IMG/VR virus record: IMGVR_UViG_3300010366_000012
Location: 11,012-75,011 of that record
DNA from: a virus
Taxonomy: Duplodnaviria; Caudoviricetes
DNA: 64,000 bases
Reading direction: 5' to 3' (one strand)
In this document: positions 1 through 64,000 of the stretch, in pieces
Position numbering within the stretch: position 1 is the stretch's first letter
Layout of the letters: every line of letters starts with the position of its first letter
Program-made: the position numbers and the translations under genes
The notes under the pieces: model-generated
Told to the model about the DNA's origin: nothing
The model's input: only the letters and a program-made list of their open reading frames with translations
The model's database searches: none

Positions 1-20
1 CCGCCAGATGTCCCGCACGC

Positions 21-734
21 ATGACCCAGCCCACTCCACCGCAGCAGCCCAGCCAGGCACAAACCGATGCGTCCCTGGCGATTGCGGCTGCCGCAGTGCT
101 GGCCACGGCGATCACGGTGCCCATCGCGGTCACGGCGCTCGCGGGGCTGTTCACCGCGCACAAGATCCACCAGGCCGCACTGCGCGCGGCGCTGTCGGTG
201 GTGATGGGGCATCCCCCGGACCGGGCTGGCTTTCACGGCCCGGCCACCGCGCAGGCCGCCCGGCTCAACCTGATCCGCCGCGCCCAGTTCCTGGTGAACA
301 GCTCGCGGCGGTTCAATGAAGTCCTGGCCCGGATCGCCGCGGGTGCGGCCGACCCCCGGGAGCTGCTTGACCTGATGGAGCGCGAGCGGCGCTACTACGG
401 CCAGCACCTCGAAGCCGGGTGGAACCGGATGAACGCCGCGGCGCAGGCCGACAGCGCTGCCTTGGACTATGGCGCGCTGCTCGGCTGGTACACCGTCCAC
501 GATGCGAGAACCTCGCCCGAATGCCGGGCAGCCGACAAGCACAACTTCCGGGTGGACGCGATGCCCTCGATCGGCTTCCCGGGCGGGGTCCACACGCACT
601 GCAGGTGCATGCCAGGTCCGCCGTTCCCTGGCGCGTCGGTGCTCGGTCCTGCTACGGTCATGGGCCGTGGCAAACGGCCGGTATCTGTTCATCGACCTCA
701 GCACCAGCCCGCCTTCGCTGGTAAGCGCCGATGA
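21..734 (+). CDS. MuF/SPP1 gp7-like head morphogenesis (minor capsid) protein
   Basis: C-terminal GWYTVHDARTSPEC...GGVHTHCRC motif typical of the family; ATGA overlap with an upstream gene ending at 24 (probably portal, outside the window). Confidence 0.8.
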   Translation: MTQPTPPQQPSQAQTDASLAIAAAAVLATAITVPIAVTALAGLFTAHKIHQAALRAALSVVMGHPPDRAGFHGPATAQAARLNLIRRAQFLVNSSRRFNEVLARIAAGAADPRELLDLMERERRYYGQHLEAGWNRMNAAAQADSAALDYGALLGWYTVHDARTSPECRAADKHNFRVDAMPSIGFPGGVHTHCRCMPGPPFPGASVLGPATVMGRGKRPVSVHRPQHQPAFAGKRR

Positions 735-786
735 CATCGTTCCCGCCGCGATCCTTGCGAAGCTGGAAGAGATCAAGGAGCTGATC

Positions 787-1164
787 ATGACTGACGCTGC
801 TGCTGAGCAGGCACAGATCAACACGCTGGCCGACGCGATCAACGTGGTGGCTGCGCACCAGCAGGCTGCGCAAACGCAGATCCAGGCGTACATCGCTGCG
901 CACCCGGATGCCCCGCCTGCCGACCTGACCCCGCTGGTCAGCGCGGTCGCCTCGCTGCAGAACGCCGACACCGGCCTGGCTGCAGTGCTGCCCGCAATGC
1001 CAGATGCCCCTGCTCCCGCAGACCCGATCCCGGCTCCCCCGGACGACCCGTCTGTCCCGGTCGTGGATGCCCCGGTGGACACTGCGCCCACCGACAGCGG
1101 CGCTGCCACTGACGGGACCACCGTGGACACTGGCCCGCCGCCAGATCAGCCAGCTTCTTTCTGA
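787..1164 (+). CDS. hypothetical protein (coiled coil plus acidic Pro-rich tail)
   Basis: AAGGAG 6 nt before ATG 787; 3' part of track ORF 469..1164. Confidence 0.65.
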   Translation: MTDAAAEQAQINTLADAINVVAAHQQAAQTQIQAYIAAHPDAPPADLTPLVSAVASLQNADTGLAAVLPAMPDAPAPADPIPAPPDDPSVPVVDAPVDTAPTDSGAATDGTTVDTGPPPDQPASF

Positions 1165-1249
1165 CTCGCCTCTTGCGGGGCATACTGAACGTGTTCCGCT
1201 CGACTTAGCTGGCTGTCCCCGCCCAGCGCCTCTGCGAGAGGCGGGGATC

Positions 1250-4200
1250 ATGGCACGCCCGGTCGCGCTCACACCGCTGCGGGCTGCTGCCGCGCGGCGG
1301 ATGCGGCGCACCGCCCAGGCGCTGGACGAAGATCACCCTGAGACGATCGCCGGGGATCACCTGCGGGATGCCGCCCGGGTGCTGGAGCGCGGGTCCGCTG
1401 ATGGAGCGAAGCGGCACCTCGATGCCGCGATGCAGCTGCTGACGCCGCAGTCCCTGCTGCGGCACGGCATCCGCGATGACGAGGGCCACGCGACTGCCAA
1501 GCACCACATGCACGAGGTTCACCGGCATCACCTCGCGGTGCAGGACATCGAGGACACGGCGGGCAGCAACGACCGGCTGGCCGCGATGGCCCGTGCCGCC
1601 CGTGGCCAGCCCGAGCCGATGGAGCCGTTCCACCGGCAGCCGCCCGAGCTGCTCCCGGCCATCGCCGCCACTGGTGATCATGGGAATCGCGTGATCGACC
1701 TGAAGGCCACGGCCTGGGAGCGCGAAATGCGCGACCGGTATGGCAAATGGGCCGCCTCCCCCGACTTCGCGCCGATCACCTCGATGTTCGCTCCGGGCGG
1801 GCCGCACGGCTTCCGCGGCCACTCGATCGGATCGCAGCCGGAGAAGGGCTCGGTGTTCGGCCGTCACCTGAGCATGCACGAGGCTCTCGGCGCGGCCGAA
1901 GCGCTCGGCCCGGGACACCCGAAGCAGGTGGCCAGCGCGCAGATGGCCGAGCGGGCGGGCCTCCCGAAGTTCCAGCGCAAGGTGTATGACCTGCTGCGCA
2001 AGCGCGGCCGGGGGCACTACGGCGCGCTAGTCCTGGCGCGGGCGACTACGCCCGATGTGTTCCGGGCGGGCACGTTCGCCAACAGCAGCCCGGCTGTGCA
2101 GCTGGCGTTCTGGGAGCACGAGCGGCGCAACGCGCTCGGGGAGTGGACGACCGGCGCGGACCCGCACCAGGCACCGTTCGGCTCGAACCTGCGGCCGGGC
2201 AGCCTCAACCACCTGCGCGCGATCGAGGATCTGTCCCGGCTGACCGGGTGGAACGCCACTGATGGCCGCCCGTCCTCAGACACCTTGCGCAACTCGCTGC
2301 ACCACCTGGCGCACGCGCTGGCGCTGCGCGACATGAAGTCCGCCCGGGTGCATATGGCATCGGCCCGGTGGGCCGACGAGCACGAGGCGGGCGGCGCGTA
2401 CACGCCTGAGCTGGACGCGATCGAGCGCTCTCTCGGCCTGGTGAACGTCCACCGGTCGGCCAGGTGGATGCGCCGCAGCGGCGGCCACGGGCCACATGCC
2501 TACGGGCGCACCGGCACGCCGCTGGAGCCGACGCGGGGCGCGATGCACGTGCCGGTCACCGAAATGATGTCCAACGCCACCGAGCTAGCCGCCCCGTTCC
2601 GCTACCGGCACGGCTGGATCAAGCTGGAGGATGCGAGCCCGCTGGACGGGCGGGTGGTCATCGCCAAGGCGGCGGGCGGCGGGCGGGTCGCGGGCGTCTA
2701 TGACCACGCGACCCGGACCGTGCAGCCCCGGCACACCAAGCGGCTCCCGGTCACCGCCGTGCGGAAGGCGGGCGAAGTGATGTCTGCAGCCAAGACGCCG
2801 CGCGGCCTGGCGAAGTACCGGGCCGCGTATGGCGCATATGGCCTGGCTACCGAGCTGTCGGCACGGACAGGAGCACTTGGAACGTACACTAAGACGTGGG
2901 TAAATGGGACTACGGCAACCGTCACGCGAGGGCTAGGCGGCACCTCGGCTCGCCGCGCAGCCATCCTTGCGCAGATTGTGGCGGCCAGGCGATCCACTGG
3001 GCTACGATCCACGGCCGGGATGGGGAGAGCCCTGAGGACTATCGGCCGCTCTGCAACCCCTGCCACATCGCCTACGACGGCGGTCACGCTGGCGAGCGCA
3101 ACGGCCGGGCCAGGCTCACTTGGAACGAGGTTGCTGAGATCAGAAGGCGGTACGCGGCAGGAGAGGGTGGCTACAGCACCTTTGCCCGCGAGTACGGGAT
3201 CGCCCGGTCAGCCATTGCGGACATCATCAAGCACCGTCATTGGGTTGTCCGCTAGAACTCCCTTCTTGGAGCGCACGCCCGCGCCGCGGGGCCGCCCTGG
3301 CGGGCCGGGCCTGTATCACGTCCAGGGCATGGGCCACACCGCCTACCTGCAACAGGTGGTCAAGGCGCTGATCGAGAAGCGCGGCATGCGGCCGGACAAG
3401 GCGTATGCGATTGCCCGCGCGGCGATCCGCAAGTGGGCGGCCCGGTCGAGGCATCCCGAGGTGCGCGGCGCGGCGACCCGGGCCGAGGCCGGGGAGATCG
3501 CCCGGCAGGCCCGCGCCAAGGCGCACACCGCGGCTGCCTGGGAAGTGGCGGACGTCCTGATCGAGCTGGCGTGCGAGCCGATCGAGCTTTTCAACCCCTA
3601 CCATGCGCCACCCGGCGCTGGCGGCGGGCAGTTCACCACGCAGCAGGGCGCGGGCCAGGGGCAGGCCAAGGGCAGCAAGGCCCAGCGCCGGGCCAAGCTG
3701 GTCAAGCAGATCGCCAGCCTGCGGCGGCAGATCGCGGCGCTCCGGGCGCAGCTCCCGTCCACCTCGCCGCGCAAGCCTGGCAAGCCTGGCAAGTCCAAGG
3801 GCAGCACCCCGGCCAAGAAAGGCGCGGGCGCGCAGTCTGCCAAGCAGGCCAGGCAGGGCAAGCAGTCGGCTAAGACCGCGGCGCGCAAGACCGCCTCGGT
3901 GGCCACGATCCATGCCAAGATCGCCGCGCTGCGGGCCGAGCTGCAGGCCGACATCGCCGCGCTGCGGAAGCTGGCCAACGACCAGCCCGCGATCGAGCTG
4001 ATCGGGGACGGCCACGGGCACCACATCCCCGGCACGCCGGACGTCTACAGCCACGGCTGGCGGCCACTGGCCGGGACCACGATCGGGCCTAAGGGCATCC
4101 GCATTCCGGGCAGTGGCGGTGGTCCCCCAAAAGTCGCTAGCGCGGGACGGGTGCGCGCCGCGGTCAAGGCCGCCCGCATCACCAGGCCCGCGGTCACCCC

Positions 4201-4984
4201 GGCTGCCACCGCACCGGCCGCGCCCAAGCCCTCTGCGGGCGGGACCGCTGGCCTGGCTGCCGCGATGTCCTCTGGCGTGAAGAGCCGCAAGGAGCCCGGG
4301 AAGGCGTCGGTCAGCGGGTCGCAGGGCCTGCAGGGCGGCACCGAGATCGTCACGTTCAACAACGGCGCTCAGTTCGTCCACAAGGACTACAAGTACCTGC
4401 CGCTTCCCCCGGGCCTCCAGCAACTGCAGGCGCAGAAGGAGGTGCTGGCTGCCAAGATCTCCAAGGCCCTCGGCGCGGGAGCGCCGGACATCATCCCCGA
4501 TCCGGGCGGCAGCCCGACCAGTTTCTACATGGCGAAGATCGAGGGAGTCTCCGGCATGGAGAAGTTCAATGGCCCGGCCAGTGGCCTCCAGGGTTCCGAC
4601 GCGGCGGCAGCGGAGAAGTTCTTCAACTCCCCCGAGGGCAAGAAGATCGGGCTGCTGGACATGATCATCGGGCATGCCGACCGGCACCTGGGCAACGTCA
4701 TGGTCACCCCGGACGGCAAGCCAGTCCCGATCGACCACAATGACACCTGGGGCGCGGTGGACCTGAACGGCAACATGGTCACCACCAGCCCGTTTGCCGC
4801 CGAGCTAGAGAAGCAGATGAAGGCGGGCAACAGCCCGTTCAGCGTGGATGACATCGACCGGATCACCGCGCAGGTCAAGGCGCTCCAGCCCGAGTTCGGC
4901 AAGCTGAACTTCGACGCCGGGTCCAGCTACTACAGCATGACGATGAGTGAGCTGGCCCGGATCAGGAAGCTGGTGGCGAAGTGA
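1250..4984 (+). CDS. head-associated polyprotein 1 with C-terminal PI3/4-kinase/HipA-like kinase domain
   Basis: ATG 1250 in frame with track ORF; kinase motifs FVHK, KEVLAAKISKALG, DMIIGHADRHLGNVM..PIDH; repeated [VI][DE]L module boundaries. Confidence 0.75.
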   Translation: MARPVALTPLRAAAARRMRRTAQALDEDHPETIAGDHLRDAARVLERGSADGAKRHLDAAMQLLTPQSLLRHGIRDDEGHATAKHHMHEVHRHHLAVQDIEDTAGSNDRLAAMARAARGQPEPMEPFHRQPPELLPAIAATGDHGNRVIDLKATAWEREMRDRYGKWAASPDFAPITSMFAPGGPHGFRGHSIGSQPEKGSVFGRHLSMHEALGAAEALGPGHPKQVASAQMAERAGLPKFQRKVYDLLRKRGRGHYGALVLARATTPDVFRAGTFANSSPAVQLAFWEHERRNALGEWTTGADPHQAPFGSNLRPGSLNHLRAIEDLSRLTGWNATDGRPSSDTLRNSLHHLAHALALRDMKSARVHMASARWADEHEAGGAYTPELDAIERSLGLVNVHRSARWMRRSGGHGPHAYGRTGTPLEPTRGAMHVPVTEMMSNATELAAPFRYRHGWIKLEDASPLDGRVVIAKAAGGGRVAGVYDHATRTVQPRHTKRLPVTAVRKAGEVMSAAKTPRGLAKYRAAYGAYGLATELSARTGALGTYTKTWVNGTTATVTRGLGGTSARRAAILAQIVAARRSTGLRSTAGMGRALRTIGRSATPATSPTTAVTLASATAGPGSLGTRLLRSEGGTRQERVATAPLPASTGSPGQPLRTSSSTVIGLSARTPFLERTPAPRGRPGGPGLYHVQGMGHTAYLQQVVKALIEKRGMRPDKAYAIARAAIRKWAARSRHPEVRGAATRAEAGEIARQARAKAHTAAAWEVADVLIELACEPIELFNPYHAPPGAGGGQFTTQQGAGQGQAKGSKAQRRAKLVKQIASLRRQIAALRAQLPSTSPRKPGKPGKSKGSTPAKKGAGAQSAKQARQGKQSAKTAARKTASVATIHAKIAALRAELQADIAALRKLANDQPAIELIGDGHGHHIPGTPDVYSHGWRPLAGTTIGPKGIRIPGSGGGPPKVASAGRVRAAVKAARITRPAVTPAATAPAAPKPSAGGTAGLAAAMSSGVKSRKEPGKASVSGSQGLQGGTEIVTFNNGAQFVHKDYKYLPLPPGLQQLQAQKEVLAAKISKALGAGAPDIIPDPGGSPTSFYMAKIEGVSGMEKFNGPASGLQGSDAAAAEKFFNSPEGKKIGLLDMIIGHADRHLGNVMVTPDGKPVPIDHNDTWGAVDLNGNMVTTSPFAAELEKQMKAGNSPFSVDDIDRITAQVKALQPEFGKLNFDAGSSYYSMTMSELARIRKLVAK
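2896..3255 (+). mobile_element. HNH homing endonuclease with C-terminal HTH DNA-binding module, overprinted on polyprotein 1
   Basis: CADC..H..LCNPCH..YD plus GERNGRARLTWNEVAEIRR; lies in a 390-bp segment flanked by a duplicated LSART peptide. Confidence 0.8.
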
Positions 4985-5178
4985 TCGAGATCCACAGCGA
5001 GCGCGGAAAGATCGGGGAGGTTGACCTGAAGGGCGGCAAGCTGACCGGATCGACTCAGGGTATCCAGCACGTCTGCGATCACATGGTTGCCAAGCACGGC
5101 GGGCACGCCGAGGCGTTCAAGGCGATGGCCAGCCTCAACAACGGATACGTGTGGGCCAGTGGCGCTGCAGCTCAGTGA
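4981..5178 (+). CDS. small protein, paralog A (candidate kinase immunity protein)
   Basis: GTGA overlap with polyprotein 1 stop; similar to the next gene (G.V.L..G.LTG...L.NGYV.AS). Confidence 0.75.
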   Translation: MIEIHSERGKIGEVDLKGGKLTGSTQGIQHVCDHMVAKHGGHAEAFKAMASLNNGYVWASGAAAQ

Positions 5179-5347
5179 CAAGGAGGGCGTGCTCGGCCAC
5201 GTCTGGCTGCAGGATGGCCAGCTGACCGGGGACAACCCGTCTGCGCAGCAGCTGGCGGACAAGTATCAGGCCAGGTACGGCGCTGACGCTTACGCCGAGC
5301 TGGCGAAGCTGGACAACGGATACGTGCGGGCCAGTGAATATCAGTGA
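5159..5347 (+). CDS. small protein, paralog B (candidate kinase immunity protein)
   Basis: GTG 5159; aligns end to end with 4981..5178; shared DNA ACAACGGATACGTG. Confidence 0.75.
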   Translation: MALQLSDKEGVLGHVWLQDGQLTGDNPSAQQLADKYQARYGADAYAELAKLDNGYVRASEYQ

Positions 5348-8300
5348 CCAGGTTGACCTGGCAGCCTGGACGCACGAGCGCCGGGTGCCCAAGGGCATGC
5401 CTGGCGCTGGGCGGTGGATCAGGGGCGGGCCGGGCATCTTCCGGGTGGCCGGGTTCGAGCCGGGCGTGGCCAAGCCCGAGGTGGGCGACAAGGTGGTGGG
5501 GGAGGGGCCTGGCGATCTCCCCGGCCTGCTGCTCGGGCACGTGGTGGCACGGGTGGGCCTGGTGGCCGCGGTGGACGCCGACGACGGGCACCGCTACCAG
5601 TTCGACTGGACGAGCGGCAAGGTGGTCGGGGACCGCGTGCCACTGTCGCGGGCGATGCCCGCCGAGCAGCTGCGCCAGGCGGGCCAGCACGAGGCGGCAT
5701 TGCGCGAGCGGCAGCACAACTTCCGCAGGCAGGCCAACGCCACCTGGACGGTAGATGAGAAGGGCTCGATCGTCCACCACGCGCATGCGCCGCAATCCCT
5801 GGTGGACCGGGTGTCAAGGTTCCGCGCCAAGATCCGCGCGCAGGCTGGGGCTGACGTCAGCCCGCCCCCTCATCACGCCCCCGGTGTCTCGGCGGGTGTG
5901 CGGGCGCTCCGGCAGGCCCGCGAGCGGGAGAAGGCCGCGATCATTTCGGTGGAGCGTGACCCGCATCCGCCCAACCCGCTCGCGCCGTGGCTGGTGAAGG
6001 CCGCGGACCTCAGCGAGTGGCACGTCGATGACCGCGAGGCGGGCCGCCTGCACAAGATGCTCCGCGAGCGCGAGGGCCTGCACTACACCGCCCCGGGCAC
6101 TGAGATCGCCCCCGGCGTCAAGCAGTACATGCTGCCGGGCACCGAGAAGCTGCAGCCCACCACCGAGTACGGCCAGAACAGCCCCCCGGTGAAAGAGCTG
6201 CGCTCGGTGATCACGCTGGGCGAGCTGGAGCGGGCCAAGATGCTGCCCGAGGACCAGCCCGAGCAGGGCATCCAGGGCGTGACCCGCATCCTCACCCTGC
6301 CGGACTACGGCGAGGGCGTGCGGAAGGTCGTGGTCAAGGACCAGGCCCCGGAGCGCAACGACCGCGAAGAGCTGTCCTACTACGTCAGCCAGGCGCTCGG
6401 CGGCGGGTCCGGCCTGCCCACGGTGGTGCGCTACCCGGGCAACCCGGGCCGGATCGTGGAAGATGTGGTGCCCGGACGGCCTGCCGCCCGCTATGCGATG
6501 GATGCAGTGACCCCGGGCGGCGACTGGGGGCCGAATTACGACGAGCAGAGCGTGCTGGACGAGATCGCCTACAGCCCGACCGGCCAGGAGATCGGGCTGC
6601 TGGACTACCTGACCGGCAACTATGACCGGCACGACTACAACTACCTGATTGACGAGCAGGGCGTCCCGCACCCGATTGACATGGGCATGGCGCAGTTCGA
6701 CGGCGGCACTGATAGCCCGTTCTGGGAGGGCGAAGAGGGCCAGGTGCCCGCCGAGGTGGTCGATGAATGGGCAGCCGAGCTGGCGAAGATCGAGCCCGAG
6801 TTCCGCCGCCTCGGGCATGAGGACTGGTACGTGGTGATGATGGATGCCCTGTCCCGCCTGGCCGAGTCCAGCGAGTATTCGATCGGTGCGCAGCTCGGCG
6901 TGATCGAGCTGACCCGCAGCCCGGCCTGGCTGCACGAGCTGCGCATCCCCAAGGGCAGGCCGCACGCCGGGGAGTGGGTTCATTCCCCGTCCGATGTGCC
7001 GGGCAAGGGCCTGGACCGCTACAAGATGCCCCCGCACTCCCGGCTGCTCAACCCCCGGGCCGACGTCGAAGATCCGGCCGATTACCCATTCTTCAAGAAG
7101 CACCCGGTCAGCGTGCAGAACGTGCTCGATGCCTACGACGCGGTGCCCGAGCAGACGCGCAAGGAGGGCATGAAGTGGTACTCCGACGCGCACCTGCTGG
7201 CCAGGGCGATCGGGATGCTCGGCGGCGGTCACGGGGATGACAGGCAGAACGCCGAGCTGGGCGCGATCCTGCTGGGCAACTACAGCAGCTCGGCTAACTG
7301 GCCGATCAACATGTTCCGCGCGGCGCGGGCGTCGGATGAGAACAAGCCGATCGCCAAGGGCGACGGGTATGTGTCCCAGGACCAGGTGAAGAAGGCCCAG
7401 AAGGCCCTGGACGGCATGAGCATTGATGACGTCCTGATCAGCCCCAAGACACGCAGCTTCGCCCACCTGCTGGCCACGGGCGATGACTCACCCGACGACC
7501 CCTACGGGCACGTGGTGATCGACGCGCATGCGCTGAACGTGGCGATGGGCGGCGGGGAGCGCGGGCTGACCTACGTCCGGGGCAAGAAGCAGCAGGAGCT
7601 GCCGCCCGAGGACACCCCGCCGCTCGATGACGCCCGCGCGCACGAGTATGTCGGGGACATGTACCGGGAGGCCGCCCGGATCATCAGCAAGCGGGACGGG
7701 CAGCTGATCACCCCCTACCAGGTGCAGGCGGTCACCTGGGTCCAGCAGGTGCTGGCCAACATGGCCCTGGACAAGGCGGAAATGGAGGGCGCTGAGGGTG
7801 GCGTGCTGGGCCGGGCCAAGGGCCGGTTGTCGGCCAAGGCCAAGGACTGGCAGCGCTGGCTGGCCTATGCCAAGGCACACAATCTGCAGCTGGTGCCCGG
7901 CGTGTCGGCGCTGGCGCACGAGGCGATGATGGCGCAGCTGATCGAGCTGATCGGGGAGGACGCCATCTACAGCCAGGTGATCGAGCTGGACTTCAACCCG
8001 GGCCAGCCGCGCGGGCCGGACGGGAAGTGGATCAAGATTGGGGGGCTCACGGCGCTCGACCCGTTCTACAACGAGCTGCCCGAGTCCGGGCACCGCGGCA
8101 CCGTCCGGGTCAAGGGCACGCTCGGGCCGGGCGGGCTGGGCCGCGAGCGCGAGGACGCCGAGCGGCTGGCTGCCTACCGCGAGCAGCAGTACCAGGCGAC
8201 GAAGGTGCAACGGCAGCGGCAGCACGCCTACCCGGAGATCGGGCCGGAGAATGCCCGGGGCAACAGCAGGCCGGTCAGCCCCGAAGAGTTCCAGCACCTC

Positions 8301-8918
8301 GCCTCGCTCGGCAACCAGTGGATCGACCAGGCCAAAGATCACCGCGCCCCGATCATCGGCCTCGAAGGCCCGGAGTGGGATGCAGTCAAGGCGCGCAGCT
8401 ACGGCGAGGTGACCAAGAGCTGGGGCGGCGCGACGATCGACACCGACACCGGCAAGCCGCTGGCCCATGATGCTGACGTGTACGCAATCAGCGTCAAGCC
8501 CCGCGGGATGTACACCGTCTCGGTCCCCGAGTCGGCCACGGCCGAAGAGTTCGGCCGGGCGATGGACCGGGCCAAGGAGCTGTTCCGCCCGGCGCTGGAG
8601 CGGCGCGGATTCTACCTCGGCGTGTTCCACGACGATGACGAGGGCCGGATCGACATCGACCCGGTGGCCATCGTGGACTCGATCCCGCTGGTCGAGCAGG
8701 TCGGCGCGTACACCCGGGCGATTGGCGGCGCATACCATTTCAAGAGCGGCGACGGGTTCTGGCCGCCGCACGTCGAGCAGGGCGCGAGCATGGCAGACGA
8801 CGACACTCACTTCGAGCACGGGTATGCCCAGTGGCACACCCAGGCGGTGGCCGTGCAGGAGCCCGAGCCGGACGAGCCGGGCATCGCGGAGCAGCTGGGC
8901 GAAATCGGGCAGATGTAA
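5334..8918 (+). CDS. head-associated polyprotein 2: PI3/4-kinase-like domain, glycosylase-like domain, C-terminal SAM-lyase-like domain
   Basis: DYLTGNYDRHDYNYL..PIDMG; GMKWY..A / PKTRSF / VVIDAH; YLGVFHD...IDID. Confidence 0.7.
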   Translation: MNISDQVDLAAWTHERRVPKGMPGAGRWIRGGPGIFRVAGFEPGVAKPEVGDKVVGEGPGDLPGLLLGHVVARVGLVAAVDADDGHRYQFDWTSGKVVGDRVPLSRAMPAEQLRQAGQHEAALRERQHNFRRQANATWTVDEKGSIVHHAHAPQSLVDRVSRFRAKIRAQAGADVSPPPHHAPGVSAGVRALRQAREREKAAIISVERDPHPPNPLAPWLVKAADLSEWHVDDREAGRLHKMLREREGLHYTAPGTEIAPGVKQYMLPGTEKLQPTTEYGQNSPPVKELRSVITLGELERAKMLPEDQPEQGIQGVTRILTLPDYGEGVRKVVVKDQAPERNDREELSYYVSQALGGGSGLPTVVRYPGNPGRIVEDVVPGRPAARYAMDAVTPGGDWGPNYDEQSVLDEIAYSPTGQEIGLLDYLTGNYDRHDYNYLIDEQGVPHPIDMGMAQFDGGTDSPFWEGEEGQVPAEVVDEWAAELAKIEPEFRRLGHEDWYVVMMDALSRLAESSEYSIGAQLGVIELTRSPAWLHELRIPKGRPHAGEWVHSPSDVPGKGLDRYKMPPHSRLLNPRADVEDPADYPFFKKHPVSVQNVLDAYDAVPEQTRKEGMKWYSDAHLLARAIGMLGGGHGDDRQNAELGAILLGNYSSSANWPINMFRAARASDENKPIAKGDGYVSQDQVKKAQKALDGMSIDDVLISPKTRSFAHLLATGDDSPDDPYGHVVIDAHALNVAMGGGERGLTYVRGKKQQELPPEDTPPLDDARAHEYVGDMYREAARIISKRDGQLITPYQVQAVTWVQQVLANMALDKAEMEGAEGGVLGRAKGRLSAKAKDWQRWLAYAKAHNLQLVPGVSALAHEAMMAQLIELIGEDAIYSQVIELDFNPGQPRGPDGKWIKIGGLTALDPFYNELPESGHRGTVRVKGTLGPGGLGREREDAERLAAYREQQYQATKVQRQRQHAYPEIGPENARGNSRPVSPEEFQHLASLGNQWIDQAKDHRAPIIGLEGPEWDAVKARSYGEVTKSWGGATIDTDTGKPLAHDADVYAISVKPRGMYTVSVPESATAEEFGRAMDRAKELFRPALERRGFYLGVFHDDDEGRIDIDPVAIVDSIPLVEQVGAYTRAIGGAYHFKSGDGFWPPHVEQGASMADDDTHFEHGYAQWHTQAVAVQEPEPDEPGIAEQLGEIGQM

Positions 8919-9062
8919 GTACAGGTAACAGCTGTAAGTACAGGCACTTAATCCCCGGATGCCCTATCCGCCACGCCTTTCCAGCGCGTAGCATGCCGAG
9001 CTAGACGAGTCTGGCGCGCATGTCCCCGCGCGTGCCGGTCCATTAGTGACCGGAGGCGGGGA

Positions 9063-10508
9063 GTGACGTCCCCCGTTGTTGATCTTGTTGGCCCCGGGCT
9101 GACCTCTCTGTGCGCTGACTGCGCTGCAGTTGAGCTGGCTGCTGGCGGGCCGCACGGGTTCAAGCACGGCTGGGTCTGTGTCGATCCCGCCAAGTGCGGG
9201 CACCGCGGCGTCAGCGGGCGCGCTCACACCTCGCGGCTGGTCGCCCGCGACGTCCGCGGGCAGCGCGCCCGGCTGAAGAATGCCTCCCCCTCCCTGGCGG
9301 CCAACCGGGCCACGGCGGCGCTGAAGGGCAAGCGGGGCTCGGACTACCAGCACCTGGCCGCCGCCCGACTGCACGCGGCTGCGGCCAGGTCAGCCAGCTC
9401 GCCGGAGCTGAGGGCGCACCACGACCGGATGGCCAAGATGCACCGGGGCATCGCGGTGCGCACTCCCGGCCGGATGACCGGCGCACCGAAGCGGGACAGC
9501 GCGGGCCGCCAGCTCGGCAAGAACGCGCAGGGCGAAACGACCCGCACGATGCCGGACTTCTCGGGCCGGGGCAAAGGCCCCCCGGAGTTCGAGGCCGGGC
9601 GCAGGGCATCGCAGCAGGGCAAGGGTCCATTCCGCACGCCCCGGCCGCTGCCGTGGCCGGGCAACAAGCGCACGCCCCGGCCGCTACCGTCCTACAGCAA
9701 GCCGATTGGCCCCAACATGGGACAGCTGGGCAAGGCTGCCAAGGGCAGCAACAGGAACCTGTCCAAGGCGAACCGGGCCACGGCGTATGCGGCCGGGCAC
9801 GCGCTGCCGCCGCCGAGCAAGGGCGCACCGCACGGCTTCCCGGTGACCAGCCCCAAGTCCTGGGAGGACGCCCGCAGGGCGGTCGGCCGGGTCAAGTCAC
9901 CGGCCCGGCGCGCTCAGCTGAAGGCGCTGCTGCGCCGCACTGCTGCCCAGTACGGCAAGACCAAGGCGCTGAAGGCGTCCTGGGCGGCAGCCAACACACT
10001 CCCCGGACTGGAGCTTGCCGTGCCTGCATCCCTGGCTGTGACCAGCCCCTACGACGTCATGATCACCCGGGCGCAGGACGGCAGCTCTGCAGTGATACGG
10101 CACCGCCGCGGCGGGGCTGAGATCGGGACGATCAAGAGCACCCCCGAGGGCTGGGTCGCGGTCGCTGGCGGGAAGGATCTGGCCCCGCACACCCGCCAGC
10201 GCGCCGCGCTTCTGGAGCTGATCGGGACGCACAACCGGGCCAGCGGGACGCCCTACCACCGGCCGACCGAGCCGCTGCAGCCTAAGCCCGAGCAGACCGA
10301 GCTGATGCGCCAGTACGGCATCCCCGCGATCCGCGCGATGGCCACGCCCTCGGCCGGTGCCGACGACGGACCCCGGGTCACCACGAACGGGCTGAGCCCC
10401 CGGGGCACGGCGATCTACAAGAAGCTGCGCAGCCGGAACTTCCCGCACGAGCGGGCGCACGCCTTCGCCCGGAGGGCGCAGAACAAGATCCGGGGGCGGG
10501 GCAAGTGA
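9063..10508 (+). CDS. head-associated polyprotein 3 (basic, unknown domains)
   Basis: VVDL, AVEL, GLEL motifs and GFKHGW module; GTGA overlap with the protease gene. Confidence 0.7.
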   Translation: MTSPVVDLVGPGLTSLCADCAAVELAAGGPHGFKHGWVCVDPAKCGHRGVSGRAHTSRLVARDVRGQRARLKNASPSLAANRATAALKGKRGSDYQHLAAARLHAAAARSASSPELRAHHDRMAKMHRGIAVRTPGRMTGAPKRDSAGRQLGKNAQGETTRTMPDFSGRGKGPPEFEAGRRASQQGKGPFRTPRPLPWPGNKRTPRPLPSYSKPIGPNMGQLGKAAKGSNRNLSKANRATAYAAGHALPPPSKGAPHGFPVTSPKSWEDARRAVGRVKSPARRAQLKALLRRTAAQYGKTKALKASWAAANTLPGLELAVPASLAVTSPYDVMITRAQDGSSAVIRHRRGGAEIGTIKSTPEGWVAVAGGKDLAPHTRQRAALLELIGTHNRASGTPYHRPTEPLQPKPEQTELMRQYGIPAIRAMATPSAGADDGPRVTTNGLSPRGTAIYKKLRSRNFPHERAHAFARRAQNKIRGRGK

Positions 10509-11704
10509 GCGTAGCGGTCCTGACCCCGTTCACCGGGGATGACGGGACACAGGCCAGCGGTCGCTGGCGGAAGAAACTGCTGCCCATCGGGGAGATCAAC
10601 TACAAGGGCCGGGTGCTGAAGTTCACCCGCGACTACCTGGCCGGGCTGGTGGACTCCTTCCAGCGCCGTGCCTACGACCAGGTGCCGTTCCAGCTGGCTG
10701 ATTCGGCCAACACGCACACGAATGATGTGGAGCGCACCGGGGGCCAGATCACCGACATGTCCCTGGAGCCAGACGGGCTCTGGATCGAGCTGCAGCCCAC
10801 CGAGCGCGGCGCGCGGGTGCTGGCTGACAACCCCGGTGTCGGCGTGTCCGCCCGGATTGTCGAGCAGTACGAGCGCTCGGACGGCGAGCACTTTCCCCGC
10901 GCGGTGCAGCACGTGCTCTGCACGCTGGACCCCCGCATCCCCGGCATGGGCGGCTGGGAAGCCGTCGCAGCCTCCAACGATGCCGCAGAGATCACGATCG
11001 ACCTCTCCGGCGAGCACTTCACAGGAACGGAGATCTCCATGCCGGAGCTGACTAAGGACCAGCAGGACAAGCTGGCCCAGCTGCTGGACCTGGACCCCGC
11101 CAAGCTGGCTGCGCTGGTGGCCAGCCAGGAGGGCGGCGGGATCAGCCCTGAGGCCGTCGCGGCGCTGGACGGTGACGCCGACGCCGACGACGCGGAGGCA
11201 GCCGAGGTGGCCAGGTGGATCGACGGGCTGACCGATGACCAGCTGGCCGAGCTGGAAGCCGAGCTGGAAGCCGAGGATGGCGAGCGCGAGCCCGAGCCCG
11301 CGGCGCTGTCTGGCGAGGACGCCTCCGCGGTGGAGCTGGCCCAGGCCACGGGTGACGAGGCGCTGCGGCAGCTGGCGATCGTCAACGGCCAGCTGGACAG
11401 CGAGCGGTGGCAGAACGAGCGCCGCAAGCTGGTGGCTGCGGGCACCCCGCCGTTCATCGCGGACCTGGCCCAGCCACTGCTGGAGGGCGCGGGCCACGTG
11501 GTGGACCTGGCCAACGGCAAGTCCGTGGACGCCGGGCTGATCGTCCGCAAGATCCTCACCGAGTTCCAGAAGCTCGGCCAGCAGCTCGGCCTCGGCATCG
11601 AGCTGGGCACCGAGGCGGACGAGCCGGAGGACACCACCGTCGAGGACTCCCGCAACGACGTGGTGACCCGGGCCAAGGCGCAGCTGTTTGGCATCCGCTC
11701 ATGA
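10505..11704 (+). CDS. Mu gpI-like prohead protease/scaffold fusion
   Basis: N-terminal LLPIGEINY..FT, VSARI, HVLCTLDPRIPGM motifs; acidic coiled-coil C-terminus; upstream of capsid genes. Confidence 0.8.
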   Translation: MSVAVLTPFTGDDGTQASGRWRKKLLPIGEINYKGRVLKFTRDYLAGLVDSFQRRAYDQVPFQLADSANTHTNDVERTGGQITDMSLEPDGLWIELQPTERGARVLADNPGVGVSARIVEQYERSDGEHFPRAVQHVLCTLDPRIPGMGGWEAVAASNDAAEITIDLSGEHFTGTEISMPELTKDQQDKLAQLLDLDPAKLAALVASQEGGGISPEAVAALDGDADADDAEAAEVARWIDGLTDDQLAELEAELEAEDGEREPEPAALSGEDASAVELAQATGDEALRQLAIVNGQLDSERWQNERRKLVAAGTPPFIADLAQPLLEGAGHVVDLANGKSVDAGLIVRKILTEFQKLGQQLGLGIELGTEADEPEDTTVEDSRNDVVTRAKAQLFGIRS

Positions 11705-11904
11705 GCCGCCAGGTGATCACCAAGACGGTGACGATCGCCGGGTCCGGCTATGCCAGCCCGGCCCGGCTGCTCGTGGCCGGGACGGTGGTCGAGCTGTCGG
11801 CTGCCGAGCAGGCCGCCGTCACTGGCGCAGGCGGCACGTTCCGCGCCACCAGTTACCGCGACCAGTGCGCGCTCAACTACGGCGTCACCAATTCAAGCGG
11901 CTAG
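11701..11904 (+). CDS. small head-region protein
   Basis: ATGA overlap; AGTVVEL motif shared with three neighbours. Confidence 0.65.
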   Translation: MSRQVITKTVTIAGSGYASPARLLVAGTVVELSAAEQAAVTGAGGTFRATSYRDQCALNYGVTNSSG

Positions 11905-11916
11905 GAGGCCAGCACA

Positions 11917-12414
11917 ATGACCGCGGTTCTCCCGCACTACAAGGAAGGACCAGCCTCATACCAGGTCAGTGCGCTGATCTTCGGTGGCCAGCTGGTCGAG
12001 AACACGACGCAGACCGCGGGCACGACCGACCTGACGGTCAAGCCCTGCGTGGCCGCGTCGGTCCACTGCCTCGGGGTGGCAGGCAAGGACGGCAACGTGC
12101 TGTCTAGCCAGATCCCCCCGGCAACCAACACTTACGGCGAGCCCCAGCTGGACATCAGCGTGCTGGACGACTTCATCAGCGTCTATCACGGCCCGGTGGA
12201 CATCTGGGTGTGGTACTCCGCTGCCTGCACGCCGGGGATCAAGCTGCTCTGCACCGCCAACGGCTGCGTCGGCCCGGCCGGTGCGGGGCCAGCGGCTGAC
12301 CAGGTGGTCGGCATTTGCACTCATCCAGGCGGCGTAGCTGCCGCGCAGCTCACCCAGCAGATCGGCGGGCTAGGAGCCAGCAGCTTCTTCCTGGGCCGAG
12401 CCCGGATCTTCTGA
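11917..12414 (+). CDS. probable capsid decoration/cement protein
   Basis: RBS AGGAGG; size, beta-rich composition and position between protease and capsid. Confidence 0.6.
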   Translation: MTAVLPHYKEGPASYQVSALIFGGQLVENTTQTAGTTDLTVKPCVAASVHCLGVAGKDGNVLSSQIPPATNTYGEPQLDISVLDDFISVYHGPVDIWVWYSAACTPGIKLLCTANGCVGPAGAGPAADQVVGICTHPGGVAAAQLTQQIGGLGASSFFLGRARIF

Positions 12415-12427
12415 AAGGAGCTGACCG

Positions 12428-13339
12428 ATGCCGGTCGCAGCACGCGGGTACAGCGATGGCCCCAGAGTCACTGTCAACGAGCTGATCAAAGATCCGCTGA
12501 CGATCCCGCAGCTGATCTTGGATCTGTCGCAGAACGAGTTCATCGTGGACTCCGTTCTGCGCAACGGCGGCAACACGCCGAGCGGCGCGGTGCGCTACAG
12601 CGAGAGCACGCCGCTGTACGCCGACGACTTCCCCGAGATCCGCGCCGAGTTCGCTGAGGTGCCGATCGTCCCGACGTCCATCGGCGTCCCCCGCGTGGTG
12701 TTCAGCCACGAGCGGGCCATGGCGATCATGGTCAGCGACGAAATGCGCCGCCGTCAGGTTGTCGATCCGGTAACCAGGCAGCTACTCCAAGTCAAAAACA
12801 CGATGGTCTATTCGTGGAACACGGCTTTCTACAGCGCCGTGGTGGCGAATGCGTCCATTCAGACATTGGCGGTGGCAAACACCTGGGCATCGGCGGCAGC
12901 GACCATTCGTGCCGACCTCGCGCAAGCCTGCTACCTGGTGGAGAACGCCTCAACAACGGCTCCATCCGGGCTGACACAATGGCTCAGCTTCGAGGCCGAT
13001 ACCTTGATCATCAACCACGGGACAAAGAACACGCTTTTGCAGAGCAATACGTTTGCTGCCCCTTATGTGGGTGACATCGCGTCCGAGAACTTGCTGTACA
13101 CGGGCGTGCTGCCACAGAAGATCTTGAACCTCGACGTCATGGTCAGCCGCCAGGTGCCCGCGGGCAACGCGATCGTCATGCAGCGCCAGCGGTGCGGCTT
13201 CTACTCCGACGAGCTGCCCTACACGGCCGGTCCGCTGTACCGCGACGAGCCCCGCAAGACGTGGCGCAGCGACACCCAGCGGGCCAGCGCGCTCGGGCTC
13301 GACCAGCCACTGGCCATCGTCCTGCTCTCGGGAGTCTGA
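12428..13339 (+). CDS. major capsid protein
   Basis: RBS AAAGGAG; 303 aa with HK97-fold-like features (RAEFAEVP, C-terminal LGLDQPLAIVLLSGV); synteny. Confidence 0.85.
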   Translation: MPVAARGYSDGPRVTVNELIKDPLTIPQLILDLSQNEFIVDSVLRNGGNTPSGAVRYSESTPLYADDFPEIRAEFAEVPIVPTSIGVPRVVFSHERAMAIMVSDEMRRRQVVDPVTRQLLQVKNTMVYSWNTAFYSAVVANASIQTLAVANTWASAAATIRADLAQACYLVENASTTAPSGLTQWLSFEADTLIINHGTKNTLLQSNTFAAPYVGDIASENLLYTGVLPQKILNLDVMVSRQVPAGNAIVMQRQRCGFYSDELPYTAGPLYRDEPRKTWRSDTQRASALGLDQPLAIVLLSGV

Positions 13340-13767
13340 TGTCTGCCTACCAAGCCCTCGTCAACCTGTCCGTGCCGCGCAAGGGCGACCCGGGCAAGGA
13401 AACCGACCTGGTGATGGCCGGGGAGACGGTGGACCTGACCGACGACGTGGCCGACCTGTTCCGGCCGCCGAATCGGGCCATGGCCATGATCCGCCCGGCT
13501 GCAGAGGCTGACCCGCTCCCGAAGATCCACCCCCGGCAGCTCTCAGGGATCAAGGTCAACCCGCGCACCGGAAAGCTGATCGGCGTCCCGGGTCCGGGCG
13601 CGGATGCCCGTGCCGACCCGGAGGGCAGCTCGCAGGTGATCATCACCGAGCCCCCGGAGGCGAACGAGCCGCAGCTGGACAGCGAGAATCGGCTGCCCGT
13701 GGACGCGGTGGACATCCAGCCGAACCGCGGCAGCCGCCGAGCCCCAGCACGGGCGGGGGCGAAGTGA
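13339..13767 (+). CDS. hypothetical head-region protein
   Basis: TGATG overlap with capsid stop; AGETVDL motif. Confidence 0.7.
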   Translation: MSAYQALVNLSVPRKGDPGKETDLVMAGETVDLTDDVADLFRPPNRAMAMIRPAAEADPLPKIHPRQLSGIKVNPRTGKLIGVPGPGADARADPEGSSQVIITEPPEANEPQLDSENRLPVDAVDIQPNRGSRRAPARAGAK

Positions 13768-13770
13768 GCC

Positions 13771-14193
13771 ATGGCCGTAGCCGTCCCGACTGCGATCCGG
13801 CTGAGCTGCCCGCGCTGCCGGACACTGCGGGTGTTCGGGGCGATCGACGGGGCCACGACATTCCGGTGCTCGGCGTGTGAGTGGTACTACACGCTGTCCG
13901 CAGCCGCACCGACTGGCACCTCGAACGCGGTGCTGGCGGCCGGGGGGACGGCGATCGGGGTGGCCTCCGGTGGCGCATCCTTCACCAACGGGATGATCCT
14001 GCTTTACGACACCGGCCAGCTCACCGAGGTTCTCACGGTCAACGGCTCAGCCACGGCCACCTCGATCCCCGTGACCGCCGCTTCCCGCGGGCACAGCTCC
14101 GCGGCCACGTTCGGCCAGCTGGCTATCGCCCCGCGCGACAGCGGCATCGGCGTGGGCGATGCGGTGATACCGGCCCCGGGCTGGGGGTTCTGA
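13771..14193 (+). CDS. hypothetical protein with N-terminal Zn ribbon
   Basis: CPRC...CSAC; operon packing. Confidence 0.7.
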   Translation: MAVAVPTAIRLSCPRCRTLRVFGAIDGATTFRCSACEWYYTLSAAAPTGTSNAVLAAGGTAIGVASGGASFTNGMILLYDTGQLTEVLTVNGSATATSIPVTAASRGHSSAATFGQLAIAPRDSGIGVGDAVIPAPGWGF

Positions 14194-14465
14194 TGGCCAT
14201 CAACCGCTACGTGGTCACGACCGCCGTCGTTGTGTCCCCCGGTGCCGCGGCAACCGTTGTGGCTGGCGAGCCCGGCACCGGGGGACCGGCCGGGTTCGGC
14301 GGCGCACCGACCACGGGCGGGCCGCTGATGCCGCTCACGCTGAAGCCCAACCAGGTGATCATGCTCGACCCGGCTGGCCCGCTGTACACCGCGATCGGCG
14401 CGGGCAACCTGCGGGCCTGGGTGGACGGCCAGGACACCGTGGGCCACGCCGGGCTTACCAACTAG
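14193..14465 (+). CDS. hypothetical head-region protein
   Basis: TGATG overlap; operon packing. Confidence 0.65.
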   Translation: MAINRYVVTTAVVVSPGAAATVVAGEPGTGGPAGFGGAPTTGGPLMPLTLKPNQVIMLDPAGPLYTAIGAGNLRAWVDGQDTVGHAGLTN

Positions 14466-14476
14466 GAGGTAGGGAC

Positions 14477-14674
14477 GTGGCAGCCAACCCCCGCATGGTG
14501 ATCGCCAACGCGGACGTGCCGTGGGACGGCGGGGTGTTCCACGCCAAGGCGGGCACCGTGGTGGACATCCCCGCGGGCCACCCGCTGGAGGCTGCCTACG
14601 GCGGTGTGACCAACCTGCTGCAGCTCGACACCGCCAGCCAGCAGGCGGTGTCAGCGGGGAGCGGGCCTGGGTGA
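14477..14674 (+). CDS. small head-region protein
   Basis: RBS AGGAGG; AGTVVDI motif. Confidence 0.7.
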   Translation: MAANPRMVIANADVPWDGGVFHAKAGTVVDIPAGHPLEAAYGGVTNLLQLDTASQQAVSAGSGPG

Positions 14675-15192
14675 CGACGCCGACCGCGGCTCTCTACGCC
14701 GATGTCTCTGACCTGCGCCTGGTGCTGGACAGCACCGACGCGGGCACGGGCACGGCTGCCCAGCTGCCAGATGACCAGCTGACTCTCGCGCTGCAGGAAG
14801 CCAGCGACCGGGTGAGCCTGTACACCGGCTCGGTCTACGACCCGGCCAGCGTGCCCAGCATCATCCGCAGCCTGACCCTCGACCTGGCCGCCTGGTGGGC
14901 ATGGACCTACTACAGCAAGTCCAAGGAAATGGGTCCGAACCACCCGGTGGTGCTGCGGTACACCGAGGCCAAGAACGTGCTGGAGTCCATCCGCAAGGGC
15001 GAGATCTCCATCGACGTCGGCGGGGTCGAGGCCGCCGCGACTGCCCATGTGATCAACACGATCCCCAACATCTTCAGCCCCGAGGACAGCAACACCCGCT
15101 ATGACCGCAGCACTGGCTACCTGGCCGTGGACACGCCACCGGACTCTGGCCCCGGCCGCCGTTCCCTGCTGGATCAGTGGGGGCCGTACTGA
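14671..15192 (+). CDS. head-to-tail adaptor (Mu gp36/DUF1320-like)
   Basis: YADVSDL..AS..V..Y...Y..LT.DLA...RY.EAK..LE.I.KG pattern. Confidence 0.8.
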   Translation: MTTPTAALYADVSDLRLVLDSTDAGTGTAAQLPDDQLTLALQEASDRVSLYTGSVYDPASVPSIIRSLTLDLAAWWAWTYYSKSKEMGPNHPVVLRYTEAKNVLESIRKGEISIDVGGVEAAATAHVINTIPNIFSPEDSNTRYDRSTGYLAVDTPPDSGPGRRSLLDQWGPY

Positions 15193-15713
15193 TGCCCGGC
15201 ACCGCCGCGCTGCGGCTGCGCGAGCTGCTGGACCGCACGCACAGCGGGACCGGCCTGCTGGAGGGCTCGGTCACCGTGGATCAGGTCTATGCCCACTACC
15301 AGCATGAGCGGCTGGACCTGCATCACCCGCGCGGCGGTGAGGCGAAGTACCTGGAGCGACCGCTGTTCGAGCACTTCGCCAGCTACCTCACTGCCATCGC
15401 CGCTGGCTACCTCGATGACGGCGGCGAGCGGGCGATGTCCCGCTCGATGGAGCACCTGTCCGACCAGGCCGAGCTGCGTGCGCCGTGGGAGTTCGGTGAC
15501 CTGATGCACTCCGGCCATCCGCAGGTCACCCGGGGGATGCGCGACGTTTATGACCGGCCGCCGAAGCGGCACCGGCTGACGAAGCCCGAGCTGCAGCTGA
15601 AGGCCACCTGGCGGCTGGACCGGCCGGACATGCGCAACCTCAAAGGCTGGATCTACTGGCACTGCACGGTGAGGGGCCGGATGGGCCTGCCGCCGCCGAG
15701 GCGGTCGTCATGA
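15192..15713 (+). CDS. neck/tail-completion protein (HK97 gp10-like, tentative)
   Basis: YAHYQHE..HPRGGEAKYLERPL motif; synteny. Confidence 0.6.
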   Translation: MPGTAALRLRELLDRTHSGTGLLEGSVTVDQVYAHYQHERLDLHHPRGGEAKYLERPLFEHFASYLTAIAAGYLDDGGERAMSRSMEHLSDQAELRAPWEFGDLMHSGHPQVTRGMRDVYDRPPKRHRLTKPELQLKATWRLDRPDMRNLKGWIYWHCTVRGRMGLPPPRRSS

Positions 15714-16120
15714 CCGCGCAGACAAAAGTGATCATCGACTTCATCACAGGGCTCGGGTGGGATGACCGCCAGGAGCTGGGCTACCCGCTGTTCCCCGGCC
15801 CGTATGTCCCCGACGAGCCCGATCGCTGTGTCGTGGTCACCGGGGGCAGCGGGCCGGGCTACCTCACCGAAGAGCCCGCCACGGACGGCTCGAACTTCCA
15901 GGCCCGCATCCGGGGGCCGCAGGAGTCACCGTTCGAGGCCGAAGAGGTGGCCCAGCTGCTCGACGCGCTGATCCTGGGTGCCCGCTTCCCGGTGCAGGTG
16001 GACGGGACGTGGATCGTCCACTGCTCGCGCATCGGCTCCGGCCCGACCCCGCTGCCCTGGAACCCGGCTGACCGGCGCACCGAGCTGACCAGCAACTACC
16101 TGATCGTGACGGGAGTCTGA
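15710..16120 (+). CDS. tail terminator-like protein
   Basis: GPYVPDEPDRCVVVT, FQARIRG, D.R.ELTSNY; synteny. Confidence 0.7.
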   Translation: MTAQTKVIIDFITGLGWDDRQELGYPLFPGPYVPDEPDRCVVVTGGSGPGYLTEEPATDGSNFQARIRGPQESPFEAEEVAQLLDALILGARFPVQVDGTWIVHCSRIGSGPTPLPWNPADRRTELTSNYLIVTGV

Positions 16121-16121
16121 C

Positions 16122-16598
16122 ATGGCCACTGGACCGCGGGTCACGTTGCAGCCGATCCCCTTCAACCTCGGTGCGCCCGGGGCCACCTACATTGTCGCCA
16201 CCACGCCCGGCTACGACCTCGGCTCGCCATCCGCGATCACTGCCTGGAGCACCACGCTCGGCGTGATGATCCCCAACCCGTCCGGCAACGTCATCCTCGG
16301 CTATGCCTGCGGAGCCACGCTAGGCGGCACCTGCCAGGTGCTGGTCGGGGACGTGGTGGATGGCACGGTGCTGCCTGCCACCCAGCGCCAGTACACGATC
16401 GCCGCCAACAGCCAGGGCTGGCTCGGCCCGTGGTCCCCGCAGACCGTCAACCAGCAGGCCCCGACCGCCGTGACCTATGCCGGGGCGATCAACACCCAGG
16501 CCCTGACCGCCGCGGCGCAGGGCTGCGTGGTCATCGACTTCACCACGACCACCACGCTGGCCGTCCGCGCCTACTCCCTGATTCCGGTCCTGCCGTAG
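16122..16598 (+). CDS. virion structural protein, unknown
   Basis: operon packing, beta-rich. Confidence 0.6.
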   Translation: MATGPRVTLQPIPFNLGAPGATYIVATTPGYDLGSPSAITAWSTTLGVMIPNPSGNVILGYACGATLGGTCQVLVGDVVDGTVLPATQRQYTIAANSQGWLGPWSPQTVNQQAPTAVTYAGAINTQALTAAAQGCVVIDFTTTTTLAVRAYSLIPVLP

Positions 16599-16608
16599 GA
16601 GGCCAGCA

Positions 16609-16899
16609 ATGACCGAGCCCGCACAGCCCGCCAAGGCCGCCGCGGCACCCAGCAAGCCCGCCACCGGCCCGCTGTCCGCGGCCGAGCAGGACCAGCTCAC
16701 CACGCTGCAGGCTCGCCAGGCTGCTGCCGCCGTGGCCGCTGGCGAGGCGGTCGTGATGAAGGTCGGGGGCGGCCACGAGTCCATCACCTACGGCGGCGTG
16801 ACCGTCACCACCGAGCCCACCACCGTGCCCGCAGGCATGGCCGCCGCCCTGGTCGAGGCGGCGGCTGATGCGGGCGTGACGATCACCCAGGAGAGCTGA
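16609..16899 (+). CDS. hypothetical protein
   Basis: RBS AGGAGG; operon packing. Confidence 0.65.
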   Translation: MTEPAQPAKAAAAPSKPATGPLSAAEQDQLTTLQARQAAAAVAAGEAVVMKVGGGHESITYGGVTVTTEPTTVPAGMAAALVEAAADAGVTITQES

Positions 16900-16900
16900 C

Positions 16901-17509
16901 ATGGCCGGTCCGCCACTCGTCTACACCCCGCCGTCCTACACGACGACAAATGTCTTGTACGGAGTAGGAATACTGTTCACCGCCATCCCGGGCACCGCGC
17001 TGCCCAGCGATCAGAACCTGGGCGTGGCATCGGCCTGGACCGCGCTGGGCTGGGCGTATGTCGGCGCGACCGAGGCGGGCGTGACCGTCACGTTCAACCC
17101 CTCGACCCAGGACATCAATGTCGAGGAACAGCCGACGCCCGTCGCGGTGATCGTCAACACGGCCACGCTGCAGATCACCTGCTCGCTGTCAGAAGAGACG
17201 CTGACCAACGTCAATCTCGCCTGGGGCAACGGGGGCAGCGTGGCGGTGACCCCGGCCGGGGCAGGCCAGCCGGGCAAGTCGGTGCTCACGCTCTCCACCA
17301 ACTTCGCCTCGATGGCCTGCGCGGTGATCGGCAAGAACCAGTCCGGCTTCGCCCGGGTGCTGTCGGTCCCGTCCGTCATGAGCGCGGGCCAGGTGCAGAC
17401 CGCCTACCGCAGGGCTGCCCAGCAGCGGCTGTACCCGCTCACGCTCAATGCTGTCTGCCCGTTCAGCCAGATCACCTGGACCGACCTGACCGCCATTGCC
17501 ACCAGCTAG
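16901..17509 (+). CDS. major tail protein
   Basis: W.YVGATEAGV.V, size and position before chaperone/tape measure. Confidence 0.8.
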   Translation: MAGPPLVYTPPSYTTTNVLYGVGILFTAIPGTALPSDQNLGVASAWTALGWAYVGATEAGVTVTFNPSTQDINVEEQPTPVAVIVNTATLQITCSLSEETLTNVNLAWGNGGSVAVTPAGAGQPGKSVLTLSTNFASMACAVIGKNQSGFARVLSVPSVMSAGQVQTAYRRAAQQRLYPLTLNAVCPFSQITWTDLTAIATS

Positions 17510-17519
17510 GGAGCTGCCC

Positions 17520-17951
17520 ATGCCGTCGTTCGATGCCGGGGCCGTTGTCGAGGCGCTCACATGGGATTTTCACGGGGCCGGAGTCAAGGCGAAGGGCACC
17601 ATTCCCGAGCCGACCGACCGGGCGATCGGGGACTTCCTCGACGGCCTGCGCAAGCTGTACACCGAGGCGCAGGGCACCGCGAGCATGCCCGAGAACGCCA
17701 CGCCCGATCAGATGCTCGAAGCCCTCTCGTCCCTGACCGGCGACAAGTTCGTCAAGTTCATGGCCGACACCGCGCAGCTGTTCGCAGACCTGTGCGGCGG
17801 CAGGCCATCCCAGGAGCAGCTGCTCGGGCTCCCGATGCGCGTGCGCGTGGCGTTCTACAGCTGGCTGCAGTCCGAGGTGGTGTCCCCGGAAGCCGGACCC
17901 GGCGCTGGAACAGCGGTAGTGAGATCGCTGCCTACCGCCAGCGCCGGATAG
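17520..17951 (+). CDS. tail assembly chaperone (G-like)
   Basis: position between major tail and tape measure genes. Confidence 0.75.
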   Translation: MPSFDAGAVVEALTWDFHGAGVKAKGTIPEPTDRAIGDFLDGLRKLYTEAQGTASMPENATPDQMLEALSSLTGDKFVKFMADTAQLFADLCGGRPSQEQLLGLPMRVRVAFYSWLQSEVVSPEAGPGAGTAVVRSLPTASAG

Positions 17952-18202
17952 AGCTGTTCATCGCCCGGCGCTACTTCCAGCTCAGCCCGGACGAGTGGGA
18001 CGCGCTGCCGTGGGACATTCACCGCGCCTACCTGGACGGCCTGCAAGAGGACGGCACGCTGACCCGCGAAGAGGGCGAGGCGATGCCGAGCGCAGCTGAG
18101 GGCGGGCCGCAGCAGCGCACCGCGCAGACCGCTACCGACGTGATCTCGCTCAGTGACATGCGCGCCGAGCTGGAGCAACGGAAGCGGGGGGAGGTGACCT
18201 GA
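17885..18202 (+). CDS. tail assembly chaperone -1 frameshift extension (GT-like)
   Basis: overlapping -1 frame ORF with LSPDEWDALP motif and no good start; candidate slippery site C CCG GAA at 17885-17891. Confidence 0.6.
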   Translation, partial: PGSRTRRWNSGSEIAAYRQRRIELFIARRYFQLSPDEWDALPWDIHRAYLDGLQEDGTLTREEGEAMPSAAEGGPQQRTAQTATDVISLSDMRAELEQRKRGEVT

Positions 18203-21200
18203 TTGACATTCGATGCCGGGACGATCATCGCCCGGATGGATCTTGATGACGACGAGTTCGACCGCAAGATGCGCGCCGACGTCGAGCGCATCGAGGCGTT
18301 CGAGCGTAAAGAGCACGAGATCAGGCTCACCCCCCGGATAGACCAGCACGCCGAGCAGGAAGTCCGCCGCAGCTTCGAGCGGATGGACCGGCAGGCCACG
18401 GCGGACGCGCACCGCCGCGGCGGGGTGTTCAGCATGCTGGGCGGCCTGTTCGGCGGCGGTGGCGGTGGCCGCGGTGGCGGTCCCGGCATCCTGGGCGGGC
18501 TGGCGGGGGCGGCCGGGCCGGGGCTGAACACGGGGCTGGCTTCCCGGCTGGTCAGCACCCGGACCGCGCTGATTGCGGGCGGCGGCGGCATTGGCCTGGG
18601 CGCGCTCCCCGCGCTGGCCGCACCGCTGCTGGCGGGTGGCGTGGGCGCGGCGGGGGTTGGCGTGGCCGCGCTGGGCGCGCACCTGCTGATCGGGTCCAAG
18701 CAGAAGCCCGGAGAGCTATATCAGCCTGCCCAGCAGGCCATGAAGCAGATCCAGAAGGCGTTCCAGCAGGACGCCGAGCCGCTGGTCGCGCCGCTGAAGC
18801 GGGCCTTCCGCGAGATCCCGCAGCTGCTGCACTCGCTGGCCCCCGCCTTCCACCAGCTCTTCGCCGGGGCGGCCACGCTGATCCAGCCCGTCCTGCACGG
18901 GCTGCATGACCTGGCCATCCAGGTGCTCCCGCTGCTGGGCAAGGCGTTCCGGGCGGTCGCTCCGCTGCTCCAGCCGCTGCTGGGCTGGCTGGGCCAGGCG
19001 CTTGGCGGGATCTTGCGCGGGGCCATCCCGCTGCTGCACGCGGCAGCGCCCGCGGTGGCTGCGTTTGGTAAGGTTCTTGCTACTCTCGGTAGTGGGATCG
19101 GCGGGCTGCTCCGCAACATGGCCCCCGCGATCAAGGCCAGCTCGATCATCTTCAAGGGGCTGGGCGATCTTCTCGGGGCCATCTTCCCGATCGTCGGCAA
19201 GCTGGCCTCGGCCTTCGCCCGCAATCTCGCGCCCGTGTTCACCCAGCTCGTCGGCGTGGTCCGCCAGCTCCTGCCGTTCCTGCGGCCCATCGGTGACCTG
19301 TTCGCCAAGCTCGCGGGTGCCGTGCTCCGTGATCTTGTCGCGCTGCTCCGGCCGCTGGCCCAGCTGCTGGTCCGCATCGCGCCGTCCTTCGACACCCTGG
19401 CCAAGGCCCTCGGGCAGGCGTTCGACGTACTCGAAAACAGTGGCGTATTCGGCGTGCTAGCTGGTGCGCTGGAGCGGATGGTCGGCCCGCTGTCCAAGCT
19501 CGTCAACGATCTTGTCGATAAGCTCGCGCCCTACCTGCCGCAGATCATCCAGGGCTTCGCTGACTTCCTCAACATCATGGTCACGCTGGCCGCGGCCGGG
19601 CTCACCGGAGTGGTCAACGCCCTCGACTGGATGGTCAACAACATCCCCGGGCTGATCCCGATCATCCTGGCCACTGTCGGGGCCTGGAAGGCATACCAGG
19701 TGGTCAGCGGCATCATCACCGGGGTCAAGAACGCGGTCAAGCTGCTGACCGCCGAGGAAACGATCAACAAGATCAAGTCGGTGGCCGACATCACCGTCAA
19801 GATCGCCAAGGTCATCTGGAGCACCGCGGTGATGGTGGCGCAGTACGCCATCCAGGCTGCTGCGGCCACGGCGGCCTTCATCGCGGAGAACGCGGCCACC
19901 CTCGGCATCATCGCCGGGATCGCCCTGCTGATCGGGGCGATCATCTTCCTGGCCACGCACTGGAAGCAGGTCTGGCACGTCATCGTCACGGTGGCCAAGG
20001 ACGTCTGGGACTTCCTGACCCACGGCTGGGGCCAGTTCCTGATCCCGGGGCTCTACCTGATCCGCAAGGTGGTCGAGTTCGTCCGCGATCACTGGAAACA
20101 GGCGTGGGACGACATCACGGGCGTGGCGAAGGCGTTCTGGCACTACATCTGGGATGACTTCGGGGCCAAGATCCTCAACTTCTTCACCAGCACCCTGCCC
20201 AACGCCTTCCGCGATGCGGTCAAGTTCATCGGCCAGCACTGGGACGACATCAAGAAGATCATCACCGCGCCGGTCAAGTTCCTGGTGGACAACGTGCTCG
20301 ACGGGCTGATCCGGGTGTTCGACTGGATCACCTCCAAGGTCGGCCTGGGCAAGCCGATCAGGGAGGTTCACCCGTTCGGGCTGCGCACGGGCGGGCACAT
20401 CCCCGGCTACGGCGGCGGGGACCGGCACCTGGCGCTGCTGGAGGGCGGCGAGGCGGTCGTCAGCAAGGAGACGACCCGGGCGCACGCATCCGAGCTGGCG
20501 GCCTGGGGCGTGCCCGGCTTCCAGCAGGGCGGGCCGGTCGGCGGCACGTCGCGGCTCAGGTCGCTGGAGCGGGCCAGCCACCGCTCCGGGGGCTGGCTCG
20601 GGGACGCGGCCAACGTGGCCACCGGCTTCATCGGCAGTGTGATCCACAAGGCCGGGGACGTCGCCAAGATCACCGCCGCGATCTTCAGCGGCAACATGAC
20701 CGCGCTGACCAATGCCATCACCGACATGCTCGGGGCCAAGGTCAGCGGGGCAGTCGGCGTGATGGGCCAGATCGTCACCGCCCTCCCCAAGACCTTGATC
20801 CACAACATCGCCCGGTACTTCATCGGCCAGGGCGCGGGCAGCAACAGCGCGATCGTCAAGTTCGCGGAGTCCTTCATCGGCAAGGTGCCCTACGTCTGGG
20901 GCGGCACGACCCCGCAGGGCTGGGACTGCTCCGGGTTCGTGAAGTACGTCTACAACCACTTCGGCTACCAGCCGCCGCGCACCGCCGCCCAGCAGTTCGG
21001 CTGGGTCCAGCGGACCGGGCGGCCGACCCCGGGCGGGCTGGCGTTCTTCGCGGGCGCGGACGGCACCGCAGCCGTCCCCGGGCACGTCGGCATCCCGATC
21101 AGCGCGACCCACATGGTCAACGCCTACACGACCGGGACCAACACGATCATCAGCCCGATCCGCGGCTCGGCCGGGGCGATCTCCGGGTACGGCGTCCCGC

Positions 21201-21775
21201 CAGGCGGCTTCCGCCGCGCCCTCGGGGCGGGCTCGGGCAACTGGACCCTCGGCGGGCTGGAGCGGCTGTGGATGTCGGCGGGCGGGCCAGCACGGGCCGC
21301 GCACATAGCCGCCGCGATAGCCCTGGCCGAGAGCGGCGGGAACCCACGGGCGCGCAACCCCTCAGGTGCATCGGGCCTGTGGCAGATCCTGGGCCAGGTG
21401 TTCCCCGGCAACATCTTCAATCCCTTCATCAACGCCCGTAACGCGGTGCGCAAGTATTACCAGGCGTGGGGCTTCAGCCCGTGGGTGACCTGGACGTCCG
21501 GGGCTTACCGCCAGTACATGGACAACGGGGGCTGGCTGCAGCCGGGCGTCACGCTCAATAACACGCGCCAGCCTGAGGCGGTCCTCAATCCCGAGCAGAG
21601 CGCGGCGTTCCTGCGGCTCGCGGAGACGGCGGGCCGCGGCGGGCTGGAAGCCAAGCTGGAGCGCCTCATCAAGGCGGTCGAGCAGAACGCCGCGCAGACC
21701 GCGGACGGGCTGGCTGCCGTGCTCAACGGCTCGGCCCGCAAGGCCATCTACTCCGCTGCCTACCAGGTGAGGTGA
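18203..21775 (+). CDS. tape measure protein with C-terminal NlpC/P60 peptidase and lytic transglycosylase domains
   Basis: amphipathic repeats; PYVWGG...DCSGFV...GHVGI; AIALAESGGNP...ASGLWQI. Confidence 0.9.
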   Translation: MTFDAGTIIARMDLDDDEFDRKMRADVERIEAFERKEHEIRLTPRIDQHAEQEVRRSFERMDRQATADAHRRGGVFSMLGGLFGGGGGGRGGGPGILGGLAGAAGPGLNTGLASRLVSTRTALIAGGGGIGLGALPALAAPLLAGGVGAAGVGVAALGAHLLIGSKQKPGELYQPAQQAMKQIQKAFQQDAEPLVAPLKRAFREIPQLLHSLAPAFHQLFAGAATLIQPVLHGLHDLAIQVLPLLGKAFRAVAPLLQPLLGWLGQALGGILRGAIPLLHAAAPAVAAFGKVLATLGSGIGGLLRNMAPAIKASSIIFKGLGDLLGAIFPIVGKLASAFARNLAPVFTQLVGVVRQLLPFLRPIGDLFAKLAGAVLRDLVALLRPLAQLLVRIAPSFDTLAKALGQAFDVLENSGVFGVLAGALERMVGPLSKLVNDLVDKLAPYLPQIIQGFADFLNIMVTLAAAGLTGVVNALDWMVNNIPGLIPIILATVGAWKAYQVVSGIITGVKNAVKLLTAEETINKIKSVADITVKIAKVIWSTAVMVAQYAIQAAAATAAFIAENAATLGIIAGIALLIGAIIFLATHWKQVWHVIVTVAKDVWDFLTHGWGQFLIPGLYLIRKVVEFVRDHWKQAWDDITGVAKAFWHYIWDDFGAKILNFFTSTLPNAFRDAVKFIGQHWDDIKKIITAPVKFLVDNVLDGLIRVFDWITSKVGLGKPIREVHPFGLRTGGHIPGYGGGDRHLALLEGGEAVVSKETTRAHASELAAWGVPGFQQGGPVGGTSRLRSLERASHRSGGWLGDAANVATGFIGSVIHKAGDVAKITAAIFSGNMTALTNAITDMLGAKVSGAVGVMGQIVTALPKTLIHNIARYFIGQGAGSNSAIVKFAESFIGKVPYVWGGTTPQGWDCSGFVKYVYNHFGYQPPRTAAQQFGWVQRTGRPTPGGLAFFAGADGTAAVPGHVGIPISATHMVNAYTTGTNTIISPIRGSAGAISGYGVPPGGFRRALGAGSGNWTLGGLERLWMSAGGPARAAHIAAAIALAESGGNPRARNPSGASGLWQILGQVFPGNIFNPFINARNAVRKYYQAWGFSPWVTWTSGAYRQYMDNGGWLQPGVTLNNTRQPEAVLNPEQSAAFLRLAETAGRGGLEAKLERLIKAVEQNAAQTADGLAAVLNGSARKAIYSAAYQVR

Positions 21776-21778
21776 GCG

Positions 21779-24700
21779 GTGTCTGACTCCCTGGTGCTCG
21801 GCATGATCGAGGTGCTGTCCGGTGGCGTGCCGTGCGGGCTGCCGCAGTGCCCCAACGCGATCTTCCGGCTCGGCACCGGCTTCTCCCTGTCCGCGCCGCA
21901 GTGGACGTCCGACAAGGTGGCCGGGCTGCTGCTGGACGGGGAGCAGATCACCAACCTGCGGGCATCCAACCGGCAGCCAGTCATCCCGGTCACGATCCTG
22001 GTGCCCTCAACCGGCGACATCATGGCCGACCGGACCACCCTGGCCACGGCCCGCGAGATCTTGCTGATGACCTGCTCGCAGGAGAACTGGCAGCTCACCT
22101 GGACTCGTGACGGCGGTGACCCGCTGGTGTTCGACTGCCAGGGCGTCAGCTCGACGGTGGTCGCCTACAGCCAGCCGCTGGACTGGGGCCTGGTGTCCCT
22201 GGTCGAGATCAGCTGTGAGGCGTTCCCGTTCGGGCACAGCGAGGACCAGGAGGCCATCGCGCTCACCAGCCCGAGCACGATGTGGGACTTGCCCCCGGCC
22301 CCGGTCACCCTGGACGACTACAACACCGCCTCGAACTACCTGCAGGGCAACTGGGTCTACTCGACCTGGGACACCACGACATTCGACAACGGGATCTCCA
22401 CCTGGCTCGATGTCAGCGGCCACGCCACTATTGCCCGCACCACCGCTCAGGCTCACTCTGGCACGGGGTCGCTGGCGGTCACCTGCTCGGTGGCCGGGAG
22501 CATGAGCGTGGCGCACAACGCGGGCGCGAATGCCACGGGCGGGCAGTTCCTGCCGGTCAACCCGGGCGACACGGTGACTGTGCGCGGGTGGTGGCGCGCG
22601 GCGGCAACGCCTCGCTCGGTCAACATCGGGGCTGACTTTTACAACAACAACGGGGTGCAGGTCGGGGGCACGCTGCGCGGGTCGAACGTCACCGACTCAA
22701 CGTCAGCGTGGACGCAGGTCACTGCCAGCCTGACCGCGCCAGCGAACGCGGCCTACTGCCGGGCTAACGCTGAGTGCCAGTCTCCCGTGCTCAACGAAGT
22801 CCACTACCTGGATGACGTGTGGCTGGACGGCGGCGCGATCGAGTCGGCGGTCGGCAGCCAGCAGTGGACGCAGAGCACCGTCGTCGCCTCCGGCACCCGC
22901 AGCGCCCGGTGGTCCCGGGCCTGGCACAGCGCGCCCACCTACGACTCCCCGACGATTGCCTCGTCCAACATCACTGGCCGGACCAAGTTCACCGTGTTCG
23001 TCGGGCTGGCCACGACGGTCAGCCAGTGGAGCACCTGGCACCGGGGCACCGTGCATTTCTCGGTCACCCTGTATGACGCCAGCGGCAACTCGATCACCGG
23101 CCGGGCCAGGCGGCACTGCTACGCCAGCGCCCTGTCCACCGCGCCGCACTGGCAGCTGGTCACGATCCCGATCCCGCAGGTGGCCTCCGGCTTTGACTAC
23201 ACGACAGTCAGCCGCTACGCGCTGACCGCGTGGAACAAGGTGGACCCGGGCGGCGGGCTGGTGCTCCAGTCCGGGGCGTTTTTCAACCTGCCGCAGGCGG
23301 TGGCCACCTCGACCGCCAACAACCTGACCCGCGGCGCGCTGCACACCCTGCCGGGCATCATCGGCTCGGCCCGGGGGCCGCTGGGCATCCAGTGCCAGCC
23401 CGGCCCGTCCTCGATCGCCTCAACCGCCGTGTTCACCACGGTGGGCAACAACAACTGGCTGTGCCCGGCCGGGGTCACCCTGGTGTCCAAGGCCGAGGCG
23501 TGGGGAGGTGGCGGGGGCGGCGCGGGCTCGGGCGGGCTCAACAACAACAGCAACGCCGGGGGCGGCGGGGGCGGCGGGGGCGAGTACGCCCAGGAGATCA
23601 ACATGCCCGTCACGGCGGGCAACACCTATGTGGCGGTGGTCGGCGCGGCCGGGACGCATGGCGCGATCAACAACCAGGGCAACAACGCGGGCGACTCCAC
23701 CTTCACCGCCGCGTCGGGGCCAGTGCTGCGCGCTCATGGCGGCAACGGCGGGGCCACCGTCCCGTCCAATGTCCGGGGCGGCGGCGGCTCCGGGTCCACC
23801 AACTACATCCACTACTCAGGCGGTGATGGCCGCCCGGACAACAACTACGGGGAAACCTTCGGCGGCGGCGGCGGCGGCTCTGGCGGGCCGACTGGCGCGG
23901 GCAACGACGGCGGACACCCGGGCGGGGCCAGCGCGGTCTACCTTGGCGGGCCGGGCGGCGATGGCGGCTGGTCGGACCCGGCCAAGTACAACACCGGCCG
24001 AGCCCCGAGCGTCGGGCCGGGCGGCGGCGGCGGCGGCGGCGCGTACCGCAACGACAACACCAACTCCGGTGGCGGGGACGGCGCATCTGGCCAGGTCAAG
24101 CTGACCTACGGCGCGTCGGGGATCATCCCGCTGGTGTCGCTGCTCGCGCACATGCCCGACCCCGAGCAGCCCGCGGCGCTGTCCCCGATCGTCGCGGTCG
24201 GCAACGGCGCAGACACGCCCAACGGCGCGACCGAGTACACGGTGCCCGTGGTCGGCGGGCTGGCAGCCAGGTTCGACGGCAGCTACACGGTGTTCCTGAT
24301 CGGCTCGGGCACCTGGGGCTCGCCCACGGTCAGCCGCACCGTGACCGTGCAGATCCGCCAGTACCCCTACAGCGGTGGCACGGCGATCACCACCACGCTG
24401 AGCAGGACGTTCACGCCCTCGACCGACATCGTGAACGGCTACGTGGACATGGGCCAGATCACGCTCCCGCTGGCCGAGATCGCCACCGGCAACATCACGG
24501 CGGCTTACTTCACCCTGACGGTGACCAGCGGCCAGACGGCCGACCGCTACCTCGATGTCGTGTTCCTCGACACCCAAGGCCAGACGGTGCTGATCAACAC
24601 CACGGGCACTGGCTGGAACAACATCTGGATTGACGCGCAGGACCGCGAGCACGACCTGGGCGGGGTCTACGGCTCGGACGCCGACCGGGACCGGGCCTAC

Positions 24701-24847
24701 TCGCTGACCAGCTGGGTTGACCGCTGGCCGGGTGGCGCGTTCATGGTCCGCCCGGACACCCACAACCGGCTGCTGCTGTACGCCCAGCAGGGCTGCCCGG
24801 CCGCCACGCTGACCTACCTGCCGCACTACCTGGTGGACCGGGTATGA
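21779..24847 (+). CDS. minor tail protein with carbohydrate-binding-like and glycine-rich domains
   Basis: after tape measure; AEAWGGGGGG/GGGGGEYA glycine-rich repeats. Confidence 0.75.
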   Translation: MSDSLVLGMIEVLSGGVPCGLPQCPNAIFRLGTGFSLSAPQWTSDKVAGLLLDGEQITNLRASNRQPVIPVTILVPSTGDIMADRTTLATAREILLMTCSQENWQLTWTRDGGDPLVFDCQGVSSTVVAYSQPLDWGLVSLVEISCEAFPFGHSEDQEAIALTSPSTMWDLPPAPVTLDDYNTASNYLQGNWVYSTWDTTTFDNGISTWLDVSGHATIARTTAQAHSGTGSLAVTCSVAGSMSVAHNAGANATGGQFLPVNPGDTVTVRGWWRAAATPRSVNIGADFYNNNGVQVGGTLRGSNVTDSTSAWTQVTASLTAPANAAYCRANAECQSPVLNEVHYLDDVWLDGGAIESAVGSQQWTQSTVVASGTRSARWSRAWHSAPTYDSPTIASSNITGRTKFTVFVGLATTVSQWSTWHRGTVHFSVTLYDASGNSITGRARRHCYASALSTAPHWQLVTIPIPQVASGFDYTTVSRYALTAWNKVDPGGGLVLQSGAFFNLPQAVATSTANNLTRGALHTLPGIIGSARGPLGIQCQPGPSSIASTAVFTTVGNNNWLCPAGVTLVSKAEAWGGGGGGAGSGGLNNNSNAGGGGGGGGEYAQEINMPVTAGNTYVAVVGAAGTHGAINNQGNNAGDSTFTAASGPVLRAHGGNGGATVPSNVRGGGGSGSTNYIHYSGGDGRPDNNYGETFGGGGGGSGGPTGAGNDGGHPGGASAVYLGGPGGDGGWSDPAKYNTGRAPSVGPGGGGGGGAYRNDNTNSGGGDGASGQVKLTYGASGIIPLVSLLAHMPDPEQPAALSPIVAVGNGADTPNGATEYTVPVVGGLAARFDGSYTVFLIGSGTWGSPTVSRTVTVQIRQYPYSGGTAITTTLSRTFTPSTDIVNGYVDMGQITLPLAEIATGNITAAYFTLTVTSGQTADRYLDVVFLDTQGQTVLINTTGTGWNNIWIDAQDREHDLGGVYGSDADRDRAYSLTSWVDRWPGGAFMVRPDTHNRLLLYAQQGCPAATLTYLPHYLVDRV

Positions 24848-25323
24848 CCAGCGAGAAGGCGTATGACGTCAGCCAGCGGATGGACGCGCACATAGCCGCG
24901 CACCTGGCCACCGTGCCGGGCACCTCACCGGGGCTGGGCACCTCGATGACCACCTGCATGTCTGTCGTGCTGCCCACCACCGATGTCTACGTGGTGCAGG
25001 GCGCGCTGCTGATCAACGCCCAGTCCTCCGGCGGCACGCTGTCCTACCGGGCCAACCCGGCCGGGGGGCTGGCCGCCGCTGCCTCGCGGATCGCCTGGGC
25101 CGAGCTGAATGGCACCAGCGTCGGCGTGGTGGCCATGAACGGGATCGGCAACACGATCACCGGCTCGACCATCGGCGGCGGCCTGGCCGACCGGCTGGTG
25201 TGGTTCACCGGCACGGTGCAGCCCGCCACGCCCGGCACCCTCAACATCCAGGCGGCGCTGTCGTCGGGGTCGGCAACCGCCTACTCCGTCGGCAGCCACG
25301 TGGACGCCTGGAAGATCACCTGA
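24844..25323 (+). CDS. minor tail protein
   Basis: ATGA overlap; synteny. Confidence 0.6.
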   Translation: MTSEKAYDVSQRMDAHIAAHLATVPGTSPGLGTSMTTCMSVVLPTTDVYVVQGALLINAQSSGGTLSYRANPAGGLAAAASRIAWAELNGTSVGVVAMNGIGNTITGSTIGGGLADRLVWFTGTVQPATPGTLNIQAALSSGSATAYSVGSHVDAWKIT

Positions 25324-25330
25324 ACGGAGC

Positions 25331-25633
25331 ATGATCATGACCGCAGGGCAGCAGCCCACCATAGAGCAGGTCAACGGGCAGCTAACCGCCGCCGCGCTCC
25401 AGTTGCACCTGCTGATGAACCGGATCACCGACCTGCACCTCCAGTTCAGCGTGAAGCTCGGCGCGGCCGGGCTGCAAGCTCTCGGCACGAGCGCTGCTGA
25501 TGCTGCCGACATCGTGGCGCACTGGGACACCCTCGGCACGGTGGCCGACATCTACTTCGGCCGGGCACCGCAGCCCTCCGCCTACCCGTTTGATGACGCG
25601 CTCGCTGACGTGCGCGGGGGGCAGGCCGACTGA
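25331..25633 (+). CDS. hypothetical protein
   Basis: operon packing. Confidence 0.6.
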   Translation: MIMTAGQQPTIEQVNGQLTAAALQLHLLMNRITDLHLQFSVKLGAAGLQALGTSAADAADIVAHWDTLGTVADIYFGRAPQPSAYPFDDALADVRGGQAD

Positions 25634-26787
25634 TGCGCCCTGGCCTGACCACGCTGGTGACCTACCGGGCTGACGGATCGCAGGCCCGGTCGCTGGCGCA
25701 GCTCGGCCACCTGACGCCTGCGGTCTACAGCTACGTCATCCCCGGAGGCTGTGACGCGCTGACATCCAGCTTCAGCAAGCCGCCCCGCTACCGCACCGAC
25801 GCCCTGGACCCGGGACGGCTGCTGCGCGCCTACCGCGGCGGCGCGGTGGTGTGGTCGGGGATCTTGGACGAGCCCTCGCCCAGTGACGCCGGGTGGTCGA
25901 TCAGCGCGCACGGCGCAGGCAGCTACGGCAACGACTGGCGGGCCATCTGGACCGGCAGCTTCGGGACGTCCACCGTCGATCAGGTCGTGAACAACGCGAT
26001 CAGCCGGGGCCTGAAATGGGTGAACCCGGGCATCGGCAGCCCGGCCGGGATGTGGGTCGGGCAGTCGTTTGACAGCGGCAGCCAGACGGTCACCGACGTG
26101 CTCAACAACGCCTGCAGCAAGGGCGGGCTGACCTGGACGGTCAACACCGACGACAGCGGGAACAACGTGCTGAACGTGGTGCCCCGGCCCTCGGCCGCCA
26201 ACCGGCTGCTGATCGTCGGCACGCCGCTGGCCCGCAGCGCCGCGCTCGGCCCGACCACGCTGTACGTCCGCTACCAGTCAACCGGCGACTCTGGCAAGAC
26301 GCCCGCTGCCTACGCGCTGACCAGCGTGACCACAAGCGCCCGCGAGCAGGCTGGCTACCGGGTCGAGGACTACATGGACCTGTCCAGCGCCGGGCAGCAG
26401 ACCGCGACCCAGGCGCAGGCCCCGGCCTCGGCGGTGCTGCAGAAGTTCCAGCGGGTGGCGTTCACCGATGCGGTCACCGTGGGCCACGGCGGGCTGCGCA
26501 ACCTCGGCGGCACCGCCTGTGACCCGGGCAGCTACCTGGACGGCAACATGACCGCGATGGTCTGCAAGCTCCTGCTGGCCGACTACACGCCCGTGGGCGA
26601 CACGATCACCGGAGCGCCGAGCATCCTGGTCGGCTCCTACTCCTGGGACGACGGCGCGGTGCAGGCCACGATCACCCCGTCCGATTCGATCCGGCACGAC
26701 TTCTCCAGCCTCATGCAGATGATCGCGGACACCCGCCCGCACCGCACCCGCCCGACGCACCGGCATCACAAGGCCATTCACCACTAG
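25633..26787 (+). CDS. minor tail (baseplate hub-like) protein
   Basis: PGGCDALT, G..VWSGILDEP motifs; synteny. Confidence 0.7.
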   Translation: MRPGLTTLVTYRADGSQARSLAQLGHLTPAVYSYVIPGGCDALTSSFSKPPRYRTDALDPGRLLRAYRGGAVVWSGILDEPSPSDAGWSISAHGAGSYGNDWRAIWTGSFGTSTVDQVVNNAISRGLKWVNPGIGSPAGMWVGQSFDSGSQTVTDVLNNACSKGGLTWTVNTDDSGNNVLNVVPRPSAANRLLIVGTPLARSAALGPTTLYVRYQSTGDSGKTPAAYALTSVTTSAREQAGYRVEDYMDLSSAGQQTATQAQAPASAVLQKFQRVAFTDAVTVGHGGLRNLGGTACDPGSYLDGNMTAMVCKLLLADYTPVGDTITGAPSILVGSYSWDDGAVQATITPSDSIRHDFSSLMQMIADTRPHRTRPTHRHHKAIHH

Positions 26788-26801
26788 AGAGGGAAAGATC
26801 C

Positions 26802-27476
26802 ATGAACCCACGCATCAACGGCGCGGCCGACCGGCTGACCGTGGGGGCGCTCGCCCCGCACGGCGATGCCGGTGGCGTCCGCACTGCCTTCCGCGTGCAG
26901 CGGTGGGACGCCGAGCAGACCGCCTGGGTCGGCCGCCAGGTCAAGGAGGGTGGCACCCGCTACGGGCACGTCCGCCAGCTCACCCCGGGCGTGTTCGCCC
27001 ACTTCGGTGTCGCGGCTTACGCCGACACCACCGACCCCGACTGCAACATGATCTTGCAGGCGGGCTGGGTGGCGCTGCTCGGCGGCATCGCGGGCACCTC
27101 GATCACCACGAAGTGGTCGGGCACGGTCGGCCGGATCGGGGTCGGTGACAGCGCGACCGCCGCGGCCTACGCGCAGACCGACCTGCAGGCCAGCACGAAC
27201 AAGTATTACCAGCTGGTCAGCGGGGCACCGACGATCGCCACTGGCAGCAGCCCGGCCACGCTGACGTTCACCAGCGTGTTCGGCACTGGCAACGCCAACT
27301 ACGCCTGGCAGGAGTTCGTCTGCGACGAGGGCACTGCATCCAACACCGGCCCGGTGGTGGCGGTCTGCCTCAACCGCGGGGTCAGCGCGCAGGGCACCAA
27401 GGCGTCCGGCCAGACCTGGACCGCCACGGCCACGATTTCGTTCGGCTACCCGAGCGGGTCCGGCACGGTGAGCTGA
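26802..27476 (+). CDS. virion structural protein
   Basis: IGVGDS..A....QTDLQ, F.T..AN.AW.E motifs common in tail genes. Confidence 0.65.
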   Translation: MNPRINGAADRLTVGALAPHGDAGGVRTAFRVQRWDAEQTAWVGRQVKEGGTRYGHVRQLTPGVFAHFGVAAYADTTDPDCNMILQAGWVALLGGIAGTSITTKWSGTVGRIGVGDSATAAAYAQTDLQASTNKYYQLVSGAPTIATGSSPATLTFTSVFGTGNANYAWQEFVCDEGTASNTGPVVAVCLNRGVSAQGTKASGQTWTATATISFGYPSGSGTVS

Positions 27477-27479
27477 GCC

Positions 27480-28073
27480 ATGCCTGTCGGCATCGGGCAG
27501 CTTCTCAACTGGGGCTCGCCGTGGCAGACCGCTGCGGGCACCGTGCTGAACACGGCCACCACGGCGACGATCAGCCCGCAGGCACCCGGCCCGCAGGACT
27601 TCCCGGTGGCCACCGCCTACCTGTACTACGGGTCCACCCTGCGGATCACCGCCTCGGGCATCCTCACCACCACGGCCACGTCCACCACGGCCACGATCTT
27701 CGCCACGGCCGGGTCCGGGCCGACGACGCTGTGTACCCCGGTCGGGCTCACGACCGGCACGACGGTGATCACCGGCATCCAGTGGCTGTGGGAGAGCTAC
27801 CACACGATCATCCAGGCGGGGGCCAGCACCGGGAACACGATCAGCAGCTTCGGCAAGCTGAGCCTGTTCAACTCCGGCGCGGGCCTGCCCGCCAACCCGA
27901 TCGCCCTCACCGCTACGCCGGGCATGGCGCTGGCCGCGCCCAACTCAGCGGGTGACACCGTGGCGGCGGTCAGCACTGCTGTGGCGATGCCGATCATGCT
28001 GCGCGGCACCCTCGCCGGGGCCAACGCCACCATCCAGTGCAACCGGTTCCTGGTGGAGCACCTGTACGCATAA
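27480..28073 (+). CDS. minor tail protein
   Basis: Thr/Gly-rich beta protein; synteny. Confidence 0.6.
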   Translation: MPVGIGQLLNWGSPWQTAAGTVLNTATTATISPQAPGPQDFPVATAYLYYGSTLRITASGILTTTATSTTATIFATAGSGPTTLCTPVGLTTGTTVITGIQWLWESYHTIIQAGASTGNTISSFGKLSLFNSGAGLPANPIALTATPGMALAAPNSAGDTVAAVSTAVAMPIMLRGTLAGANATIQCNRFLVEHLYA

Positions 28074-28108
28074 CGGGAGGCGGCCGGGCCTAGCGGAGGG
28101 AGGCTGAC

Positions 28109-31100
28109 GTGCCGGTCCCTATCGCGGTGGTGCCCCGCCTCCCCGGGCGGCGGCTCCCGGCCGCGCCGGACGCCAGCTTCCCCGGGCTCGGCTCCGGCCC
28201 CGCGCCCTACCTGTTCGGGCAGGGCCTGGTCACTGGCACCTCCGGCAGCCGCGTCTACCCGGTCAGTGCCACCACTGACGCGGGCGACACGCTGCTGGTG
28301 GCCACGCAGGTCAACAACACCACCTGCATCCCCTCCGCTTGCACCGACTCACAGGGCAACGTCTACACACTGGACGCGCAAGTCACCTCGCCCGGCCCGC
28401 AGATGGAGTTCTTCCGGTCAGCCGGGGCCACGGGCGGCCCTGGCGGCGGCCCCACCGTGCCGCTGACCCTCGCAGACACGATCACGATCACCACCAACGC
28501 GGTTAGCGGCAACGTCAACCTGAACGGCACCTGCGTGCCGGGCGCTGGCCCGCTGGATGTCGCCTCGGGCATCACCTCGTCCACCAGCGCGATCAGCAAC
28601 ACGCACTCGATCACCCCGACCGCTGATTACGAGCTTGTCGTGGTCATGGGCGTGTCCCAGTTCGGCCCCGGCAGCATGTGGCTGGACGGGTCCAGCCCTT
28701 ACACGCTGGTCTACAACGCGATCGGCGCTACCTCGGCGTTCGTGTGGTCCGCCTACGACCAGCTAGGCGCGGGCAGCGCCGGGCAAGCCAGCACCTGCGT
28801 GCAGCACGTGTCCGGCACGCCGGGCACGCTGCGGTCCTACGCCTGGGCGTTCCAGCCGCTGCCGGTGGCCCTGGCTGACGCCGCAGGAGCGGCGGACGCG
28901 CTGTCGGTGGCTGCCAGCGGCACGGGCGTGCCGTACCAGGCCGGGTCCGGGCTGACAACCGGCTCGGGCACCTCGCGGACCGCCACAGTCACCCAGGCCA
29001 CCGCGGCCGGTGACACCCTGCTGGCTCTGATCACCACGCAGAACACCTCGTGCGGGATCAATGCGCTTGCCGACTCCAAGGGCAATGTCTGGATACTGGA
29101 CACCCAGGCCCAGGTGACGGTCCCGATGACCACCTTCTGGCGGTGCCCCGGCGCGACCGGTGGGCCGGGCGGCGGGCAGACCGCCGCGCTCACCACATCG
29201 GACACCCTCACCGCCACCTCGGACGCGGCCACCGGCAACGTGGAGATCCAGCTGATCTGCGTGCCCGGGGCCGGGCCGCTGGACGTCAAGAACAGCACCC
29301 CGGCCAACGCCAGCTCCGCATCCCCGGCAGCCAGCATCACGCCCACCGTCAACGGCGACATCTGCATCGTGCTGCTGGCCGACGCCTTCGGCGGCGGGGC
29401 ACCCACCGCGGTGTCCTCGCCGTACCAGCTGGTCAGCACCTATCAGACCGGGGTCAACCCGTTCAACAATGCCTACTGGCAGCAGCAGGCCGCGGGCTCG
29501 GGCGCGGGCACGCCGCAGGCGTTCAGCGCAACGATCGTGTCCGCCCGGTGGGCTGCGGTCCAGTACAGCTTCCAGCCGCCGCCTTCCGTCACGCCGGTCA
29601 GCGTGGCCGACGCCGGGGGCGCAGCCGACCAGCTCAGCGCTGGCGCTACCGTCCCAGTGGCAGATCCTGGGGCCGCCGCCGACCAGCAGGCCATCCAGGC
29701 TGCTGTCCCGCTGCCAGATGCGGCGGGAGCTGCGGACGCTCTTTCGGTGACCGCTGCCGCGCCGCTTGCGGACCGCGGCGCGGCTGCCGACACCTCCGCG
29801 GTGGCTGCCAGCGCTGGACTAGCGGACAGCGCTGGCGGCACGGAGTCGGCAGCCGCGAGTGCGAGCGTACCGCTGGCCGAGGCAGGCGGGGCGGCGGATG
29901 CGCTCTCGGTGGGCGGGGCGGCGTCGATCTCGCTGGCGGATGCGGGCGGGGCTGCCGACGCGCTGGCCGTCACCGCCGCGGTGCCGCTTCCCGAGTCGGC
30001 GGCTGCAACCGAGTCCGCCGCAGTGGCGGCCAGCGTGGGGATCGCTGACGCCGCGGCGGCAACTGACCTGCCTGCGATCACAGCCGCGGTTCCCGTTTCC
30101 GAGGCTGCAGGCGCGGCCGAGACGCCAGCGATCAGCGCCACCGTACCGCTGGCCGATCAGGCCGGGGCTGCCGAGTACCAGCCGCGCGAGCTGGCCGAGG
30201 CGGCCGGGGCGGCCGACCAGCTGGCCGTCACGGCGGCAGTGCCTCTCGCAGATGCCGCTGCGGCGGCAGAGGTGGCAGCCGTCACGGCCAGCGTGGCTGT
30301 TACCGACGCTGCGGCTGCGGTGGATCAGCAGTCGGCAGCGGTCACCGTGTCGCTGCCCGAGGCTGGAGCATCAGCCGAGGCGTCGGTGGCCACAGTCACG
30401 GTACCGCTGGCTGACCAGGCCGCGGGCACCGAGTCGATGATCAGCGGGATGCCGGTCACCTACGCGGACGCGGGCGGCGCGGCTGATCAGCTGGCCGTGA
30501 GCGTGAGCGCCCCGGCCGGTGATGTCGCAGCAGCGAGCGATGTGCTAACAGCCCCCGCAGCAGTTCCGGTCACCGACCAGGGCGCGGGTGCCGACGCTAT
30601 CAGCGCGGCCGGGCAAGTGCCACTGGCTGATGCTGCCGGGGCGCGGGACACGATCGCCCCGGCAGCTGCCGTCCCGTCCGCCGAGCAGGCAGGCGCATCT
30701 GATGTGCTGGGCATCGCGGCCACATCACCGCTCAGCGACCAGGCCGGTGCGGCTGATGCTATCGCCGTGGTGGCCGGGGCTCAGGTCGCCCTGCCAGATG
30801 CGGGCGGCGCGGCTGAGCAGCTGGCCGTGGCCAGCGCCAGCCAGGCCGCCGATCCCGCGGGCGCGGCAGATGTGCTGCAGGTATCCGCCGCGCTGTCGCA
30901 AAGCGACCTGGCTGGCGCTGCCGACGCTATCGCGGTCACCGTGGGGGCCGCGGTCAGCCTGGCCGACGCCGGGGCCGCGCGGGACGCGGAGGGCGTCTCC
31001 GCGCAAGTCCCGCTGGCGGACGCCAGCGCAGCGGCTGACGGGCTAACGGTCACCGCCACGGCACAGCCGGTGCTCCCCGACTCCGGCGCTGGCACAGAGG

Positions 31101-31753
31101 CGCTCAGCGCCGCGGTGAGCACGCCCGGTAAGGACGTAGCTGCAGCCAGTGACAGCCTGGCGGTAGCGCAGACCGTCAGCATGACCGACCGGGCCGCCGC
31201 GTCCGACGCCCTTGATGTCATTATCCCGCTGATCAGCCCGGCCCCGGTGCTGATCCCCGCGCCAGCCCGGCCGCGCTGGCACCTGGTCCCGGCAGCCCAG
31301 CGGTGGCAGGTGGCCGCCACCAGGCCCCAGTGGCAGGCTGTTAGCAGCCCTCCCCGCTGGGCTGCCGCCCTAACTTCAGCGAGGTGGGTGATCATCGTGG
31401 CCGCCTTCGAGCCGATCGCCGCGGTCAGCCAGCAGAACATCAACGTCGCCTGGACGTCGGACCTGGGCGGCGATGTCATGGACCCGACTGCGCTGCCGAT
31501 GCCGGTCAAGTTCGCCGTGCCCGTCAGCTCCGGCGATGAGAACCGCCCGGCCGAGCCGGTCACCTGGTTCGATGCGGTCTGGCTGAGCCCCAACGGGCGG
31601 CACGCCGGGTTCATCGCCCAGTGCCCGGTCGGCCCGACCAGCCTGGGCGGCCTGGTGCAGCTGGCCGCGGGCCAGGTCTACGACGTCTGGTCCGAGGTGG
31701 ACACCGGCACCGAGACGGTCCGGGCATTTGCCGGGCAGCAGCGGGTGTACTGA
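28109..31753 (+). CDS. long repeat-rich tail fibre/adhesin-like protein
   Basis: two internally duplicated ~225-aa domains, then dozens of ~14-aa V.L.D.AGAAD.L repeats. Confidence 0.7.
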   Translation: MPVPIAVVPRLPGRRLPAAPDASFPGLGSGPAPYLFGQGLVTGTSGSRVYPVSATTDAGDTLLVATQVNNTTCIPSACTDSQGNVYTLDAQVTSPGPQMEFFRSAGATGGPGGGPTVPLTLADTITITTNAVSGNVNLNGTCVPGAGPLDVASGITSSTSAISNTHSITPTADYELVVVMGVSQFGPGSMWLDGSSPYTLVYNAIGATSAFVWSAYDQLGAGSAGQASTCVQHVSGTPGTLRSYAWAFQPLPVALADAAGAADALSVAASGTGVPYQAGSGLTTGSGTSRTATVTQATAAGDTLLALITTQNTSCGINALADSKGNVWILDTQAQVTVPMTTFWRCPGATGGPGGGQTAALTTSDTLTATSDAATGNVEIQLICVPGAGPLDVKNSTPANASSASPAASITPTVNGDICIVLLADAFGGGAPTAVSSPYQLVSTYQTGVNPFNNAYWQQQAAGSGAGTPQAFSATIVSARWAAVQYSFQPPPSVTPVSVADAGGAADQLSAGATVPVADPGAAADQQAIQAAVPLPDAAGAADALSVTAAAPLADRGAAADTSAVAASAGLADSAGGTESAAASASVPLAEAGGAADALSVGGAASISLADAGGAADALAVTAAVPLPESAAATESAAVAASVGIADAAAATDLPAITAAVPVSEAAGAAETPAISATVPLADQAGAAEYQPRELAEAAGAADQLAVTAAVPLADAAAAAEVAAVTASVAVTDAAAAVDQQSAAVTVSLPEAGASAEASVATVTVPLADQAAGTESMISGMPVTYADAGGAADQLAVSVSAPAGDVAAASDVLTAPAAVPVTDQGAGADAISAAGQVPLADAAGARDTIAPAAAVPSAEQAGASDVLGIAATSPLSDQAGAADAIAVVAGAQVALPDAGGAAEQLAVASASQAADPAGAADVLQVSAALSQSDLAGAADAIAVTVGAAVSLADAGAARDAEGVSAQVPLADASAAADGLTVTATAQPVLPDSGAGTEALSAAVSTPGKDVAAASDSLAVAQTVSMTDRAAASDALDVIIPLISPAPVLIPAPARPRWHLVPAAQRWQVAATRPQWQAVSSPPRWAAALTSARWVIIVAAFEPIAAVSQQNINVAWTSDLGGDVMDPTALPMPVKFAVPVSSGDENRPAEPVTWFDAVWLSPNGRHAGFIAQCPVGPTSLGGLVQLAAGQVYDVWSEVDTGTETVRAFAGQQRVY

Positions 31754-32044
31754 GTGACCGATGGCCGCAATGTCAGCTATGACCGCTGGGATGCCACCAA
31801 CCAGGAGATCAACCGGCGTCTGGGCGAGCTGGAGGCGTTCTCCCGGTCGCTGCGCGGCGCGGAGCAGGAGCACCGGTCGTTCGAGGACCGCCTGTTGGCG
31901 CTGGAGCGGTCCGAGCAGGAGGCTGAGGCGGGCCGCAGGTCAAGGAGGGACCGGTCGTGGGTGGTGGGCCTGACGATCATGAGCGCGATGATCTCCCCGA
32001 TCGTGGTCAGCCTGTTCATCGCCTGGCTGCACGTGCGCGGCTAG
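31754..32044 (+). CDS. membrane protein (holin-like)
   Basis: coiled coil plus one C-terminal TM segment, upstream of endolysin. Confidence 0.6.
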   Translation: MTDGRNVSYDRWDATNQEINRRLGELEAFSRSLRGAEQEHRSFEDRLLALERSEQEAEAGRRSRRDRSWVVGLTIMSAMISPIVVSLFIAWLHVRG

Positions 32045-32283
32045 GCCCGCGGTGGGCGGTCGCCTGGCTGGCCGTGCTGCTGCTGCTGCTGTTCGGGGGG
32101 ATCTGCGCCGATGGGCTGCTCACCATCGTGCTGGTGTTCGGGCAGCAGCACCAGCGCCACGAGCTGATTCAGGAGCGCAAGGAGTTCTGCCGGGCCGAGT
32201 ACGAGTTGCGGGCCAAGATCACTGAGATCGAGATCGAGATCCACAGCTACATCTACGTCCCGCCGAGCCCCATCTGCCGGTAG
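31957..32283 (+). CDS. membrane protein (lysis cassette)
   Basis: AAGGAGG 8 nt before GTG 31957; one long TM segment; overlaps the previous gene by 88 nt. Confidence 0.55.
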   Translation: MGGGPDDHERDDLPDRGQPVHRLAARARLGPRWAVAWLAVLLLLLFGGICADGLLTIVLVFGQQHQRHELIQERKEFCRAEYELRAKITEIEIEIHSYIYVPPSPICR

Positions 32284-32350
32284 CAGCCCGGCTGGCGTGC
32301 TGACATACTGAGCGCAGGCCGGTCCCCGCATGGCAGCCTGGGGGCTCGCC

Positions 32351-33169
32351 ATGGCAGGGTTCGGGATCGACTACTCCTACGGGCAGGGCCTGACCACGGC
32401 CCAGATGCACCGCGGCGGGGTCACGTTCGTCTGCCGGTACCTGGCCTACCTGCCCAACGGCAAGTGCATCAACAAGGCCGAGTTCGACAACCTGGTGAAG
32501 GCCGGGATCAAGGTCGTGCTGGTCTGGGAGCAGGACGGCCGGGACTGCATGGGCGGCCGGGCGCGCGGTGTGGCCCACGCCCAGGAGGCTGCCAAGCAGG
32601 CGCACGCGCTGACCGGCAGCAACGAGGCTGTCATCTACTTCGCGCCGTGCGATTTTGATGCCGCGCCGGGAATGCAGCCGCTGATCAACGGCTACCTGGA
32701 CGGGGCCGCCAGCGTGATCGGGCACGGCCGGACCGGGATGTACGGCGGCTTCTGGCCGCTGAGCCGGGCACTGGACGGGCGGCACGCCGCCTACGGCTGG
32801 CAGACCTATGCCTGGAGCGGCACCAACCTGGACCGCAGGGCCAGCCTGTACCAGTACCACAACGGGGTCAGGTTCGGGCCTGCTGAGGTTGACTACGACA
32901 AGTCCTTCCACGACGATTTCGGCCAGTGGCCCCGCCCGCATGCAGCCCCGGCCCCCGCGCATGCGCCCGCTGCGCCCGCCAAGCCGCCCGCCTTCTATGA
33001 GCACACCGCCAACGGGACCGACACCTGGGCCGAGATCGCATCCGGCCGGAACATGCAGCCGGGCAGCTTCGCCGCCGAGCAGTGGGAGCTGGGCCAGGAC
33101 ACGGCCAACAAGCTGTTCGGCTCTTTCGTGCCGCCTGCGGGGGCGAAGTACCGGACTAAGCACCCGTGA
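32351..33169 (+). CDS. endolysin, DUF1906/GH25-like glycoside hydrolase with C-terminal LysM-like domain
   Basis: GIDYS, FVCRYL, GMYGG, WQTYAWS, YQY, VDYD motifs (alternative start 32330). Confidence 0.85.
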   Translation: MAGFGIDYSYGQGLTTAQMHRGGVTFVCRYLAYLPNGKCINKAEFDNLVKAGIKVVLVWEQDGRDCMGGRARGVAHAQEAAKQAHALTGSNEAVIYFAPCDFDAAPGMQPLINGYLDGAASVIGHGRTGMYGGFWPLSRALDGRHAAYGWQTYAWSGTNLDRRASLYQYHNGVRFGPAEVDYDKSFHDDFGQWPRPHAAPAPAHAPAAPAKPPAFYEHTANGTDTWAEIASGRNMQPGSFAAEQWELGQDTANKLFGSFVPPAGAKYRTKHP

Positions 33170-33417
33170 TCTTCCGCTGGCGCAGGCCGCGTCCTCCCGA
33201 CCCCAGCCGGTTTGCTGAGGACCGCATCCTGGCGGCGATGACCTACTGCCGCTCGATGCAGGGCACCGGCCACCTGAAGGTGCCGGTTGCCCAGGTGATG
33301 ATCCTGCTCGACCCGCAGCACAAGATGCACCCCGAGCCCGACCCGCGGCAAGATCCGGTGACCGGCTGCCTGCCGGTGACTGCAGAGCCAGGCCCGCGCG
33401 GCACCAGCGGAAGTTAA
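33166..33417 (+). CDS. hypothetical protein
   Basis: GTGA overlap with endolysin stop. Confidence 0.55.
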   Translation: MIFRWRRPRPPDPSRFAEDRILAAMTYCRSMQGTGHLKVPVAQVMILLDPQHKMHPEPDPRQDPVTGCLPVTAEPGPRGTSGS

Positions 33418-33514
33418 AGCAGCCCGGGAGCCCCCCGCCATCCCGTGCCGCGTACCACGCGAGCCTGGCTCGGGGGCAACGTATCACCAGGCCAGCCTGT
33501 CAGTACAGCACCGG

Positions 33515-34009
33515 TTAGCCAGCCAGCCGGGCTGCTCGCAGCGGATTGCGCCGGGCATGCACCTCGGCCGCGTGAATCCGCACCGCGCGGTACAGGTCGC
33601 TCGGCCCCCAGGTGGCGTGGTAGTAGACCTTGCCCTCCGGGCTCACCCAGTAGATCCCCTTGCACCCGTTGCAGCTCTTGCACAGCGTGGCCAGGTTCGG
33701 CTTCCAGGTGAGCCCGCCCATGATCCACGGGGTGATGTGGTCGATCTGCAGGCCCGGCCACCTCGCCCGCTTGCCCCTGCCGACCTGCTTCGGCGCGAAC
33801 CCGCACGCCACGCAGCGGTGCCGGTCGGCGGCCAGCACCTCGCGCCGCAGCCGCGCGCCTATCCGGTCATTCTTGCCGCGGACCCCGTGGCGCACCTTGG
33901 CACGCCAGCGCTGCCGCCAGCGCCGGGGCCACAGCAGCCCGCGCGGCCTGATCAGGCAGGCCAGCGTCACGTAGGCGGCCAGCACGGCCAGCACGGCATC
34001 CCCGCTCAC
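33515..34009 (-). CDS. HNH endonuclease with N-terminal TM segment
   Basis: R..VL..D..RCVAC...LQIDHITPW..GG.....NLATLCKSCN..K. Confidence 0.85.
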   Translation of the reverse strand: MSGDAVLAVLAAYVTLACLIRPRGLLWPRRWRQRWRAKVRHGVRGKNDRIGARLRREVLAADRHRCVACGFAPKQVGRGKRARWPGLQIDHITPWIMGGLTWKPNLATLCKSCNGCKGIYWVSPEGKVYYHATWGPSDLYRAVRIHAAEVHARRNPLRAARLAG

Positions 34010-35892
34010 TTGACTGCCACCAGCCTGTCCCCCTCGGCGTCCTTGACCTTCCCGGCCTCGCGCAGCTGGGCCAGCTCTTCGGCCACGGTGCTCGGCGGCA
34101 TGGTCCCCATCATCTTGCTGATCAGCTGGCCCATCGTGACCGGTGAGCGCAGCTTAGCCAGGATCAGCAGCTGCCGGGCGGCGGCGTCGATCGCCGCGTC
34201 GTTCAGCTGGCGCACCTCGGCAGCCCCGGCCTCGACCGACTCCCTCACGTGCCGGGCCATCGACTCGTCCAGCGCAGTAATGTCCAGGCTCTCCGCGACG
34301 TCGTAGACGTCCGAGCTGGGGCCGAGGGTGTCGGTCCGCATGGTCACGCCCGGCCGCAGGTCCGCGCCGGAGCTGTAGCCCAGCCCCCAGGTCGGGCGGC
34401 CGGGGGCGAACACCTTGGGCAGGTCCACCGGGTTCTTCGGCAGGTTGACGTAGCTGCCGGTCACCTTGTCCCCGGTGCGGTGGCAGACCACCGTCCCCGC
34501 GGCCAGGATCGAGCGGATCTCCTGCTGCTGCAGCTCAGCCAGGGACGGCACCTGGGCGGCCAGCCGGAACCTGATCCCGGCCTTGCGGCCGAGCTTCAGC
34601 ATGTCGAGGATCAGCGCGGTCGCGCCATCGACGGCCAGCAGGATCGGGGCCTCGTCAATCGTGACTTCCACGATTGGCAGGTCGATCATGAACGGGTTGA
34701 AGAATCCCATCCCCTGGCGTGGTTTCTTGCACTCACCGTCGCACCGGTCAAGGAACACGCCGTGGCGACGGCACCACCACACCGAGGCCATGTAATCCGA
34801 GCGCGCGAACATCCCGGCGTGCAGGCCGCGCAGCCAGGCCAGGCAGTCATCAGCCCCGCAGGCATACGGCACCACGCCCTTCCAGGCGGGCAGCGCCTGG
34901 CCCATTTGCGGGTCGAGGATCACCGGGGCGATGTAGCCCGAGGCGATCCCGATGGCCAGCGAGAGGTTGATCGTGGACGTCTTGCCCGAGCCGTCCGCCC
35001 CCGCGATGATCGTGTGCTTGGTGCCATCCTCCGGCCCCTGCCAGAACGTCTCATGCACTGGCTTGCCGTCAGGGAACCGCCCGATCACCGCGAGCCCGGT
35101 GGCCGGGTCGATCGTCCCGCCGTCCCACAGCCGGGCCTGCTCCAGCGTGCCCTCGCGCAGGATGGTCAGCAGCCCGTGGTGCTTCTCGCCGGTCGGGTGG
35201 TCCTCGGCGTAGGCGGTGGTGACCGCCTTCTGGAACCCGGCTGCGATGGCAGTGGGCTTGGCCACGATCATGTCGATGTTGGTCTTGGCCCCGTCGCAGA
35301 TGATCTCGTGCTGCACCCCGCCCTCGACGGGCAGCGGGTCACCGAGCCAGGCCAGCCAGCCCTGCGCCTCCGCGAGCGCGTCGAACTGCTCCCTGACCGA
35401 GCGTGGCGGCGGGGCCTTCTTGTCCGCGGGCCGCCAGCGGTATCGCTCCAGCCAGAACCCGTAGGGGAAGGCCCAGCCCAGCAGCCCGGCCGCGCTCCAG
35501 ATGCCGAGCCCGGCGAACATCCCGGCCAGGCCCCAGGCCACCGCCCAGGCTGCCGCGGACTGGGTGTGCAGCCGCATGAACTTCGGCCAGTGCCGGGTTG
35601 CGGCCACCGTGACCGCGACCACGAGCAGCCCCAGCACCCCGGCCAGCTTCCAGCTCAGCCCGAGGGGCACCACCACGTACCCGGCCGCCTGCAGCGCCAG
35701 CCAGCCCAGCGGGGCGAGCTGGTGGCGGAACCGGAAGGCGCGCACCTCCGGGGGCGGCACCCCGGCCAGCCGGGCCTGCGCCTCGGCAATCGCCTGCAGG
35801 TGCTTGGTGCCCCGCTTGCCGTCCACGATGAGGACCGGCCCCGGCGCGGCCTTGCCGCCCCGGGACCGGGCCTTCTGCAGCTGCCTGGCCAA
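34006..35892 (-). CDS. TraB/TraSA-like FtsK/SpoIIIE DNA translocase
   Basis: N-terminal TM segments; Walker A IAGADGSGKT, ILDPQ, Walker B VTIDE, GRKAGI, C-terminal wHTH. Confidence 0.8.
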   Translation of the reverse strand: MARQLQKARSRGGKAAPGPVLIVDGKRGTKHLQAIAEAQARLAGVPPPEVRAFRFRHQLAPLGWLALQAAGYVVVPLGLSWKLAGVLGLLVVAVTVAATRHWPKFMRLHTQSAAAWAVAWGLAGMFAGLGIWSAAGLLGWAFPYGFWLERYRWRPADKKAPPPRSVREQFDALAEAQGWLAWLGDPLPVEGGVQHEIICDGAKTNIDMIVAKPTAIAAGFQKAVTTAYAEDHPTGEKHHGLLTILREGTLEQARLWDGGTIDPATGLAVIGRFPDGKPVHETFWQGPEDGTKHTIIAGADGSGKTSTINLSLAIGIASGYIAPVILDPQMGQALPAWKGVVPYACGADDCLAWLRGLHAGMFARSDYMASVWWCRRHGVFLDRCDGECKKPRQGMGFFNPFMIDLPIVEVTIDEAPILLAVDGATALILDMLKLGRKAGIRFRLAAQVPSLAELQQQEIRSILAAGTVVCHRTGDKVTGSYVNLPKNPVDLPKVFAPGRPTWGLGYSSGADLRPGVTMRTDTLGPSSDVYDVAESLDITALDESMARHVRESVEAGAAEVRQLNDAAIDAAARQLLILAKLRSPVTMGQLISKMMGTMPPSTVAEELAQLREAGKVKDAEGDRLVAVK

Positions 35893-35895
35893 CGG

Positions 35896-36792
35896 CTAGT
35901 GGTCCGTGAACTCTGCCTTGGCAGCCCGCTTGCCGGAGGCGTCCACGCCCTCCTGCTGCGGGCCGTAGGTCTTTTTCACGTGATTGAACATCTGCGCGGC
36001 CATTTCCTTCAGCTTGGCCAGCTCGGACTTGGTGGTGACCACCTGGCCCTGCATGTCCCCGGCCATGCCGAGCGTCTCGGTGTCGGTGGAGTCGAGCACC
36101 GCGGCCAGCCCGTCGCAGATCGCTGAGAACGCGGCCAGCTTCTGATTTGCCTCCATCATGTCCGCGGCGTCCCGCACCTCCGCGGCGAGCTGGAGAGTGT
36201 TGTCATAGTTGGCGTCAGCCCCGGCGCTGCCGCCGTTGTCGGGTGTGGTCACTGGCTCGTCTCCTTGATCATCTTCTTCTCGGCCGTCTGTGCGGCGCTT
36301 GCGCTTGCGGTGCCCGTTCTGCCCGGGGTCGGGCGGCGGGCCATTGCCCTCGGTCGTGCCGTCTGGCAGTGGCGGGTCGCCCGCGGGCTCCTGCTGCTTC
36401 TCCCGGTACCTGCGGGCGGCCTCTTCGAGCCGCCTGCGGTAGGCCGCGATGTCCTCCCACCAGCTCGCCTGCTCTTCGGCGTGGTCGGCGCGGCGGCGCT
36501 CCCGCTCGCGCAGGTAATGCACCCGCTCGTGCTGGTGGGTGTCCCAGCCCGCCCGCAGCCCGTGCCGGGTGACCGGGAAGCCGTGGAAGATCTCGCCCAG
36601 CCACCACATCAGGGCGGCCTGGCGCTCGGCAGCCGAGACGTGGCGCTTGCTGGGCGGTCGGCCGCCCGGCCCCTTCGCCCGCCCGCGGGCGGTGCCCTTC
36701 GCCCGGCCGACCGCGGTGCCGGAGGACTCCCGGGCGGCCATGATCGCGTAAACCACGCCGAGGGCGAGCAGCAGGCCGCCGAACGGGTCCAC
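35896..36792 (-). CDS. membrane-anchored protein (Spd/Tra accessory-like)
   Basis: N-terminal TM segment, coiled coils; co-transcribed with the translocase. Confidence 0.6.
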   Translation of the reverse strand: MDPFGGLLLALGVVYAIMAARESSGTAVGRAKGTARGRAKGPGGRPPSKRHVSAAERQAALMWWLGEIFHGFPVTRHGLRAGWDTHQHERVHYLRERERRRADHAEEQASWWEDIAAYRRRLEEAARRYREKQQEPAGDPPLPDGTTEGNGPPPDPGQNGHRKRKRRTDGREEDDQGDEPVTTPDNGGSAGADANYDNTLQLAAEVRDAADMMEANQKLAAFSAICDGLAAVLDSTDTETLGMAGDMQGQVVTTKSELAKLKEMAAQMFNHVKKTYGPQQEGVDASGKRAAKAEFTDH

Positions 36793-36793
36793 G

Positions 36794-37213
36794 TCAGCCG
36801 CCCGCGGTCTGGCTGATGCCCTGCTGGGCGGTCTGCGGCAGCTGGTTGAGCGCCGCGATCGGGGTGAGCCCGGCGCTGATCACCACGGCGAGCACGACAG
36901 CCAGCCAGAAGGTGGCCCGGCCCGCCGAGTGCTTCGGGTGCATGTCGTGCAGGAACAGGAAGATCGCCACGGCGACGATGACCAGGATGATCGTCGCGGC
37001 GCTGTACCCGAGGATCTGCGCGCCCAGCCTGCCGACCAGCGTGATCACCCAGGCCAGGAACCGGGCCACCAGGCCCACGATCCGGCCCGAGGTGCCGATC
37101 GCCAGGATGCCCAGGAACACCGCGGCCGGGGCCGCGTTCTTGAACCGCCCCTTGAAGTGCGCGGCGAACGCGAGGGCCACCGCGATCAGGCCCCAGTCCA
37201 GCTGCGTGATCAT
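36794..37213 (-). CDS. multi-pass membrane protein (Spd-like)
   Basis: four hydrophobic segments. Confidence 0.65.
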   Translation of the reverse strand: MITQLDWGLIAVALAFAAHFKGRFKNAAPAAVFLGILAIGTSGRIVGLVARFLAWVITLVGRLGAQILGYSAATIILVIVAVAIFLFLHDMHPKHSAGRATFWLAVVLAVVISAGLTPIAALNQLPQTAQQGISQTAGG

Positions 37214-37216
37214 GGC

Positions 37217-37624
37217 TCAGCCCCAGACCCACATGATGGCCGCCGTGGCGGCGAGCACGAGCAGGAACCCGCACCGCTTGGCGAAGCTGTCCCCGCTCCA
37301 GATCCACAGGAAGGCCAGCGGCACCTCGACAAAGGCGTGCCAGGCCCCGTAGAGCAGCCGCGGGTAGCGAGCCCACCAGCGGCGGTAGTAGTCGGCCTGC
37401 TGCTTGTGCAGCGCCCAGTAGCCCATGATCGACAGCGGCTGCGCGTACATGGGCGAGGCCCCGGCCAGCAGGCTGACCGCGGGGATGGTCAGCCGGTTCA
37501 TCTTCATCGGCCGGTCGGCATCCTCGCGCGTGCGCGCAGGTGCGCGTGCCTGCGCGTTGGCCCCGGGCTTCTCGTCCTCGGTGGGCAGCCGCGGGAGCAG
37601 GCTGGTCACGTTGTCGGCGGTCAT
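37217..37624 (-). CDS. membrane protein (Spd-like)
   Basis: C-terminal TM segments; ATGA overlap. Confidence 0.6.
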   Translation of the reverse strand: MTADNVTSLLPRLPTEDEKPGANAQARAPARTREDADRPMKMNRLTIPAVSLLAGASPMYAQPLSIMGYWALHKQQADYYRRWWARYPRLLYGAWHAFVEVPLAFLWIWSGDSFAKRCGFLLVLAATAAIMWVWG

Positions 37625-37851
37625 GCGGCCTCCAGCTTCATTGCCTCAGCGAGCAGCAGCTCGGCCAGGCGGTGGCACTCGTCACCGCGGGCCGGGTGCC
37701 GGTAGGCGGCAGCGCGCAGCCGGTCGAAGCTGACCGCGAGCTGCCGCTCACCCGTTCGTGCCTGGCCGAGCCGCTCGGCCTGCGCGGCCTTGCGCCGGTC
37801 GCAGCGCCGTGGCTTCAGCGTCCCGTCAGGCAAGATGCGGTGCCCGGCCAT
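37621..37851 (-). CDS. hypothetical protein
   Basis: 3' part of track ORF 37621..38205; ATG at 37851. Confidence 0.55.
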   Translation of the reverse strand: MAGHRILPDGTLKPRRCDRRKAAQAERLGQARTGERQLAVSFDRLRAAAYRHPARGDECHRLAELLLAEAMKLEAA

Positions 37852-38030
37852 CAGGACCGCACCGCCCCGGCCACGTTCGCTGCTGCCACCGGGATCGCCA
37901 TAGCCGCCCATATCACCAGCAGCAGCACCGGGAAGATAGACACCAGCAGGAGAGTGACCGCCGCGGCGCAGGTAGCCCAGTAGGCCCTCGGGTTCGTGCA
38001 ATGCCAGCAGTGCGGGTTGTATCCGGTCAC
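37851..38030 (-). CDS. small membrane protein (59 aa, not in ORF track)
   Basis: MTGYNPHCWHCTNPRAYWATCAAAVTLLLVSIFPVLLLVIWAAM...; overlaps both neighbours. Confidence 0.55.
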   Translation of the reverse strand: MTGYNPHCWHCTNPRAYWATCAAAVTLLLVSIFPVLLLVIWAAMAIPVAAANVAGAVRS

Positions 38031-38215
38031 AGCCGCACCTCCCTGCGCCCGAGGCGGATGCGGTGCTCGCGCCGCCTGCCCTTGTCGTAGCCCCGGCCGC
38101 GGAGGTAGTCCTCGGCCAGCTCGCGCAGCTCGTCGTCCTCGGCGTCCTGATCCACGGTGAGCGTGGCCACGTGGCGGCCACGGTCCGTCTCGATATAGGC
38201 GTCACGGTCTGCCAT
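38027..38215 (-). CDS. hypothetical protein
   Basis: RBS AGGGAGG before ATG 38215. Confidence 0.6.
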   Translation of the reverse strand: MADRDAYIETDRGRHVATLTVDQDAEDDELRELAEDYLRGRGYDKGRRREHRIRLGRREVRL

Positions 38216-38296
38216 CGTCGCCTCCCTCGCTGTCACCCGGTACCCGGCAGTGTACGCTCTGGGTGGTACAAGTGCCTACAGCCGGGAGGCATTCCA

Positions 38297-39055
38297 ATGG
38301 CTGACACATTGTGGGAGCGGGTCGCCCGCGCACTGGAGCTGGCGATCACGTCGGGCGAGCAGGGCTACAAGCCGGGCGACACGCTGCCGTCTGAGAACGA
38401 GCTGATCACCCAGTACGGCTACTCGCGCAACACGATCCGCAAGGCGCTGGACAGCCTGGCTGACGCCGGGCTGATCACCAGCTCCCCGGGCGCGCGGCGG
38501 CGGGTGACCGCCCGGCTGCTGCTCAACGTCCACGTCACCCGGACCGCCGACCGGGCGGTGGGCGGCCAGCTGGCCACCCGGGGCGCGGACAGCTGGCGGG
38601 CGGACATCGAGCACCTCGGGCACCGGGCGGACGAGCAGGGGCCGACCGTGCGGGAGGGCCGGGCGCACGAGGTGGCCGGGCGGCTGGGCGCGGCGGGCGA
38701 TCTGGTGTACGTGCGCGAGCTGATCCGGCTGGTGGACAACCGCCCGCACAACATCGCCCGCTGGTACTTCCCCGGGACCATCGCCCGGGGCACCAAGCTG
38801 GCCCACCCCCGGGACATCCCCGGGGGCTCGATCCCCTACCTGTCGGGCATCGGCGCGCGGCCGGAGAGCTACACGGTGGAGATCGAGAGCCGGATGCCGA
38901 CCCGGGCCGAGGCCGGGCGGCTGGTCATCCCGTCCGGCGTGCCGCTGCTGGTTGAGTACCGCACCGGGTTCGGCGCGGCCGGGGTGCCGGTGTTCGTGGA
39001 AGTCTCGTTCTGGCCGTCCGACCGGGCGCGGCTGATCATGGAGCTGGAGTCATGA
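38297..39055 (+). CDS. GntR/HutC-family repressor with UTRA domain (KorSA/TraR-like)
   Basis: YKPGDTLPSENEL...YGYSRNTIRKAL..L...GL; divergent from the translocase operon. Confidence 0.9.
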   Translation: MADTLWERVARALELAITSGEQGYKPGDTLPSENELITQYGYSRNTIRKALDSLADAGLITSSPGARRRVTARLLLNVHVTRTADRAVGGQLATRGADSWRADIEHLGHRADEQGPTVREGRAHEVAGRLGAAGDLVYVRELIRLVDNRPHNIARWYFPGTIARGTKLAHPRDIPGGSIPYLSGIGARPESYTVEIESRMPTRAEAGRLVIPSGVPLLVEYRTGFGAAGVPVFVEVSFWPSDRARLIMELES

Positions 39056-39273
39056 TCCCCGGGGACCGGGTGCGGACGCCGCGCGGGGACGGGCGCGTGG
39101 TCATGGACCGGCAGAGCTTCGACATGGACATCTGCGATGCGGCCTGGCACCACGCTGCGGGCGGCCAGCCGCCGCGGTGGATCACCGTGGCGCTCGACCA
39201 CGACGGCGGGGAAATGACGTTCCTGCCGACCGAGGTGACCGCCCTGGCGATGGCCGGGTCATGCGACCCATAA
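39052..39273 (+). CDS. hypothetical protein
   Basis: ATGA overlap with GntR gene. Confidence 0.55.
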   Translation: MIPGDRVRTPRGDGRVVMDRQSFDMDICDAAWHHAAGGQPPRWITVALDHDGGEMTFLPTEVTALAMAGSCDP

Positions 39274-39320
39274 ACTCGCTGTCAGTACATGGCGAGGCGG
39301 CTTGGCAAGGCTGGCGCGGA

Positions 39321-39512
39321 TCATGTCGAGCCCGGCTCTTCCTCGGGAGGGTCGGGCTCGGGCATCCCCAGCCACTGGCGCATCGCCTGCCGGAATGCGG
39401 CGGTATTAGACAAGCCCAGTTCACGCGCTCGCCGCTTGAACGGCACCCACAAGGTGTCATCAATCCGACCGGCGCTGCGGTTCGGCGTCAACTTCGCTGT
39501 CCTTCCGGTCAC
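39321..39512 (-). CDS. ribbon-helix-helix (Arc/CopG-like) DNA-binding protein
   Basis: TPNRSAGRIDDTLW..FKRRARELGLSNT..FRQAMRQWL. Confidence 0.65.
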   Translation of the reverse strand: MTGRTAKLTPNRSAGRIDDTLWVPFKRRARELGLSNTAAFRQAMRQWLGMPEPDPPEEEPGST

Positions 39513-39544
39513 AGCGGGGGTGTACTTACAATCGGGAGCAGGCG

Positions 39545-40225
39545 ATGACAAGCACAGACACAGACACAGACAGCGAGCTGCCCGGGGTCCAGCTGGCAGA
39601 CCGGGTGGTGGGAGCGGTCTGCGTGGCTATGACCGTGGCCGCGCTGGTCCTTAGTTACAGCAACCTGGTGGACTTCGCCACCAGGCACGGGCAGGGAATG
39701 CCGAAGGCGCTGCTCTTTCCGCTGATCATCGACTCGTTCGTGGTGTTCGGTGAGGTGCGGCTCTATGCTGCCACGGCACGTGATGAGGGTACTTGGATCA
39801 AGGCCCGGATGTGGCTGATCACGATCTTCGGGCTGGCCGCCTCGATGGCGGGCAACTGGCTGCGCTTCGGCGCGGTGCCGGTGACATGGAACCTGGCCGC
39901 GGCGGCAGCTCCGCTCGCCGCGGCGATCGGCCTGGGCGTCGGGCTCGGGCTGGTGAAGCTGCATGCTCGGCCGCAACTGAGTGACGCGCAGGATACCCCG
40001 CTGGAGCCGGAGCCGGAGCCCCGGCCGGTGAAGGCTCGTCCTGCCGCAGCTTCCCGCCGAGCCCGGCGCTCAGCTGGGCGGCCGGACCCGGAGCTGGTCG
40101 CGCTGCTGCGCGCCGACCGCGACGACGGCAAGAGCCTGGCGTGGCGTCAGGTGGTCGAGCGGCACGGCACCACGCAGCACAAGGCGCGCACCGCCCTGGC
40201 CGCGCTGGGCAACGGGGCCGGATAG
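39545..40225 (+). CDS. DUF2637-like (SpdA/AICE-type) membrane protein with C-terminal HTH
   Basis: LSYSNL.D.A..HG.....LFPLIID motif; 4 TM segments. Confidence 0.75.
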   Translation: MTSTDTDTDSELPGVQLADRVVGAVCVAMTVAALVLSYSNLVDFATRHGQGMPKALLFPLIIDSFVVFGEVRLYAATARDEGTWIKARMWLITIFGLAASMAGNWLRFGAVPVTWNLAAAAAPLAAAIGLGVGLGLVKLHARPQLSDAQDTPLEPEPEPRPVKARPAAASRRARRSAGRPDPELVALLRADRDDGKSLAWRQVVERHGTTQHKARTALAALGNGAG

Positions 40226-40229
40226 CGGA

Positions 40230-40259
40230 GAGCCCGGCCCCCGCGGGGGAGCCGGGCTC
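40230..40259. terminator. probable bidirectional terminator hairpin
   Basis: GAGCCCGGC...GCCGGGCTC between convergent genes. Confidence 0.65.
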
Positions 40260-40277
40260 GCCTGGCTGACGGTTCAG

Positions 40278-40637
40278 TCAGTACGTCTGGATGTTGTGGA
40301 TCGTGCCAGACGTGTCTGAGTAGCCGTAGCCGCCGTGCTGGTTGCTGCGCGCACCCGGCTCGTACACCACGGGGTTGCCGTGCTTGACCCCGGGCACGGT
40401 GTCACGGTCGGGGTTGCCGTCCTGGTCGATGAAGTCAGCGAACGGCCAGACCCAGAACCGGTTGCACGGGTTGAAATTGATGTGCGCCGTGGTCGAGGTC
40501 CGGTTGTGCGTCACGCTGACATCCGGGTGGTTGGCGCAGCGCGCCGCGCCGGGAGCTGCCGAAGCGGGAGCCGCCACGGCCATCAGGCCGCCCGAGGCCA
40601 TCAGGGCCAGGGCGGCGATAGTGGTTCTGATCTTCAT
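40278..40637 (-). CDS. secreted protein with Sec signal peptide
   Basis: MKIRTT-hydrophobic core-APASA; two Cys; RBS AAGGAAAGGA. Confidence 0.75.
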   Translation of the reverse strand: MKIRTTIAALALMASGGLMAVAAPASAAPGAARCANHPDVSVTHNRTSTTAHINFNPCNRFWVWPFADFIDQDGNPDRDTVPGVKHGNPVVYEPGARSNQHGGYGYSDTSGTIHNIQTY

Positions 40638-40743
40638 CATGAGATCCTTTCCTTGTCACCCCGGGACGTCGGTCGGCCCGGGTGGCCTTGGAGGATGACC
40701 GAGCAGGCCCCTGCCCCCGTCGCGGGGGCCTGCCCGGGGCCTG

Positions 40744-41622
40744 TCAGTCGCTGGACGGCCGGACCGGGACGATCAGGCAGCGGTAGTGCTCCCCGATCTC
40801 GGCCAGCACCGGCTTGCCCGCGCGGGTCAGCCGCAGCCGGACCGGCATGGACTTCTCGCCCGTCTCGACCTTGGCGAGGATGGCCAGCCACTTCTGCTCG
40901 ATGTGGTAGAAGCGCTCGATCTCGCCATCGTCGGACAGCGCCTGATCCATCAGCCGGTCCACGGGCGGGTAGTCGTTGCCCACGATCGCCTGCGGGCTGT
41001 AGCTGGTGTCCGGGCCGTCGCTCTGCACCAGGACGAGCGACACGCGCTCGGCCCCGGGGTCGCGGCTGATCACCACGTGCGGGCGCAGCAGCGGCTCGGC
41101 GTACTTGGTGCCGTCGCTGGTGGCCAGCTTGAAGATCTTGACCGCCTTGGCCAGATCCTTGACGCCGACCACGACGTCCAGCTCCGTCTCTGGCACCGGC
41201 CGCGGCAGGCCGTGCTCGATCTCGTGCAGCCTGGCGATGTCGTCGGCGTCATCCCCGAACACATAGCCGGGCGGGAACCTGTCCTTGTGATCCTCGTGGT
41301 CGGACAGGTGATTCTTCAGCTGGGCCAGCCGGTCGGCCTCCTGCTCGTCCCCGTAGCCGTGGCCGCGGTAGATGAAGTGATCGTGCGGCAGGGTGCCCTT
41401 GACCGCGAGCAGGTCTGCGAGCGGGATGCGCTCCTGGCTGGCCACGTAGCGGTTGGTCGCCTCGAACCGCAGCTCCCCCTTGTGATTGGGATCGGGGTAG
41501 ATGTGGATCGCGGTGAGCAGCGGCAGCGTGTCATCGGTGGACGCGGACAGCGTGGCGTTGGCCACGGCCCGCATGAAGCCAGCCGCGGACACGGTGACGG
41601 TGCTGGGGGTGTTGTCTGACAT
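40744..41622 (-). CDS. DNA polymerase III beta-clamp-like protein
   Basis: AS.DDTLP.LT.IHI, LRFEATNRYVA, YPPVDRL, C-terminal CLIVPVR. Confidence 0.75.
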   Translation of the reverse strand: MSDNTPSTVTVSAAGFMRAVANATLSASTDDTLPLLTAIHIYPDPNHKGELRFEATNRYVASQERIPLADLLAVKGTLPHDHFIYRGHGYGDEQEADRLAQLKNHLSDHEDHKDRFPPGYVFGDDADDIARLHEIEHGLPRPVPETELDVVVGVKDLAKAVKIFKLATSDGTKYAEPLLRPHVVISRDPGAERVSLVLVQSDGPDTSYSPQAIVGNDYPPVDRLMDQALSDDGEIERFYHIEQKWLAILAKVETGEKSMPVRLRLTRAGKPVLAEIGEHYRCLIVPVRPSSD

Positions 41623-41650
41623 TGCCTTCTCCTTGTCGTGATGCCAGATG

Positions 41651-41899
41651 CTACGGCATGAGCCCGTTGGCGTAGCCGTAGGCGATGAAGCCGCGGTAGG
41701 CCCGCAGCAGATCTGCGGGAACCCTGGACTCGTCTAGCCACTCGTTCCCGTCCTCGTCCGGCCCGGACACCGCGCCCAGCTCCCTGAGCGCGGTGTCGAA
41801 CCGCACGGCGTCTTTGTCGAACACTTCCTGGCTCGCGGTGGGCTTGCTGACGGCCTGCGGTATCCAGGTGCCGTGCTGGTCGAAGAACCCGTTGCTCAT
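41651..41899 (-). CDS. hypothetical protein
   Basis: ATGA overlap; codon usage. Confidence 0.6.
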   Translation of the reverse strand: MSNGFFDQHGTWIPQAVSKPTASQEVFDKDAVRFDTALRELGAVSGPDEDGNEWLDESRVPADLLRAYRGFIAYGYANGLMP

Positions 41900-42294
41900 G
41901 ACTGCACCAGGCCCTTCCGCACGAGCGCCTTGATGATCGCCTTGCGCGCCTCGCCCTCTTCGACGCCGTACCGGAGCAGCTCCGGCAGGGTGCTGAAGGC
42001 CACGGCGGACGAGCCGCACTGGCAGCCGTGCCCGGTGTAGTCCTCGGACTCAGCCAGCAGGCCGAACCGGCCATCGGCCAGCCGGACGACCGTGTAGCTC
42101 TCGCTGTCGGACGAGGGCTTGCCCTCGGCCAGGTCCAGCTCCTGCCACGGCTCGCTGTAGTCACCGCTCCACACCGCGGCGATCACCCCGGCCACCTGGG
42201 CCAGGTGCCACTTCGGGTCGTGCAGGCAGCAGCTCTCCAGCATGTCGAACTGGCTGCGGAGCCCGGCCAGCGGGTCAACGATCTGCGCGTTCAT
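41896..42294 (-). CDS. hypothetical protein
   Basis: RBS AAGGGAGG. Confidence 0.65.
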   Translation of the reverse strand: MNAQIVDPLAGLRSQFDMLESCCLHDPKWHLAQVAGVIAAVWSGDYSEPWQELDLAEGKPSSDSESYTVVRLADGRFGLLAESEDYTGHGCQCGSSAVAFSTLPELLRYGVEEGEARKAIIKALVRKGLVQS

Positions 42295-42305
42295 GTCATC
42301 CTCCC

Positions 42306-42839
42306 TTACGCCCACACGACCATCGAGTCAGAAGCGACCGCGGAAGTCGCCAGGTTTTCCAGCTGGGCCAGCCGGTCACCGAAGTAGCCCGGAGCCCGGC
42401 CGCACTCCACGACCATCGCGGAGCCGGTGCCGGGGCCGCCGCTCAGCACGTGCGCCGGGGTGCCCTCGTCGCCGCGGGCGTCGAGGAAGGCGCGGGCCGT
42501 CAGCACCCGGCCGAGGAAGTCCTCGCCGGGGCACTGGCCCATCAGCTCACCGAAGTCCGGCAGGTCCAGCACCGGCAGCGTGCCCACCGGCTCGCCGTCC
42601 GGGCGCAGCCCGAGCAGCTCCAGCAGCGCGGCTGCGTTGGCGTTGGAGACGTTCACCTCGTCGGCGCGGCAGCCGCAGGCCGCCTCGTCGGCGTCGTTGT
42701 GCTCGCAGAGCCCGAAGTACAGCGAGGCGTCCTCGCAGCAGCTCTCCGGTCGCCTGTGCGAGTGGTCCGGCCCGCAGAACAGCACGGTGTGCCCTGGCGT
42801 CTCTTCGATGTACCGCCCGGCGCTGAAGGTGACTGACAT
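42306..42839 (-). CDS. hypothetical protein (Cys/His-rich)
   Basis: first gene after the 42897 promoter; repeated RBS. Confidence 0.7.
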   Translation of the reverse strand: MSVTFSAGRYIEETPGHTVLFCGPDHSHRRPESCCEDASLYFGLCEHNDADEAACGCRADEVNVSNANAAALLELLGLRPDGEPVGTLPVLDLPDFGELMGQCPGEDFLGRVLTARAFLDARGDEGTPAHVLSGGPGTGSAMVVECGRAPGYFGDRLAQLENLATSAVASDSMVVWA

Positions 42840-42934
42840 TGCCTGCTCCTTGCCCTTGCCCTTGCCTTACGGCTTCAGCCTACCCGGCTCCGGTCATTCT
42901 GTCAACAGTGACCGGGCCGGGTTCCTGAATTGAT

Positions 42935-43321
42935 TTACCAGCCCCACGGGATGTCGTCGGGGTAGGGCACGTCCCCGAGGGCTTCCTTCAGCTTGGTGAC
43001 CAGCTGGCAAGATTCGGAGTCCTTCCATCCGGGGTGCTCACACGACTGGTAGCTGTAGCAGCCGAGAGTCTTGGCCAGCGCGCCGCCGTCGAGCAGCTCG
43101 GTCGGCACCCAGGTGTAGGTAGTGACGTCGCTGTCGCGGAAGCCGACCGGGCCAGGCCGCCCGCCGTCCTTGTCGTGCGGGTAGCGGTAGGCCACGCTCG
43201 CCAGGCATTCCGCCCAGAGCATCCGGCCCAGCTCGTCCGGGCTCTTGCTGCTCAGCTCCCGGGCCAGGATGGCCGTGACCATCATGTCGATGTGCTGCTT
43301 GCTGACGATCCATGCGCTCAT
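42935..43321 (-). CDS. conserved-looking phage hypothetical protein
   Basis: MSAWIVS..HID...CYSYQSCEH; RBS CAAGGAGAAGGC. Confidence 0.7.
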   Translation of the reverse strand: MSAWIVSKQHIDMMVTAILARELSSKSPDELGRMLWAECLASVAYRYPHDKDGGRPGPVGFRDSDVTTYTWVPTELLDGGALAKTLGCYSYQSCEHPGWKDSESCQLVTKLKEALGDVPYPDDIPWGW

Positions 43322-43389
43322 GTCTTGCCTTCTCCTTGACGTGTCGCGCGGGGGCCGGTTGCCCGGCCCCCGCTGGGGGTCCGCGGTGC

Positions 43390-43755
43390 TTATGCCTCGC
43401 GGTAGATGACGGTCGGGTTGCCGTTGGCGTCCAGCTTGTTCGAGTCCACCTCGTAGATGTAGGCGGCATCGCCCGCGTCCCGGGCCATGATCCCGACGCT
43501 GAGGAAGTCGAGCGGCTTGCCGTTGCTGGCGTACTCGCCCGCCTGCCAGACCACGAACTTCGCGGCCAGGTAGCTCGGGTCGTTGAAACGGGTGTCGGAC
43601 GTCTGCTCCTTCACCGCGGCGAAGAACCGCTCCAGGCTGGCCGGGACGCCATGCTGGCTGTCGGGGTAGCCGTCGCTGTGCCGGTAGACGTTCGCCTCGG
43701 TGACGAACACGCCATCGCGCCGGTCCCCGAAGTGGATGTTGCACCTGGTGCTCAT
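43390..43755 (-). CDS. conserved-looking phage hypothetical protein
   Basis: MSTRCNI...YRHSDGYP motif; own promoter and terminator hairpin. Confidence 0.7.
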   Translation of the reverse strand: MSTRCNIHFGDRRDGVFVTEANVYRHSDGYPDSQHGVPASLERFFAAVKEQTSDTRFNDPSYLAAKFVVWQAGEYASNGKPLDFLSVGIMARDAGDAAYIYEVDSNKLDANGNPTVIYREA

Positions 43756-43793
43756 GTCTGCTCCTTGTCCTTGTCGGTGCCTTCAGCTCCAGC

Positions 43794-44093
43794 TTAATCG
43801 CCGGATGCCGTTCTGTCAACAGTTGCGGGCTTTTTCACCATGTAATCGCGCAGCGCCGTGAGCTGGCCGGTGACGCGCTCGATCTCCAGCACTGCCGCGG
43901 CCTCCCAGCCGGGCGAGACGATCTCCAGGTGCGTATGCAGGGCATGCAGATCCTCGTAGGCGTACCGGACCACGTGCCGGGCCTCGGCCCAGTGGGACCG
44001 GCCCATCTGGCGCAGCTCGTTCTGCCAGTCCAGGCGGCGCAGGGCCTGCAGCAGGTCGTCCATGCTGGCGTCGGCCAGCAGCTTGCCGCTCAC
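43794..44093 (-). CDS. hypothetical protein
   Basis: operon packing. Confidence 0.55.
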   Translation of the reverse strand: MSGKLLADASMDDLLQALRRLDWQNELRQMGRSHWAEARHVVRYAYEDLHALHTHLEIVSPGWEAAAVLEIERVTGQLTALRDYMVKKPATVDRTASGD

Positions 44094-44707
44094 CAGTACA
44101 GCCCGGACGGGTTCAGGTCCGTGATCATGCCGCGGACGTCGATCGGGATCAGCCCGCCCATGCCGGAGGCGTCCATCGCGGTGAAGATCTCGCCCGCGGG
44201 CCAGCCCCCGACCGGCGCGTGCGCCAGCACCGCCCAGCCGGAGGCGTCCAGCGGCTCAATCATGCGCAGGAATGCCTTCGCGGCTGGACCCAGCTCAGCC
44301 TTCACCGCTGGGTTCAGCTCAACATCAGGGCCGCCCCCGGTGGTCGGCTGGCCCCACGTCCAGATCGAGCCCGAGCCGTGCGGCTTGTGGCCTTCCAGCC
44401 CGCGGCGCACCACGATGTAGGGCTCCCCGAGCGTGGCGGGCACGATCGTCGGGTCCACCACGATCGCATCCTCGGCGTAGCAGTCGTCCCCGAGCACGAA
44501 CCAGCTGTGCTGGCTGGTGATCCCGGGCGCGGTGCCCCGGCACATTCGCCCGCGGCCGAACCGGCCGGTCCGCAGGATGGCCAGCGACACCTCGTGGCAC
44601 CGGCCCGGCCACTTCTCGATCCGGACGCCGATCTCGTCGGCAATGGCGTTCACGTTGTCCGCGGCAGCCATCGCCTGCTCCAGCGTGAGCAGCTCACCGG
44701 TCATCAT
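44090..44707 (-). CDS. hypothetical protein
   Basis: GRCHEVS...QHSW..DPT; operon packing. Confidence 0.65.
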   Translation of the reverse strand: MMTGELLTLEQAMAAADNVNAIADEIGVRIEKWPGRCHEVSLAILRTGRFGRGRMCRGTAPGITSQHSWFVLGDDCYAEDAIVVDPTIVPATLGEPYIVVRRGLEGHKPHGSGSIWTWGQPTTGGGPDVELNPAVKAELGPAAKAFLRMIEPLDASGWAVLAHAPVGGWPAGEIFTAMDASGMGGLIPIDVRGMITDLNPSGLYW

Positions 44708-45200
44708 CGTCGGCCACCTCCACCACTCCGCGGAACGTGCCCTCGGGCAGTGTCCCGTCCAGCACCCGCAGGTGCTTCAGCGTCCCTGCCGTAGTGATCA
44801 CGATCTCAACCGTGAACCTCGACTGCGGCAGCTCGGATGCCCGGGGGTCGGCGTTCGTCACGCCCTCGGCCGGGTAGATGCGGAACTTGCAGGCCGGGTG
44901 CTGCGTGCGGAACCGCTTCAGCTGGGTGTAGGCCGCCTGCAGCCTGGCTGGCGTGGCGTCCGGCCGGATGCGGTCATTGATCAGCATGGACCCGGTGGGC
45001 TCCAGCAGCTCCATGAGCTGGCGGGCCGCGCGGGCGGGCTTGGGCCAGGAGGCCCAGCCGTCGCTGCAGCCGTTCGCCCCGGCCATCAGCGACCGCAGCG
45101 TCAGCACCGCGGGGCCGAGCACCGGGTGATGCTCGGACGGCGGGCCGGACCGGAACAGCATTTCGGCCCGCTCGATGTCGTGCTCGTTCATGTACTTCAT
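44694..45200 (-). CDS. hypothetical protein
   Basis: operon packing, RBS AGGAGAGG. Confidence 0.6.
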   Translation of the reverse strand: MKYMNEHDIERAEMLFRSGPPSEHHPVLGPAVLTLRSLMAGANGCSDGWASWPKPARAARQLMELLEPTGSMLINDRIRPDATPARLQAAYTQLKRFRTQHPACKFRIYPAEGVTNADPRASELPQSRFTVEIVITTAGTLKHLRVLDGTLPEGTFRGVVEVADDDDR

Positions 45201-45202
45201 GG

Positions 45203-45439
45203 CTATGCCCTCTCCTGCTTCTTCGCGTCCGCGGACTCAGCCCGTGAGGCTGTCATCGGGTCCACCGTGGCCAGGGTCGCGTGGACCTGGGCGGCCAGCA
45301 GCATGTTCCGGGTGCAGACGTAATGCACATCGTCGCTGTAGTGGCCATCCAGCTCGCAGTAGCTGTTGTGCTCGTGCGTGCGGACCTTCTCCAGCAGCCC
45401 CTCGGCCGCCCGGTAGTGGTTGTGCGGCATCAGCGCCAT
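45203..45439 (-). CDS. hypothetical protein
   Basis: HYRAAEGLL...LLAAQVHATLA. Confidence 0.6.
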   Translation of the reverse strand: MALMPHNHYRAAEGLLEKVRTHEHNSYCELDGHYSDDVHYVCTRNMLLAAQVHATLATVDPMTASRAESADAKKQERA

Positions 45440-45441
45440 GG

Positions 45442-45867
45442 TTACCGCCTCGCCTTCAGCGGCGTGCGCACGCCCGCGATCCGGGCCTCGACGCCTGCCG
45501 GGCTCATGTTCTCCGCGCTCGCCAGCGTGCCCTCATACACCGCGGTCACCCGCGGGTAGCACACCCGCGCGATCACGTGGGGCATGAGCAGCTCGGCCGC
45601 GGCGATGGCGCACTGGATGGCCGCCTCGGTGTCGTCCGGGTGGACCTGCAGCGAGGCGTCGGTGATGCCGACCGTCAGCCGGTCGATGAACGCCTCGTGC
45701 TCGGCCCAGGTGCTGTGCCCCTCGCACGGGGCCGCGCCCTCGCGCACGCCCGCCAGGAAATCGGCGGCGTCGATCAGGGTGCCATCGGCCAGGCCGCGCT
45801 GGATCGCAGCGGCCAGCTCCGCGTCGGTCGGGTTGGCCGGGTCGGCCACATACGGGCTCTTGTCCAT
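45442..45867 (-). CDS. hypothetical protein
   Basis: repeated RBS CAAGGAGAAGGCAATG. Confidence 0.65.
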   Translation of the reverse strand: MDKSPYVADPANPTDAELAAAIQRGLADGTLIDAADFLAGVREGAAPCEGHSTWAEHEAFIDRLTVGITDASLQVHPDDTEAAIQCAIAAAELLMPHVIARVCYPRVTAVYEGTLASAENMSPAGVEARIAGVRTPLKARR

Positions 45868-45936
45868 TGCCTTCTCCTTGCCCTTGCTTGCCTTCTGTCA
45901 ACAGTGTAGCAGACACCGCCGACATTCTCAACCGGT

Positions 45937-46119
45937 TTACCGCAGCGTCCGGCCGCCGATGATTTGCGCGCGGATGGACTCCAGGTCATCCGGATCGCCC
46001 GTGCCCGCGGTGATCGCCTTGGCCTTGCACTCCGCGCACGCCTGCCGGACCTGCCAGCGGCGCGCGTCCAGCTGGCAGATCCGGTGGTAGCCCTCGATCG
46101 GGACGTAGGCGTGCCTCAC
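45937..46119 (-). CDS. hypothetical protein
   Basis: 3' part of track ORF from GTG 46119. Confidence 0.45.
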   Translation of the reverse strand: MRHAYVPIEGYHRICQLDARRWQVRQACAECKAKAITAGTGDPDDLESIRAQIIGGRTLR

Positions 46120-46234
46120 AGCCCCAGCCCCCACAGCCACTGCATGGCGCGGTGGTAGCGCCGGGCGAACGGGGAGGTGGCCTCCCCGGCCGCGATGAAG
46201 TGCCCGCGCCAGTGCTTGCCGATCCAGCGGGTGA

Positions 46235-46663
46235 TCATGACTGCTCCTTCCCGAACTCATAGCCCGCCTCCCACAGCCGCCGCAGCAGCTCTGTAGCCTG
46301 CGTGCGGAAGGCCAGGCTCCGGGTGCCCTGGTGCTCGGCCAGCTCGATGAGCTGGTGAATCGCCTCGGTGGTGTTCATGCCGGGCTTGGGCAGCTTGCTG
46401 AGGAAGCCGTAGCCCTTCAGGTAGTCCAGGCCCTCGGCCCGCAGCCGGTACAGCGTGGCCCCGCGGCTGGTCTTGGACTGCACGTAGCGCCGCTCGATCA
46501 GCAGCCCGGCCGTCCTGTCGATGTCGCCCAGCTCCCACGTGGCCAGGCTGTCGTGCGCCCTGCGCAGGCTCGCGGCAGCCGTCCAGTGCTCGCCTTCCTC
46601 GCGGATCGCGCCCAGCAGGATGAACTCCTGGGGGCTCACTTCGCCCTTGGCCTCGACGCTCAT
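46235..46663 (-). CDS. winged-helix-like protein
   Basis: LIERRYVQ....LYRLRAEG wHTH pattern. Confidence 0.55.
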   Translation of the reverse strand: MSVEAKGEVSPQEFILLGAIREEGEHWTAAASLRRAHDSLATWELGDIDRTAGLLIERRYVQSKTSRGATLYRLRAEGLDYLKGYGFLSKLPKPGMNTTEAIHQLIELAEHQGTRSLAFRTQATELLRRLWEAGYEFGKEQS

Positions 46664-47244
46664 GACTGCTCTCCATCCATAATCCGGCCGATCGCCTCAG
46701 CGTTCGCGGTCAGCTCTGCCGAGAGCTGCTGCCCGGCCTGCCGGGCTGCCCGGCGCTTCTCGTCCGGGCTCAGCTCACCAAACTTCCGGTCCGCCCAATC
46801 GACCGGCCGGTTGTCCTCGCAGGCCACCAGCTCCAGATCGAAGCTGGCCGTGTCGTGCCCGCGGGTGATCCGGTAGCGCCACGCCTGCAGCAGCCGGTCC
46901 GTGCCGATCTCGCGCCGGTCGAGGCAGAACTCAGTCTCCCCGTCCCGCGCGGCCTGCCCGGCGAACTTGCTCGCCTGGTACCAGTCGGTCACGCCCGCGG
47001 CGCACCGCAGGTTGGTGAGCAGCTGCTCGACCGCCCCGGCCCACGCCTTCGCCTGCTTCAGCGTGGCGTAGTTCCCCAGGCTGGTGAAGCTCTTGGGCTG
47101 GTCGGCCAGCCACGTCTCTAGCCACCAGCGGTTGCCGGTGTGGGTCTTGCCGATCGCGTAGGCGTGCCCGTGCTCGCTGCGGCTGCCGCCGTAAACAGTC
47201 ACGTGGCTGCCGGTGCTCGCCCGGGTCCATCCATCCTTGCTCAT
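46660..47244 (-). CDS. hypothetical protein
   Basis: repeated RBS; promoter at 47300. Confidence 0.65.
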   Translation of the reverse strand: MSKDGWTRASTGSHVTVYGGSRSEHGHAYAIGKTHTGNRWWLETWLADQPKSFTSLGNYATLKQAKAWAGAVEQLLTNLRCAAGVTDWYQASKFAGQAARDGETEFCLDRREIGTDRLLQAWRYRITRGHDTASFDLELVACEDNRPVDWADRKFGELSPDEKRRAARQAGQQLSAELTANAEAIGRIMDGEQS

Positions 47245-47540
47245 TGCCTTCTCCTTGCCCTGTCTGCCTTGCACGTCCAGTCTAATGCCCCCGCGGGCAT
47301 TCTGTCAACAGTGAATGAGCCGTGATCGCAGGTGACCCGGTAGCTTTCGTCTGCCGCGGCGAAGCCCCAGGTGCGCGCATCGCCCATGATCGGGTTGGGG
47401 GCACCTCCGGGGTAGGTGGCCCGCAGGACGTGGAATCGGTACGTGCCCTGGTCCCTAGCCGACTTGGCGATCGTGGTGGCCTGGTAGCGGTTCAGCTCCA
47501 GCTGCTCGCACAGGTGCGCGATCAGCTCGGCGCGGTTCAT
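47241..47540 (-). CDS. hypothetical protein
   Basis: ATG 47540, operon overlap. Confidence 0.45.
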   Translation of the reverse strand: MNRAELIAHLCEQLELNRYQATTIAKSARDQGTYRFHVLRATYPGGAPNPIMGDARTWGFAAADESYRVTCDHGSFTVDRMPAGALDWTCKADRARRRQ

Positions 47541-47734
47541 GACCCCACCTGATAGCTCTTGTCGCACGAGACGCACACCACGCCGAGGAACGCCCCGGTG
47601 CGTGCCTGGAAGATCCGTGCCGACACCATCGGCTTGCCGCAGTCCGGGCACGGGATCGCCAGGGCGTCCAGCTTGGCGCGCACCTCATCGACCAGCTCAG
47701 CCGGTGCCACGTCGCGCCCGCCAACGGCGGTCAT
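47537..47734 (-). CDS. Zn-ribbon protein
   Basis: CPDC...CVSC. Confidence 0.55.
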   Translation of the reverse strand: MTAVGGRDVAPAELVDEVRAKLDALAIPCPDCGKPMVSARIFQARTGAFLGVVCVSCDKSYQVGS

Positions 47735-48012
47735 GACTGCGCCCGCTTCCGGGCTGCGGCGCGGGCCGCATTCAGCCCGACCCTCGCGTAGCTCAGGTCG
47801 CGCGGGCTGCGGGTGATGTCGGCCGCCCAGCCGCTGCGCTCGATGCACCGGCACCGGGCCGGGGCCGCATCGTACTGCGCCCGGGTGACATACGCCGGGA
47901 CGATCCGCCCGGATGCCAGGCCCGAGCGGCCGGGGCCGCCCGAGCAGTCCAGGCGGCGGTGCAGCATGCCGCTCTTACCCTGCCAGACCGTCATGGTCCT
48001 CTGTGCTGCCAT
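47731..48012 (-). CDS. hypothetical protein
   Basis: repeated RBS AGGAGAAGGCAATG. Confidence 0.6.
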   Translation of the reverse strand: MAAQRTMTVWQGKSGMLHRRLDCSGGPGRSGLASGRIVPAYVTRAQYDAAPARCRCIERSGWAADITRSPRDLSYARVGLNAARAAARKRAQS

Positions 48013-48064
48013 TGCCTTCTCCTGAAAAGTCTTACGCGGGGGGCCGGAGCCCCCCGCTGGGGTG

Positions 48065-48385
48065 TTAGTTCTGCTGGCCGGTCAGGTACTCGTCCCAGCT
48101 CCGGCCGCTGGCGATCACGCTGGCGTAGATCCGGGCGTCCTCGGGGCTGCCGCCCCCGGCCACCCAGCTCATGCCCGCCTCGGCGTAGATCTCGGCGCGC
48201 TGCTCAGCCTGCAGCTGTGCGCTCACCGCGTAGCAGGCCCGGACCGCGGCCACGCTCTCGTGCCGGATCGTCCAGCTCAGATCGCGCGGGTGGTTGCCGC
48301 AGCGGATGCCAGTCTCGGTGTCCTCCGGCAGCCCGAAGCTGTCGTAGTTGTAGCCGCCCTGCTCGTCCCGCTCCAGGTCGATCAT
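48065..48385 (-). CDS. hypothetical protein
   Basis: own promoter (48447) and downstream hairpin. Confidence 0.65.
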   Translation of the reverse strand: MIDLERDEQGGYNYDSFGLPEDTETGIRCGNHPRDLSWTIRHESVAAVRACYAVSAQLQAEQRAEIYAEAGMSWVAGGGSPEDARIYASVIASGRSWDEYLTGQQN

Positions 48386-48471
48386 GTCTGCCTGTCTCCC
48401 TTGCCTTGTCCCTGTCTTACGGCTCCAGTCTACTTGGCAGAATCCATTCTGTCAACAGTCTGGCCGGGCTG

Positions 48472-48735
48472 CTATTTCGCACTCCGGGGGATGTAGCTCA
48501 GCCAGGTGACGCCATCGTTGAGCATCGACGTCATCGCCTCGCGGGTCATCACGGCGATCTCGGTGCGCTCGCCCGGGTACAGCTCGTGGTCCTCGTCCGG
48601 CGTCCAGCTGAACGAGCCCGCGCGCAGCTTCTCCGGCTCGCGGATGCGGTACAGCGCGAAGGTATGCAGGTTCTCGCCCTTGTCGGCGTCCTGCTCCGGC
48701 TCGAACCGGTAGGTGGTCTTGATCCGTCGTTCCAT
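48472..48735 (-). CDS. hypothetical protein
   Basis: RBS CAGGAGCAGGCAATG. Confidence 0.65.
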   Translation of the reverse strand: MERRIKTTYRFEPEQDADKGENLHTFALYRIREPEKLRAGSFSWTPDEDHELYPGERTEIAVMTREAMTSMLNDGVTWLSYIPRSAK

Positions 48736-48759
48736 TGCCTGCTCCTGTGCCTTGTCGGT

Positions 48760-49528
48760 GGTGCGCTCTCCCTGGACCGGGCTGGCGGTGCAGAGGTCGT
48801 CGGGGGTTGGCTATCCCGCTGAGGTGCGTGCCAGTGTCAGGTTGCCCCGCCTGCCCGCATGCCGCGGGCGGTTCGGAGCCCGGCTAGCGAGCGCCGGGGC
48901 AGCTGCCCTCAGTTCGGGCTGCGGCCAGCCCCCCGGGCAACGCGATGCCGGTGGCGGCTATGCCGTCCGCAGCCCTCCCCCGGCCAAGCCGTGGCCGGTA
49001 TGCCCTCTTAATCTCCGTGAGTCCTCACGGCCAGTGGGGCCTAGCTTCGGGAGTGATCCCGAACTGAAGGCAGCTGCCGAGAGGATCGAGCTGCTGGCTG
49101 CGTGCGTACACACTGACTGCCCGGCGTCTGTGACCGGCCACCAGCTAAGGGCGGTGCCCGCTCGATCGTCTCGGTGAGGGGGCCAGGGGATACCGCACCC
49201 CTGCCCTTGGGCGGGGGCTCTATCAGCCCTTGCGGGCTGGCGGCGACTTAGCTCCTTAGCAACCTGCCCCGCGCTCGCGTTCTCCCGCGGCCAGCAGGTG
49301 GGCCGGTGTTTTCCCTGGTCCCCTCAGGCGAGAGAGCCGGACCCGTGTTCCGCACGTTAACCCCCGATTACCGCCCCGCCGTTGCGGGCTCTCGCAGCAG
49401 TGCCTGCCCCTGGCTGGGTTAGCCATCCGAAGATGCAAGGTTCCCCAGTGCGGCGCGCTTACCCTTTCATCGGGTGCCGTACCGCCGTTCTGACGGTCCG
49501 GCTCTCTCGCTGTCCTCTATGCTGTTGT
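48760..49528 (-). ncRNA. candidate large structured ncRNA or leader (~770 nt)
   Basis: TTGACA-N18-TAAGCT promoter upstream; no credible ORF; 16-bp perfect and 20/21-bp long-range inverted repeats; cUUCGg and GCAA tetraloops on the - strand. Confidence 0.6.
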
Positions 49529-49560
49529 ACTTACAGCTTAGTCGGTGAATTGGGATTCTG

Positions 49561-49806
49561 TCAACAGTTGCGGTCCTTTCCAGGTATGACCTGCGTCACA
49601 CCCTGCCGCGGCCGAGCCCAGCGGCGCTGGCCGCGGCCCTCGCCCTCGCGGTTGTCCCGCGCCCGGCTGCCCATGCCCGGCCGTGGCCGGAACACCGGAC
49701 GCCGCTGGCTGATCCAGTCTGTCCCGTTGTGCTTCCGCTGGTGCGCCTCGAAGAGCGCATCGACCACCGGACGATTGCAGTCCGGGCAGGTGATGTACCC
49801 CTTCAC
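49561..49806 (-). CDS. small Zn-finger-like protein
   Basis: CPDC...H..KH. Confidence 0.5.
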   Translation of the reverse strand: MKGYITCPDCNRPVVDALFEAHQRKHNGTDWISQRRPVFRPRPGMGSRARDNREGEGRGQRRWARPRQGVTQVIPGKDRNC

Positions 49807-49812
49807 CCATTA

Positions 49813-49947
49813 TCACGCGGCCACAATCTCGATGTCGTAGCCCTGGCTCTCCACCAGCTCGGCCAGCGCGTCGATCTCGAACGCGGTCCAGGTGTCCTGG
49901 CCGTCCGCGTCCTCCCAGTAGGCCCCGTCCGCGATTATCTGAAACAT
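49813..49947 (-). CDS. 44-aa hypothetical protein (not in ORF track)
   Basis: RBS CAAGGAGAAGGCAGATG; MFQIIADGAYWED... Confidence 0.6.
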   Translation of the reverse strand: MFQIIADGAYWEDADGQDTWTAFEIDALAELVESQGYDIEIVAA

Positions 49948-50297
49948 CTGCCTTCTCCTTGTCCGTGCCTTCTGTCAACAGTCTACGTTATCGCAGCTCA
50001 GAAGGCAAATCGCCGCCCGGCCCCAAACGCCTAGGAGGGACCGGGCGGCTCAGCCTGGCCGGGGCAGCAAACTACGTTCCCGAGAGTCGCCTGAATCTCT
50101 GACAGCATGTCCGCTGTACTTGGTTGGTTGTTAGCTTGGCCAGGCTGTACTGACAGCGTAGCCTGGTCGATGCACCGCGTAAGCGGGGCAGGGCCATCAG
50201 CCCGGCCGCGCCTCTCGTGGTCAACCGTGAAAAGCGCCAGGCACCTGGCGGCTGCCGGGGGTTCCCGCTCTAGCGCTCGGGAGCCCCCGGTCACGTT

Positions 50298-50573
50298 TCA
50301 CCGGTTCGGCCCGCCGATCGACGGACCCTGGTAGACCACCCGGACCGGGGCGTCCTCCCCGGTGACTGCCACCCGCTGCAGTGGGCGCAGCGGCCCCGGC
50401 CCTCCGGTATCCCACGGGCGGTGCCTTCCCTGGCCGCGCCATGCCGAATCCAGGCCGTTAGGCCGCGGCGGCTGGCACATCCGCTGCGGGCATGTCGTCC
50501 AGCCGGGACAGCAGCCCAGGCAGTGCTTGCCGTCCGGGTCGCAGGACGGGTGCTCGGGCAGCTCGTCAGGCAC
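50298..50573 (-). CDS. Cys-rich hypothetical protein
   Basis: CDPDGKHCLGCCPGWTTC. Confidence 0.5.
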   Translation of the reverse strand: MPDELPEHPSCDPDGKHCLGCCPGWTTCPQRMCQPPRPNGLDSAWRGQGRHRPWDTGGPGPLRPLQRVAVTGEDAPVRVVYQGPSIGGPNR

Positions 50574-51021
50574 CGGGGTACCCCTGCTCAGCCTCGGCCT
50601 GGTCCTCCAGGTGCCACTCGGCGTTGGGGCAGCTGCCGTCCGCGCGCAGCGGGATGAGGCAGCGGTGCGGGTGGCTGCCCGCCACCCAGTCGGTGCAGTA
50701 GCCGCGCTCGGCCTCGGCTGCCAGCCCGTTCAGATCTTCCCCGGTGAGGAACCGGCCGCTGGCCGTGGTCCGCTCCCTGATCAGCGGGAGCAGCCGCTCG
50801 CCATCCGCGGTCAGCTGGTAGCGGGTCTGCTTGGGCATGCTCTCGATCGACACCAGCCCGATGCGCTTCAGCTGCCCGGCCATCCTGCTGACCATCTGCC
50901 AGGTCCAGGTGAGCTGCCCGGCCAGCGCCTGCGGCGTGACCGTGTTGCGGCCGAGCACGGTGATGAACCGCGCCTCGTGGGCGGTCAGCAGGTCGAGAGT
51001 GCCATCGTCTGCCGCGGTCAT
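50566..51021 (-). CDS. MarR-like winged-helix regulator with Cys/His tail
   Basis: VTPQALAGQL.....VSRM..QLKRIGLV......RYQLTADG. Confidence 0.7.
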   Translation of the reverse strand: MTAADDGTLDLLTAHEARFITVLGRNTVTPQALAGQLTWTWQMVSRMAGQLKRIGLVSIESMPKQTRYQLTADGERLLPLIRERTTASGRFLTGEDLNGLAAEAERGYCTDWVAGSHPHRCLIPLRADGSCPNAEWHLEDQAEAEQGYPGA

Positions 51022-51136
51022 GGCTGCCTCCGGTGCCGGGCCGCGCGTCCCTTGGACTTGCTCACCCGCTTGGTTGCTGTGCCCGCGTGCTTGGCCCGCT
51101 TGCGGCGCTGAAGCGGCAGCTGCCGCTTTCGCGCGC

Positions 51137-51424
51137 TCACGGCTGCCTCACCACCGGGACCGGGATGACCCAGCCGCGGCGGCGCTCCCCGGGCACGCCG
51201 GGGGCCACCCAGACCACCCAGTGGTCTGTCTCGAAGATGTAGAACGGCTGGGTGCGCGGTGCCTCGTCATCGGTGTCCACCTCGTGCGGGGGCGGCTCGC
51301 CGTCCTTGTTGAGCGTCTCGCGGATGAACCACATTTCGACCTGGCGGCGGTCCACCGTGCGCCCGTCCGGCCAGCTGTATGCCAGGTTGAGCGCGGTGGC
51401 CACCACCTGGTACCCGCCCCTCAT
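51137..51424 (-). CDS. hypothetical protein
   Basis: ATGA overlap, RBS AGGAGG. Confidence 0.55.
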   Translation of the reverse strand: MRGGYQVVATALNLAYSWPDGRTVDRRQVEMWFIRETLNKDGEPPPHEVDTDDEAPRTQPFYIFETDHWVVWVAPGVPGERRRGWVIPVPVVRQP

Positions 51425-51747
51425 GACTGGTCCTCCTGACCGAGGTAGGTCACCGTGCCCGTGCGGGGCGGCGGCGTCATCGTGATCCCGGCCCGCTCCG
51501 CGGCAGCCAGCACCTCGGGCACGCGGTCGGCCGCGTGGAACGGGTCGGGGTGCGGGGTCACCTGCCACTGGCGGACCTGCCGGATCGCCCAGGCGATGCC
51601 GTCCGCCTGGCCCTTCAGCAGCTGCCGCTGCCGGTGGGTCAGCTTCAGCCGGGTGTCCTCGGCGCGCTCCAGCCGGGAGACGCGCTCGCGCTCCAGCTCC
51701 CCGATGAAGGTGTCCTTGTCGCCGTAAGTCTCGTTCGTGATCTTCAT
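51421..51747 (-). CDS. hypothetical protein
   Basis: RBS AAGGAGAAGGAGAAGG. Confidence 0.6.
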   Translation of the reverse strand: MKITNETYGDKDTFIGELERERVSRLERAEDTRLKLTHRQRQLLKGQADGIAWAIRQVRQWQVTPHPDPFHAADRVPEVLAAAERAGITMTPPPRTGTVTYLGQEDQS

Positions 51748-51858
51748 GATCCTTCTCCTTCTCCTTGCCTGTGCCTATTGTGCCTTCCGATTCTGTCAAC
51801 AGCAAACGGGCCGGGGGATGTTCCCCGGCCCGCTTGCCTGCCCACCACCACGCGGGCC

Positions 51859-52887
51859 TTAGGCGGCGACCAGGACGCTGCGGAGCACGTCCAGGGTTGC
51901 CATGTCCTCCTTGTCGGTCGCGCCGCTGACGCGGTTCATGAAGTTCCGCTCCGGGCGGCTCATGCCCTTGACGGTCCGCTCGTGCTGGTTGAAGGTGCTG
52001 ATCGCCTGCATGACGCCGAAGCCGGTCCCGGTGAAGGGCGCGCACCGCGGGTCGTTCTTGTACAGGGCGGTCAGGCCGTCGTGCGCCTTGTCCCAGTTGG
52101 TCTGGCCGCGGCCAGCCTCGAACGGGCGCTCCTTGCCGAGGTGGGCGGCCACGAAATTCTCCCACTCCTTCTCGGACACCGGGGTGCAGAGCAGCTCGTC
52201 CAGCTCCTTGTTGACCGCATCCGAGCTGGCCTGCAGGATGCCGAGCGCGTCCCGCACATCCTGCGGCTTGACGTCGGTGCCTGCGCGGTGCGCGTACTTG
52301 ATCACTTGCGCGTCCCGCTCCCCGAGCATCGCGGACCAGGTGTTGTCACAGACCACGAGGGTCGAGCCGCGCTGGTAGCGGGTGCTCATGGAGCCGTCGA
52401 GCACGGTGGTGGCGGTGAAGTGCGGCCGGTGCTGAATGCCACCGGGGCCTTCGACCGTCTCGGGCAGCTCGATCTGGACCCAGGCGACCGCGCCCTTCTT
52501 CAGCAGGCCAGCTGAGCCGATGCCCATTTCGCCGTCATCGAGGATGGTGCTGGTGTTGTCGAGCAGCCACTGGGTGTACCCGTGGCTGATGGCGCGCTTG
52601 CCGACCACGCCCAGGACGTCGCCCGTCTCCGGGTGGACCCAGGTCTTGTGCGTCGGGACGGCCACGGTGAGGGTCCGGCCATGCGCCCGGTAGGTCGTCT
52701 TGACCTTGCCCTCGGCAGGCTCCCAGCTGAACAGCCGCCGCTTGACGTCGGCCACCGGGATCGCGCCGGGGTAGTGGTTGGGCTCGACGCCCTGCGCCGA
52801 CTCCAGGTAGTGCCAGGCGGTCCCGCGCTTGTCGGTGAACCCCTGCAGCGTCATGTTGTTCAGCCACTCGGCCGATTCTGCTGACAT
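51859..52887 (-). CDS. DUF932/DUF945 (phage/plasmid LGT-type) protein
   Basis: AWHY, DVLGVVG, SAGLLKKG..AW, DGS, T.VVCDNT motifs. Confidence 0.85.
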   Translation of the reverse strand: MSAESAEWLNNMTLQGFTDKRGTAWHYLESAQGVEPNHYPGAIPVADVKRRLFSWEPAEGKVKTTYRAHGRTLTVAVPTHKTWVHPETGDVLGVVGKRAISHGYTQWLLDNTSTILDDGEMGIGSAGLLKKGAVAWVQIELPETVEGPGGIQHRPHFTATTVLDGSMSTRYQRGSTLVVCDNTWSAMLGERDAQVIKYAHRAGTDVKPQDVRDALGILQASSDAVNKELDELLCTPVSEKEWENFVAAHLGKERPFEAGRGQTNWDKAHDGLTALYKNDPRCAPFTGTGFGVMQAISTFNQHERTVKGMSRPERNFMNRVSGATDKEDMATLDVLRSVLVAA

Positions 52888-53071
52888 GTCTTGCCTTCTC
52901 CCTGTCGGAAACTTGCTTACGCTCACGAGCATAGTTGACAGAATCCGTTCTGTCAACAGTGATCAAGGTATTTCTTCAAAGATTCCCGGCAGCACGAAGC
53001 CCCCGCCCTGTACCCATCGAGGCGGGGGCTCCGTACCGGCCCGGAAGCGGGTGCTGCGGGCCGGGCCTAAC

Positions 53072-54115
53072 TCAGCTGCCCCACGGCGGCTGCCCTGGTG
53101 CGCCTCCCATCCCGGGAGCCTGCTGCGGCGGTCCCTGCGCGGGGGCCTGCTGCGGCGGCATGCCGTTGGCCGGTCCCTGCGGGTAGCCCTGCGGGGGCGG
53201 GGCCTGCTGGCCCTGCGCCCCGGGCGGCGGGGCGAACTGCCCGATGCCACCGGGGCCGGGGCTGGCCTGGTTGTAGGTGCCCGGCTGCGGCGCATAGCCG
53301 CCCTGCGGCGGGCCGCCCTGCGGCGGGGCCTGCTGCGGGCCGGGGCCGGGGCCGTAGCCCTGCTGCGGGCCGCCCACAGCCTGTGGACCGGGCTGTGGAC
53401 CGGGGCCGGGAGCTGGCGCATACCCGCCCGCGGCCGGGCCAGCCTGCGCAGCCTGCGCGCCCTGCGCGGCCAGGATGCGCTTGACCTTGCTGCCGTAGTC
53501 GTCGTTCTTGACCCGCAGCATGACCGGCTTGTTCAGCATCATCTGGGCCACCTGCTCCTGGGTGATGCCCTGGTGCCAGTAGGGCACCTGCTGCGGCACG
53601 CCGGAGAACTTCTCGCCCACCGGGATGCCCATCGCGTGCAGCTCCCCGAACAAGATGCCCATCCCGGCCTTGTTCTCGGTCTGGTCGTTCTTGTACGGGC
53701 TGATCACCCGCGGCGTGGTGATCTTGGACCCGGCGTGCGGGCCGCCGTCGAACACGAAGGTGATCGTCCAGCCCATCTTCGTGCCGTCGTTGCTCGGCCC
53801 CCAGACCGACTCGATCGCGTGCCCGGGGTAGGTGCCCTCCTGGTAGTTGACCCCGGTCGGGTCGCCCATGTTGTAGTAGGCGTCCCACTCGGCAGGGCTG
53901 CCCGTGCCGGGCGATGCGCCGTACTGCGGCGCTCCGTACTGCTGCTGCGGTGCCCCGTAGCCTGGCTGCCCGCCGTAGCCGGGCTGCTGCCCGTACTGCT
54001 GCGCAGGCGGGCCTGCCTGGCCGTAGCCGGGCTGCCCGCCGTAGGGCTGCTGCTGACCGTAGCCAGGCTGGCCCTGTGGCCCCTGCGGGTAGGGGTTCTG
54101 ATAAGGCTGTCCCAT
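53072..54115 (-). CDS. probable ssDNA-binding protein (DUF669-like core) with Gln/Gly/Pro/Tyr-rich tails
   Basis: EGTYPGHAIES core, V.ND.YG..VKRI; follows the AAA ATPase. Confidence 0.55.
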   Translation of the reverse strand: MGQPYQNPYPQGPQGQPGYGQQQPYGGQPGYGQAGPPAQQYGQQPGYGGQPGYGAPQQQYGAPQYGASPGTGSPAEWDAYYNMGDPTGVNYQEGTYPGHAIESVWGPSNDGTKMGWTITFVFDGGPHAGSKITTPRVISPYKNDQTENKAGMGILFGELHAMGIPVGEKFSGVPQQVPYWHQGITQEQVAQMMLNKPVMLRVKNDDYGSKVKRILAAQGAQAAQAGPAAGGYAPAPGPGPQPGPQAVGGPQQGYGPGPGPQQAPPQGGPPQGGYAPQPGTYNQASPGPGGIGQFAPPPGAQGQQAPPPQGYPQGPANGMPPQQAPAQGPPQQAPGMGGAPGQPPWGS

Positions 54116-54131
54116 TGTCCTTCTCCTTCTC

Positions 54132-54959
54132 CTAACTGAGGACTTGCCGGACCATATCCGCGAGTGTCCACCCTGGCCACCCGGGATATGCGATCGTGAG
54201 CGCGCCCGGCAGCCGCCCGCCGACGCGCTCGCCCGTCTCGATGCTCGGGTGCGGGCCGATGATCATGTCGCGCCGCCCGTCAGGCTGCGCCTCGATCCAG
54301 GCCAGGATGTCAGGGTAGTACGGCACGTAATCCTTGCTCTGGCCCTGCAGCAGCGGACGCCATTTCTTGGCCCGGTCATCCCAGTGCGTGCCGCAGACCA
54401 GCGACACCGACCACACTGGCTTGACCGGGTGCGTGATCAGGTCGCGGTAGCCGCGCAGGGTCTGGTTGACCCAGCGCAGCATCGCATACCAGTGATCGCG
54501 CTCCATTTTCTTGTCAGCAGCCAGCTCGTCGGTGAACCGCTGCTGCATTTCGCTCACGCTGTCGAGCGTGACGCTGTTGAAGGGATGCTGCCCGCGCTCT
54601 AGGAAGTAGCGCATCGCCTTCAGGTCGCCGTAGGTCCGCGTGATCACGATGCAGGTGTCCCAGTAGCCCTCCGGGTTGCCCGGGGTGACCGCGCGTGGAT
54701 CACACGGCCAGGCAGGGCACGTCTCCCGGGCCGGTTCCCAGTAGACCTTGCGCGAGGGCGTCCAGAACGCCCCGCCCTCCAGGTCCATCGTCAGCCGCGG
54801 CGGCCAGCCAGAGTCCGCCACGCAGCTCTTGCCCTGCTTGGCGAACGCATGGAACAAGCAGCAGATGCCCTGCATGCGCCTGCCCGCTGGCTGCTGATGC
54901 CACTGGCCGTTCACAGCCTGGACGGCTTGCTGCGGCTGCTGGTAAGGCTGAACTGTCAT
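54132..54959 (-). CDS. AAA_24/Sak4-like recombination ATPase
   Basis: HAFAKQGKS, MDLEGG, VTLDSVSEMQ, PLLQGQ. Confidence 0.75.
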   Translation of the reverse strand: MTVQPYQQPQQAVQAVNGQWHQQPAGRRMQGICCLFHAFAKQGKSCVADSGWPPRLTMDLEGGAFWTPSRKVYWEPARETCPAWPCDPRAVTPGNPEGYWDTCIVITRTYGDLKAMRYFLERGQHPFNSVTLDSVSEMQQRFTDELAADKKMERDHWYAMLRWVNQTLRGYRDLITHPVKPVWSVSLVCGTHWDDRAKKWRPLLQGQSKDYVPYYPDILAWIEAQPDGRRDMIIGPHPSIETGERVGGRLPGALTIAYPGWPGWTLADMVRQVLS

Positions 54960-54991
54960 GCCTGCTCCCTGTCGGTGCCTGTCCCTACATC

Positions 54992-55177
54992 CTAGTCGCG
55001 CTTGCGACCGTAGTGGCGCAGCGCCTGCCGGACGTGGCGGCGGGCCGCGCCGTCCAGCTCCACGATGATCTTGATGTCCTCGTCGTGGGTGGTCAGGAAC
55101 ACGCCATCCTCGTCCTCGAACACCTCGACCGCGCCGCTGAGCCGCAGCGACCGCTCGCCATCGGTGACAATCGCCAT
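54992..55177 (-). CDS. hypothetical protein
   Basis: GTGATG overlap. Confidence 0.55.
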   Translation of the reverse strand: MAIVTDGERSLRLSGAVEVFEDEDGVFLTTHDEDIKIIVELDGAARRHVRQALRHYGRKRD

Positions 55178-56217
55178 CACTGGCCTGCCCTTCCGAGCTG
55201 TGCCTGGACCGCATCCAGGCCGCCCCTCGTGTACCGAGCGTATGGGTCGGCTCGGACAAACCGGTCGCCATCCTCCAGGGCTGCCGCCCATGCCGAGCCG
55301 TCATCCATCATGGGGCACAGCCCGCCCACCAGGGGGCAGGACCACCGGCAATCGTGCAAGATCGGCACCGGGCGGCAGATCCGCCGCTGCCAGTAGTTGA
55401 TTGCCTCGATGGTCCCGCCCTGCTGGTATGCCGCGCTCAGCTGCTGCCGTGCGCTCAGGATCTCGCTGGCTACCTGCTGGGTGCTGAGCAGGTGGCTGGC
55501 CAGCTGCTCGGCGGTGTACCGGAACGGGTGCCGGTCATAGTAGGGCGGCTTGGACTGCTTGGTCCGTTTGACCCGGCGCAGCGTGTTGACGATGCCCCCG
55601 TTGACCAGCGGCCGGTTCGACTCCAGCTGCGGCAGCTCCCCGGGCACCGGGATGCCGTAGTTGATTAGCCACTGGATCAGCGCATACGTTTTCATCTGCG
55701 GGTCCATTTCGATCACCTCGTGGCGCTCGAAGCTGTCCGCGGTCTTGTGGTCGAGGAAGCTGAACCAGCCCGTCTCGGTGTCCCAGGTGACCTGATCGAG
55801 CTTGCCGCGCAGGTACACGCCCTCGAAGCCGGGCAGCGGCACCGCGACGTCGGCCTCGGTGAGCACCACCTTCAGCGTGGCGTCCAGGCTCTTATCGCGC
55901 ACCTCGTCCAGGTAGCCAGCGACCATGATCTTCGCCAGCTCCCAGTCGCTGCGCAGCTCCTTCTCGAACTCCGGGTGCTCGGTGATCTCGGCCCGGTACA
56001 GCAGGTCGAGCACCAGGCCCGGGTCCAGGCCGTAGCCGTAGTGGCCTTCGAGCGCGGTATGCACCCGGATGCCGAGCTGCCGGTTGCCGTGCGGCGCTTC
56101 ATCGGCGGGCAGGAAGCACAGGAAGTGCTCCACGAACCACCGCCTGGGGCAGCGTTTCCACTGCTGCAGCTCGGTGTTGGAGAGCCCGATGGCTCCCTCA
56201 GGCAGGGATGCTGACAT
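55177..56217 (-). CDS. PD-(D/E)XK Cas4/RecB-like exonuclease
   Basis: S.TELQQWKRCPRRW, G..VH.ALE, GKLD, LDHKT, QMKTY, C.W.CP. Confidence 0.85.
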   Translation of the reverse strand: MSASLPEGAIGLSNTELQQWKRCPRRWFVEHFLCFLPADEAPHGNRQLGIRVHTALEGHYGYGLDPGLVLDLLYRAEITEHPEFEKELRSDWELAKIMVAGYLDEVRDKSLDATLKVVLTEADVAVPLPGFEGVYLRGKLDQVTWDTETGWFSFLDHKTADSFERHEVIEMDPQMKTYALIQWLINYGIPVPGELPQLESNRPLVNGGIVNTLRRVKRTKQSKPPYYDRHPFRYTAEQLASHLLSTQQVASEILSARQQLSAAYQQGGTIEAINYWQRRICRPVPILHDCRWSCPLVGGLCPMMDDGSAWAAALEDGDRFVRADPYARYTRGGLDAVQAQLGRAGQ

Positions 56218-58141
56218 TGCCTTCTCCTTCTCCGGCGATCTCTCCGGGCTGCACTGACATGCACCAGCGCAGCAGCTTCGCGTCCTTGACGACGCTCTCG
56301 TGCCGGGCCTCCTTGGTGAGCCCGAGCTGGTACAGCCGGACATCCACCGTGCCGGGGCTGATCACGTGGACCTGCCGCACGTTGTGGGTCTGCCCGAACC
56401 GGTCTGCGCGGCCGGTCATCTGCTCGCGCGCCACGAAGATCGGGTCCGGCTCCATCCAGTAGATGCCCTCGGCCGCCTGCAGGTCGATCGACTCCCCGCC
56501 CGCCCTGCTGATGAAGATCACCCGGGCCTGGCCGGACTGGAACGCCAGCGCCGAGGCGTCCTTGGCCGTGGTCGGCATGCCCCCGACGATCTTGACGTGG
56601 CTGATCTTCTCGGCGTCCAGCTTGCCCTCGGCCAGCTCGATCAGCGGCGGGCTGTTGGCTGCCACGATCCACTGCCCCGGGTTGTCACCGAGGAACTCCA
56701 GCAGGTCGTCTACCTTGTTGGAGGGCAGCACCCGGCGCACGTGCTCGGCGGTAAACCCGGAGGGATCTTCGCCATCCTCGACCGCGAGCATCGACCCGGC
56801 CAGCTGGCACTGCCGGGTGAAGGCCACGATGCCCGCCTCGGGCACCAGGGTGTCCACGCCGTAGTCGTCCAGCTGGGCGATCCCGATCTTGGTGATCGAG
56901 TCGTAGGCGCGCTGCTGGCGCGGGGTCAGCAGCGGGTAGCGGAACTCCGGCTCCAGCAGCACCGGCTGACCGGCGCGGGCGATCTCCTTGGGGATGCGCC
57001 GGAACAGCGGCCACATGGTGACCTCGAACGTCGAGCGGGTGTCTGGTCGCAGGTCGAGCACCACCCGGCCCTTGCCCGCGTAGGCGAAGTCCTGCAGCGC
57101 ATAGAAGTCGAGGTACTTGGACCGCACCGGCCAGGCCCGCGGGCTGATCGCATGCGCCACCGCCCACAGGTCAGCCACGCTGTTGACGGTGAGCGTGCCG
57201 GTCGCAGCGAACAGGTTCTCGCTGTGATGGGCCAGCCACCACAGCGCCCGGGTCAGCTTGGTGTTGGGCACAGACATCCGGTGAACCTCGTCCGCGATCA
57301 CCGTGCGCAGCCAGGTGCTCTCCCGCTCGCGCGGGCGGCCTTCCTCGGGAAAGTTGAACTCCTTGGCGCATTCCTCGCACGCGGCCGGGCTCTTGCCGGT
57401 CGAGCCGCCGTGGTCGTTGCACCGGACGAACGCCTCGCCCGGGTACCCGGCCAGCCTGGTGTGCAGCCGCAGGTTCGGCCAGGCGATGATCCCGACGTCC
57501 GCCTCGCCCAGCCGCAGCTGCTCGATGGCCTTGCGCCGCGCGCCCGCCGCGTGCATGATCACCTGGGTCCGCAGCTCGGGAGCCCACAGCTTCAGCTTGC
57601 GCTGCCAGGCCAGCGGCGCGGCGTCCGGGCAGATCACCAGGGCGGGGAAGCCCTCTTCCGCCTCGTGCAGCCACTGCAATGCCCGGATCAGCGGCGGGGT
57701 CTTGCCATTGCCGCGCTCGTCACCCAGGATGGCTCGCCGGTAGTCCAGCAGCCACTGCACCCCGCCGCGCTGCCAGCCGGTCAGCTCATACTGTGGCTGC
57801 CCGGGTGGCGGGGCGGGCATGCGGGCGTCCTTGTCGATCAGCCAGCCGCGCAGGTCGCCATCGGTGGCGTCCGGGGCGATCCGGGCGTCCAGCTGTCGCT
57901 GCACCTTGTGCCACTCGGCCTCGGCCCACTCCGCGAGCGAGGGCCAGATCTCGATGCCCTGCTGCGCCCAGACGCCGCGCATCATCGCATATCCCGGCCA
58001 GGTCAGCGGCATCCGCCAGATCTGATCCCCCGGGGTGTGCTTGCACCCGGCGAGCTGCTTGCACAGCCCGTACTCGGGCGGGCTGCACCCGATCGCCAGC
58101 ACCGGGGGATCGGTGCCCGGCTCAATCGACGCCCACGCCAT
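56198..58141 (-). CDS. SNF2-like (SF2) helicase
   Basis: LGDERGNGKT, VIADEVH, ATGT, GGESIDLQ, Q..GRADRFGQ. Confidence 0.9.
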   Translation of the reverse strand: MAWASIEPGTDPPVLAIGCSPPEYGLCKQLAGCKHTPGDQIWRMPLTWPGYAMMRGVWAQQGIEIWPSLAEWAEAEWHKVQRQLDARIAPDATDGDLRGWLIDKDARMPAPPPGQPQYELTGWQRGGVQWLLDYRRAILGDERGNGKTPPLIRALQWLHEAEEGFPALVICPDAAPLAWQRKLKLWAPELRTQVIMHAAGARRKAIEQLRLGEADVGIIAWPNLRLHTRLAGYPGEAFVRCNDHGGSTGKSPAACEECAKEFNFPEEGRPRERESTWLRTVIADEVHRMSVPNTKLTRALWWLAHHSENLFAATGTLTVNSVADLWAVAHAISPRAWPVRSKYLDFYALQDFAYAGKGRVVLDLRPDTRSTFEVTMWPLFRRIPKEIARAGQPVLLEPEFRYPLLTPRQQRAYDSITKIGIAQLDDYGVDTLVPEAGIVAFTRQCQLAGSMLAVEDGEDPSGFTAEHVRRVLPSNKVDDLLEFLGDNPGQWIVAANSPPLIELAEGKLDAEKISHVKIVGGMPTTAKDASALAFQSGQARVIFISRAGGESIDLQAAEGIYWMEPDPIFVAREQMTGRADRFGQTHNVRQVHVISPGTVDVRLYQLGLTKEARHESVVKDAKLLRWCMSVQPGEIAGEGEGNVSIPA

Positions 58142-58575
58142 CACGCACCTTCTTTCGCCGCCTTGAACTCGACTACGGGGGCTTCGGCGTGCCGCGGGCG
58201 CGCACCGGATGTCACCAGCATGGCCTGCCGCTTGGCCAGCTCGTCGGTGTACCAGCCCGGCTCGATGCCCATCCCCGGGGGTGCCAGGAACCGCGCCTCG
58301 TCGCCGCCAGGCCCGCCGCCGTACTGCGGCCGGATGCTGTAGTCGATGATGCCGCGGTTGTTCGCCCACCGCCTGGCCCACCGGCCGCAGCCCGTCTCGC
58401 AGTGCTCGACCACGGTGAACGTGCCATCGCCCTCGCGGAAGATGTCCACCGTCTTGGGCACCGCCTTGCCCGGGATCAGGGACGGCCACTTGTGCCGCTT
58501 GCGCCCCTTGCAGAGCACGACCGCATCGTCCAGCCCGTGGAGGTAGTTGCGCTGCCTGTGCGTCTTGCTAGTCAT
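58141..58575 (-). CDS. hypothetical protein
   Basis: C..H...C..C; overlap with helicase start. Confidence 0.6.
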   Translation of the reverse strand: MTSKTHRQRNYLHGLDDAVVLCKGRKRHKWPSLIPGKAVPKTVDIFREGDGTFTVVEHCETGCGRWARRWANNRGIIDYSIRPQYGGGPGGDEARFLAPPGMGIEPGWYTDELAKRQAMLVTSGARPRHAEAPVVEFKAAKEGA

Positions 58576-58600
58576 TGCCTTCGCCTTCGCCCTGTCCTGC

Positions 58601-59059
58601 CTAGAGGGTACCTGTTGGTTCCGACAGAACGGCCACACCGGCCGGGGGCAGGTTGCCCGACCGGATCAGATGGGCCGCCAGGTGCTGTGCTGCCGCTTGC
58701 GCGTCGTCCTTGCCCGGCACCCACCAGCCGAGGGCTTTCAGCACCTCAGGCGTGGCGGTGAGCCGCTCGCGCGGTCCCGGTTCGAGCAGCTGGCACCCGT
58801 TCTTCAGCGCCGCGCGCCGGGCCACTCCGCTCATTTCCAGCGCGAGGTGCGCGTGCGTCTGCGGCCTGCGGCGGTCGATCCGGTACTTCTCCAAGATCAT
58901 CAGCAGTGCCGGTCCCCACTGCTGGCAGAGGTGCTCGACATGATCACCGGCTTCGAGGAACTCGTACTCATCCGCGTAGAACGCCCGGCCCTGCTCCCAG
59001 CAGCAGGCCAGCCCGGTCATGCCACCGCTGTCGATGGCCAGCACGCATGGGGGCATCAT
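58601..59059 (-). CDS. RuvC-like Holliday junction resolvase
   Basis: VLAIDSGG.TG, LE, DDAQAA..H. Confidence 0.8.
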   Translation of the reverse strand: MMPPCVLAIDSGGMTGLACCWEQGRAFYADEYEFLEAGDHVEHLCQQWGPALLMILEKYRIDRRRPQTHAHLALEMSGVARRAALKNGCQLLEPGPRERLTATPEVLKALGWWVPGKDDAQAAAQHLAAHLIRSGNLPPAGVAVLSEPTGTL

Positions 59060-60837
59060 GTCTTGACCCACCTCCCGGGCAGGATCTCGCCGGACCAGGT
59101 GAGCGGCAGCCGGTAGTTTGACCGGTCAGTCAGCACCTCCTGGGCGGCGTGCAGCACGTCGCGTGCCAGGTGCTTCGGGCAGGCCAGCAGCAGCTCGTCA
59201 TGCACCGGCAGCCGGAGGAACTCACCGATCCCGGCCGCATCGCAGGCGATGGCCCCGCGTTTGAGGTTCTCCGCGGCGCTGGATTGGATCTCGTAGTCAA
59301 TCCCGGCGTACTCCCGGCCCCGGTCCACGAACAGCCGCCTGCCCATCAGCGAGTAGACCGCGGGCCTGCCCTTGCCGTACTTGATCTTCTTCACCAGCTT
59401 GTTCGAGCGCATGGCCAGGGTGTGGTAGCGCTGCTTGAACCCGCGGTAGATCGGCTCCAGCTGCTCGACCGACACGCCCGCGGTGACCGCGGCTGTCTCC
59501 ATGCCGGAGCCATAGACCGTGGCATAGGCCGTGTTCTTGGTGGTCGGGTAGCGCGGGTCGGACTTGGCCACCTCTTCGCGGTAGATCTCGCTGGCCAGGT
59601 TGACGAAGAATGACCGCCCGGTGGCATCGCACATGGCGAAATCGGCTATCAGCTGCGCGTCCCCGCTGATGTGCGCGGCCAGCCGCATTTCGATCTGGTC
59701 GGCGTCGATGGTGATCAGCGCCTCATCCTCGCCGGGCACGTAGCTGCCGCGGACCGCTTCCACGATCCGGTCGAACTGGTGCATCGGGGGATCGGTGACC
59801 GAGCTGCGGCTGGTGCGCTGCGCGCCGATGGTGTGGATCGAGTAGTGGATCACATCGTCGGCCCCGGCCATCCGCAGGAACTTCTCCAGGTACTTGCCGA
59901 CAATGCCCTGGCCCTTTTTGGCATCGCGGATGGCAGCCAGCAATGGCGCGGCATGCGGGTAGTGCGCCTGGTATTCCAGCAGCACGTCCTTAGACACCTG
60001 CGGCATGCCCGTGCCGGTGCGGTAGAGGATTGGGACCCCGGCCGCTTCAAGAGCCCGGCCGACCTGCTCATTGGAATCGACCGAATTGATGCCCCACTCG
60101 CCGCGCAGCCAGAACATGGCGCGCTCGGTGAATGCGGTGATCTTGTCAATCCACTCGTGGATATAGGGCCGGTCGATGCGCATGCCCGCATTCATCATCG
60201 ACGCGCATATCGCGGCGTACCGCAATTCCATGTCGTAGACGTTGATGTACTGCCTGGCCTCACCCCAGTGCTTGTCAATCAGCCAGCTGGTCAGCACCGG
60301 GTCGGCTGCGCCATAGCGCCAGTATTCGGGCAGGCTGTCCGGCACCGTGGCCCAAGTCCATTTCTGGGCCTTCATGGCCTCTTTCAGCTCGCGCTCCCAC
60401 GCCGCGGCGGTCGGGTCAACATCCCGGCTCGCCCGCGTTTTCAGGTCGAGCGGGGCCGCGCTATCGACCAGGTGGCTGATCAGCTGGGCGTCATCGAGCC
60501 GGGAGAAGTCCAGCTGCAGCCCGCCCTGGTGATGGATCACCCGCTGGTCATAGTCCATGTTGAACATGCCCAGCCGCCCCGGCCACTTATCCAGCGCTTC
60601 GAGCGCGGGGCCGAACCACTGCGGGCCGAATGCCCAGCCATGCCGCTTGTCACCAAGCTGGATCATGCGCAGCCGGTCTTTGTAAGGCGACAAGCCGCTG
60701 CTCTCGGTGTCGCAGCAGACCATGCCGTCATGCCGCTCGCCCAGCCAGCGCCAGAACTCGCCCAGCGTCTGCATGTCTGATACCCGGTGCAGTCCTACGC
60801 TGTCGAGCACGCCGCCCCTCGGCAGCACTGCTGTCAT
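59056..60837 (-). CDS. polA: family A DNA polymerase with 3'-5' exonuclease
   Basis: CDTESSG (ExoI), DADQIEMR (motif A), KNTAYATVYG (motif B), VHDEL (motif C); RBS AGGGAG before ATG 60837. Confidence 0.95.
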   Translation of the reverse strand: MTAVLPRGGVLDSVGLHRVSDMQTLGEFWRWLGERHDGMVCCDTESSGLSPYKDRLRMIQLGDKRHGWAFGPQWFGPALEALDKWPGRLGMFNMDYDQRVIHHQGGLQLDFSRLDDAQLISHLVDSAAPLDLKTRASRDVDPTAAAWERELKEAMKAQKWTWATVPDSLPEYWRYGAADPVLTSWLIDKHWGEARQYINVYDMELRYAAICASMMNAGMRIDRPYIHEWIDKITAFTERAMFWLRGEWGINSVDSNEQVGRALEAAGVPILYRTGTGMPQVSKDVLLEYQAHYPHAAPLLAAIRDAKKGQGIVGKYLEKFLRMAGADDVIHYSIHTIGAQRTSRSSVTDPPMHQFDRIVEAVRGSYVPGEDEALITIDADQIEMRLAAHISGDAQLIADFAMCDATGRSFFVNLASEIYREEVAKSDPRYPTTKNTAYATVYGSGMETAAVTAGVSVEQLEPIYRGFKQRYHTLAMRSNKLVKKIKYGKGRPAVYSLMGRRLFVDRGREYAGIDYEIQSSAAENLKRGAIACDAAGIGEFLRLPVHDELLLACPKHLARDVLHAAQEVLTDRSNYRLPLTWSGEILPGRWVKT

Positions 60838-60871
60838 TTCCCGTCTCCCTAAATTGCCTGCTCCATCATCC

Positions 60872-63800
60872 ATGCCTGCCATGCCATCCCCAGCCATGCC
60901 GGGCCGAGCCAAACCAATCCGCTGCGGTCCTGGCCTCGCCTTGCCCCTCCCCGCCTGCCACGTCTGACGCCGATGGTAACCGAGAGCCACGACAAGCCGC
61001 GCCTGCCCCGCCAAACCGGTCCCGCCCAGGCCCCGACGCACCTAGCCCCGCCTGCCATGCCATGCCTACCCGAGCCCTGCCGAGCCCTCGCGCACCTAGC
61101 CCTGTCCGTCCTGCCGAGCCCTGGCCAGCGATGCCCAGCCGTGCCACGGCCACGCCATGCCGATCCTGCCTGCCCTCGCCTAGCCCCGGCCATCCTGTCC
61201 CGGTCCCGCCATGCCTGCCGGGCCTTGCCGAGCCATGACCAGCAACGCCCTGCCATGCCCAGCCTGCCCTGCCTAGCCGCGCCGTGCCGTGACCGGCCAA
61301 CCCTAGCCTGTCCTGGCATGCCGAGCCGAGCCACGGCTAGCCGCGCCCGTCCTGCCTTACCGGGCCTTGCCGGTGCCTGCCCCGCCAGGCCGCAGCTCGC
61401 CGTGCCTGCCTGGCCGAGCCACACCATGGCCGTCCTAGCCGCGCCACTGCTAGCCAACCCACGCCTGCCGAGCCGTGCCCTGCCTGACCTTGCCCCGCCA
61501 CGACGGTGCGGGCCGGGCCAAGCCACGCCGAGCCTGCCACAGCTCGCCTGGCCATGCCGGTGCGCGCCTGGCCATGCCGTGACCAGCCTCGCCTGCCTGG
61601 CCAAGCCCAGCCCTGACTCGCCCTGCAGCTCCCTGGCTGCCGAGCCGGGACTTGCCTCCCCGCGCCCAGCCACAGGCCGCCCCGCCTCGCCACGCCTGCC
61701 TAGCCATGCCGGACCCAGGCCCCCACGCCCAGGCTAGCCTGCCGTGCCGAGCCACGCCGTCCCGCGCCAACCCACAGCCTGCCTTGCCCCGCCAATCCTG
61801 GCGTGCCGAGCCACGCCGGGCCGGTCCATCGCCTGCCCTGCCGGTCCTGCCTCGCCATGCCAACTCGCGCCGCGGCACGCCTCGCCTGGCCCGGACAGCC
61901 CTAGCCTGGCCGCTCCTGGCGTGCCACGCCATGGCTGTCCCAGCGGTGCCATGACCTGCCGAGCCTGCCTCGCCTACCCGCAGCCCGCCAAGCCGACGCT
62001 CGCCATGCCTCACCTGCCGAGCCCCGCCCTGCCTGGCCATCGCGCGCCAAGCGCTGCCGAGCCAAGCCGACCCGGGCCACGCCCCGCCTGCCCTGCCAGA
62101 GCGCGCCGGAGCCTGCCACGGCACACCGGGCCATGCCTGCCCTGCCCAGACTCGCCTCAGCCTGCCCAGAGCTGCCCTTCCGGTGCCTGCCCTGCCTGCC
62201 TAGCCTTGCCTTGCCATCGCATGACTTGCCACGCCAATCCTGGCGGGCCATGCCCGGCCGGTGCGACCCGGGCCAAGCCACGGCCATCCCTGCCATGGCT
62301 GCCCGGCCACGCCACTGCTTGGCTTACCGGTCCTTGGCAGTCCTCGCCCGCCCTGGCCACGACTGCCCTGCCGCGCCTTGCCTGGCTTGCCTTGCCATGG
62401 CATCGCAAACCGAGCCTCGCCTCAGCACCCCGCGCCAGTCCTGCCCAGCCCCGCCAGAGCGGGCCAATGTCTGCCTAGCCCCGCCACGCCTGCCGGGCCT
62501 TGCCATGGCATGGCTCGCCAAGCCGCGCCGGGCCATTGCCCGCCTGCCTCGCCCCGCCTCAGCGGGCCTTGCCGTGGCCAGCCAAACCAAGCCTGGCGGG
62601 CCATGCCGCGCCGTGCCAAGCCGAGACTTGCCCACCCGGGCCGAGCCCTGCCTTGCCTGCCATGCCGAGCCCTGCCGAGCCTAACCCTGCCGTGCGGTGC
62701 CGAGCCAAGCCAATCCTGCCCGGCCAGTCCCTGCCAGTCCTGTCCACGCCTAAGCCCACCTAGCCAGGCCGACCTGCCGATGCGCTGCTTGCCTTAGCCC
62801 GCCGAGCCAATCCTGGCACGCCGAGCCCTGCCGTCCCGAGCCGTGCCTACCCTAGCCCTGCCGAGTCGCGCCTGCCCCGCCTGGCCATGCCTTAGCTATC
62901 CTCGCCACGCCGCTCCCCCGCGGGCCATGCCTTGCCTGCCTTGCCGAGCCTGTCCCAGCCAGGACCGGCCAAGCCACGCGCTGGCGTGCCCCGCCTTGCC
63001 TGCCAAACCTAGCCCCGCCGAGCCGCCGCCGAGCCAACGCCCGCCAGTGCCTTCCGCGCCTCGCCTGCCATGCCTCGGCCGCCCTTACCACGGCTCGCCA
63101 TGCCTTCGCACGCCTGCCCTGGCCTGCCTTGCCACTCCGCGCCCTGCGAAAGCGGGCCTAGCCGATCCTGCCCTGGCGGGCCGGGCCTTGCCGAGCCTCG
63201 CCCGCGCACGCCGTGCCCAGCCTGCCCTGCCCTTGCATACCGGGCCGAGCCCCTGCGGACCCATCCATGCCGACCCCCGCCTTGGCACTCCCCGCCTGCC
63301 AGTCCCCGCCCCGGCGCACCTCGCCATGGCGCACCACGACTAACCCACCCGAGCCCTGCCTGCCGCGCCCGTCCTGGCGTGCCACCCCAAGCCTGGACCG
63401 ACCCGACCCGTCCCATCCCCGCCGACCCTTGGCCCGCCGCTCCCCGCCTGCCGTAGCTTGCCGAGCCTCGCCTACCCAAGCCCCGCCGACCCATACCATG
63501 CCTGCCCGGACACGCCCATGCGCACCGAGCCTTGCCAACACGGGCCGCGCCAAGCCAACGATCGCCAAGCCCTGCCTGCCTCGCCATAGCGAACCTCTGC
63601 TGGCCGCGCCTCGCCCAGCCAAGCCTGCCACGCCAAGCCTCGCACCAGCTCGCCTCGCCTCACCCGGCCCGTCCTGCCGCGCCAGCCCACGCCGAGCCCG
63701 GCCATCGCAAGCCATGGCGATCCTGCCGGGCCAGTGCCGCGCGGGCCTCGCCCCGCCGATCCCTGCCTGGCTCGCCGTGCCTAGCGTTAGCTCGCCCCGC

Positions 63801-64000
63801 CGTCGCGCGCCGCGCCATGCCCGGCCTGCCCGTCCCGGCCACGCCGGTCCCTTGCACACCGCCGCAAGCCCAGCCGTAACAAGCCCACCCATGCCCTGCC
63901 TGCCACGCGCCGCCTCGACTAACCTCGCCAGGCCCCGCCTTGGCGCACAGAGCCTGGCCATTCCTGCCTTGACGGTCCCTGCCGAGCCCTCGCTGGCCGA
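60872..64000 (-). repeat. array of ~55 units of (GGY-NN)n pentamers separated by GGCA tetramers; candidate guide-RNA array (VIPR-like), truncated at the window edge
   Basis: + strand parses as [NN-GCC/ACC]x8-15 then TGCC/TGGC; all 16 NN dinucleotides are used; several units decode to known protein motifs. Confidence 0.9.

What the first reader, a model, noticed from the sequence alone, without database searches (positions are those of the whole stretch)
61470..61534. Guide decoding to (D/E)VL(W/C)(F/L)PTGGG(K/N)T(E/D), the DISARM DrmA-type helicase motif I
Seen: NN = GA GT CT TG TT CC AC GG GG GG AA AC GA. Established knowledge: DrmA-family SF2 helicases carry DLL(W/F)FPTGGGKTEAY at motif I. 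All 13 positions are compatible with the reading DVLWFPTGGGKTE. Inference: the phage targets a host DISARM-like defence gene.
Basis: partly seen in the sequence, partly recalled or inferred. Interest (0 to 1): 0.88.

Follow-up and report, generated by a model that had tools for sequence, protein, structure and literature searches.

The report
Phage VIPR guide aimed at DISARM helicase
One guide in a phage's array of VIPR guide RNAs (an RNA-guided DNA-silencing system first described in 2026) matches, with every third base skipped, the DNA for the most conserved motif of DrmA, the helicase of the bacterial DISARM anti-phage system, so the phage probably uses an RNA guide to switch off a host defence.

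Summary
Window 61467-61535 is one 13-unit guide in a >3.1 kb array of 5-nt units (GCC-NN on +, so GGC-NN on the - strand). The array holds at least 53 guides, separated by 4-nt phase breaks.

This is the "staggered" vrRNA array of VIPR systems (bioRxiv 10.64898/2026.04.26.720920). VIPR reads DNA as NNx NNx, skipping the codon wobble base.

- **Target:** the guide's 26 fixed bases match exactly in 116 species genomes. Every match is in frame, at DVLWFPTGGGKTE, inside a 1000-1400 aa ORF.
- **Family:** all 116 ORFs are DrmA homologues. A DrmB gene follows in 64 of 64 loci with enough downstream sequence.
- **Controls:** the reversed pattern matched 0 of 404 genomes. There were no exact hits in 2.9 million viral contigs and no DrmA homologue in 50,697 phage genomes.
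- **Second guide:** 63379-63449 near-matches the N-terminal HTH of defence-type N6 DNA methyltransferases.

Untested points: no vipr gene lies on this 96%-complete contig, which ends inside the array, and neither expression nor silencing has been shown.

VIPR is known. A natural guide against a host defence gene is not in the three VIPR preprints I searched. This scan noted two similar cases on other DNA (unchecked AI notes).

The parts
60878..64000 (-). Staggered VIPR vrRNA array. There are 624 pentamer units (GGC-NN in RNA sense) in at least 53 guides of 7-15 units. It runs to the very end of the contig, so it is cut by the assembly.
   Evidence: 5-nt periodicity is 0.5-0.57 only in this region. 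Scaffold triplets are 63% GGC, 68% GGY and 97% G at the first position, and all 16 NN dinucleotides are used (2.7-9% each). About 60 phase breaks of one missing base occur (GCCTGCC, or the variant CCTGGC). No Rfam family matches. The same array type in IMG/VR contigs sits next to vipr genes.
61467..61535 (-). The guide in question: 13 NN units. In + strand reading they are GA GT CT TG TT CC AC GG GG GG AA AC GA, which gives the target pattern NNx for DVLWFPTGGGKTE.
   Evidence: The vrRNA (- strand) is complementary to the sense strand of drmA.
61466..61466 (-). 3' boundary of the guide in RNA sense: the single base of a 4-nt unit (GGCA) that shifts the pentamer register.
   Evidence: The drmA match stops here: the next codons of DrmA (A/V before D) are not matched by the neighbouring guide.
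61535..61535 (-). 5' boundary of the guide in RNA sense: the single base of a 4-nt unit.
   Evidence: DrmA continues AYLGL (GC TA CT GG CT), while the next guide reads AC TC TG AT.
63379..63449 (-). A second guide of the same array (14 units) that decodes to VT(K/N)WRRR(H/Q)P(D/E)(F/L)PAP.
   Evidence: 2-3 mismatches of 28 in 4 of 5 actinomycete genomes, reversed control 0; the site is the N-terminal HTH of N6 DNA methyltransferases (PADLOC MTase_I E 4e-90, mad1/mad2; Pfam N6_Mtase).
59056..60774 (-). Family A DNA polymerase gene. It lies directly downstream of the array on the same strand and is context only, not part of the VIPR system.
   Evidence: PF00476, E 3.9e-32.

Best explanation
Window 61467-61535 encodes, on the minus strand, one vrRNA guide of a phage VIPR system. 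In published VIPR systems, Vipr protomers polymerise along the RNA, hold each GGY triplet and expose the NN dinucleotides. The NN bases pair with double-stranded DNA two bases at a time and skip every third base, which gives an R-loop triplex that blocks transcription. This guide's 13 dinucleotides are complementary to codon positions 1-2 of the sense strand of drmA at helicase motif I (DVLWFPTGGGKTE), the best conserved stretch of the DISARM helicase. Because wobble bases are skipped, one guide fits drmA genes that differ at every synonymous site. The likely role is counter-defence. The phage would bind drmA about 1.5 kb into the gene and block transcription of drmA and of the drmB/drmC genes downstream. 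Shown here: the array anatomy, the exact in-phase target match, the identity of the targets, and the link between this array type and vipr genes in other viral contigs. Inferred: expression and loading of this guide, silencing, and any benefit to the phage.
For: Anatomy is that of a staggered GGY/NN array (paper fig. S18). The published rule is NNx, with the skipped base at the wobble position, either strand and no PAM. There are 116 exact 26/26 matches, all in frame at one motif. These are 109 distinct 38-mers, so the wobble bases vary freely. The targets are DrmA, followed by DrmB in 64/64 loci and DrmC in 26/64. The match ends exactly at both phase breaks. Among 60 full-length DrmA genes the next best 13-codon window is identical at positions 1-2 in only 12% (the set was selected on motif I). 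In a sample of 401 genomes of the class of Nocardia sp. FBN12, 34 have a site with at most 3 mismatches, and the reversed control has 0. There are no exact hits in viral contigs and no DrmA homologue in 50,697 phage records, so the target is cellular or plasmid-borne, not phage. A second guide near-matches a defence-type methyltransferase. In 84 of 118 IMG/VR loci with this array type, a gene of about 210 aa on the GGY strand has a profile that hits PDB 36pp, 'SUSP1 Vipr protein', at E 4e-17.
Against: No vipr or vap homologue is present in the 75 kb contig (tblastn; hmmsearch best E 0.78). The contig ends inside the array and CheckV rates it 96% complete, so the gene may lie in the missing ~3 kb, or the array may be a 'solo' one. 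Two adjacent scaffold triplets inside the guide are not GGY, and 32% of the array's triplets deviate. Published work found that perturbing GGY motifs abolished silencing. The host is unknown. Exact sites were found in only 3 of 401 sampled genomes of the class, and sites with at most 1 mismatch in 10. No other guide of the array hits the 116 DISARM loci. Four other guides gave no target in the sets searched. Blocking transcription does not remove DrmA protein already present when the phage DNA enters, and no integrase was found, so the benefit during a first lytic infection is unclear. The three VIPR preprints report only mobile-element targets.
Confidence: 0.6

Rival explanations
1. The guide does target drmA, but the purpose is conflict between mobile elements, as in published VIPR cases. 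DISARM loci carried on megaplasmids, ICEs or defence islands would be silenced as part of competition with those elements, not to protect the phage's own DNA from restriction.
For: Published natural VIPR targets are satellites, prophages and other VIPRs. DrmA homologues occur on 105 plasmid records, among them 0.44-0.46 Mb Streptomyces plasmids; 22 of the records are rated conjugative. The timing problem of silencing a defence protein that is already expressed applies less to this reading.
Against: The guide is aimed at the helicase motif of the defence gene itself, not at replication, regulation or transfer genes of an element. No other guide hits the 8 kb around the 116 sites. Most hits are on chromosomal contigs of 0.1-13 Mb.
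Confidence: 0.15
2. The guide is a relic or is not used. The array would be a decaying or 'solo' array without a Vipr partner, and the drmA match would be a fossil of past selection with no present effect.
For: No vipr on the contig. Only 63% of scaffold triplets are GGC, and two non-GGY triplets lie inside this guide. VIPR-null phages with solo arrays are reported.
Against: All 26 informative bases are intact, although the scaffold around them has drifted. The phase and the delimiters are kept over 3.1 kb. The contig stops inside the array on the side where 84 sibling loci mostly carry vipr.
Confidence: 0.12
3. The guide directs something other than transcriptional silencing, for example cleavage or unwinding of host DNA at drmA by an accessory nuclease or helicase, as predicted for VIPR types III-V.
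For: Some VIPR types carry predicted nuclease or helicase vap genes. The accessory gene of this system is unknown. The ~165 aa gene next to vipr in sibling loci has no Pfam or PDB match.
Against: The nuclease-bearing types are described as host-encoded antiviral systems. The conserved neighbour in sibling loci is small and shows no nuclease signature.
Confidence: 0.08
4. The match is a coincidence: a random dinucleotide string happens to spell a common P-loop motif.
For: The NN composition of the array is nearly flat. A reader scanning about 53 guides for any known motif has many chances. Several other guides that 'look like' motifs found no target.
Against: There are 116 exact 26-base matches where fewer than 1 is expected. 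All are in one frame of one family, and they include the DrmA-specific residues D-V-L-W-F and E around the generic PTGGGKT. The match begins and ends at the guide's delimiters. The reversed control gives 0 of 404 genomes.
Confidence: 0.02

Closest known systems
VIPR systems (Vipr + vrRNA), staggered-array architecture: bioRxiv 10.64898/2026.04.26.720920 (fig. S18), structures in 10.64898/2026.04.26.720927, phage-satellite work in 10.64898/2026.10.15.759431
   Same: The array has pentamer repeats with a constant GGY and a variable NN, and guides of 7-15 units against 9-16 in the preprint. Guides abut with a one-base stagger and have no tail. The target is read as NNx with the wobble base skipped, and the array is phage-encoded. 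Sibling arrays carry a gene whose profile matches the solved SUSP1 Vipr.
   Different: No vipr gene is seen on this contig. The array is very large (at least 53 guides over more than 3.1 kb, against four vrRNAs in SUSP1). The scaffold is more degenerate (68% GGY). The matched target is a host anti-phage defence gene, not a satellite, prophage or other VIPR. The preprint says staggered arrays were not confirmed by RNA sequencing.
Vibrio phage ICP1 CRISPR-Cas against the PLE island (from my own knowledge, not checked here)
   Same: A phage carries an RNA-guided system whose guides are aimed at a host-resident anti-phage element.
   Different: ICP1 uses a type I-F CRISPR-Cas with contiguous spacers and degrades its target. 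Its spacers match one specific element, not a protein motif conserved across phyla.
Protein anti-DISARM and anti-restriction factors such as Ocr-type DNA mimics (from my own knowledge, not checked here)
   Same: The proposed outcome is the same: the phage escapes a restriction-like defence.
   Different: Those act on the defence proteins at once. The mechanism proposed here acts on the gene and would be slow relative to DNA entry.

Membership tests
VIPR system (vrRNA guide) | Tandem YNNGG / GGY-NN pentamers with a constant triplet and a hypervariable dinucleotide, 9-16 units per guide | tested here: met
   this guide has 13 units, and 12 of its 14 flanking triplets are GGY. Across the array 68% of triplets are GGY, 97% have G at the first position, and all 16 NN dinucleotides are used.
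VIPR system (vrRNA guide) | A vipr gene (small RAMP-fold protein of about 20 kD) in the locus | tested here: inconclusive
   None is found in the 75 kb contig. However, the contig ends inside the array, on the side where 84 of 118 sibling loci mostly have vipr, and it is rated 96% complete. The sibling gene's profile hits PDB 36pp, SUSP1 Vipr, at E 4e-17.
VIPR system (vrRNA guide) | The natural target obeys the 1-nt skip rule, with the skipped base at the codon wobble position | tested here: met
   116 exact NNx matches, all with NN at codon positions 1-2. They are 109 distinct sequences at the skipped bases.
VIPR system (vrRNA guide) | A conserved structured 3' tail after the repeat tract (type II), or a staggered, ribozyme or single-guide alternative | tested here: met
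   There is no tail. Guides abut through a 4-nt unit, which fits the 'staggered arrays' of fig. S18, where vrRNAs overlap by 1 nt. No hammerhead or other Rfam family is present.
VIPR system (vrRNA guide) | The vrRNA is transcribed, processed and bound by Vipr | not tested
   This needs RNA-seq or pull-down. No run search was made.
DISARM (the target locus) | DrmA helicase | tested here: met
   Six of six ORFs hit PADLOC DrmA models at E from 1e-104 to 0. All 116 ORFs are homologous to these at E<=1e-10. Pfam sees only DEAD and Helicase_C.
DISARM (the target locus) | DrmB (DUF1998) next to DrmA | tested here: met
   L144 ORF 4960-6861 hits PADLOC DrmB at E 2e-40. An iterated profile seeded with it finds a homologue in 64 of 64 loci with at least 1.5 kb downstream.
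DISARM (the target locus) | DrmC (PLD nuclease) and a methyltransferase in the locus | tested here: inconclusive
   DrmC is present in L144 (E 6e-11) and in 26 of 64 loci within the 8 kb held. The methyltransferase was not looked for. One Streptomyces locus has UvrD-like and PbeA/type IV-like neighbours upstream.

The most novel reading that the evidence does not exclude
Phages use large staggered VIPR arrays as broad-spectrum, RNA-guided anti-defence libraries. Each guide would be written against codon positions 1-2 of the most conserved protein motif of a host immune gene (here DrmA motif I, and a defence methyltransferase HTH). One guide could then silence that defence across genera and even phyla, whatever the codon usage. 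This would be a new class of counter-defence and a new natural role for VIPR.
Probability: 0.4. Interest if true: 0.85.

Novelty: new variant of a known kind. Interest (0 to 1): 0.7.

Why it matters
VIPR was described in 2026 as a weapon between phages and other mobile elements. An exact, in-phase match of a natural phage guide to the catalytic motif of a host defence helicase suggests a second use: silencing bacterial immunity. It also shows what the wobble-skipping code can achieve. The same guide fits 109 different drmA nucleotide sequences from Actinomycetota, Chloroflexota, Acidobacteriota, Bacillota and haloarchaea, because it is in effect written at the level of the protein motif. If the guide works, it gives a simple way to predict which defences a phage can disarm, by decoding its array. 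It also offers a natural template for programmable knock-down of defence systems in hosts that are hard to manipulate. The idea can be tested directly with reporter and plaque assays in laboratory strains.

Tried and rejected
- **Coding readings of the array:** no frame is kept, because the period is 5 nt and 4-nt units break it. Rejected.
- **Self-targeting:** the best matches of all guides to the phage's own 71.8 kb are no better than those of shuffled guides.
- **Target inside the window:** none at up to 3 mismatches.
- **Other guides against the 116 DISARM loci:** none at up to n/5 mismatches.
- **The same guide in other phages:** the core in 5-nt form is absent from viral contigs. The best partial match in 120 sibling loci has 7 mismatches.
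- **Relatives of the phage:** megablast of 20.8 kb against 50,697 phage records found nothing. The polymerase gene found only two distant viral relatives (37-46% identity), neither with an array or vipr.
- **Other guides:**
  - 63224-63297: no exact match in viral contigs, and none at up to 3 mismatches in five actinomycete genomes.
  - 62245-62300: no exact match in viral or metagenome contigs, and none at up to 2 mismatches in the five genomes.
  - 62016-62089: none at up to 3 mismatches in the five genomes.
  - 63379-63449: no exact match in metagenome contigs, but near matches in genomes.
- **Lifestyle:** no tyrosine or serine recombinase family on the contig.
- **Candidate accessory protein of sibling loci (A2):** no Pfam or PDB match.
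- **Host identity:** could not be established.

Full report
**What is in the sequence.** From about 60878 to the end of the window, the + strand is a C-rich run (48% C, 75% G+C) of 5-nt units, each a near-constant GCC followed by a variable NN. The 5-nt periodicity is 0.5-0.57 here and is found nowhere else in the 75,011-bp genome record. A phase-tracking parse gives 624 units. About 60 single-base deletions of phase (GCC-T-GCC, or the variant CC-T-GGC) cut the run into at least 53 segments of 7-15 units. On the minus strand the units are GGC-NN: 63% GGC, 68% GGY and 97% G at the first position. All 16 dinucleotides occur at NN, at 2.7-9% each. No reading frame survives this layout, and Rfam finds nothing. 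The window is G000:C1:11012-75011, so the array runs into the right end of a linear IMG/VR virus record that CheckV rates 96% complete. A family A DNA polymerase gene lies about 100 nt downstream of the array on the minus strand, followed by SNF2 helicase and PD-(D/E)XK nuclease genes.

**The observation.** Window 61470-61534 is exactly one segment, bounded by the phase-breaking T at 61466 and at 61535.

**What kind of thing it is.** A full-text search led to three 2026 preprints on VIPR systems.

- vrRNAs are 9-16 YNNGG repeats in which GGY is held by Vipr, a small RAMP-fold protein, and NN pairs with double-stranded DNA.
- Every third target base is skipped. In natural targets this base is usually the codon wobble.
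- Either strand can be targeted, there is no PAM, and the outcome is transcriptional silencing.
- Among the array architectures the authors list 'staggered arrays', in which the end of one vrRNA overlaps the start of the next by 1 nt (fig. S18). That is what the 4-nt junctions here amount to.

I checked the link to Vipr independently. The junction pattern GCCTGCC(NNGCC)4 occurs in at least 120 IMG/VR contigs, most with 0.2-1.8 kb arrays. In 84 of 118 such loci a gene of about 210 aa lies on the GGY strand, mostly upstream of the array. A profile of 14 of these genes hits PDB 36pp, 'SUSP1 Vipr protein', at E 4e-17 over almost its full length. A second conserved gene of about 165 aa accompanies it in 70 loci and has no Pfam or PDB match.

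In the present contig neither gene is found. By the sibling layout they would lie upstream on the minus strand, that is, beyond the contig end. About 3 kb of genome is estimated to be missing.

**The target.**

[quoted passage not shown] It has no match in the window or the phage and none in 2.9 million viral contigs. It has 116 exact matches in one genome each of 185,579 species. By my calculation fewer than one is expected by chance.
- *Frame and motif.* All 116 matches are in frame in ORFs of about 1000-1400 aa. The peptide is always DVLWFPTGGGKTE (EVLWF… in two of the 116), mostly followed by AYLGL, at a median residue of 484 of 1176.
- *Family.* Six of six ORFs tested, from Nocardia, Streptomyces, Actinomadura, Mycolicibacter, a Chloroflexota MAG and Halorubrum, hit PADLOC DrmA models at E from 1e-104 to 0. 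Pfam sees only DEAD and Helicase_C. All 116 ORFs are homologous to these.
- *Locus context.* In Nocardia sp. FBN12 the next two genes are DrmB (E 2e-40) and DrmC (E 6e-11). A profile seeded with that DrmB finds a homologue in 64 of 64 loci that have at least 1.5 kb downstream, and DrmC in 26.
- *Wobble freedom.* The 116 sites are 109 different nucleotide sequences, all differing only at the skipped bases.
- *Boundaries.* The match starts and stops at the guide's junctions. The flanking DrmA codons are not continued by the neighbouring guides.
- *Strand.* The vrRNA strand is complementary to the drmA sense strand.

**Prevalence and controls.** In an even sample of 401 genomes of the class that holds Nocardia sp. 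FBN12, 34 genomes have a site with at most 3 mismatches. Three are exact, seven have one mismatch (DLLWF…), and many have two (DLLFF…, DLIWF…). The pattern read backwards has none. Among 60 full-length DrmA genes the next best 13-codon window (around motif II) is identical at positions 1-2 in only 12%. These genes were selected by motif I, so the comparison is one-sided. A 267-aa DrmA segment has no homologue in 50,697 phage records but has homologues in 105 plasmid records. The target is therefore a cellular or plasmid-borne defence gene, not a competing phage.

**The rest of the array.**

- No other guide hits the 116 DISARM loci.
- Guide 63379-63449 matches, with 2-3 mismatches of 28 in 4 of 5 actinomycete genomes (control 0), the N-terminal helix-turn-helix VSNWRRRHxDFPxP of N6 DNA methyltransferases. 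These are classed by PADLOC as type I MTase (E 4e-90) and mad1/mad2.
- Three further guides gave nothing in the limited sets I could search. This second guide itself had no exact match in metagenome contigs.

So two of six guides examined point at defence-type genes, and the rest remain open.

**Mechanism and its weak points.** The best reading is that the phage makes a Vipr-vrRNA filament that binds drmA at motif I and blocks transcription of drmA and the downstream drmB/drmC. The weak points are these:

- No vipr gene is seen on the contig.
- Two adjacent non-GGY triplets lie inside this guide, and the scaffold is degenerate overall.
- The host is unknown.
- Mismatch tolerance is unknown, and exact sites are rare (3 of 401 sampled genomes).
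- Silencing a gene does not remove protein already made. No integrase was found, so a lysogenic route to pre-emptive silencing is not evident.

**Rivals.** The alternatives are conflict with DISARM-bearing mobile elements, a relic or solo array, and a non-silencing effector. Pure coincidence is effectively excluded.

**Novelty.** The system and its code are published, and the staggered architecture is mentioned in the first preprint. The main texts of the three VIPR preprints contain no mention of DISARM or anti-defence, and they report only mobile-element targets. A natural guide against a host immune gene is therefore a new variant of use. Two unchecked AI notes from this scan describe similar cases on other DNA: a guide aimed at a CBASS phospholipase, and one spelling an SNF2/DrmD motif. 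I did not test those notes.

Noticed in passing
window 63379-63449: Another guide of the array near-matches (2-3 of 28 bases differ) the N-terminal HTH motif VSNWRRRHxDFPxP of N6 DNA methyltransferases. PADLOC classes these as MTase_I and mad1/mad2. The match was found in 4 of 5 actinomycete genomes.
   Followed up: partly
IMG/VR loci, e.g. L120:857-1360:+, L006:5192-5632:-, L030:6511-7029:+ (alignment A2): A conserved gene of about 165 aa sits beside vipr in 70 of 118 staggered-array loci, always on the GGY strand. It carries the motif F-x-W-D-D…A-A-x-x-Y-R-L-x-Q-A-R and has no Pfam or PDB match. It is a candidate accessory (vap) protein of this VIPR type.
   Followed up: partly
L028:2283-3560 (IMGVR_UViG_3300047089_000307): A conserved element of about 45 nt (GTCCATCCCTTT-RC-GCCGGATGCTGCTGCTCCCGTGC on the GCC strand) recurs at least six times inside a 1.6 kb staggered array, every 200-400 nt. 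It may be a promoter, a processing site or a ribozyme-like insert. It was not analysed.
   Followed up: no
window 1004-4984 and 5334-8918 (+): Two giant ORFs (1326 and 1194 aa) each carry a PI3K/PI4K-type kinase motif in Pfam (E 1.5e-6 and 9e-3, the latter below Pfam's cut-off). The second also matches DUF7178. This is unusual cargo in the virion-gene arm of a phage.
   Followed up: no
G003:C13:534166-534203 (Actinomadura fibrosa): This genome has a second DrmA-type site (DLIWFPTGGGKTE, 2 mismatches to the guide) besides the exact one. Some hosts therefore carry two DISARM-like helicases, of which the guide fits only one exactly.
   Followed up: no
window 60878-64000 compared with L063:2425-2840: Scaffold fidelity differs greatly between arrays. 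It is near-perfect GCC in L063, where NN is also strongly pyrimidine-biased and of low complexity (TC/GC/AC/CT). It is 63% GCC with flat NN usage in this window. This suggests different Vipr clades or different ages of the arrays.
   Followed up: no
window 34006-35892 (-): An FtsK/SpoIIIE-like ATPase ORF (Pfam E 1.3e-3, below the curated cut-off) lies in a tailed-phage contig. No integrase or recombinase family is present on the contig.
   Followed up: partly

What the first reader, a model, noticed from the sequence alone, without database searches (positions are those of the whole stretch)
63379..63448. Guide decoding to VT(N/K)WRRRHP(D/E)(F/L)PAP, the N-terminal HTH of actinomycete N-6 DNA methyltransferases
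Seen: NN = GT AC AA TG CG CG CG CA CC GA TT CC GC CC. From recall of actinomycete type I R-M (HsdM-like N-6 DNA methylase) proteins, their N-terminal HTH contains AAVSNWRRRH.DFP.P. The decoded 14-mer fits it. Inference: the guide silences an R-M operon near its 5' end.
Basis: partly seen in the sequence, partly recalled or inferred. Interest (0 to 1): 0.85.

Follow-up and report, generated by a model that had tools for sequence, protein, structure and literature searches.

The report
Phage VIPR guide against restriction-modification operon
One 70-base unit of an actinophage's roughly 4-kb array of five-letter-repeat guide RNAs (a VIPR system, a CRISPR-like DNA silencer described in 2026) spells, codon by codon, the start of a Streptomyces DNA-methylase gene that heads a type I restriction-modification gene cluster, so the phage probably uses RNA guidance to switch off a host defence.

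Summary
Both the observation and the reading hold. Window 63379-63448 is 14 pentamers (NN-GCC on +, GGY-NN on the minus strand), bounded by phase-breaking tetramers. It lies in a >3.1-kb staggered VIPR vrRNA array that runs off the contig. Two overlapping metagenome contigs show about 830 nt more array, then a vap-like gene and a Vipr-like (Cas7/Csm3-fold) gene.

Under the published 1-nt-skip rule, the 28 specified bases have one exact match in 596 Gb of prokaryote genomes (chance expectation about 1e-4). It is in frame with every skip on a wobble base, at codons 23-36 (VTNWRRRHPDFPAP) of a 692-aa HTH + N-6 methylase + specificity-domain gene of Streptomyces sp. SID9727. That gene lies directly upstream of hsdM-hsdS-hsdR.

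Of 401 Streptomyces genomes, 86 carry a site with 3 or fewer mismatches; a reversed control found none. Seven of eight 1-mismatch loci examined keep the methylase-hsdMSR order. Neither the motif nor the protein was found in phage collections.

A second guide matches a DISARM drmA gene in the same genome (24/26).

Silencing itself, and its benefit to the phage, are inferred. This scan noted VIPR arrays before on other DNA, some aimed at restriction or methylase genes. I class this as a new variant of a known kind.

The parts
63379..63448 (-). The guide: 14 GGY-NN units of one vrRNA. Read 5'-3' on the + strand, the NN series is GT AC AA TG CG CG CG CA CC GA TT CC GC CC.
   Evidence: Exact 28/28 gapped match in Streptomyces sp. 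SID9727.
63375..63378 (-). Phase-breaking tetramer (TGGC on +, GCCA on the minus strand) that bounds the guide at its vrRNA 3' side.
   Evidence: The target match does not extend past it.
63449..63452 (-). Phase-breaking tetramer (TGCC on +, GGCA on the minus strand) that bounds the guide at its vrRNA 5' side.
   Evidence: The target match does not extend past it.
60872..64000 (-). The part of the staggered VIPR vrRNA array that lies in the window: 52 runs of at least 7 pentamers. It runs off the contig end. About 830 nt more array, then vap-like and vipr-like genes, are seen in the overlapping contigs L153 and L154.
61470..61534 (-). A second guide of the same array. It has a 24/26 match inside a DISARM drmA gene of the same Streptomyces genome.
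59056..60837 (-). Family A DNA polymerase gene directly downstream of the array on the same strand. This is context, not part of the system.

Best explanation
The 70 bases are one guide of a phage VIPR array. Transcribed from the minus strand, it gives a vrRNA of 14 GGY-NN repeats. By analogy with the published systems, one Vipr protomer binds each repeat and hides the GGY. The 14 NN dinucleotides then pair with double-stranded DNA while skipping every third base. The strand they pair with is the coding strand of an HTH + N-6 methylase + specificity-domain gene of Streptomyces, at nt +67 to +107 (codons 23-36, the recognition-helix motif VTNWRRRHPDFPAP). Every skipped base falls on a wobble position, so synonymous changes cannot free the target. 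Eleven of the 14 codons are nearly invariant in the family. The bound filament would block transcription close to the start of a same-strand cluster: methylase, hsdM, hsdS, hsdR and often a Ser/Thr kinase. I read this as RNA-guided counter-defence by the phage. Shown here: the array anatomy, the vipr/vap genes next to the array in overlapping contigs, the exact wobble-aligned match, the target's family and neighbourhood, and conservation of the NN between two phage variants. Inferred: transcription and processing of the vrRNA, binding, silencing, a polar effect on hsdMSR, and the benefit to the phage.
For: The array matches the published VIPR description: GGY/NN repeats, 9-16 per vrRNA, and staggered arrays with a 1-nt overlap.

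The same architecture occurs in at least 120 IMG/VR contigs. Of the 80 held loci, 61 carry a roughly 215-aa protein (family A) and 47 a roughly 165-aa protein (family B), in the order A, B, array on the GGC strand. The family A model (pLDDT 87) matches Csm3/Cas7 chains: best E 1.4e-5, and 53 hits at E <= 1e-3.

Contigs L153 and L154 overlap the window's end, at 100% over 97 nt and 95.6-98.5% over 3.5 kb. Beyond the window they carry family B (E 4.9e-37) and family A (E 1.6e-64) on the minus strand, directly upstream of the array. A promoter-like site precedes them and no terminator-like site lies between them and the array.

There is one exact match in 596 Gb, in frame and wobble-aligned. The expected number by chance is about 9e-5.

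Of 401 Streptomyces genomes, 86 have a site with 3 or fewer mismatches, against 0 for the reversed control.

The target has N6_Mtase (E 4.8e-26), PADLOC MTase_I (E 8.8e-123) and a C-terminal specificity domain. Downstream lie HsdM, HsdS (E 6e-61) and HsdR. This order is kept in 7 of 8 one-mismatch loci.

In a family set retrieved without using the motif, 114 of 120 members carry it, and 11 of the 14 positions are at least 92% conserved.

The relaxed motif has 0 hits in IMG/VR, and the protein has 0 hits in 50,697 phage genomes. There is no self-target in the contig; the best is 18/28.

Between the window and L154, the guide has 0 of 28 NN changes and 2 changes in the constant part.

A second guide hits drmA in the same genome at 24/26; PADLOC DrmA E 2e-218.
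Against: No vipr gene lies in the 75-kb record itself. An HMM of family A finds nothing (E > 0.1). The link rests on overlapping metagenome contigs, one of which shares only 97 nt with the window.

Only 7 of the guide's 14 constant trinucleotides are canonical GGY. The published SUSP1 Vipr excludes purines at that position.

No expression data could be had. The host of the phage is unknown, and no related prophage was found in the three genomes that carry the best targets.

Exact targets are rare: one species representative, and none in the metagenome or viral contigs.

Transcriptional silencing would not remove restriction enzyme already present when the DNA enters, so the benefit during a lytic infection is unclear.

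Six other long guides gave no hit in the same genome, so the array is not focused on this locus.
Confidence: 0.72

Rival explanations
1. The guide is real, but its purpose is conflict between mobile elements. The methylase-hsdMSR-kinase island would itself be a mobile or recently acquired element, and the phage silences a rival element's genes rather than 'the host's defence'.
For: The published natural VIPR targets are satellites, prophages and other VIPR loci. The island genes have lower GC3 (0.81-0.85) than their flanks (0.92-0.98). A PIN toxin gene and an AIPR/AbiU-like gene lie beside them. The few plasmid-collection hits are megaplasmid-size records.
Against: No integrase or phage genes were seen among the ORFs examined around the island. 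The motif is absent from IMG/VR and the protein from phage genomes. The family is very large and chromosomal in many actinomycete genera. In practice this rival differs little from the main reading, since the cluster is a restriction system in either case.
Confidence: 0.13
2. The guide is a decaying or idle relic. It once matched such a gene but no longer loads Vipr or acts.
For: Half of its constant trinucleotides are non-canonical, and the GCC density dips at 63200-63450. Exact targets are very rare.
Against: All 28 NN bases are identical in the variant phage L154, while 2 constant bases changed. In the 50 guides kept by both variants there are 4 NN changes against 28 constant changes; binomial p is 7e-4 against a 2:3 expectation, after a post hoc exclusion of two replaced guides. 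Twelve of 14 units keep GG. The preprint notes frequent internal degeneracy of vrRNAs.
Confidence: 0.1
3. The guide is a decoy or sink. It would park Vipr complexes on host DNA, as satellite solo vrRNAs do with REP elements, rather than serve to silence the gene.
For: Decoy vrRNAs aimed at host repeats are described in the October 2026 preprint.
Against: The motif occurs in only 0-3 copies per genome, not hundreds. The guide sits in the phage's own large array next to vipr.
Confidence: 0.03
4. The match is a chance resemblance within a degenerate pentanucleotide satellite.
Against: About 1e-4 exact matches are expected and one is found, in frame, wobble-aligned and ending exactly at the tetramers. 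The reversed control gives 0 of 401 genomes against 86 of 401.
Confidence: 0.01

Closest known systems
VIPR systems with staggered vrRNA arrays (bioRxiv 10.64898/2026.04.26.720920, fig. S18 legend; structure paper 10.64898/2026.04.26.720927)
   Same: GGY-NN pentamer repeats. 14 repeats lies within the published range of 9-16. Guides abut with a one-base offset and no tail. A small RAMP-fold protein and an accessory gene lie next to the array. Carried by a phage. The 1-nt-skip match has its skips on wobble bases. No self-target.
   Different: The array is far longer, about 3.9 kb with more than 60 guides, against a few hundred bases to about 2 kb in the 80 other loci I looked at. The best-matching targets are cellular defence genes. 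The main texts of the three preprints do not name such targets; their supplementary tables were not available to me.
SUSP1 vrRNA4 against the satellite recombinase active site (bioRxiv 10.64898/2026.10.15.759431)
   Same: The guide footprint lies on codons of near-invariant residues with wobble-aligned skips. Escape therefore needs non-synonymous change in a conserved motif.
   Different: That target is an essential gene of a rival satellite and was tested at the bench. This target is a DNA-binding helix of a restriction-modification-associated methylase in the bacterial chromosome and is untested.
Protein anti-restriction factors such as Ocr and ArdA, and the phage ICP1 CRISPR-Cas system that targets the host's PLE island (from general knowledge, not checked here)
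   Same: A phage-borne tool that neutralises a host defence. ICP1 also uses RNA guidance.
   Different: Ocr and ArdA inhibit the enzyme directly. ICP1 destroys DNA with a full CRISPR-Cas system. Here the predicted action is binding and transcription block by a single small RAMP protein.

Membership tests
VIPR (Vipr + vrRNA) | vrRNA made of 9-16 tandem YNNGG (GGY-NN) pentamers with hypervariable NN | tested here: met
   14 units, of which 12 keep GG and 7 are canonical GGY. All 16 dinucleotides are used across the array.
VIPR (Vipr + vrRNA) | A small RAMP-fold Vipr gene beside the array | tested here: inconclusive
   Absent from the 75-kb record. Present directly upstream of the array in the overlapping contigs L153 and L154 (family A, E 1.6e-64). 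The family A model has a Csm3/Cas7 fold. No direct comparison with a published Vipr sequence was possible.
VIPR (Vipr + vrRNA) | Natural target obeys the 1-nt-skip rule with at least 80% NN match | tested here: met
   28/28 in Streptomyces sp. SID9727 and 27/28 in nine further genomes of 401. One of those nine, G131, is an unpublished genome.
VIPR (Vipr + vrRNA) | Skipped bases fall on codon wobble positions | tested here: met
   All 14 skips are third codon positions of the 692-codon ORF.
VIPR (Vipr + vrRNA) | No self-targeting of the source contig | tested here: met
   The best match in the 75-kb record is 18/28, which is background level.
VIPR (Vipr + vrRNA) | vrRNA is expressed, processed and bound by Vipr, and represses its target | not testable with these tools
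No bench data.
Staggered-array VIPR subtype | Guides abut without a tail and are offset by one base | tested here: met
   A GGCA/GCCA tetramer lies between runs, giving a regular phase shift of one base about every 54 nt. The subtype is known to me only from a figure legend.
Type I restriction-modification (the target cluster) | hsdM, hsdS and hsdR present and adjacent | tested here: met
   HsdM_N + N6_Mtase; Specificity_I E 6e-61; HSDR_N, ResIII and T1R_D3. The hsdM/hsdS and hsdS/hsdR ORF ends overlap by four bases each (ORF coordinates; domain hits).
HsdM (TIGR00497), for the targeted gene itself | Scores above the equivalog cut-off and carries the HsdM N-terminal domain | tested here: not met
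   33.8 bits against a cut-off of 242.75. There is no HsdM_N; the N-terminus is HTH-like and the C-terminus is a specificity domain. It is HsdM-like, not HsdM.
HTH_17 / MerR-AlpA type DNA-binding domain (the site of the motif) | Significant match to PF12728 or to a solved HTH of that type | tested here: inconclusive
   PF12728 E 3.7e-4 at 21.1 bits, below the cut-off of 27. Profile against PDB: 2jml_A E 0.005 and 8c3t_A (AlpA) E 0.06. Precomputed PF12728 hits are recorded on many homologues.

The most novel reading that the evidence does not exclude
Large phage-borne VIPR arrays such as this one are RNA-guided counter-defence arsenals. Individual guides are kept matched to the most conserved codons of host immunity genes, here the lead methylase of a type I restriction-modification cluster and the DISARM helicase drmA. 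One small RAMP protein could then shut down many defence systems across many host species at the level of transcription.
Probability: 0.4. Interest if true: 0.85.

Novelty: new variant of a known kind. Interest (0 to 1): 0.7.

Why it matters
VIPR was described in 2026 as a weapon between viruses and satellites. An exact, wobble-aligned guide against the first gene of a restriction-modification cluster, plus a near-exact guide against DISARM drmA in the same bacterium, would extend it to direct silencing of host immunity genes. That would be a new class of anti-defence mechanism. It also offers a way to read a phage's expected host defences, and perhaps its host range, from its guide array. The case is directly testable, because guide, target site and candidate Vipr gene are all defined.

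Tried and rejected
- Rfam at gathering thresholds on 56000-64000: no match.
- Near-identity DNA searches of phage and plasmid collections with 20-24 kb of the window: no match.
- DNA polymerase relatives are only 33-44% identical, and the two viral-contig relatives carry no array.
- Exact guide pattern: 0 in viral contigs and 0 in metagenome contigs.
- Relaxed protein-motif pattern in viral contigs: 0.
- A pentamer-coded copy of the same motif in other viral arrays: 0 in IMG/VR, and the best among 120 arrays was 20/28.
- HMMs of families A and B against all ORFs of the 75-kb record: nothing.
- Pfam on family A and B members: nothing.
- Fold search of family B: no significant match, only weak winged-helix rows at E > 0.5. 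I make no claim about its function.
- The other 51 guides against the 20-kb target island: none above shuffled controls.
- Six other long guides against the SID9727 genome: no hit with 2-3 or fewer mismatches.
- Two other guides, exact, in viral contigs: 0.
- A related prophage in the three best target genomes: none.
- I considered filing the target cluster under MADS, because PADLOC mad2, mad5 and mad6 give secondary hits. I did not: the type I models score far better, and the OLD-like MAD3-MAD4 module named in PMC13662399 was not looked for.

Full report
**What is in the sequence.** From about 60872 to the window end, the + strand is a chain of NN-GCC pentamers. Lag-5 autocorrelation is about 0.5 there, against 0.27 elsewhere. 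The phase of GCC slips by one base about every 54 nt. A dynamic-programming parse gives 52 runs of 7-15 pentamers, separated by the tetramers TGCC or TGGC. On the minus strand the unit is GGY-NN. Across the array the constant part is GCC in 60% of 543 units and NCC in 78%. In this guide 12 of 14 units keep GG and 7 of 14 are canonical GGY. Rfam has no family here. The gene directly downstream on the minus strand is a family A DNA polymerase.

The window is the last 64 kb of a 75,011-bp virus record that ends inside the array. Its polymerase is only about 33% identical to those of known actinophages.

**What kind of thing it is.** VIPR systems pair a small RAMP protein (Vipr) with vrRNAs made of 9-16 GGY-NN repeats. 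The NN dinucleotides pair with double-stranded DNA while every third base is skipped. The skipped base usually falls on the codon wobble position. Binding represses transcription on either strand and needs no PAM. 'Staggered' arrays with a 1-nt overlap are one of the listed architectures (bioRxiv 10.64898/2026.04.26.720920 and .720927).

I tested the association independently. The staggered pattern (GGCNN x4, GGCA, GGCNN x4) occurs in at least 120 IMG/VR contigs. Clustering the ORFs near 80 of those arrays with phmmer gives two families: A (about 215 aa, in 61 loci) and B (about 165 aa, in 47 loci). They usually lie in the order A, B, array on the GGC strand. The AlphaFold model of family A has pLDDT 87. 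By Foldseek it matches Csm3/Cas7 subunits of type III and type VII CRISPR complexes, with best E 1.4e-5 and 53 hits at E <= 1e-3. Its consensus ends in a glycine-rich loop. Family B has no significant structural match.

**Where the vipr gene is.** Neither family is encoded in the 75-kb record. The conserved layout predicts that they lie beyond the contig end, and this proved right. A 56-nt piece of the array's end occurs in two metagenome contigs. L153 shares its first 97 nt with window 63904-64000 at 100% identity. L154 matches window 60496-64000 at 95.6-98.5%. In both, the array continues for about 830 nt beyond the window. It is then preceded on the minus strand by a family B gene (E 4.9e-37) and a family A gene (229 aa, E 1.6e-64). 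A promoter-like site lies upstream of these genes, and no terminator-like site lies between them and the array. The layout in this phage lineage is therefore vipr-like, vap-like, about 3.9 kb of array, then DNA polymerase.

[quoted passage not shown] In 596 Gb of prokaryote genomes (one genome per species) this pattern has exactly one match, in Streptomyces sp. SID9727. From base composition I expect about 9e-5 matches by chance. Viral contigs and metagenome contigs hold none.

The match is in frame in a 692-codon ORF and covers codons 23-36, VTNWRRRHPDFPAP. Every skipped base is a third codon position. The match stops exactly at the two tetramers.

The ORF carries a weak HTH_17 hit, N6_Mtase (E 4.8e-26), PADLOC MTase_I (E 8.8e-123) and a C-terminal specificity domain. 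It is HsdM-like but not HsdM: TIGR00497 scores 33.8 bits against a cut-off of 242.75. Ninety bases downstream begin a canonical hsdM, then hsdS (E 6e-61) and hsdR with overlapping ORF ends (ORF coordinates), then a Ser/Thr kinase. Upstream lie a ParB-like gene, an AIPR/AbiU-like gene and a PIN gene. No terminator-like site separates the methylase from hsdM.

**Breadth and controls.** In 401 Streptomyces genomes, 86 carry at least one site with 3 or fewer mismatches. One site has 0 mismatches, nine have 1 and five have 2. The same pattern read backwards hits none. One of the nine 1-mismatch genomes, G131, is unpublished, so that count rests partly on it.

Of the eight 1-mismatch loci I fetched, seven show the same order: HTH-methylase, hsdM, hsdS, hsdR. 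Four of those also have the kinase.

Sequences retrieved by the guide pattern itself would look conserved in the guide footprint by construction. To avoid this bias I retrieved homologues using residues 90-692 only. There are at least 4,508 protein clusters at E <= 1e-20, named 'N-6 DNA methylase' by their sources, from Streptomyces, Nocardiopsis, Micromonospora, Embleya and other genera. Of the best 120, 114 carry the motif at about residue 23. Eleven of the 14 guide positions are at least 92% conserved and compatible with the guide. The three variable positions (S/T; A/P/G/D; A/K/R/Q) take the SID9727 values in the guide. With the most favourable codons, 106 of the 114 would lie within the preprint's 80% NN-match criterion.

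A profile of the N-terminal 61 residues finds a MerR-type DNA-binding domain (2jml_A, E 0.005) and an AlpA protein (E 0.06) in the PDB.

**Whose gene is it.** The relaxed motif pattern has no hit in IMG/VR. The protein has no hit in 50,697 phage genomes, and only four weak hits in megaplasmid-size records. The island has lower GC3 than its flanks, so it may have been acquired horizontally. I saw no integrase or phage genes among the ORFs examined. I read it as a chromosomal defence island.

**Support from within the array.**
- The phage does not target itself; the best match in its own record is 18/28.
- Only this guide matches the 20-kb island above shuffled controls.
- Another guide (61470-61534) matches the SID9727 genome at 24/26, inside a gene that PADLOC calls DrmA (E 2e-218).
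- Six other long guides have no hit there.

I also compared the window with the variant phage L154. This guide has 0 of 28 NN changes and 2 changes in the constant part. The drmA guide has 0 NN changes and 9 constant changes. Two guides appear to be replaced wholesale. Over all guides the split is 31 NN to 41 constant changes, which is no departure from neutrality. After setting aside the two replaced guides, which is a post hoc step, it is 4 to 28 (binomial p 7e-4). This fits selection on the NN code together with cassette-like turnover of whole guides.

**How it most likely works.** The vrRNA is transcribed from the minus strand, probably together with vipr and vap. Vipr protomers coat it, one per repeat. 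The NN dinucleotides pair with the coding strand of the methylase gene at +67 to +107. The bound filament blocks RNA polymerase near the start of the cluster. These steps are taken from the published systems and were not tested here.

The benefit to the phage is the weakest link. Silencing does not remove restriction enzyme that is already present when the DNA enters the cell. A temperate or plasmid-like lifestyle, induced expression of the cluster, or an effect on later rounds of infection would each make sense of it, but none is shown.

**Novelty.** The system is a known kind, described in 2026 preprints. The main texts of the three preprints held here name satellites, prophages, other VIPR loci and host repeats as targets. 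They do not name restriction-modification or DISARM genes; their supplementary tables were not available. This scan has noted VIPR arrays before on other DNA. One had guides said to spell type I restriction-enzyme motifs. Another was aimed at methylase motifs, and its broad reading partly fell on a later check. I did not test those notes. I rate this finding a new variant of a known kind: a well-supported single guide-target pair, with the 'arsenal' reading still open.

Noticed in passing
window 61470-61534; L142:3-3005 (minus strand): A second guide, decoding to D-V-L-W-F-P-T-G-G-G-K-T-E, matches the same Streptomyces sp. SID9727 genome at 24 of 26 specified bases. The site lies at helicase motif I of a gene that PADLOC calls DrmA of DISARM (E 2e-218).
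   Followed up: partly
window 60496-64000 against L154:1-3560: Two close variants of the phage differ by replacement of whole guides (61539-61593 and 62662-62716) and by 5-25-nt indels in multiples of five. Guides kept by both variants change mostly in the 'constant' trinucleotide; the drmA guide has 0 NN changes and 9 constant changes. This looks like cassette turnover combined with selection on the NN code.
   Followed up: partly
L153:995-2136 and L154:4458-5599 (minus strand), just beyond the window end: The Vipr-like gene (229 aa) and the vap-like gene (149 aa) of this phage lineage lie here. A promoter-like site (TTGACG-18-TAGATT) sits at L154:5694-5665. The vap-like family has no significant match in Pfam or the PDB.
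   Followed up: partly
L018-L137 (IMG/VR contigs): At least 120 viral contigs carry the same GGCNN/GGCA staggered array. Among the 80 I measured, arrays span about 0.1-2 kb, so the roughly 3.9-kb array here is the longest seen.
   Followed up: partly
L005:10078-12156; protein P0001: The database protein for the SID9727 methylase has 543 aa and starts at an internal Met, so it lacks the HTH and the guide's target site. The ORF is open for 692 codons, and full-length 694-aa homologues (81% identical) cover all of it.
   Followed up: partly
L005:6000-20000 and L143-L150: A conserved Streptomyces gene order: HTH-N6-methylase/specificity fusion, hsdM, hsdS, hsdR, then a Ser/Thr kinase with TPR repeats. 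In SID9727 and its two close relatives (L143, L144) an AIPR/AbiU-like and a ParB-like gene precede it. PADLOC's MADS models (mad2, mad5, mad6) give secondary hits. It may be a two-methylase variant of a type I system.
   Followed up: partly
L148 and L152 (1 and 2 mismatches to the guide) and L009, L015 (3 mismatches): The same W-R-R-R-H-x-D-F-P motif also occurs in Streptomyces proteins that are not methylases. Examples are L015 (a 498-aa protein with the motif at residue 264) and L009 (a 557-aa stretch of an ORF that runs off the locus, with no Pfam hit). I did not identify them.
   Followed up: no

Follow-up and report, generated by a model that had tools for sequence, protein, structure and literature searches.

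Array architecture and genomic context

The window, i.e., the whole 64,000-nt stretch of viral DNA that was analyzed, ends in a tract with a 5-nt periodicity (lag-5 identity of approximately 0.5, versus a background of approximately 0.27) that is located directly upstream of a DNA polymerase I gene on the same strand (Table 1). The tract consists of approximately 58 in-phase runs, 50 of which have seven or more variable dinucleotide (NN) positions (526 NN in all), and all 16 dinucleotides are in use at these positions. Minus-one phase breaks at T-GCC or T-GGC recur every 49-74 nt throughout, giving a staggered architecture, and the boundary pattern GCCNNGCCNNGCCTGCCNNGCCNNGCC occurs six times in the window and never in shuffled sequences.

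Contigs of two soil runs extend beyond window position 64000: a 4.1-kb contig by 2.8 kb, and a 16-kb contig from an independent soil run, which bridges the array, by 11.7 kb. In the run with the 4.1-kb contig, part of the array lacked Logan contig cover. The public runs listed as containing the array tract include no RNA run. Megablast searches of the array-flanking genes against phage records gave no match, and the proteins of the polymerase and RuvC-like genes had no exact counterpart on record. The relatives of the DNA polymerase in IMG/VR were two distant loci, neither with an array.

Table 1. Coordinates of the array, its units and the adjoining gene (window positions)
Feature	Position	Strand	Basis
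Family A DNA polymerase I, the next gene after the array in the RNA-strand direction	59056..60837	(-)	translation; 33-34% identity to actinophage DNA polymerases
Staggered VIPR vrRNA array, at least 3.15 kb, off contig end	60846..64000	(-)	5-nt periodicity; phase parse; likeness to arrays beside vipr genes; bridging 16-kb contig
Sibling guide, 13 NN, decodes to DVLWFPTGGGKTE	61470..61534	(-)	positive control for decoding rule
Phase-breaking tetramer TGGC (GCCA on RNA strand), minus-one shift of 5-nt register	62241..62244	(-)	Viterbi phase parse
Guide unit	62245..62299	(-)	phase parse; shuffle P 0.0015; identical in second soil metagenome strain
Phase-breaking tetramer TGCC (GGCA on RNA strand), other unit boundary	62300..62303	(-)	Viterbi phase parse
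Sibling guide, 14 NN, decodes to VT(K/N)WRRR(H/Q)P(D/E)(F/L)PAP	63379..63448	(-)	second positive control

Relationship to VIPR systems

VIPR is a CRISPR-related gene-silencing system described in 2026 (VIPR preprints). Published VIPR guide RNAs (vrRNAs) contain 9-16 YNNGG pentamers, in which GGY is conserved and NN hypervariable (bioRxiv 10.64898/2026.04.26.720920); staggered arrays are shown in fig. S18 of that preprint, and structures are given in bioRxiv 10.64898/2026.04.26.720927. Vipr protomers polymerize along the RNA, each gripping one GGY triplet and exposing the next two bases. In the resulting filament, the exposed dinucleotides base-pair with double-stranded DNA and every third base, in most cases the codon wobble, is left unread; the bound complex blocks transcription (VIPR preprints).

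The array in the window shares with the published staggered VIPR arrays a GGY-NN scaffold, abutting units with a one-base offset, and the absence of a separate tail. Its units have 9-14 pentamers, inside the published range. Its boundary signature was detected in at least 120 IMG/VR contigs, nearly all of them with 5-periodic arrays, and 90 of these contigs encode a neighboring protein of approximately 218 aa, whose profile matches PDB 36pp, 'SUSP1 Vipr protein', over nearly the full length (E = 2.5e-15). As in the published systems, arrays of this signature adjoin Vipr genes related to the Vipr of solved structure. The present array is approximately twice as long as the largest of the IMG/VR arrays fetched (at most 1.7 kb).

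Unlike published VIPR systems, this array has neither vipr (a RAMP gene) nor vap on its contig, which is truncated. HMMs of Vipr and of vap-like neighbor families detected no homolog on the 75-kb contig (best E-values 0.7 and 0.08), which is 96% complete by CheckV and ends within the array. The vipr gene precedes the array, in the RNA-strand direction, in 82 of the 90 related loci, and the equivalent place here is beyond the contig end. Since the contig is broken inside the array, this is the simplest explanation for the absence of vipr.

The probable guide unit at 62245-62299 and its decoded motif

An initial annotation of this DNA had interpreted 62245-62299 as a guide. The segment coincides exactly with a single in-phase run, made up of 11 pentamers that read NN-GCC on the plus strand and GGC-NN on the minus (RNA) strand, and is flanked by two one-base phase breaks (TGGC and TGCC). 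The pentamer scaffold, the staggered phase breaks and the likeness to arrays beside vipr genes bear out this interpretation, and we regard it as very probable that the segment is a single guide-RNA gene (one vrRNA unit) within a VIPR array of the staggered type, for which minus-strand transcription is proposed. The guide RNA is predicted to be made and loaded into Vipr.

On the plus strand, the unit reads gg-GCC at-GCC cg-GCC gg-TGC ga-CCC gg-GCC aa-GCC ac-GGC ca-TCC ct-GCC at-GGC, and re-reading gave the same NN series as before (GG AT CG GG GA GG AA AC CA CT AT). GCC is altered in five of the 11 'constant' triplets. On the RNA strand, the triplets comprise six GGC, one GGA, one GGG and three without GG, i.e., xCC (GGN on the RNA strand) is kept in 8 of 11, which is the tenth lowest value among 50 units and places the guide in the lower quarter. 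The unit is identical in a second strain, from an independent soil metagenome, in which neighboring units differ; at the divergence of approximately 1.1%, such identity is expected about half the time. The exact 55-mer had no match in IMG/VR.

When NN are read as codon positions 1-2 on the plus strand, the guide decodes to G(I/M)RG(D/E)G(K/N)T(H/Q)L(I/M). This string contains all elements of the strict Walker A pattern GxxGxGK[ST], with Gly at positions 1, 4 and 6, Lys at 7 and Ser/Thr at 8 (GG..GG.GG AA AC in register), as the initial annotation had proposed. Since AA reads Lys or Asn, the letters allow the Walker A lysine without requiring it. Real P-loops seldom have an acidic residue at the fifth Walker A position, and in this respect the decoded motif is odd. 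Of 100,000 shuffles of the array's NN, read in either orientation, 0.15% produced a strict GxxGxGK[ST] decode (P = 0.0015), and the motif to which this value applies was picked out post hoc from 50 guides in two orientations (100 decoded reads). The shorter pattern GxGK[ST] was decoded three times in the array, versus 0.045 expected, one of the three being a reverse-strand coincidence within a guide whose forward target is known. It was absent among 1,043 guides of related arrays.

Sibling guides match host genes in frame

The decoding rule is valid for two sibling guides of the same array, 61470 and 63379. At up to three mismatches, guide 61470 was found at 42 places in 32 of 121 genomes, including three perfect matches; the control gave none. 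Its match to motif I of the DISARM helicase gene drmA comprises 26/26 read bases, in frame and with the wobble position skipped, and the perfect match is located in a DISARM DrmA (E = 2.6e-236), with DrmB adjoining. Guide 63379 has in-frame matches to VTNWQRRHPDFPQP and VSNWRRRHPDFPGP. In this case, 26/28 read bases match the helix-turn-helix (HTH) segment of a type I methylase gene, again in frame and with the wobble skipped, whereas control patterns gave no match; the target gene encodes a type I restriction-modification methyltransferase (E = 6.8e-196), with the S and R subunits downstream. Both the drmA and the methylase matches came from genomes of the Microbispora family.

These targets follow the 1-nt-skip rule of published VIPR, with the skip on the wobble base. 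Because sibling guides read in this way match real genes in frame, the earlier reading of NN as codon positions 1-2 on the plus strand is legitimate in this array. Unlike in published VIPR, the matched genes belong to host defense (DISARM drmA and the type I methylase), a target class that is not mentioned in the main texts of the VIPR preprints. Three other long guides of the array had no match in candidate host genomes, which suggests that orphan guides are common. None of the 50 guides exceeded shuffled controls against 1.6 Mb of fetched loci, and no second guide was found on the same genes when all guides were compared with the loci holding the NB-ARC (see below), drmA and methylase matches.

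Search for targets of the guide

The exact pattern of guide 62245-62299 had no match in 185,579 GTDB genomes or in IMG/VR, and NN1-10 and NN2-11 each had none in JGI metagenomes. At up to two mismatches, no match was found in 543 actinomycete genomes (401 + 121 + 21). No target above 19/22 was detected in any collection searched, whereas the sibling guides reached 26/26 and 26/28 in the same genomes. In IMG/VR, an 8-NN sub-pattern gave five matches, four of them Asn versions (GIRG(D/E)GNT) and one at a gene start, consistent with chance, and the 9-NN sub-patterns gave one chance match and none; no G(I/M)RG(D/E)GKT was found with any of these sub-patterns. Short ORFs with GVRGDGKTHR and SMRGEGKTLFI were rejected as targets, as they are not real P-loop genes. 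Against the phage's own 75-kb genome, the best match was 16/22, equal to the best shuffled control, in agreement with the earlier statement that the guide is not self-targeting.

The best matches, at 19/22, were in frame with the Walker A box GMRGVGKTQLA of actinomycete NB-ARC/TPR STAND NTPases, related to NCBIfam NF040586, and included 19 of the 20 read bases over the first ten codons. There were seven such matches in seven genomes, with the consensus GM(R/G)GVGKTQL(A/V), all at three mismatches; codon 5 encodes Val and not Asp/Glu, and codon 11 encodes Ala/Val and not Ile/Met. NB-ARC and TPR domains of Pfam matched five of the seven proteins, weakly for three, and the other two matches lie in short ORFs outside the scan. 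One copy belongs to NF040586 itself (FxSxx_TPR, FxSxx-COOH system TPR protein) and is located in a radical-SAM RiPP cluster, beside an FxsB maturase. PADLOC assigned no defense family to the five proteins tested.

A permuted Walker-A-shaped control guide (one permutation) had no Walker A match in the same 121 genomes, which is at odds with an analytic estimate of approximately six chance Walker A matches per 121 genomes. At the level of bases, 19/22 is approximately where chance begins (12 forward versus 6 backward-control matches), and 11-unit guides reach the published match threshold of 80% by chance.

The initial annotation had likened the motif to STAND/NB-ARC Walker A boxes and had named Avs and BrxC among possible defense ATPases. 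The likeness holds in that the nearest matches are in-frame NB-ARC Walker A boxes, and falls short in that they reach only 19/22 and belong to no PADLOC defense family; the five proteins analyzed with PADLOC were neither Avs nor BrxC. Out-of-frame or non-coding placement, which the annotation had taken to count against its reading, was absent from the NB-ARC matches and applies to the remaining three-mismatch matches and to all IMG/VR sub-pattern matches. With no good target, and with NB-ARC genes as the nearest matches, the STAND reading has partial support, and the target is unproven. We lean toward a Walker A coding segment as the target of the guide; its assignment to a member of the NB-ARC/TPR STAND family is tentative and less likely than not.

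Discussion

The explanation that we somewhat favor as a whole is a vrRNA unit aimed at a Walker A box, with STAND NTPases nearest. Minus-strand transcription of the staggered array would yield the vrRNA unit, and its guide would pair with the sense strand of a P-loop NTPase gene at the Walker A box, where the encoded peptide is G-(I/M)-R-G-(D/E)-G-K-T-(H/Q)-L-(I/M). Among real genes, those of the actinomycete NB-ARC/TPR STAND NTPases come closest to such a sequence. A P-loop gene, in particular a STAND gene, may be the real target.

A published parallel is SUSP1 vrRNA4, whose natural match to the F5 satellite recombinase averages 89% of read bases (bioRxiv 10.64898/2026.10.15.759431). Like this vrRNA, guide 62245-62299 would read only codon positions 1-2 of a conserved coding segment, so that synonymous changes would give no escape. 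The target of SUSP1 vrRNA4 is a mobile-element gene and was demonstrated experimentally, whereas the best match of the present guide is at 86% (19/22) in a chromosomal NTPase family and was recognized by sequence.

It is possible, if somewhat unlikely, that the guide is real and its resemblance to Walker A is coincidental, the true target being absent from databases or the guide decaying and matching nothing. The ceiling of 19/22 in every search, the post hoc choice of the motif among 100 reads, the low GGN retention of the unit, the lack of Walker A decodes in related arrays, and the three long guides that likewise found no match in candidate host genomes are all consistent with coincidence. 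Against it are the shuffle probability of the strict motif and the fact that a sibling guide in the same array is demonstrably directed against a P-loop motif, in drmA. In addition, the real guide matches one NB-ARC family repeatedly and its permuted control does not, and the unit is unchanged in a second strain with differing neighbors, although this would be expected about half the time.

An improbable alternative is that the phage lacks a Vipr of its own and carries an orphan ('solo') array. The vrRNAs would then co-opt or divert the Vipr of other elements in the same cell, and the unit would serve for hijacking or as a decoy. Both orphan vrRNAs (in VIPR-null phages) and decoy vrRNAs (in satellites) have been described (bioRxiv 10.64898/2026.10.15.759431), and these loci resemble the present array in having no vipr gene in the sequence at hand, here a contig rated nearly complete. 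However, the published orphan loci are short and occur in complete genomes, whereas this contig stops inside its array, both soil runs continue past its end, and vipr would be expected on exactly the missing upstream side. Moreover, the perfect matches of sibling guides to host defense genes give the array the look of attack rather than decoy.

Quite improbable, in our view, is a guide directed against the ATPase of a competing mobile element, e.g., a large terminase with GxRGxGKT, a DnaC/IstB-type loader or a plasmid transfer ATPase, rather than at a host STAND protein. The (H/Q)-L after GKT recalls GKTHL of DnaA/DnaC/IstB ATPases, and the G-x-R-G-x-GKT shape is terminase-like, since the phage's own large terminase carries GGRGSGKTRAG. 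Natural targets in the literature are satellites, prophages and other VIPR systems (VIPR preprints). On the other hand, the own terminase matches only 6 of 11 NN, and the sub-pattern searches of IMG/VR recovered only Asn versions, a gene start and a single chance match, with no G(I/M)RG(D/E)GKT among them.

The idea that the tract is no guide array at all has a negligible probability. On this view it would be repeat DNA with a structural or protein-binding role, or would encode a pentapeptide-repeat protein rich in proline and alanine, and the decode would be meaningless. A 5-nt periodicity is in principle compatible with a pentapeptide repeat of 15 nt, and ORFs of up to 274 aa occur within the tract. 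However, no frame is open across the array with its one-base shift every 49-74 nt, the same architecture is tied to Vipr genes in 90 loci, and this reading is already contradicted by the two units whose matches to host genes are perfect or nearly perfect under the published 1-nt-skip rule, whereas the controls gave none.

Returning to a vrRNA unit aimed at a Walker A box, the published decoding rule works blind on a soil actinophage and recovers exact matches to host defense genes, which point to Streptosporangiaceae as the host family. Guide 62245-62299 itself carries a caution, in that a striking motif decode is not equivalent to a target. If the guide truly addresses STAND NTPases, a whole sensor family would be switched off via one motif that the sensors cannot change, and imperfect (86%) matches would be biologically meaningful. 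More speculatively, and in our estimate rather unlikely, the array of approximately 58 guides may be an anti-host repertoire that silences host immunity and surveillance genes via their most conserved codons. Its targets would include drmA motif I, the type I methylase HTH and, for this unit, the NB-ARC/TPR STAND Walker A box, and a single guide that tolerates one or two mismatches would suffice for an entire family of paralogs. The known natural VIPR targets are rival mobile elements (VIPR preprints); if the anti-host reading is true, VIPR would also be a phage counter-defense weapon, with a role beyond mobile-element conflict.

Array architecture and relationship to VIPR

The IMG/VR record whose final 64 kb make up the window is a linear sequence of 75,011 bp with 70% G+C and a CheckV completeness of 96%. 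Close to one of its ends, a tract with a 5-nt period begins and continues to the last base of the window, with a lag-5 identity of ~0.5 versus ~0.27 elsewhere. A phase-tracking parse resolves the tract into in-phase runs of NN-GCC pentamers (NN, variable dinucleotide), each 49-74 nt (9-14 pentamers) long and ending in a T-GCC or T-GGC tetramer that causes a minus-one register shift. At least seven NN are present in 50 of the runs (526 NN in total); all 16 dinucleotides are present, and 60% of array triplets are GCC and 79% are xCC.

Features of the periodic tract
Feature	Coordinates	Description	Basis
Array	60846-64000 and beyond	at least 3.15 kb, ~58 units	5-nt periodicity, phase parse
Studied unit	62245-62299	GGC-NN on minus strand	exactly one 11-pentamer run
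Sibling guide A	61470-61534	13 NN
Sibling guide B	63379-63448	14 NN

VIPR consists of a small RAMP protein (Vipr) and guide RNAs (vrRNAs) of 9-16 YNNGG repeats, whose NN base-pair with DNA; in each unit one base, usually the codon wobble, is skipped (bioRxiv VIPR preprints). "Staggered arrays", with a one-base overlap between units, have also been described (fig. S18, bioRxiv 10.64898/2026.04.26.720920). With its GGC-NN pentamers on the minus strand, the studied unit resembles a vrRNA. The boundary pattern GCCNNGCCNNGCCTGCCNNGCCNNGCC is present six times in the window and zero times in shuffled sequence. It also marks at least 120 contigs of IMG/VR, and almost all of these bear 5-periodic arrays of 200-1700 bp. 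ORFs near these related arrays cluster into two families, of ~218 aa (90 loci) and ~170 aa (80 loci), both situated upstream of the array and encoded on its RNA strand. The profile of the ~218-aa family matches the "SUSP1 Vipr protein" (PDB 36pp, E 2.5e-15) over almost its full length. The stretch at 62245-62299 is one guide unit within a staggered VIPR array; elements of this kind are known.

The array is about twice as long as the largest of some 120 fetched IMG/VR staggered arrays (1.7 kb or less). The ~170-aa family (e.g., L064:5757-6221; loci L004-L123) is encoded on the strand of vipr and the array, between the two, and presumably represents the vap gene; its representative had no sequence match in PDB. 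The Vipr clade tied to staggered arrays also occurs in GTDB MAGs and genomes (loci L124-L185) of many phyla, including Pseudomonadota, Planctomycetota, Verrucomicrobiota, Bacteroidota, Cyanobacteriota and Actinomycetota.

Absence of vipr from the phage record

HMMs of the two families gave no match within the 75 kb of the phage record. The upstream side of the array lies beyond 64000, where the contig stops. Soil metagenome contigs from two runs and two studies cover the array: a 16-kb contig of run X2 links the array to the polymerase gene and extends 11.7 kb past the window end, and a contig of run X1 extends 2.8 kb past it. Thus, the array is genuine DNA and the genome extends further. Most simply, the vipr gene is absent from the record because the contig is truncated; alternatively, the array may be an orphan without a vipr gene of its own, as described for VIPR-null phages.

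The left end of the record (L003 1-804) starts inside a D5-like primase/helicase gene (GPTASGKS), so the contig is broken at both ends; the absent portion probably includes this gene's N-terminal part and the sequence upstream of the array. Outside the window, a 529-aa ORF (L003:4263-5852), flanked by a lysozyme-like gene on one side and the terminase genes on the other, consists almost entirely of P/A/E/D-rich repeats (PAPEP-type).

A Walker A motif in the studied guide

The studied unit is flanked by TGGC (62241-62244) and TGCC (62300-62303). Five of its triplets differ from GCC (TGC, CCC, GGC, TCC, GGC), which ranks its scaffold among the lower quarter of units, yet inside the array's range. 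The phase parse returned the same NN series as the initial annotation and, with plus-strand NN taken as codon positions 1-2, these decode to G(I/M)RG(D/E)G(K/N)T(H/Q)L(I/M). The Walker A decoding claimed there is real and statistically unusual: strict GxxGxGK[ST], in either orientation, arose in 0.15% of 100,000 shuffles of array NN, a probability to be discounted for the number of recognisable motifs because the motif was spotted post hoc. Within the array, GxGK[ST] decodes were seen three times versus 0.045 expected, one of the three being a reverse-strand coincidence. None occurred among 1,043 unique guides of 167 related loci; Walker A decoding is therefore not a clade habit. That the guide does not target the phage itself also held, as its best match in the phage's own genome (16/22) equalled that of shuffled controls, and the Walker A of the phage terminase, GGRGSGKTRAG, has only 6 of 11 NN in common with it.

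Sibling guides match host defence genes

Sibling guide A had 42 matches with at most three mismatches, spread over 32 of the 121 genomes scanned from one family (control, 0). Three of these matches, in three Microbispora-family genomes, were perfect (26/26, wobble skipped) and encode DVLWFPTGGGKTE; the one in genome G149 lies in motif I of DISARM DrmA (PADLOC E 2.6e-236), adjoining DrmB. Sibling guide B matched 2 of 151 actinomycete genomes at no more than 3/28 mismatches (control, 0). Both matches are in frame (VTNWQRRHPDFPQP and VSNWRRRHPDFPGP) in the N-terminal HTH of DNA methyltransferases, scoring 26/28 and 25/28 at the HTH consensus V[ST]NW.RRHPDFP, and the 26/28 match belongs to a type I R-M operon of G149 (MTase_I E 6.8e-196, with S and R subunits). 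By these two guides on host defence genes, the decoding rule is valid in the array. In their main texts, the VIPR preprints make no mention of defence genes as vrRNA targets. Since G149 carries the sibling-guide matches and is congeneric with a Microbispora MAG, the host family is likely Streptosporangiaceae.

Candidate targets of the studied guide

The full 22-base pattern had no exact match in IMG/VR or in one genome per species of 185,579 species, and neither NN1-10 nor NN2-11 had one in JGI metagenomes. Shorter sub-patterns in IMG/VR gave one match (NN1-9), none (NN3-11) and five (NN1-8), which we attribute to chance: one gene start and four GIRG(D/E)GNT, with Asn for Lys. With up to two mismatches, nothing was found in 401 class, 121 family and 21 genus genomes; at three mismatches, there were 6 matches versus 1 for the control in 151 genomes, and 12 versus 6 in 121 genomes. 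No collection searched yielded a convincing target.

Seven of the three-mismatch matches are in-frame Walker A motifs of NB-ARC/TPR STAND NTPases, GMRGVGKTQLA in six genomes and GMGGVGKTQLV in G149; the remaining ones are not P-loop genes. The GMRGVGKTQLA copies always depart from the guide at codon 5 (GT versus GA) and the last codon (GC versus AT); across units 1-10, 19 of 20 read bases agree. When the six variable NN were permuted in a control guide that kept the Walker A shape, the same 121 genomes gave no Walker A match; the likeness to this family is, on one control, more than base-level chance.

The resemblance to STAND/NB-ARC proteins proposed in the initial annotation is borne out by the in-frame matches; its suggestion of Avs, BrxC or another defence ATPase is not, as PADLOC assigned no defence family to the five matched proteins run against it. 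In NCBIfam, the matched proteins group with NF040586 (FxSxx-COOH system TPR protein), to which the G149 copy scores 928 bits. This copy adjoins an FxsB radical-SAM maturase and an HExxH hydroxylase, i.e., a RiPP cluster; DUF4062 or alpha/beta-hydrolase N-termini occur on other copies.

Judged by sequence agreement, the NB-ARC/TPR STAND family would be the best target candidate, matching 86% of read bases. Nearly as likely, the true target is absent from the databases, or the guide is coincidental or decaying. No second array guide was found on NB-ARC/TPR genes. Three other long guides had no match in five candidate host genomes, so guides lacking a found target are common in the array; for about half of SUSP1-clade vrRNAs the target was likewise not resolved (VIPR preprint). 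Shuffled 9-11-unit guides reached an NN match of at least 80% in as little as 1.6 Mb of fetched loci, in an analysis that also took in 121 genomes, and the literature's 80% threshold is thus not stringent for short guides unless matches converge.

Variation between soil strains

The studied unit is identical in a second soil strain in which neighbouring units differ, although a divergence of 1.1% should leave 55 nt unchanged about half the time, so that the identity proves nothing. In this strain (run X2), 111 and 159 letters of different sequence take the place of 61470-61592 and 61639-61734, respectively, and the rest of the array is ~99% identical. The first replaced stretch contains the drmA guide. 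The replacements look like turnover of guide cassettes between strains.
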